This document shows, one piece after another, positions 1-6,862 of a stretch of 6,862 nucleotides of DNA. How positions within the stretch are numbered: position 1 is the first letter of the stretch; each line of letters starts with the position of its first letter. Under the pieces are notes generated by a model. It was not told the origin of the DNA and did no database searches. It saw only the letters and a program-made list of their open reading frames with translations. Where the stretch lies: positions 1 through 6,862 of the IMG/VR virus record IMGVR_UViG_3300000268_000080, one strand, 5' to 3'. This DNA comes from a virus. A program made the position numbers and the translations under genes.

Positions 1-99
1 AATAAAAATGAATTACATGGTTTGGTATTTCTTCATTTTTGGATTTGTAGCTCACATGTACTTCATTTACCGAATTATTAGAAGGATTCAGCGCAATGG
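1..99. repeat. Terminal direct repeat, copy A (identical to 6764-6862); marks circular closure of a 6,763-nt genome
   Basis: Base-by-base comparison: nt 1-99 (aataaaaatgaattacatgg...gcgcaatgg) are identical to nt 6764-6862, offset 6763. Confidence 0.95.
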
Positions 100-130
100 C
101 TTACGTTTGCGAATCGTTAGAGATTATTAA
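8..130 (+). CDS. 40-aa small hydrophobic protein; positional analogue of the pVII/pIX minor coat class
   Basis: ATG 8 to TAA 128-130, below the ORF-track size cutoff. Translation: MNYMVWYFFIFGFVAHMYFIYRIIRRIQRNGLRLRIVRDY, a hydrophobic N-half with a basic C-tail. In the circular molecule AAGGA (6757-6761) lies 9 nt upstream of the ATG (6771). It sits between the ssb-like gene and the major coat gene, as gVII/gIX do in Ff phages. Confidence 0.5.
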   Translation: MNYMVWYFFIFGFVAHMYFIYRIIRRIQRNGLRLRIVRDY

Positions 131-284
131 TGGCGTTCAAACGTGTGCTAACTGGGTTCTTCAAAACTCAATTCTGCCCGTATTGACTCTTGAACAAGCA
201 TCCATGCTTGGGGGTTCTTACTGGTTTGTCCTTGTCGTAGCAAAGGGCTTTAGAGAATTAGGCTACATGATAAAAAAACATTAA
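96..284 (+). CDS. 62-aa small protein with a C-terminal hydrophobic segment; second pVII/pIX-position minor virion protein candidate
   Basis: ORF-track ORF. AAGGA (82-86) lies 9 nt upstream of ATG 96. It has a hydrophobic GGSYWFVLVVAKGF segment and a basic end (IKKH). It overlaps the preceding 40-aa ORF by 35 nt in another frame and lies directly upstream of the major coat gene. Confidence 0.55.
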   Translation: MAYVCESLEIINGVQTCANWVLQNSILPVLTLEQASMLGGSYWFVLVVAKGFRELGYMIKKH

Positions 285-306
285 CCCAAACATTAGGAGA
301 TTTCTC

Positions 307-582
307 ATGGGTCAATATTTAACTCCAGAAGTAAAGCAAGAAATTAAAAACCAAACTGCTCATATGTCTTTCTTTGAGCGTAATCAAGCTCGCTTTGCTG
401 TCGCAACTCTTTTAAGTCTTGGTGCTGTTGGTTCTGCCAATGCTGCTATGCCTGACATTGATACTGCTGACATTCTTACTTATATCGGCTTGCTTGTAGC
501 TGCTGTTGCAACTGTCGGTTCTGCCTTTTTGATGGTTTATCTTGCAGCAAAAGGAATCAAAGCTATTCGAGCTGCGTTCTAA
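307..582 (+). CDS. Major coat protein precursor (pVIII-like)
   Basis: AGGAG (295-299) lies 7 nt upstream of ATG 307. The signal-peptide end is ...LSLGAVGSANA|AMPD. The predicted 45-aa mature peptide is AMPDIDTADILTYIGLLVAAVATVGSAFLMVYLAAKGIKAIRAAF. It has an acidic N-terminus (3 Asp), a hydrophobic core and a basic C-terminus (K,K,R), the hallmark of inovirus major coat proteins. Confidence 0.85.
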   Translation: MGQYLTPEVKQEIKNQTAHMSFFERNQARFAVATLLSLGAVGSANAAMPDIDTADILTYIGLLVAAVATVGSAFLMVYLAAKGIKAIRAAF

Positions 583-591
583 TCAATCAAT

Positions 592-669
592 CATAAGCGC
601 ACCTGCTAAAACAAAGTAGCGCAGCGAGGGCGCGCAGCGAGCAACTTTTTTTAGCGGGGGTGCATTATG
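592..669. other. GC-rich island forming a long imperfect hairpin; candidate post-coat-gene terminator and/or ssDNA structural element
   Basis: Nested complementary arms: CATAA 592-596 / TTATG 665-669; GCACC 599-603 / GGTGC 659-663; GCTAAAA 605-611 / TTTTAGC 649-655. The core has a tandem direct repeat GCGCAGCGAG (619-628, 632-641). An inner GC hairpin pairs 620-622/637-639 and 624-626/633-635, followed by T7 (646-652). Local GC content is far above the rest of the genome. Confidence 0.45.
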
Positions 670-742
670 GCTGAAATTTTTCCTTACTTCGTCCTACTCT
701 TATTTGTTGTAACTGGCAACATTCTTTTTAAGTGAGCTGGTT

Positions 743-2410
743 ATGAGATTTTTTAAATATTTATTTTTTTCATTTTTTCTTTTCTTTTCTCTTAATGTTC
801 ATGCTGTTCAGCAGTGTTCTTATATTGTTGAATCCTATGGTTCACACGCCAGAACGGCAACTGATAGTATTTCTGCTGCATGTTCCGCTGCCAAGCAAAG
901 ATATAGCGAGGCTTATCATGCTAGTTGTGGAGTTCCTGCGGGTTCTACTCAAATTTGGATGGGTGATATCGTTATTGGTTATACCTCATGCCAAGAGGTT
1001 AAATGTACCGCCGGTGAAACCGCATTCTTAGACGGTTATATTACTTCTCAATCTGCTTTTGCTCCTACATCTGTTTGTTATTCCGGTTGTACTTATTCAA
1101 ATGAATCCGGTGGTACTGCTTTTGATACTCCAAATGGTAATTTGTCTTGGGGCTTTGATGCCAAAAAAACCGGTGCAACCTGTTCCACTGATACTCCAAA
1201 AGGTGAAGATAAACCCAATGGTGACGGCACTGGTGGCGATGGTGGTGACGGTGGCGGTGGTGATACTGGCGGTGGTGGCTCTGATGGTGGCTGTACTGAA
1301 ACTGGTTCAACTGCTAACTGTAATGGCGGTTCAGGTGGTGGCGGTGGCGCAGGTGCCGGAGGTGGTGCAGGCGGTGGCGGTGGTGGCTCTGGTGGTAAGG
1401 GCGGTGATGGTGGCGTAGGTGGTGCAGGCGGCCAAGGTGGAAAGGGCGGTGATGTAACTATCAATATGACTCCAGTGGTTAATGCTGTTAATAATATGTC
1501 TTCTGCTATTGTTAATAAATTAACTTCTGTTTCATCCCAGATTACTAGTGCTATCAGTGACATGAAAACATCAATTACTGATGCTATAGGTATTACAAAT
1601 TCAAAAGTACAAGCCGTAAAAGATGAAGTTGCTGCACAGGGACAACAAACCCGTTCTGAAATTGCAAAAAATACTGCTGCTGTAAACTCTGTAAAACAAT
1701 CAGTTGATGCCAATACTGAAGCTGTTAACGACATGAAATCTGCTGTTAATCAGCAAACAAAAGCCATTAATGATGTAAAAGCTTCTGTTGATGCTAATAC
1801 AACTGCTATTGGTGCTGTTAAATCTGCTGTTGATTCGGTTAAATCTGCCGTTGATGCTGTTGCCTCTAAAATAGATAAAGCTGCTGCTGATACAGTCGAA
1901 GCTGTTAATGCCAGTGCCAATAAAATCACTTCCGCAATCTCTGCCGATGGCAATGCTACCCGTCAAGCAATTAATGCTGATGGTGATGCAACCCGTAAAA
2001 CAATGACTGAACAGGGCGATGCAACCCGATCTGCAATCAATGCCAATGGTCAAAAAATCACGGATGCTGTTAAAGAAAATACAGAAGAAACAAAAAACAC
2101 CAATTCACTTCTTGAAGATTTAAAAGAATGGCTCACTGGTGAAGAACATTCAGAAAATTCTGATGGTGTTATTGATGTTGTAGAGCAAAATGTTGATATG
2201 AATCTTCGTTCTGACCATCTTAACGCTAATGCTTCATGTCCTGCGCCTTTACAGATTCCAATTAAACTATTTCAAACTCATACCATTGAATATAAATATG
2301 ACACTTTTTGTTGGGCTGCTTCTGTAGCTCGGCCTTGGATTATTTTCGTTGGAATGCTCGTCGCTTTCCTTATTGTTACTGGTCAATACAGGGGTGGTGC
2401 AAGTGATTAA
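743..2410 (+). CDS. pIII-like minor coat / host-adsorption protein (555 aa)
   Basis: Signal peptide MRFFKYLFFSFFLFFSLNVHA|VQQ. An 8-Cys N-terminal domain is followed by a long Gly-rich linker (aa 160-237). A C-terminal hydrophobic anchor (PWIIFVGMLVAFLIVTG) sits near the end. It is the largest ORF and lies between the major coat and pVI-like genes, the canonical gene III position. Confidence 0.8.
   Translation: MRFFKYLFFSFFLFFSLNVHAVQQCSYIVESYGSHARTATDSISAACSAAKQRYSEAYHASCGVPAGSTQIWMGDIVIGYTSCQEVKCTAGETAFLDGYITSQSAFAPTSVCYSGCTYSNESGGTAFDTPNGNLSWGFDAKKTGATCSTDTPKGEDKPNGDGTGGDGGDGGGGDTGGGGSDGGCTETGSTANCNGGSGGGGGAGAGGGAGGGGGGSGGKGGDGGVGGAGGQGGKGGDVTINMTPVVNAVNNMSSAIVNKLTSVSSQITSAISDMKTSITDAIGITNSKVQAVKDEVAAQGQQTRSEIAKNTAAVNSVKQSVDANTEAVNDMKSAVNQQTKAINDVKASVDANTTAIGAVKSAVDSVKSAVDAVASKIDKAAADTVEAVNASANKITSAISADGNATRQAINADGDATRKTMTEQGDATRSAINANGQKITDAVKENTEETKNTNSLLEDLKEWLTGEEHSENSDGVIDVVEQNVDMNLRSDHLNANASCPAPLQIPIKLFQTHTIEYKYDTFCWAASVARPWIIFVGMLVAFLIVTGQYRGGASD
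1220..1453 (+). repeat. Low-complexity GGT/GGC-rich coding tract (Gly linker of pIII)
   Basis: It encodes GDGTGGDGGDGGGGDTGGGGSDGG...GGSGGGGGAGAGGGAGGGGGGSGGKGGDGGVGGAGGQGGKGGD. Its antisense reading creates the spurious Pro-rich 213-aa ORF in the track. Confidence 0.9.
1943..2074 (+). repeat. Four tandem 33-nt (11-codon) units inside pIII
   Basis: In-frame units are ADGNATRQAIN / ADGDATRKTMT / EQGDATRSAIN / ANGQKITDAVK. GATGCAACCCG recurs in units 2 and 3. A further 21-nt tandem (GTTAAATCTGC[T/C]GTTGAT) lies at 1817-1855. Confidence 0.85.
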
Positions 2411-2678
2411 AGTTCTTCTTATTGTCCTAAACATATTTCTTTCTAGTGGCGTTAAAAGACTTCTTACTGGTGCGGGTCTTGGTCTTGGCACTTTTGTTGT
2501 TTCACAAACAATGTTTTCTAGTCTTTTAGGTCATGTCAAAAATAATTTTGGTGCTCTTGGTGACATCTTTTGGTTGATCTCTCTTTCCGGCCTTGATGTT
2601 GCGCTTAGTTTAGTAATTTCAGGCATTTCAATACGTCTAACAATGAATGCCGGTAAAATATCATTGAGGAAATTATAA
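2403..2678 (+). CDS. pVI/Ace-like small integral membrane virion protein (~91 aa)
   Basis: The frame is open from 2349, but the GTG at 2403 has AGGGG (2390-2394) 8 nt upstream. That GTG overlaps the pIII stop (GTGATTAA), suggesting translational coupling. The product is very hydrophobic with 2-3 predicted TM segments (VIKVLLIVLNIFL..., GLGLGTFVV..., DIFWLISLSGLDVALSLVISGISI) and a basic tail. It lies between the pIII-like and pI-like genes, the gene VI / ace position. Confidence 0.7.
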   Translation: MIKVLLIVLNIFLSSGVKRLLTGAGLGLGTFVVSQTMFSSLLGHVKNNFGALGDIFWLISLSGLDVALSLVISGISIRLTMNAGKISLRKL

Positions 2679-2679
2679 A

Positions 2680-4227
2680 ATGTTATATGCAATTATTGGC
2701 AAGCCTGGACAAGGTAAATCATATTTTGCTGTTACTAAAATGTATGAACAGCAAGAATTAAATAATCATAATATTCAAAAGAATGTAGAAATCCATTTTG
2801 AAAATAAAGCCATTTTAAAAGATCGTGGTATTGATCTTGATACTCGTACAGAATTTACTTTTCCCCGTGAATCAAAAGAAGATGATCAAACCGTTATTCG
2901 TGATTTTACCTTTAGATTGAATCATTTCTTGAAAATTGAAGATGAAGAACAGTTTGAAGATTATTTTGAAATGTATCTTCTCTACAATGATTTTATAAAA
3001 CACATTAATTCTGTTCATGGCATTACTTTGGCTTTCCTCCTTCCAGTACGCCAAATTTATTCTGATATTAACGGCCTTAAAATCAATGGAATTAAATTTG
3101 CACCGCGTGACTGGAGAGAAACCCCATTGGGTTCAATTCTCTATATTGATGAGATCCGCAGAAAACCGCCTTATAACTATGATGGAAACCGACCTTCTAC
3201 CGATCCAATCATTTTAGGTATGTCTGAGGTTCGGCATTCCGATAAAGATGTTTATTTGATTTCACAGGACGCAGAAGATTTAAATAAATCCCTTCGTCAA
3301 TTGGTTGATAAAATGTATTTTATCAAACGTCCTCCTCAGAATGTTGCAGCTTGTGCTATTTATACCTTTGACCAGTGGATTGGTCGTCCTCGTGCTGCTG
3401 CTGATTCAAAACGTGAACCTAAAAAATACGTAGATCATCAAATTCTTACTTATAAGAAAAAGTATTTCGCGCTTTATAAATCTGCTTCTAGTCACGTTTC
3501 TATGAAACGCTCTATTAGTTGGAAAGTCTTTGCTTGGATACTCTTTTTTATTCTTCTTGTATTAGGTGTATTGGTTGGCCTTGCTAAGATTCCAATTTTT
3601 CAATACTTCGGTTCTGCTATTTCTCAAATGACTGGTAGTGAATCAAATAGCCTTGAAGGTTTAAAAGGTGCGCCTATTCCTGACGCTTCTAAAAATCCTG
3701 AGATTCAAAATAAGGTCAATTCTTGTATGGAACAATTCGGTTGGACTGAACAACAATGTTTAGAGGCTGCCGATCCAACTGTACGTGACCAACGTCATGA
3801 AGAATTACAGCAACAAACTAGAAATGATATGGAAACAATTGTCTTTGATTACAACCCATCAAAACCTTTTAATGATATGTCTACAATGATTTCTTATGAG
3901 CCGACTGCAAAACCTGTCTTTAGTGGTTGTATGAAAAAACATGGCCGTTATGTTGCTTATACCCAGCAAGGAACTATTTTAAAAAATGTTTCTCAAGATG
4001 ATTGCAGACGTATCATAGAGCAGGGTGATAGACCGTTTAATTATTTCCAACAACCACAACAACAGGTTCAACAACCACCAACACAACAAGAAAATCCCGC
4101 TTATCAGAAGTCTTATCTTGAAAATCTTGCTCGTTTAGATGCTCAAGCTGCTCATTCTAGTAGTCAACAGAGGGAACGGAGTGTTCCCGAACAACAGTTA
4201 TCTAATCCTGAAACTTCTTCTCTCTGA
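2680..4227 (+). CDS. pI / Zot-family morphogenesis (assembly) ATPase, 515 aa
   Basis: N-terminal P-loop MLYAIIGKPGQGKS (Walker A, nt 2698-2721) and Walker-B-like ILYIDE. A single TM segment, WKVFAWILFFILLVLGVLVGLA, is encoded at nt 3520-3585. GAGGA (2666-2670) lies upstream, and ATG 2680 follows the upstream stop by 1 nt. The gene order matches gene I / zot. Confidence 0.9.
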   Translation: MLYAIIGKPGQGKSYFAVTKMYEQQELNNHNIQKNVEIHFENKAILKDRGIDLDTRTEFTFPRESKEDDQTVIRDFTFRLNHFLKIEDEEQFEDYFEMYLLYNDFIKHINSVHGITLAFLLPVRQIYSDINGLKINGIKFAPRDWRETPLGSILYIDEIRRKPPYNYDGNRPSTDPIILGMSEVRHSDKDVYLISQDAEDLNKSLRQLVDKMYFIKRPPQNVAACAIYTFDQWIGRPRAAADSKREPKKYVDHQILTYKKKYFALYKSASSHVSMKRSISWKVFAWILFFILLVLGVLVGLAKIPIFQYFGSAISQMTGSESNSLEGLKGAPIPDASKNPEIQNKVNSCMEQFGWTEQQCLEAADPTVRDQRHEELQQQTRNDMETIVFDYNPSKPFNDMSTMISYEPTAKPVFSGCMKKHGRYVAYTQQGTILKNVSQDDCRRIIEQGDRPFNYFQQPQQQVQQPPTQQENPAYQKSYLENLARLDAQAAHSSSQQRERSVPEQQLSNPETSSL

Positions 4228-4302
4228 TTACAGGCTCCCATTTGATTTAGATCGGGAGATACAGAGCATCCCGAATGGGTGCGAACTTTGTGAGGTGAAT
4301 TA

Positions 4303-4404
4303 ATGAGATCAGATAATATTCGATGTACTTTATGTGGCAAGATTATTCAAAAGCGTTTTATGGTTTCTCATCTTTTGAAATATCACCCTTTTTATACTTT
4401 TTAA
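4303..4404 (+). CDS. 33-aa micro-ORF with a C2H2-like zinc-knuckle spacing
   Basis: GAGGTGA (4292-4298) lies just upstream of ATG 4303, and the stop is TAA 4402-4404. Translation: MRSDNIRCTLCGKIIQKRFMVSHLLKYHPFYTF, which gives C-x2-C-x11-H-x4-H. It is too short for the ORF track. Confidence 0.4.
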   Translation: MRSDNIRCTLCGKIIQKRFMVSHLLKYHPFYTF

Positions 4405-4415
4405 TGATTTTAGTA

Positions 4416-4443
4416 TTGCTTAAATCATGATTTATGATATATT
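4416..4443 (+). promoter_or_regulatory. Sigma70-like promoter for the 105-aa orphan gene
   Basis: -35 TTGCTT (4416-4421), 16-bp spacer, extended -10 TGaTATATT (4435-4443). It lies about 30 nt upstream of ATG 4473. Confidence 0.5.
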
Positions 4444-4480
4444 TAAATCATGAATTAAATAGGAGATAAATCATGATTCA
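4421..4480. promoter_or_regulatory. Three 14-bp palindromic operator-like boxes (TAAATCATGATTTA family) at 23-bp spacing
   Basis: Box 1 is 4421-4434, TAAATCATGATTTA, a perfect palindrome that fills the -35/-10 spacer. Box 2 is 4444-4457, TAAATCATGAATTA (13/14), just downstream of the -10. Box 3 is 4467-4480, TAAATCATGATTCA (13/14), and contains the ATG of the 4473 ORF. Centre-to-centre spacing is exactly 23 bp twice. Confidence 0.6.
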
Positions 4481-4790
4481 TAAAAAAATGACTGTTGGCG
4501 CTGCAATTGAATATCTACAGACAACTAAATGGTCTGAAACTGTCTATCAGGTTGTTGAGGTTTCTGATATGTCAAAATTAGATGATGAAGGAATCCCTAT
4601 AGAAGATAAGTATCAAGTTGTTGTTTATCTCGAAGATGTTTCTGATCCTGATTATTGTGTTCAGATTCATTTTGTAAAGGCTCGTGATGGATCACCTTTT
4701 TATTTTCGTTCTTTGGATCGTGTTTTTAATGATATTTTGTTTAAACGTGATTCTACTTTGAAGATGTTAGGAAATCGTCTACCTTTTTAA
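4473..4790 (+). CDS. Hypothetical 105-aa soluble, mildly acidic protein (orphan cargo gene)
   Basis: AGGAG (4461-4465) lies 7 nt upstream of ATG 4473. There is no TM segment and no motif I recognise. I count 17 D/E versus 13 K/R. It has its own promoter and operator array. Confidence 0.75.
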   Translation: MIHKKMTVGAAIEYLQTTKWSETVYQVVEVSDMSKLDDEGIPIEDKYQVVVYLEDVSDPDYCVQIHFVKARDGSPFYFRSLDRVFNDILFKRDSTLKMLGNRLPF

Positions 4791-4805
4791 TTACTGGAGA
4801 GATCA

Positions 4806-4898
4806 ATGATTGATAGGGTTCGTTTAGTTGGTTATGTGCTTGGCATGTTTTTAATGTTTTTGATGTTATGTCTTTTCGAGTATTTAAAAATTCTATAA
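4806..4898 (+). CDS. 30-aa single-TM micropeptide
   Basis: TGGAGAGATCA (4795-4805) immediately precedes ATG 4806. Translation: MIDRVRLVGYVLGMFLMFLMLCLFEYLKIL, ending at TAA 4896-4898. Confidence 0.4.
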   Translation: MIDRVRLVGYVLGMFLMFLMLCLFEYLKIL

Positions 4899-4917
4899 AT
4901 TTTCATTGGAGAGATCA

Positions 4918-5007
4918 GTGGGTAATTGCTTTATGTGTGGGATCGTTAAACTACAACTTATTATTGCTTTGATTATAGGTGTATTTTATTGGGTTTTTTC
5001 TTATTAG
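4918..5007 (+). CDS. 29-aa single-TM micropeptide (GTG start)
   Basis: The identical 11-nt TGGAGAGATCA (4907-4917) immediately precedes GTG 4918. Translation: (M)GNCFMCGIVKLQLIIALIIGVFYWVFSY, ending at TAG 5005-5007. An alternative internal ATG lies at 4933. Confidence 0.35.
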   Translation: MGNCFMCGIVKLQLIIALIIGVFYWVFSY

Positions 5008-5041
5008 GCTGATTTCTTGTAGTTTCAATTTTTGTAATATG

Positions 5042-5069
5042 TTTACAGGTTTACTTTTGTATGTATAAT
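5042..5069 (+). promoter_or_regulatory. Sigma70-like promoter upstream of rep
   Basis: -35 TTTACA (5042-5047), 16-bp spacer, consensus -10 TATAAT (5064-5069). Confidence 0.45.
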
Positions 5070-5073
5070 AAAA

Positions 5074-5103
5074 AAGCCTAAAGAATTGGCGTTCTTTAGG
5101 CTT
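5074..5103. other. Perfect 12-bp stem / 6-nt loop hairpin: candidate (+)-origin or packaging hairpin; in - orientation it looks like an intrinsic terminator
   Basis: AAGCCTAAAGAA (5074-5085) pairs perfectly with TTCTTTAGGCTT (5092-5103); the loop is TTGGCG. CGTTCTTTA (5090-5098) is identical to 9 nt of the f1 (+)-origin nick region (..CACGTTCTTT^AATAGTGG..). On the - strand the stem is followed by TTTTTTATTATA. Confidence 0.5.
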
Positions 5104-5135
5104 CGGTGTCTAAACGTATTTTAAATCGGTGTCTA
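5103..5135 (+). repeat. Two direct 10-nt iterons TCGGTGTCTA, 23 bp apart, between the hairpin and the rep start
   Basis: The copies at 5103-5112 and 5126-5135 are identical. The second overlaps the possible GTG start (5129) of rep. Confidence 0.6.
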
Positions 5136-6208
5136 CGATGAATCAAGTTGTTTCTTCTTTGGATCTTAGTAATCCTGTTGATGTTTCGTTTTTAAAAAAT
5201 CTTTCTGCTGCTTCTTCGCGCGTTTCTGCTAAAAATACAAAATCTGAATTACGTGACACTGGGCTTGTCTCTATATTAACAAGTGACACGCCTTATAAAA
5301 TAGAACTACCGTCTCAAGATTATTTACGTTTAAAGCGGTTACAAAAGTCTGTTCGTGTTACGGCTGAGGTTGTTGAAGAAAAAATAAAGGCTTTCAATCA
5401 AAGAATGAAGCCTGCAATGGTTACTTTGACTTATCGTCCTGACGTTTCTTGGTCTGCAAAGCATGTTACTGACTATGTAAAGTGTGTTAAGCAATGGGCT
5501 AAAAGAAAGGGTCTTGCTGTTCACTATATTTGGGTTATGGAGCTAACTAAAAAGGGTGTCCCTCATTATCATGTCATGTGGTGGATTCCTAAAGGTCATA
5601 CAATGCCTAAAGCTGATAAACAAGGATGGTGGAAACATGGCATGACTAATAGTGTTTGGGCGCGTAAACCTGTTGGTTATCTTTGTAAATATACATCTAA
5701 GGGTATTGATCCACAGTCTTACGGTAAAATTCCTAAAAATGCTCGTTTGCATGGTTCTGGTGGTTTAACTGTTCCAATGCGTGTTTCAAAAATATGGTTA
5801 TGTTCCCCGTCTTGGGTGCGTGAATTATTTGATATTAATAATGGTGTAAAAAAGTTTGGTTGTTATTGGGTGGATCGTGTCACCTTAAAAGGTTTTTCAT
5901 CCCCTTGGCATTTTGATCATAATTCTCGTGTTTTGAAGTGGAAGGGTTTCGGTTCTGTCGTTGATATAACCGAATTAGATAAATATAAGCAAATGTACCC
6001 CAATAAGATGCCTGTTTCAGTATCTATGTTTTATCACTATGATCATGATCAATTTTCTTTTGCATCTGATCTTTATTCTATTGATTCTAAAAATATTCCT
6101 GCTTTTGATATGCAGAATTATTTGTCTTATTCTCGCCCTGCTGGATGTGATGATGATTTTGCTATTTTTGATTATTTCCTTGATGTTTGTGAAGAATTAC
6201 ATTTCTAG
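5129..6208 (+). CDS. Rolling-circle replication initiator (HUH endonuclease superfamily), 359 aa
   Basis: Motif 1 is AMVTLTY. Motif 2 (HUH) is PHYHVMWW, with H-Y-H at nt 5564-5572. Motif 3 is GYLCKYTSK, with two Tyr in Y-x3-Y spacing (nt 5678-5692), as in phiX174 gpA-type Reps. The start is ambiguous: GTG 5129 (track) or ATG 5138 (GGTG 6 nt upstream). Confidence 0.85.
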   Translation: MSTMNQVVSSLDLSNPVDVSFLKNLSAASSRVSAKNTKSELRDTGLVSILTSDTPYKIELPSQDYLRLKRLQKSVRVTAEVVEEKIKAFNQRMKPAMVTLTYRPDVSWSAKHVTDYVKCVKQWAKRKGLAVHYIWVMELTKKGVPHYHVMWWIPKGHTMPKADKQGWWKHGMTNSVWARKPVGYLCKYTSKGIDPQSYGKIPKNARLHGSGGLTVPMRVSKIWLCSPSWVRELFDINNGVKKFGCYWVDRVTLKGFSSPWHFDHNSRVLKWKGFGSVVDITELDKYKQMYPNKMPVSVSMFYHYDHDQFSFASDLYSIDSKNIPAFDMQNYLSYSRPAGCDDDFAIFDYFLDVCEELHF

Positions 6209-6394
6209 TTCTCCATATTTATTAACAGAGATACTTTTTATACCTATGTCTAAAATTTTGTGAGCTATTTCACTATCTTTGAGCGGTTCTTTATTCATAG
6301 ATATTAATATTTTATTAATTTCTATGCATTTTTTTCGAAGATTTTCGCTCTGTACTTCTTTGATTCGTAACATTTTGATCATTTTTACTACCAT
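6197..6394 (-). CDS. 65-aa small regulator candidate, possibly ribbon-helix-helix (Arc/CopG-like); only minus-strand gene
   Basis: The - strand reads TACAGGAGTAAACAAA-ATG, placing AGGAG 8 nt upstream of the ATG (complement of 6392-6394). The product is K/E/I-rich with a pattern of short beta (MLRIKEV), helix (SENLRKKCIEINKILI), turn, helix (KDSEIAHKILDIGIKSI). The xSEIxxxxL segment resembles RHH helix B. It faces a repeat-rich intergenic region. Confidence 0.6.
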   Translation of the reverse strand: MVVKMIKMLRIKEVQSENLRKKCIEINKILISMNKEPLKDSEIAHKILDIGIKSISVNKYGELEM

Positions 6395-6395
6395 T

Positions 6396-6470
6396 TTGTT
6401 TACTCCTGTACCAAATATACTTGTTTACAACATATTTTTTTTATGTTTACATATTTCAAAGTAAACATAA
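6396..6470. promoter_or_regulatory. Divergent control region with four TGTTTAC boxes, including a perfect 10-bp inverted repeat
   Basis: TGTTTAC occurs at 6397-6403, 6422-6428 and 6444-6450, and inverted as GTAAACA at 6461-6467. TTATGTTTAC (6441-6450) and GTAAACATAA (6461-6470) form a perfect inverted repeat with a 10-nt spacer. The region lies between the - strand regulator and the + strand ssb-like gene. TTTACA -35-like hexamers are present, but I could not pin down a convincing -10 in either direction. Confidence 0.6.
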
Positions 6471-6483
6471 ATGGTAATTTAGC

Positions 6484-6750
6484 ATGGATATTTTCAAAGC
6501 TGTTTTAATTGATGTAAAGACCGGTGATTTTAATAATTTAGTATTTGAATCAACTAAGTATGATATGGGGCTTGGTAAAGATGTTCCTTGTTCTGTTCAA
6601 ATTATGGTTTCAAAAGAACATGAGTTTATGATTCCTGAATATAAAAAATATATTGGTAATGAGTTTACAATACCTGTACGTTTACTTGTTACAAAGAAAC
6701 AAACAATTATGCGGATTACTGGTGCTGATGGTCTTCCATTTGTTGCTTAG
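6484..6750 (+). CDS. 88-aa gene-V-position protein; putative ssDNA-binding protein
   Basis: The ORF is clean, soluble and lacks a TM segment. Its size matches Ff gVp (87 aa). It is the first gene of the structural block, directly upstream of the small coat ORFs. The assignment rests on size and synteny only, and the SD is weak. Confidence 0.55.
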   Translation: MDIFKAVLIDVKTGDFNNLVFESTKYDMGLGKDVPCSVQIMVSKEHEFMIPEYKKYIGNEFTIPVRLLVTKKQTIMRITGADGLPFVA

Positions 6751-6770
6751 GCTAAAAAGGAATAATAAAA

Positions 6771-6862
6771 ATGAATTACATGGTTTGGTATTTCTTCATT
6801 TTTGGATTTGTAGCTCACATGTACTTCATTTACCGAATTATTAGAAGGATTCAGCGCAATGG
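6771..6862 (+). CDS. 5' part of the 40-aa ORF (duplicate of 8-99), truncated by the window end
   Basis: ATG 6771 has AAGGA (6757-6761) upstream. The sequence is identical to nt 8-99, and the complete copy is 8-130. Confidence 0.5.
   Translation, partial: MNYMVWYFFIFGFVAHMYFIYRIIRRIQRN

Follow-up and report, generated by a model that had tools for sequence, protein, structure and literature searches.

Genomic context of the region downstream of zot

Filamentous phages alter host behaviour mostly through a few accessory genes. The short stretch between zot and the rep promoter of the virus analysed here raises the question of whether it is a site for genes of this kind, and whether the genes found there act as one set. 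The window (the whole stretch of DNA analysed, 6,862 nt) was found to be a circular inovirus of about 6.76 kb, the circular assembly being indicated by an exact 99-nt terminal repeat. When the whole window was searched for near-identical sequences among reference phages, no match was obtained. The window itself is a metagenome contig, and the phage host, as judged from the relatives, is probably Acinetobacter. A protein identical to the 105-aa product of the region is annotated in A. indicus (WP_168369485.1, hypothetical protein), prophage relatives are located at the Acinetobacter-type dif sequence, and 101 of the 102 plasmid records that bear the non-coding element described below are from Acinetobacter.

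The zot gene ends at 4227, the rep promoter lies at 5042-5069 and rep starts at 5129. The original prediction had placed four ORFs between zot and the rep control region; all were present (ORF-A to ORF-D, all on the + strand), with the start of one corrected. The features of the region are as follows.

4166..4227, + strand: zot 3' end, last ~20 codons; left recombination breakpoint of the block common with the A. indicus prophage L007
4214..4294, + strand: structured non-coding element, common to Acinetobacter RepM plasmids
4303..4404, + strand: ORF-A, 33 aa, with a C2H2-type zinc-knuckle motif
4404..4472, + strand: promoter/operator of the 105-aa cassette, with a 23-nt repeat family
4473..4790, + strand: ORF-B, 105 aa, cytoplasmic; orphan family, predicted fold unmatched
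4793..4898, + strand: leader ACTGGAGAGATCAATG (4793-4808) and ORF-C (4806-4898), 30 aa, membrane micro-protein
4905..5007, + strand: leader ATTGGAGAGATCAGTG (4905-4920) and ORF-D (GTG, 4918-5007), 29 aa, membrane micro-protein
5008..5024, + strand: decayed attP remnant, the XerC-arm end of a dif-like site; right end of the slot

For ORF-D, the ORF as such was present, and the listed start, TTG at 4906, was replaced by GTG at 4918 according to the homologues. Two of the features, the conserved non-coding element at 4214-4294 and the attP remnant at 5008-5024, had been overlooked in the original prediction.

Comparison with related inovirus genomes revealed that the block is variable, as had been proposed for an accessory slot after zot. 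The ORF-B gene was present in 0/20 of the IMG/VR relatives recovered via Zot, the sibling L011 lacks ORF-C, the slot of the relatives ends at a dif-like attP, and different phages hold different sets of micro-ORFs in it. Positions 7694-8320 of L007 were 95.7% identical to 4166-4792 of the window, the two Zot proteins being only 27.7% identical overall. These comparisons demonstrated that 4214-5024 is a hypervariable cargo slot with zot on its left, a decayed dif-like attP on its right and the rep promoter downstream. They also demonstrated that the slot is a mosaic of separately exchangeable units and not a single operon-like set. The units are the structured non-coding element, the Zn-knuckle micro-ORF, a 387-nt promoter-operator-gene cassette and two unrelated membrane micro-protein genes, both preceded by a 16-nt leader for translation initiation.

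Spread and conservation of the 105-aa cassette

The edges of the cassette were constant (4404/5 to 4789/92) in 9 or more contexts, and its DNA was 86-96% identical over about 10 phage backbones with four Rep families (Rep_1, Rep_trans, Phage_CRI and REP_ORF2-G2P). It was observed that ORF-B was 87-100% identical between phages whose Zot proteins were only 25-44% identical. The converse case was given by L008 and L012, with Zot 84% identical and ORF-B only 42%. A scan of IMG/VR yielded one further cassette only (L059), and no ORF-B was found by tblastn in phages (including M02) or in plasmids. ORF-B is clearly coding, with 16/6/39 variable sites at the three codon positions, a dN/dS of about 0.04-0.2, which reflects purifying selection, and a constant length. 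At 90% identity the family fell into about 45 clusters, and at 50% into 4 that were genuine. ORF-B is thus an orphan family kept nearly unchanged by selection while the surrounding phage is replaced.

In agreement with the earlier statement that no motif assigns a function, none was found by sequence or by fold for any of the four ORFs. Profile searches with ORF-B (Pfam, PHROGs, PADLOC, NCBIfam and PDB profiles) gave no match, and none of the four ORFs had a significant match to a defence system, toxin or virulence factor in Pfam, PHROGs, PADLOC or NCBIfam. The AF2 model of ORF-B reached a pLDDT of 91.6 and a pTM of 0.83 with an alignment of 33 sequences including divergent subfamilies; close homologues only gave a pLDDT of 56. 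Foldseek comparison of the predicted structure, which had been suggested as a check, provided no function: the best matches in BFVD had TM<=0.46 (E>=0.036) and those in PDB TM<=0.38 (E>=0.2), with no TM>0.5. The predicted fold of ORF-B is therefore unmatched within PDB and BFVD. Neither profiles nor Foldseek detected a DNA-binding domain (HTH, RHH, AbrB and similar) or an Aca-like domain in the protein. ORF-B is acidic overall, with a pI of 5.05, which is unusual for a repressor. Its charge is unevenly distributed, residues 1-69 carrying -7.3 and residues 70-105, which are nearly invariant, carrying +2.8.

Since the cassette works in four Rep families and on very different Zot backbones, and is dispensable in relatives, ORF-B would most likely be host-directed, acting for example in superinfection exclusion or anti-defence, and not in phage replication or assembly. 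Neither the sequence nor the fold comparisons singled out a host target.

Promoter and palindrome array of the cassette

The original prediction had given the 105-aa ORF a dedicated promoter of repressible appearance. Such a promoter, TTGCTT-16 nt-(TG)nTATATT, was present and conserved, with three palindromic sites. It consists of a -35 hexamer TTGCTT at 4416-4421 and a TG-extended -10 element at 4435-4443, preceded by a half-site ATGATTT at 4404-4410 and followed by a Shine-Dalgarno sequence AGGAG at 4461-4465. The AATCATGATT palindromes are located at 4423-4432, 4446-4455 (one mismatch) and 4469-4478, with a spacing of 23 nt, and the third covers the ATG of ORF-B. The three palindromes and the half-site keep this 23-nt phase, and between them they take in the -35/-10 spacer, the +1 region and the ATG. 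In two metagenome contigs the array is extended at its left edge by a complete fourth palindrome. No AATCATGATT site occurred elsewhere in the window, and the other parts of the cassette-bearing phages were likewise free of the palindrome. The promoter and operators were better conserved than the ORF-B protein; the palindromes were invariant across 10 aligned contexts, including homologues whose protein is only about 40% identical.

The cassette can be understood as a closed regulatory unit, in which the three to four palindromes would most likely confer tight negative control by ORF-B itself, whose C-terminal third, basic and invariant, is the candidate DNA-contacting part. It was found, however, that the operator does not co-vary with ORF-B across subfamilies, so that a conserved host factor fits equally well. 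A host transcription factor, not ORF-B, might bind the array, in which case the cassette would represent a lysogenic-conversion gene under a host signal. An invariant palindrome in front of such divergent proteins is easily explained by the binding of a conserved Acinetobacter protein, and the acidic character of ORF-B and its want of a recognisable DNA-binding fold point the same way. The distribution of the sites argues against a host binder. None (0) of the Acinetobacter species-representative genomes had two sites at the 23-nt spacing, and the ~35 double-palindrome matches obtained in the scan of the genome collection came from unrelated taxa and were consistent with chance. Besides unrelated simple tandem-repeat DNA, copies of the cassette promoter were the only places where a scan of JGI metagenomes found the triple palindrome; the ORF read downstream of the array in one contig (L093) belongs to the ORF-B family. 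Moreover, we know of no regulator motif that fits the palindrome, and for the Fur box and the FNR box the order of the half-sites does not seem to fit. Control by a host factor is on balance somewhat doubtful, and autoregulation by ORF-B is the reading we prefer.

A second possibility is that the conserved 70 nt of the cassette serve mainly as a cis-acting structure in single-stranded DNA, namely a complementary-strand origin or a packaging hairpin, with the ORF being secondary. The slot is at a position which we take to correspond to the intergenic region of Ff, conservation is higher in the non-coding part than in the protein, and 4396-4490 as ssDNA folded better than shuffled sequences (z = -2.9, 1/200). 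But this fold stability is a trivial result of the repeated palindromes, and in relatives that lack the cassette, replication and packaging must proceed in some other way than through it. The strong purifying selection on ORF-B and its constant length, together with a -35, a -10 and a Shine-Dalgarno sequence at canonical distances, also speak for a promoter and its gene; the -10 element even shows a trade-off, being TATAAT without TG, or TATATT or TATCTT with TG. We consider a primarily structural role very improbable. Masking of the start codon by pairing of palindromes 2 and 3 in the RNA was also evaluated and rejected, as the stability of this hairpin was not significant (-6.5 kcal/mol, z = -0.7).

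Membrane micro-proteins and their common leader

ORF-C and ORF-D had been described as twin membrane peptides in tandem. Both are strongly hydrophobic, with 19-residue maxima of 2.2-2.4 on the Kyte-Doolittle scale, which is a hydropathy scale and not a topology predictor. They are not duplicates, the only part in common being a leader of 14-16 nt, TGGAGAGATCA(A/G)TG. In its 16-nt form, ACTGGAGAGA-NNN-ATG, the leader stands in front of micro-ORFs from at least 11 unrelated families, nearly always on the + strand. In the sibling L011, which is 95-98% identical, the ORF-C unit was deleted exactly from leader to leader. In 2.8-Mb chromosomes, three membrane micro-ORFs, each with the leader, form an array beside dif that is 90% identical to positions 4792-4920 of the window, and a near-identical ORF-C was found in a non-phage array of this kind adjoining chromosomal dif, without the cassette. 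ORF-D has CFMCG at its N-terminus and a cluster of aromatic residues, VFYWVFSY, at its C-terminus. The ORF-D peptide was conserved at 79-97% in L004, L005, L011, L072, L073 and L083, and gave nothing significant against reference phages by tblastn.

These data bear on the earlier proposal that ORF-B and the two membrane peptides are one co-functional toxin/immunity or superinfection-exclusion set. In the window, ORF-B to ORF-D form one probable transcription unit with no terminator in between, and membrane micro-ORFs also lie downstream of the cassette in L004, L005 and L012. The partners are nevertheless inconstant. In L003 and L007-L010, the cassette has no membrane micro-ORF and is directly followed by attP; the micro-ORFs downstream vary among contexts, L011 being without ORF-C; in L072, L073 and L083, ORF-D comes right after zot and the cassette is absent; and ORF-C-like peptides are found in the chromosomal array. 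Because each of ORF-B, ORF-C and ORF-D occurs without the others in relatives or in the chromosomal array, they are regarded as independent cassettes, and the proposal of a single set was not upheld; we judge it to be quite unlikely.

The position of ORF-D directly after zot in L072, L073 and L083, and its conservation across different backbones, could also mean that ORF-D, and perhaps other micro-ORFs, are morphogenesis accessories of the pVII/pIX type and not cargo. This arrangement was seen in only 3/20 Zot relatives, however, ORF-D is found among shuffled leader-tagged cassettes, and candidate pVII/pIX-like ORFs are already present upstream of the coat gene (8-130 and 96-284). A morphogenesis role is therefore considered unlikely. 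As independent cargo cassettes, the two membrane micro-proteins would most likely be inner-membrane effectors of the PfsE kind, by analogy with the Pf1 protein compared below.

ORF-A and the non-coding element

ORF-A encodes a basic protein (pI 9.9) with the motif C-x2-C-x11-H-x4-H, and has a Shine-Dalgarno sequence GAGGTG. No significant zinc-finger profile match was obtained for it, only the spacing of the motif being present; the best family matches were below threshold (zf-BED, E=0.044, 14.3 bits vs a cut-off of 20.6; phrog_6283, E=0.0025), and tblastn against reference phages gave nothing significant. L007 and L011 encode the same protein, their 102 nt differing from those of the window by one synonymous change. 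This single change is the only evidence of coding, and ORF-A as a coding gene is plausible but unproven. Other Zn-knuckle micro-ORFs (53-57 aa, CxxC...HxxxxH) were recurrent in the same slot of relatives.

The core of the non-coding element is CTGATTAC-AAGCTCCC, followed by a hairpin, GCATCC-CGAAT-GGGTGC, at 4266-4282. The hairpin showed compensatory changes at three pairs and was unbroken in 14/14 copies. An Rfam search of the window found nothing relevant, the element included. Complete or partial copies of the element follow zot, or immediately precede the cassette, in L003, L004, L007-L009, L011, L012 and L014. Its plasmid matches were 82-88% identical and fell in unannotated DNA; in every copy checked, including the five in one 28-kb cointegrate, repM followed ~380-460 bp further downstream and was oriented in the same way. 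This points to a cis element that phages share with small plasmids carrying resistance. A MOBQ oriT was considered as its identity and is unlikely, since the element is upstream of repM and not between mob genes, and is present in relaxase-free 2.3-kb plasmids.

dif-like sites at the right end of the slot

An intact inverted pair of dif-like sites was observed at the right end of the slot in relatives. In the window, no dif-like site was found with up to 2-3 mismatches per arm, only the decayed remnant at 5008-5024, which reads GCTGATTTCTTGTAGTT vs GACTGATTTCGTATAAT in relatives; L011 has GACTGATTTCTTGTATT. The cassette adjoins a dif-like site in five relatives, and in L009 it lies between two directly repeated XerC-arm-like sites. 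The flank AAGACTGATT is duplicated in L003 and stops within the XerC arm, away from the Xer cleavage position.

Two candidate explanations were examined here and rejected. The attP adjacency in the five relatives had prompted the idea that ORF-B is an XafT-like Xer accessory factor; this was abandoned because the cassettes of the window, L002, L005, L012 and L014 have no dif-like site and ORF-B has no DUF3653 match. The cassette is also not an Acinetobacter pdif module, as its edges are an operator half-site and a stop codon and not XerC/XerD sites.

Proposed model

Exchange of the units would take place by recombination at short conserved joints: one formed by the 3' end of zot together with the non-coding element, one by the leader and one by the flank of attP. 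The whole explanation, comprising an exchangeable cargo slot, a self-repressed and host-directed ORF-B and micro-proteins of the PfsE kind, is put forward with middling confidence. A wider reading is offered only tentatively. The region would belong to an undescribed micro-gene cassette system of Acinetobacter inoviruses, composed of a pool of leader-tagged genes of 28-62 codons and a self-repressing effector cassette, which recombine at leader and dif-like sites between unrelated phages and chromosomal dif islands. ORF-B would be a new host-directed type (anti-defence or pilus/competence inhibitor), and the 80-nt element may be a portable priming site recognised by the host.

Comparison with known systems

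PfsE (PA0721 / Pf1 orf30) is a 30-residue single-pass inner-membrane protein for superinfection exclusion with an important aromatic cluster (PMC8764522). Proteins of the PfsE kind are characterised by PilC binding, suppressed twitching and a block to phages that infect through the pilus. ORF-C (30 aa) and ORF-D (29 aa) resemble it in being hydrophobic and inovirus-encoded, and ORF-D ends in VFYWVFSY. The likeness did not extend to homology, the YAWGW cluster included: BLASTP of Pf1 orf30 against ORF-C and ORF-D gave no alignment at E<=100. The genomic position is also different, the PfsE gene lying between the ssDNA-binding and coat genes.

Acinetobacter pdif modules are small gene cassettes on plasmids bounded by XerC/XerD sites. 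The units in the window are similar to these modules (PMC11705084, PMC7399989) in being discrete, small and mobile among Acinetobacter replicons near dif-like sites. The window cassette differs from them in having no XerC/XerD bounds and an operator half-site as its left edge, and in being absent from plasmids.

The cassette may further be compared with self-repressed anti-defence or moron cassettes in general, with which it shares a small orphan acidic protein, a promoter of its own overlapped by palindromes and the spread between unrelated phages. Anti-CRISPR loci have a strong promoter with inverted repeats bound by Aca or by the Acr itself. Unlike these loci, the cassette encodes no HTH or Aca-like domain and has no PADLOC, Pfam or PDB match, and an anti-defence role is putative here.

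In CTXphi, the layout is zot-cargo-attP. A variable, horizontally exchanged block right after zot is common to the window, to CTXphi with its ctxAB slot and to the CTX-type inoviruses of Vibrio with their zot-proximal hypervariable regions (pHVRs); the dif-like attP at the end of the slot is intact in relatives of the window, and only a remnant of it is seen in the window. The pHVRs lie between zot and the lysogeny module, and degraded Vibrio elements at dif keep the cargo only (PMC12715192), to which L085-L090 may be compared. In contrast to the Vibrio pHVRs, the host here is probably Acinetobacter, the slot is shorter than 0.8 kb and its proteins are <=105 aa; neither a recognisable defence system or toxin nor a homologue of xafT was detected, and the attP of the window is decayed. 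Genes this small are filtered out by published surveys. ORF-B, ORF-C and ORF-D make up a short list of candidates for superinfection exclusion, pilus/competence control and anti-defence in a clinically important genus. In Vibrio, cholera toxin and defence systems are encoded in the slot after zot, and the slot of the Acinetobacter inoviruses is of the same kind, only with very small genes.

Genome and host

The window encoded a complete inovirus gene complement:

307-582, coat protein gene
743-2410, pIII-like protein gene
2349-2678, DUF2523/pVI gene
2680-4227, Zot/pI gene
5129-6208, HUH Rep gene, ORF2/G2P type
6197-6394, minus strand, small gene
6484-6750, 88-aa protein gene

Its ends were an exact 99-nt direct repeat (1-99 = 6764-6862), so the window was a circular assembly with a true genome of ~6763 nt. 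A near-identity search with the whole window found no close reference phage, and the top Zot relative in the reference set was that of Acinetobacter phage M02 (34%). We infer an Acinetobacter host, because the 105-aa protein downstream of zot (ORF-B) was identical to WP_168369485.1, annotated in A. indicus, because a tandem prophage in a 3.12-Mb chromosome encodes this identical protein, and because relatives were located at the dif sequence ATTTCGTATAATGTATATTATGTTAAAT.

The Gly-rich linker of the pIII-like protein (1201-1500) had 57% GC with strong positive GC skew, against ~30-40% GC elsewhere. A strong rep promoter was observed at 5042-5069 (11/12 consensus positions). Between it and rep lay a 13-bp hairpin (5073-5104) with a T-run solely on the minus strand, and thus terminator-like for leftward transcription. 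The direct repeat TCGGTGTCTA (5103-5112 and 5126-5135, 23 nt apart) flanked the rep start codon, and a similar motif, GAGTGTCTAC, occurred in plasmids and in relative L014 just upstream of an 80-nt element; these repeats may be Rep- or origin-related sites.

A shared ORF-B cassette

Four ORFs had been proposed between zot and rep, and all were found:

4303-4404, plus strand, ORF-A, good Shine-Dalgarno sequence, motif C-x2-C-x11-H-x4-H
4473-4790, plus strand, ORF-B, AGGAG upstream
4806-4898, plus strand, ORF-C, highly hydrophobic
from GTG 4918, plus strand, ORF-D, highly hydrophobic

Only the start originally listed for ORF-D was not retained; GTG 4918 is preferred, and homologues in six other contigs begin with ATG there. 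Profile searches of ORF-A gave sub-threshold matches only.

Clustering at 90% gave ~45 relatives of ORF-B; at 50%, only four genuine clusters remained among 1.84 billion representatives. All placeable relatives lay in inoviruses, between zot and the replication/regulatory module. The DNA common to the window and other backbones extended only from 4404/5 to 4789/92 (86-96% identity), and the boundaries of this cassette (promoter, palindromes and ORF-B gene) were constant. The Rep proteins of these backbones belonged to four families without homology to one another (Rep_1, Rep_trans, Phage_CRI and REP_ORF2-G2P), and across the backbones Zot was 25-44% identical whereas ORF-B was 87-100% identical. 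Conversely, relatives L008 and L012 shared 84% identity in Zot but 42% in ORF-B, which belonged to different subfamilies. The 105-aa gene forms a discrete cassette common to unrelated inoviruses. It was not found in 20 Zot relatives (IMG/VR), phage M02 or any plasmid searched, and by this distribution is accessory. ORF-B was under purifying selection: variable codon positions were 16/6/39, dN/dS was 0.04-0.2, and 13 of 13 differences between the window and the A. indicus prophage L007 were synonymous.

The promoter noticed in the original prediction (TTGCTT, 16-nt gap, TG-extended TATATT) was present. The palindrome AATCATGATT recurred every 23 nt, at 4423, 4446 and 4469, the middle copy with a single mismatch; a half-site lay at 4404-4410. 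The ORF-B start codon lay inside the last palindrome. Promoter and operators were conserved across ten aligned contexts, which included homologues with only 37-42% protein identity; the left-edge TGATTTT, -35 TTG, -10, Shine-Dalgarno G, AATCATGATTT, AATCATGA and, at the start codon, AAATCATGA were invariant. Where the -10 was a perfect TATAAT, TG was missing; where it read TATATT or TATCTT, TG stood upstream. Such a trade-off is to be expected from a working promoter. Promoter and palindromes exceeded the protein in conservation and moved together with the gene. In the cassette-bearing phages searched, no further palindrome copy was found outside the cassette promoter. A triple-palindrome scan of JGI metagenomes yielded six loci, namely three promoter copies and three unrelated simple tandem repeats; one copy (L093) preceded an ORF-B family member, and in the other two contigs a complete fourth palindrome replaced the left half-site.

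The main alternative to autoregulation is that a conserved host regulator, not ORF-B, acts on the array. Two palindromes at 23-nt spacing were found in no Acinetobacter species-representative genome. Since promoter and palindromes moved with the gene and were confined to it, the cassette was regarded as a closed regulatory unit, and the simplest reading is that ORF-B would repress its own promoter.

AlphaFold, with divergent subfamilies in the alignment, gave a confident single-domain model of ORF-B (pLDDT 91.6, pTM 0.83) with the order strand-helix-strand-strand-strand-helix-strand. Foldseek matches were unconvincing in PDB (best E>=0.2, TM<=0.38) and BFVD (best E>=0.036, TM<=0.46), and profile searches of PDB sequences, Pfam, PHROGs, PADLOC and NCBIfam gave no match. 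The more variable part, residues 1-69, was acidic with a charge of -7; the remainder, residues 70-105, was basic and almost invariant, which fits a candidate operator-contacting part.

Leader-tagged micro-genes

ORF-C and ORF-D were unrelated in sequence, and both were preceded by the leader ACTGGAGAGA-NNN-(A/G)TG. In the inovirus loci fetched, this leader headed micro-ORFs, 28-62 codons long, of at least 11 mutually unrelated families. Among them were several peptides spanning the membrane once, a Zn-knuckle protein of 53-57 aa and a 44-46-aa protein whose 3' end overlapped attP, the dif-like phage attachment site. Nearly all occurrences were on the coding strand, in the slot after zot. The sibling phage L011 was without exactly one leader-to-leader unit, that holding ORF-C. 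ORF-D directly followed zot in L072, L073 and L083; thus ORF-A, the cassette and ORF-C were inserted between zot and ORF-D in the window. The membrane peptides ORF-C and ORF-D are independent leader-tagged mini-cassettes.

An ORF-C variant (3/30 residues different) was indexed in 53 contig-collection blocks, and 24 contigs were read. It was the central peptide of an array on 2.8-Mb chromosomes:

about 5700-6450 in L085-L090 (CP183903.1, CP183899.1, others), non-phage array

Three leader-tagged membrane micro-ORFs there adjoined the host dif and type VI secretion genes, and no phage structural genes were found nearby; a 51-aa ORF was also present. The array looks like a degraded Xer-integrated element with cargo alone retained.

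Non-coding element and attachment sites

A conserved, structured 80-nt element (4214-4294), missed in the original prediction, begins just ahead of the zot stop codon. It matched unannotated DNA in 102 plasmid records (82-88% identity), 101 of them Acinetobacter. In all nine plasmid copies whose surroundings could be read, repM followed ~380-460 bp downstream, with element and gene in the same orientation. Among them were the copy in a 2.3-kb plasmid with repM as sole gene, that in pXBB1-2 and every one of the five in a 28-kb cointegrate. Most cassette-bearing phages had the whole or partial element after zot or directly before the cassette. Its hairpin (4266-4282) showed compensatory changes at three pairs and was intact in 14/14 copies; an Rfam search gave no match. 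The element may serve as a portable signal for replication or priming; one reasonable guess is a replication signal that the host recognises, for example a site for priming the complementary strand.

In relatives an attP closes the slot: in L003 and L007-L010, GACTGATTTCGTATAATGTAGCC...ATTATGTTA came after the cassette stop codon, within 10 nt of it, and another copy lay inverted 60-150 nt farther downstream. The window had only GCTGATTTCTTGTAGTT (5008-5024) at the equivalent place and no dif-like site was found elsewhere in it; its attP reads as decayed. In the divergent relative L016 (1903-2751), a 282-aa tyrosine recombinase, in place of a dif-like site, follows the 105-aa homologue. Dif-like sites of two types occurred together in the genomes of several relatives:

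L007, 8328-8425
L008, 4166-4326 and 102/7150
L010, 7049/151 and 2985
L072, 3871/3941 and 6019

The left junction of the L007 prophage was at the site after the cassette. It appears that L007 integrated through the inverted pair, and L008 through a second, simpler dif-like site that lies where the replication module adjoins the coat module. In L003, the 10-nt direct repeat AAGACTGATT flanked the cassette (6787-6811 and 7199-7215), its left copy ending a 44-aa micro-ORF and its right copy starting the attP flank, suggesting that short-homology recombination, not Xer cleavage, put the cassette in.

Working of the slot and comparison with known systems

The proposed cargo slot after zot was supported by its varying content (ORF-B absent from the 20 Zot relatives, ORF-C from L011), and its anatomy and the independence of its units were established. 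A single co-functional toxin/immunity set was not supported, because the partners vary between phages. The units would be exchanged by recombination at short conserved joints: the common leader, the attP flank, and the 3' end of zot together with the 80-nt element. The palindrome array would keep ORF-B under negative control, most likely by ORF-B itself. Because ORF-B seems to be dispensable and to function in any backbone, its role is probably host-directed. The membrane micro-proteins may act in exclusion by analogy with PfsE (PMC8764522), to which no sequence similarity of ORF-C or ORF-D was found.

The slot is a hypervariable inovirus cargo region of an already known kind; what distinguishes it is a make-up of nothing but micro-genes with a common leader, and one self-contained orphan cassette whose predicted fold has no match. 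In CTXphi, zot is followed by cargo, attP and the regulatory module, the same order as here. The inverted dif-like pair of the relatives resembles the hairpin attP of CTXphi, and their single canonical-looking site between replication and coat modules resembles that of VGJphi. The slot also matches in location the pHVRs of Vibrio inoviruses, which lie between zot and the lysogeny module (PMC12715192).

Follow-up and report, generated by a model that had tools for sequence, protein, structure and literature searches.

A phased palindrome array as the probable operator of an accessory gene cassette in filamentous phages of Acinetobacter

The OR and OL operators of phages lambda, 434 and P22 are built from imperfect palindromes placed about 23-24 bp apart from centre to centre, on which CI and Cro dimers bind cooperatively. 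Elsewhere, phage accessory genes are held by repressors of the bacterial host, as with DtxR and tox in corynephage beta, Fur and stx1, and LexA, with RstR, on PrstA of the filamentous phage CTXphi. A further arrangement is seen in the acrIF8-aca2 locus of phage ZF40, where one inverted repeat (IR1) blocks the -35 and -10 elements and a second (IR2) lies in the 5'UTR, both being conserved across aca2 loci (PMC6765145).

The DNA studied here (the window: the whole stretch of 6,862 nt, IMG/VR virus record IMGVR_UViG_3300000268_000080) carries an inovirus-like (filamentous phage) gene set that fills it, as judged from its ORF list and family scans. Zot and the replication module are separated by a gap that holds an array of palindromic boxes and the gene of a 105-aa acidic protein, hereafter the cargo, followed by ORFs for two membrane peptides of about 30 aa (Table 1). 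We consider the array to be the probable operator of a repressible promoter on a moron-like cassette, read by a host factor or another factor not linked to it, and put the probability of this reading at about 0.5.

Table 1. Positions of genes, promoter signals, palindromic boxes and CRISPR targets in the window.
Feature	Position	Strand	Remarks
Coat protein B	307-582		ORF list and family scans
Glycine-rich adsorption protein	743-2410		ORF list and family scans
DUF2523 (pVI-like)	2349-2678		ORF list and family scans
Zot (pI)	2680-4227		ORF list and family scans
Zinc-finger peptide MRSDNIRCTLCGKIIQKRFMVSHLLKYHPFYTF, 33 aa	4303-4404		ORF
Box 0, right half-site ATGATTTT	4404-4411	+	From a repeat search; precedes the equivalent half of box 1 by 23 bp
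-35 hexamer TTGCTT	4416-4421	+	Read from sequence; TTG invariant or nearly so
Box 1, perfect palindrome TAAATCATGATTTA	4421-4434	+	0 mismatches; fills the 16-bp promoter spacer
Extended -10 TGaTATATT	4435-4443	+	TG at 4435-4436, -10 hexamer TATATT at 4438-4443
Box 2, TAAATCATGAATTA	4444-4457	+	1 mismatch; centred on the predicted transcription start (~4450)
Shine-Dalgarno AGGAG	4461-4465	+	7 nt before the ATG; conserved in the alignment
Box 3, TAAATCATGATTCA	4467-4480	+	1 mismatch; holds the ATG at 4473
Cargo gene, 105-aa acidic protein of unknown function	4473-4790	+	ORF; alpha/beta fold (model)
Protospacer in the cargo gene	4598-4629	+	Neighbouring A. lwoffii I-F spacer, 31/32; 32/32 in L018
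Rep promoter (strong)	5042-5069
Match to A. lwoffii spacer	5091-5122		32/32 (blastn)
REP_ORF2-G2P rolling-circle initiator	5129-6208		ORF list and family scans
65-aa protein	6197-6394	-	ORF list and family scans
88-aa protein	6484-6750		ORF list and family scans

The initial annotation had described a perfect 14-bp palindrome with two variants matching it at 13 of 14 positions, all 23 bp apart, and these were recovered exactly, with start-to-start distances of 23 bp between boxes 1 and 2 and again between boxes 2 and 3. Beyond the three boxes, the window holds no other copy of TAAATCATGATTTA at up to one mismatch. In 5000 first-order Markov simulations, the mean number of such matches was 0.0102 per window and never exceeded one, and a more general test, which asked for any perfect 14-bp palindrome accompanied by two equally spaced copies at up to one mismatch, gave no positive among 1000 simulations. 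The boxes and their 23-bp phasing lie far beyond chance. The description of the array as a triple palindrome needs to be extended, since it comprises four registers, in which two full sites are flanked by two in-phase half-sites. Of these, the box 0 half-site forms the upstream edge of the conserved cassette; in box 3 the left half (AAATC) is a conserved half-site, while the right half consists of the codons ATG-ATT (Met-Ile). The same DNA can also be parsed as three 25-bp inverted repeats, ATGATTT-N9-AAATCAT, with their centres at the -35, the -10 and the ribosome site, and between these two descriptions the sequence alone cannot choose.

Direct reading of the sequence agreed with the promoter layout claimed earlier: box 1 occupies the spacer of a TTGCTT-16-TGnTATATT promoter, box 2 lies over the expected transcription start, which is predicted 7 nt past the -10, and box 3 embeds the start codon of the 105-aa ORF. 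Since TTGCTT agrees with TTGACA at just three of the six positions, the promoter escaped a simple scanner; all relatives nevertheless keep the two hexamers at this spacing. The further proposal that the gene is controlled separately from the morphogenesis operon is plausible, given its own conserved promoter, but is not established, as no terminator was detected between zot and the cargo promoter.

The lambdoid CI/Cro operators share with this array the use of several palindrome copies at about 20-24 bp that overlap the -35, the -10 and the start site. Unlike them, the array ends in half-sites, one of which abuts the start codon, and it controls an accessory cargo gene rather than a lysis-lysogeny switch. 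Lambdoid operators also adjoin the usually divergent gene of their helix-turn-helix (HTH) repressor, whereas the neighbours of the cassette (zot, the 33-aa zinc-finger peptide, the cargo and the two membrane peptides) have no HTH match. Pairs of TGAATCATGATTCA placed 23-24 bp apart were found between divergent cI-like (HTH) and cro-like genes in one viral contig (L022), and they recur in six further high-GC temperate phage contigs (L024, L025, L050, L051, L072 and L080), with two pairs in L050. These may be taken as a precedent for the use of such a palindrome as an operator, by resemblance and not by any link to the present phage. When viral contigs were searched for pairs of AATCATGATT, most of the matches had 16-bp spacing and proved to be coding sequence for GNHD phosphoesterase motifs.

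No close DNA-level relative was found among sequenced phages when the window or the cassette was used as query in megablast and blastn searches of a phage collection, and tblastn of the cargo against the same collection gave no match. The closest Rep proteins, at about 33% identity, belong to the Xanthomonas Cf1c/phiLf group, and the closest Zot, at 34%, is that of Acinetobacter phage M02. Scans of bacterial genomes for prophage copies, by protein and by DNA pattern, yielded no true match, a single one in Cellvibrio being due to chance; matches of the operator region to Staphylococcus plasmids (E=0.03) turned out on reading to be an unrelated AT-rich Shine-Dalgarno region. The host is indicated by a type I-F CRISPR array on an Acinetobacter lwoffii plasmid (repeat GTTCACTGCCATATAGGCAGCTTAGAAA; 63 spacers in the locus fragment), two spacers of which match the window (Table 1). 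A third spacer of this array has its target at the 3' end of zot, both in related loci and in phage M02, and a patch just after zot, TTCTTCTCTCTGATTACAAGCTCCC, is common to M02 and the window. From these spacers, together with the nearest Zot and the shared post-zot patch in M02, it follows that the clade infects Acinetobacter.

The initial annotation had called the 105-aa ORF an orphan, which does not hold. A word-indexed search recovered 31 close homologs with 70-97% identity, all metagenomic, and three distant ones (P0032-P0034, ~36-50% identity) came from a full profile search across 1.8 billion representatives; all of them are unannotated. From the genomes concerned, all metagenomic, 18 loci were fetched for the close set and 5 for the distant set. 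The gene order in every one of them is zot, cargo gene, then a replication or integration module; the rest is highly variable. Their Rep proteins fall into four Pfam families (REP_ORF2-G2P, Phage_CRI, Rep_trans and Rep_1), their Zot proteins share 24-54% identity with that of the window, and the adsorption protein can hardly be aligned. The only proteins common to all box-bearing genomes are those of morphogenesis, and downstream of the cargo no protein is conserved across loci.

Against this background, the cassette (4404-4792) is the sole segment of the window that blastn aligns at the DNA level to all relatives, with 77-94% identity over 4401-4405 to 4775-4792 in L001-L018. Its borders are sharp, homology to every related locus beginning at 4401-4405. 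In each genome, the motif clusters at the cargo promoter only.

Conservation within the promoter was counted over 19 non-redundant loci anchored on the centre of box 2. Just 26 of 84 columns are invariant, and all of them lie in the right half of box 0, the -35, box 1, the -10, box 2, the Shine-Dalgarno sequence, the left half of box 3 or the ATG; the spacer columns vary freely. Box 2 is the most conserved element, with eight of the nine positions of AAATCATGA present in 19/19 loci and the ninth in 18/19, the sole exception being L003, which reads AAAGCATGA. The box 0 half-site ATGATTTT is kept in 18-19/19, its left side being merely A/T-rich, although L005 and L007 have a full palindrome there. 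Columns -34 to -32 of the -35 are conserved in 18-19/19, the -10 reads TATAAT, TATATT or TACAAT at the same position in all loci (TA...T being fixed), and the extended -10 G at -14 is found in 14/19. In box 1, the outer bases AAT..GATTT are kept in 17-19/19, and the central CATG has become CTTG, CAAG, TGTG or CACG in the four loci L003, L004, L009 and L013, in each case uncompensated. Constant outer bases around a variable centre fit a dimer that contacts the outer five bases of each 14-bp site. In box 3, AA at -4/-3 is present in 19/19 and TC at -2/-1 in 16-17/19, whereas the bases at +3 to +7 change with the codons there (ATGATT, ATGGTT, ATGCTT, ATGAAG, ATGTCT); in the distant relatives the right half reads ATGCTT, ATGAAG or ATGTCT and AATC stays in the left half.

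The identity of the promoter to that of the window (65-93%) does not follow that of the cargo. L001 combines a cargo of 99% amino acid identity with a promoter of 69%, and L027 a cargo of 50% with a promoter of 82%. The boxes persist beside cargo genes at 36-50% amino acid identity (L027, L029 and L030) and are unchanged beside a non-homologous cargo in L034 and L035. As read from this alignment, the conservation of the promoter is position-specific purifying selection, and not recent common descent alone, although relatedness and recombination among the loci could inflate its apparent extent.

Such a block might also be no more than a recombination joint, a shared linker where diverse inoviruses swap modules; it would then be a cassette of recent spread, with palindromes that play no part of their own in regulation. 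The high mosaicism of these genomes, with four Rep families and Zot proteins of 24-54% identity, would suit this explanation, as would the sharp borders of homology, the uncoupling of promoter and cargo identity and the presence of dif-like sites flanking the cassette in L034. In the window itself, matches to a dif-like attP site were no more than expected by chance. Recent spread, however, cannot explain boxes that remain intact beside cargo DNA which has been replaced or has diverged to 54-61% nucleotide identity, nor does a mere joint account for invariant columns that stand just where the boxes and promoter signals are, between variable spacers. We therefore give the recombination joint little credence.

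The palindromes could alternatively act as nucleic acid structure, either as hairpins in the single-stranded plus strand (a minus-strand origin or packaging signal) or as a 5' stem in the mRNA, where the right half of box 2 would pair with the left half of box 3 and tune stability or translation. The single-stranded DNA of 4398-4482 is predicted to fold at -11.8 kcal/mol (z = -3.1 against shuffled sequences). The ATGATTT-N9-AAATCAT parse gives three stem-loops with the -35, the -10 and the Shine-Dalgarno sequence as loops, and would explain why only the right half of box 0 and the left half of box 3 are conserved; the Aca2 IR2 site in the 5'UTR has also been suggested to form a hairpin (PMC6765145). 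Yet the low folding energy follows automatically from repeated palindromes, the stems comprise just 6-8 A/T-rich pairs, and the predicted 5' stem of the mRNA, at -3.4 kcal/mol, is no more stable than shuffled sequence (z = +0.1). Nor is there covariation: changes on both sides were seen in 2 of 21 pairs, both at helix ends, most departures are mismatches, and covariation scores were similar in slid controls. The uncompensated substitutions within the boxes point to selection on sequence and not on base pairing. Given the lack of covariation, the weak mRNA stem and a folding energy expected of any such palindromes, the boxes were treated as protein-binding sites, and a structural role appears very unlikely.

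As to what binds them, the initial annotation had proposed cooperative repression by a dimeric regulator, and had named four candidates: the cargo itself, the zinc-finger peptide, the 65-aa minus-strand protein and a host factor. The phased layout behind this proposal holds and is conserved by selection, and we infer, as the most reasonable reading, repression by a dimeric or multimeric DNA-binding protein. Among the four candidates the host factor fares best, the other three being disfavoured on comparative evidence.

Autoregulation, in which the cargo (and likewise its counterpart in L034 and L035) would repress its own promoter as a dimer, has several features in its favour. Promoter-operator and gene are conserved together as a unit that is sharply bounded at 4404 and 4792 and contains no other gene, the cargo always accompanies the boxes in the close set, and box 3 abuts the cargo's own start codon. 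The most conserved segment of the protein is basic and polar (RDGSPFYFRSLDRVFNDILFKRDSTLKM), and the replacement cargo has a basic counterpart to it, RDGKSRRFKTRS, in the corresponding place. The protein as a whole is nevertheless acidic, with a pI of 5.05 in the window, a range of 4.6-5.3 across the family and a net charge of -4 to -7 in all members. It has no Pfam, PHROG, NCBIfam or PADLOC match. A first AF2 model reached only pLDDT 60, with uninformative Foldseek matches; the model built with the distant homologs reached pLDDT 90 and pTM 0.80. This confident model predicts a beta-alpha-beta3-alpha-beta topology without an HTH or ribbon-helix-helix (RHH) motif, and a Foldseek search with it against PDB and BFVD gave no match at E<=0.001, so that it too speaks against a repressor of a familiar kind. 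Moreover, the operator stays constant while the protein drops from 99% to 36% identity, with no sign of joint divergence.

The boxes are likewise retained in L034 and L035, where the cargo is a different 105-aa acidic protein (MSDKKYTTVDG...) that hhalign could not relate to the first: with trimmed sequences, no homology was detectable between the two families (E=0.097, probability 0.6%). An earlier hhalign link (probability 89%) was artefactual: some gene calls extended upstream across the conserved operator DNA, and its translation had produced the alignment. The two families do have in common a similar length, a KK.T.V N-terminus and an RDG..F(R/K)(S/T) motif, and they may be remote homologs beyond detection, which would keep autoregulation alive. 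It is conceivable, if doubtful, that the cargo is a DNA-binding autorepressor with a fold new among repressors. Overall, we regard autoregulation as possible but unlikely.

A reader encoded elsewhere in the phage is very improbable. Both the 65-aa protein and the 33-aa peptide are small and basic (pI 9.4 and 9.9, respectively), and the gene of the former is placed where filamentous phages usually have their repressors. The peptide, which carries a CxxC-x12-H-x4-H pattern, has its end precisely at the start of the cassette, and small CxxC..H..H/C peptides are common in the phage clade. Those of other genomes, though, lie at other positions; the peptide is missing from many box-bearing loci (L003, L004 and L018), and its ORF is an insertion relative to L003, in which the flanking sequence continues directly into the cassette. 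The 65-aa protein was found to have homologs in L002, L015, L018 and L034 only, and about half of the genomes have one, whereas L014, L016, L021 and L035 encode an unrelated minus-strand protein of 68-79 aa and carry the same boxes. Each minus-strand protein type travels with its own Rep module, and PDB sequence searches with the two returned no match. Rep is no better a candidate, as its family differs among box-bearing genomes. The 65-aa gene lies 1.4 kb downstream of the cassette, and its control region, like the rep promoter, has TGTTTAC repeats in place of boxes: copies stand at 6397, 6422 and 6444, with an inverted one at 6461, in the divergent region of the 65-aa gene, and another at 5040 in the -35 of the rep promoter. 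This distribution points to a separate circuit for the 65-aa protein. The array is independent both of the cargo and of the small regulators of the phage.

Since no phage-linked regulator fits as the binder, a host protein becomes the leading candidate by elimination, and a factor that is not encoded beside the array, belonging to the host or to another resident element, is the best-supported reader. In the host-repressor systems described above, likewise, an accessory gene of a temperate or chronic phage is governed by a palindromic operator overlapping the promoter, and its expression depends on the state of the host. They differ from the array in having one site rather than four phased ones. 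When the box region was compared with 17 regulator consensus sites (among them Fur, Zur, IHF, ArgR, CRP, FNR, LexA, DnaA, MetJ, NrdR, PurR, TyrR, omega heptads, dif, Lrp and Fis), it scored no better than shuffled sequence, and a literature search for the box motif returned unrelated papers only.

The reading that we prefer, with the array as an operator read by an unlinked factor, can be put as follows. The cassette is a self-contained accessory unit between zot and the replication module of an Acinetobacter filamentous phage. Its accessory nature is indicated by phage M02, which has neither cassette nor box, by the replaceable cargo and by the gene's own conserved promoter. A sigma-70 promoter with an extended -10 is interleaved with AAATCATGATTT-type sites in a strict 23-bp register: one half-site precedes the -35, full palindromes occupy the spacer and the start site, and a second half-site abuts the start codon. 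The two full sites would be bound by a dimer with sequence specificity, which would spread cooperatively to the half-sites on either side, thereby keeping RNA polymerase off both spacer and start site and possibly hindering access to the ribosome site. The protein is probably encoded elsewhere, as a regulator of the Acinetobacter host or of another resident element, and the cargo would then be expressed only under a condition defined by the host, or briefly on entry. One feature counts against this arrangement: at 23 bp, or about 2.2 helical turns, neighbouring dimers would sit somewhat offset around the helix instead of lining up precisely on one face.

The acr-aca promoters offer a further comparison. 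There, too, a strong promoter with constant inverted repeats over the -35/-10 and in the 5'UTR precedes variable genes for small acidic cargo proteins, which like the cargo of the window have no family assignment; the host of the present phage has an active I-F CRISPR array aimed at it. Unlike the cassette, acr-aca operons include the gene of the Aca regulator (HTH or RHH); none is found downstream of the cargo in the window. With the acidic cargo and the I-F spacers against the phage as circumstantial evidence, it is conceivable, if doubtful, that the cassette is an anti-defence slot (for example, for anti-CRISPRs against type I-F), in which unrelated small acidic effectors are swapped behind an invariant promoter held by a regulator that is not the phage's own. 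In that case, the host or a competing resident element would decide when the phage deploys its counter-defence.

To our knowledge, nothing is known about the regulation of accessory genes in the filamentous phages of Acinetobacter. These phages have themselves been described only recently (PMC11209303, PMC12285184). Within a very mosaic group of them, no other piece of DNA is as well conserved as the cassette, which is targeted by a CRISPR array of the host and whose operator has stayed invariant while the cargo and all linked regulators were exchanged. As a compact promoter-operator it is easily testable, and the protein that reads AAATCATGATTT would tell which of the two, host or phage, has control of the cargo. 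What the cargo does, be it anti-defence, exclusion or host modulation, could in turn explain why the gene is retained amid the exchange that surrounds it.

A type I-F CRISPR array on an Acinetobacter lwoffii plasmid (NZ_CP046295.1, 3001-3092) carries one spacer identical at 32/32 positions to window 5091-5122, upstream of rep, and an adjoining spacer matching window 4598-4629, within the cargo gene, at 31/32. A third spacer in the array matches the zot 3' end in relatives. These A. lwoffii spacer matches assign the host genus as Acinetobacter.

The protospacer upstream of rep overlaps an element (window 5073-5135) containing a perfect 12-bp inverted repeat, which could serve as a rep leader or an origin element. 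Two copies of TCGGTGTCTA, 23 bp apart, follow the inverted repeat and lie directly ahead of the rep start codon. The strong rep promoter (TTTACA-16-TATAAT) holds a TGTTTAC copy in its -35, and four further copies, one of them inverted, lie in the gap separating the 65-aa minus-strand gene from the 88-aa gene. These repeats are probably operators of the 65-aa regulator.

Among viral contigs scanned for palindrome pairs, high-GC temperate phage contigs carry TGAATCATGATTCA pairs spaced 23-24 bp apart, and the pair in one of them (L022) sits between divergent cI-like and cro-like genes. Nearly the same palindrome as that of the cargo promoter is probably read by an XRE-type repressor family. Separately, AAAATCATGATTT occurs twice, 25 bp apart and in non-coding DNA, in ~10 high-GC viral contigs (L041, L046, L052 and seven more), which are unrelated to the window; in L052 a 585-aa ORF, judged by eye to be a putative portal-type protein, lies ~280 bp upstream of this stretch.

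The operator DNA also affected gene calling. Some predicted cargo ORFs (P0023, P0026 and P0038) start too far upstream and read through it (MLYLKHDFTGDKI...; N-terminal 13 residues). Two unrelated cargo families looked homologous in hhalign because such upstream-extended ORFs share the translated operator as a common peptide, and this homology was rejected as spurious.

Small peptides of 30-62 aa with a zinc-finger-like CxxC..H..H/C pattern recur in the inovirus clade at varying positions. The window's peptide appears to be a shortened form that was inserted directly ahead of the cassette. The two membrane peptides on the other side share an identical ribosome site, TGGAGAGATCA, and the second has 95% DNA identity to two related loci, L014 and L015. 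A patch following zot is kept across the clade and also occurs in Acinetobacter phage M02. It could function in packaging, as an origin or in attachment, and it folds with unexceptional energy (z = -1.1).

Coordinates of features in the window and in comparison loci
Feature	Location	Remark
Zinc-finger-like peptides	window 4303-4404; L015 5390-5551; L016 7438-7626, 2921-3013; L030 855-1043; L034 2818-2928; L035 4717-4890	
Two membrane peptides, ~30 aa each	window 4806-4898, 4918-5007	downstream of cargo gene
Perfect 12-bp inverted repeat AAGCCTAAAGAA / TTCTTTAGGCTT	within window 5073-5135	scored as minus-strand terminator
TGTTTAC repeats	window 5040-5046, 6397-6403, 6422-6428, 6444-6450, 6461-6467	
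rep promoter	window 5042-5069	
Post-zot patch TTCTTCTCTCTGATTACAGGCTCCC...GGGAG...	window 4209-4300; L038 (phage M02) 3520-3560; L002, L003, L013	
TGAATCATGATTCA pairs	L022 3346-3378; L024 1453-1485; L025 2659-2691; L050 6228-6261, 7007-7040; L051, L072, L080	
AAAATCATGATTT pair	L052 2184-2218	
dif-like sites (TTCGCATAATGT...)	L034 ~200-230, ~700-730; L006 ~1950-1975; L038 (phage M02) 3885-3985	
Distant cargo homologs upstream of a tyrosine recombinase gene	L027 1206-2060; L030 1903-2751	

A dif-like site was looked for in the window and none was found. Such sites flank the cassette of one related locus (L034) as direct repeats, precede that of another (L006) and are present in phage M02, a sequence pattern that suggests XerCD-type integration. 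In L027 and L030, distant cargo homologs with the same boxes lie directly upstream of a tyrosine recombinase gene, and since this gene follows immediately, the cargo slot adjoins the integration module in these phages.
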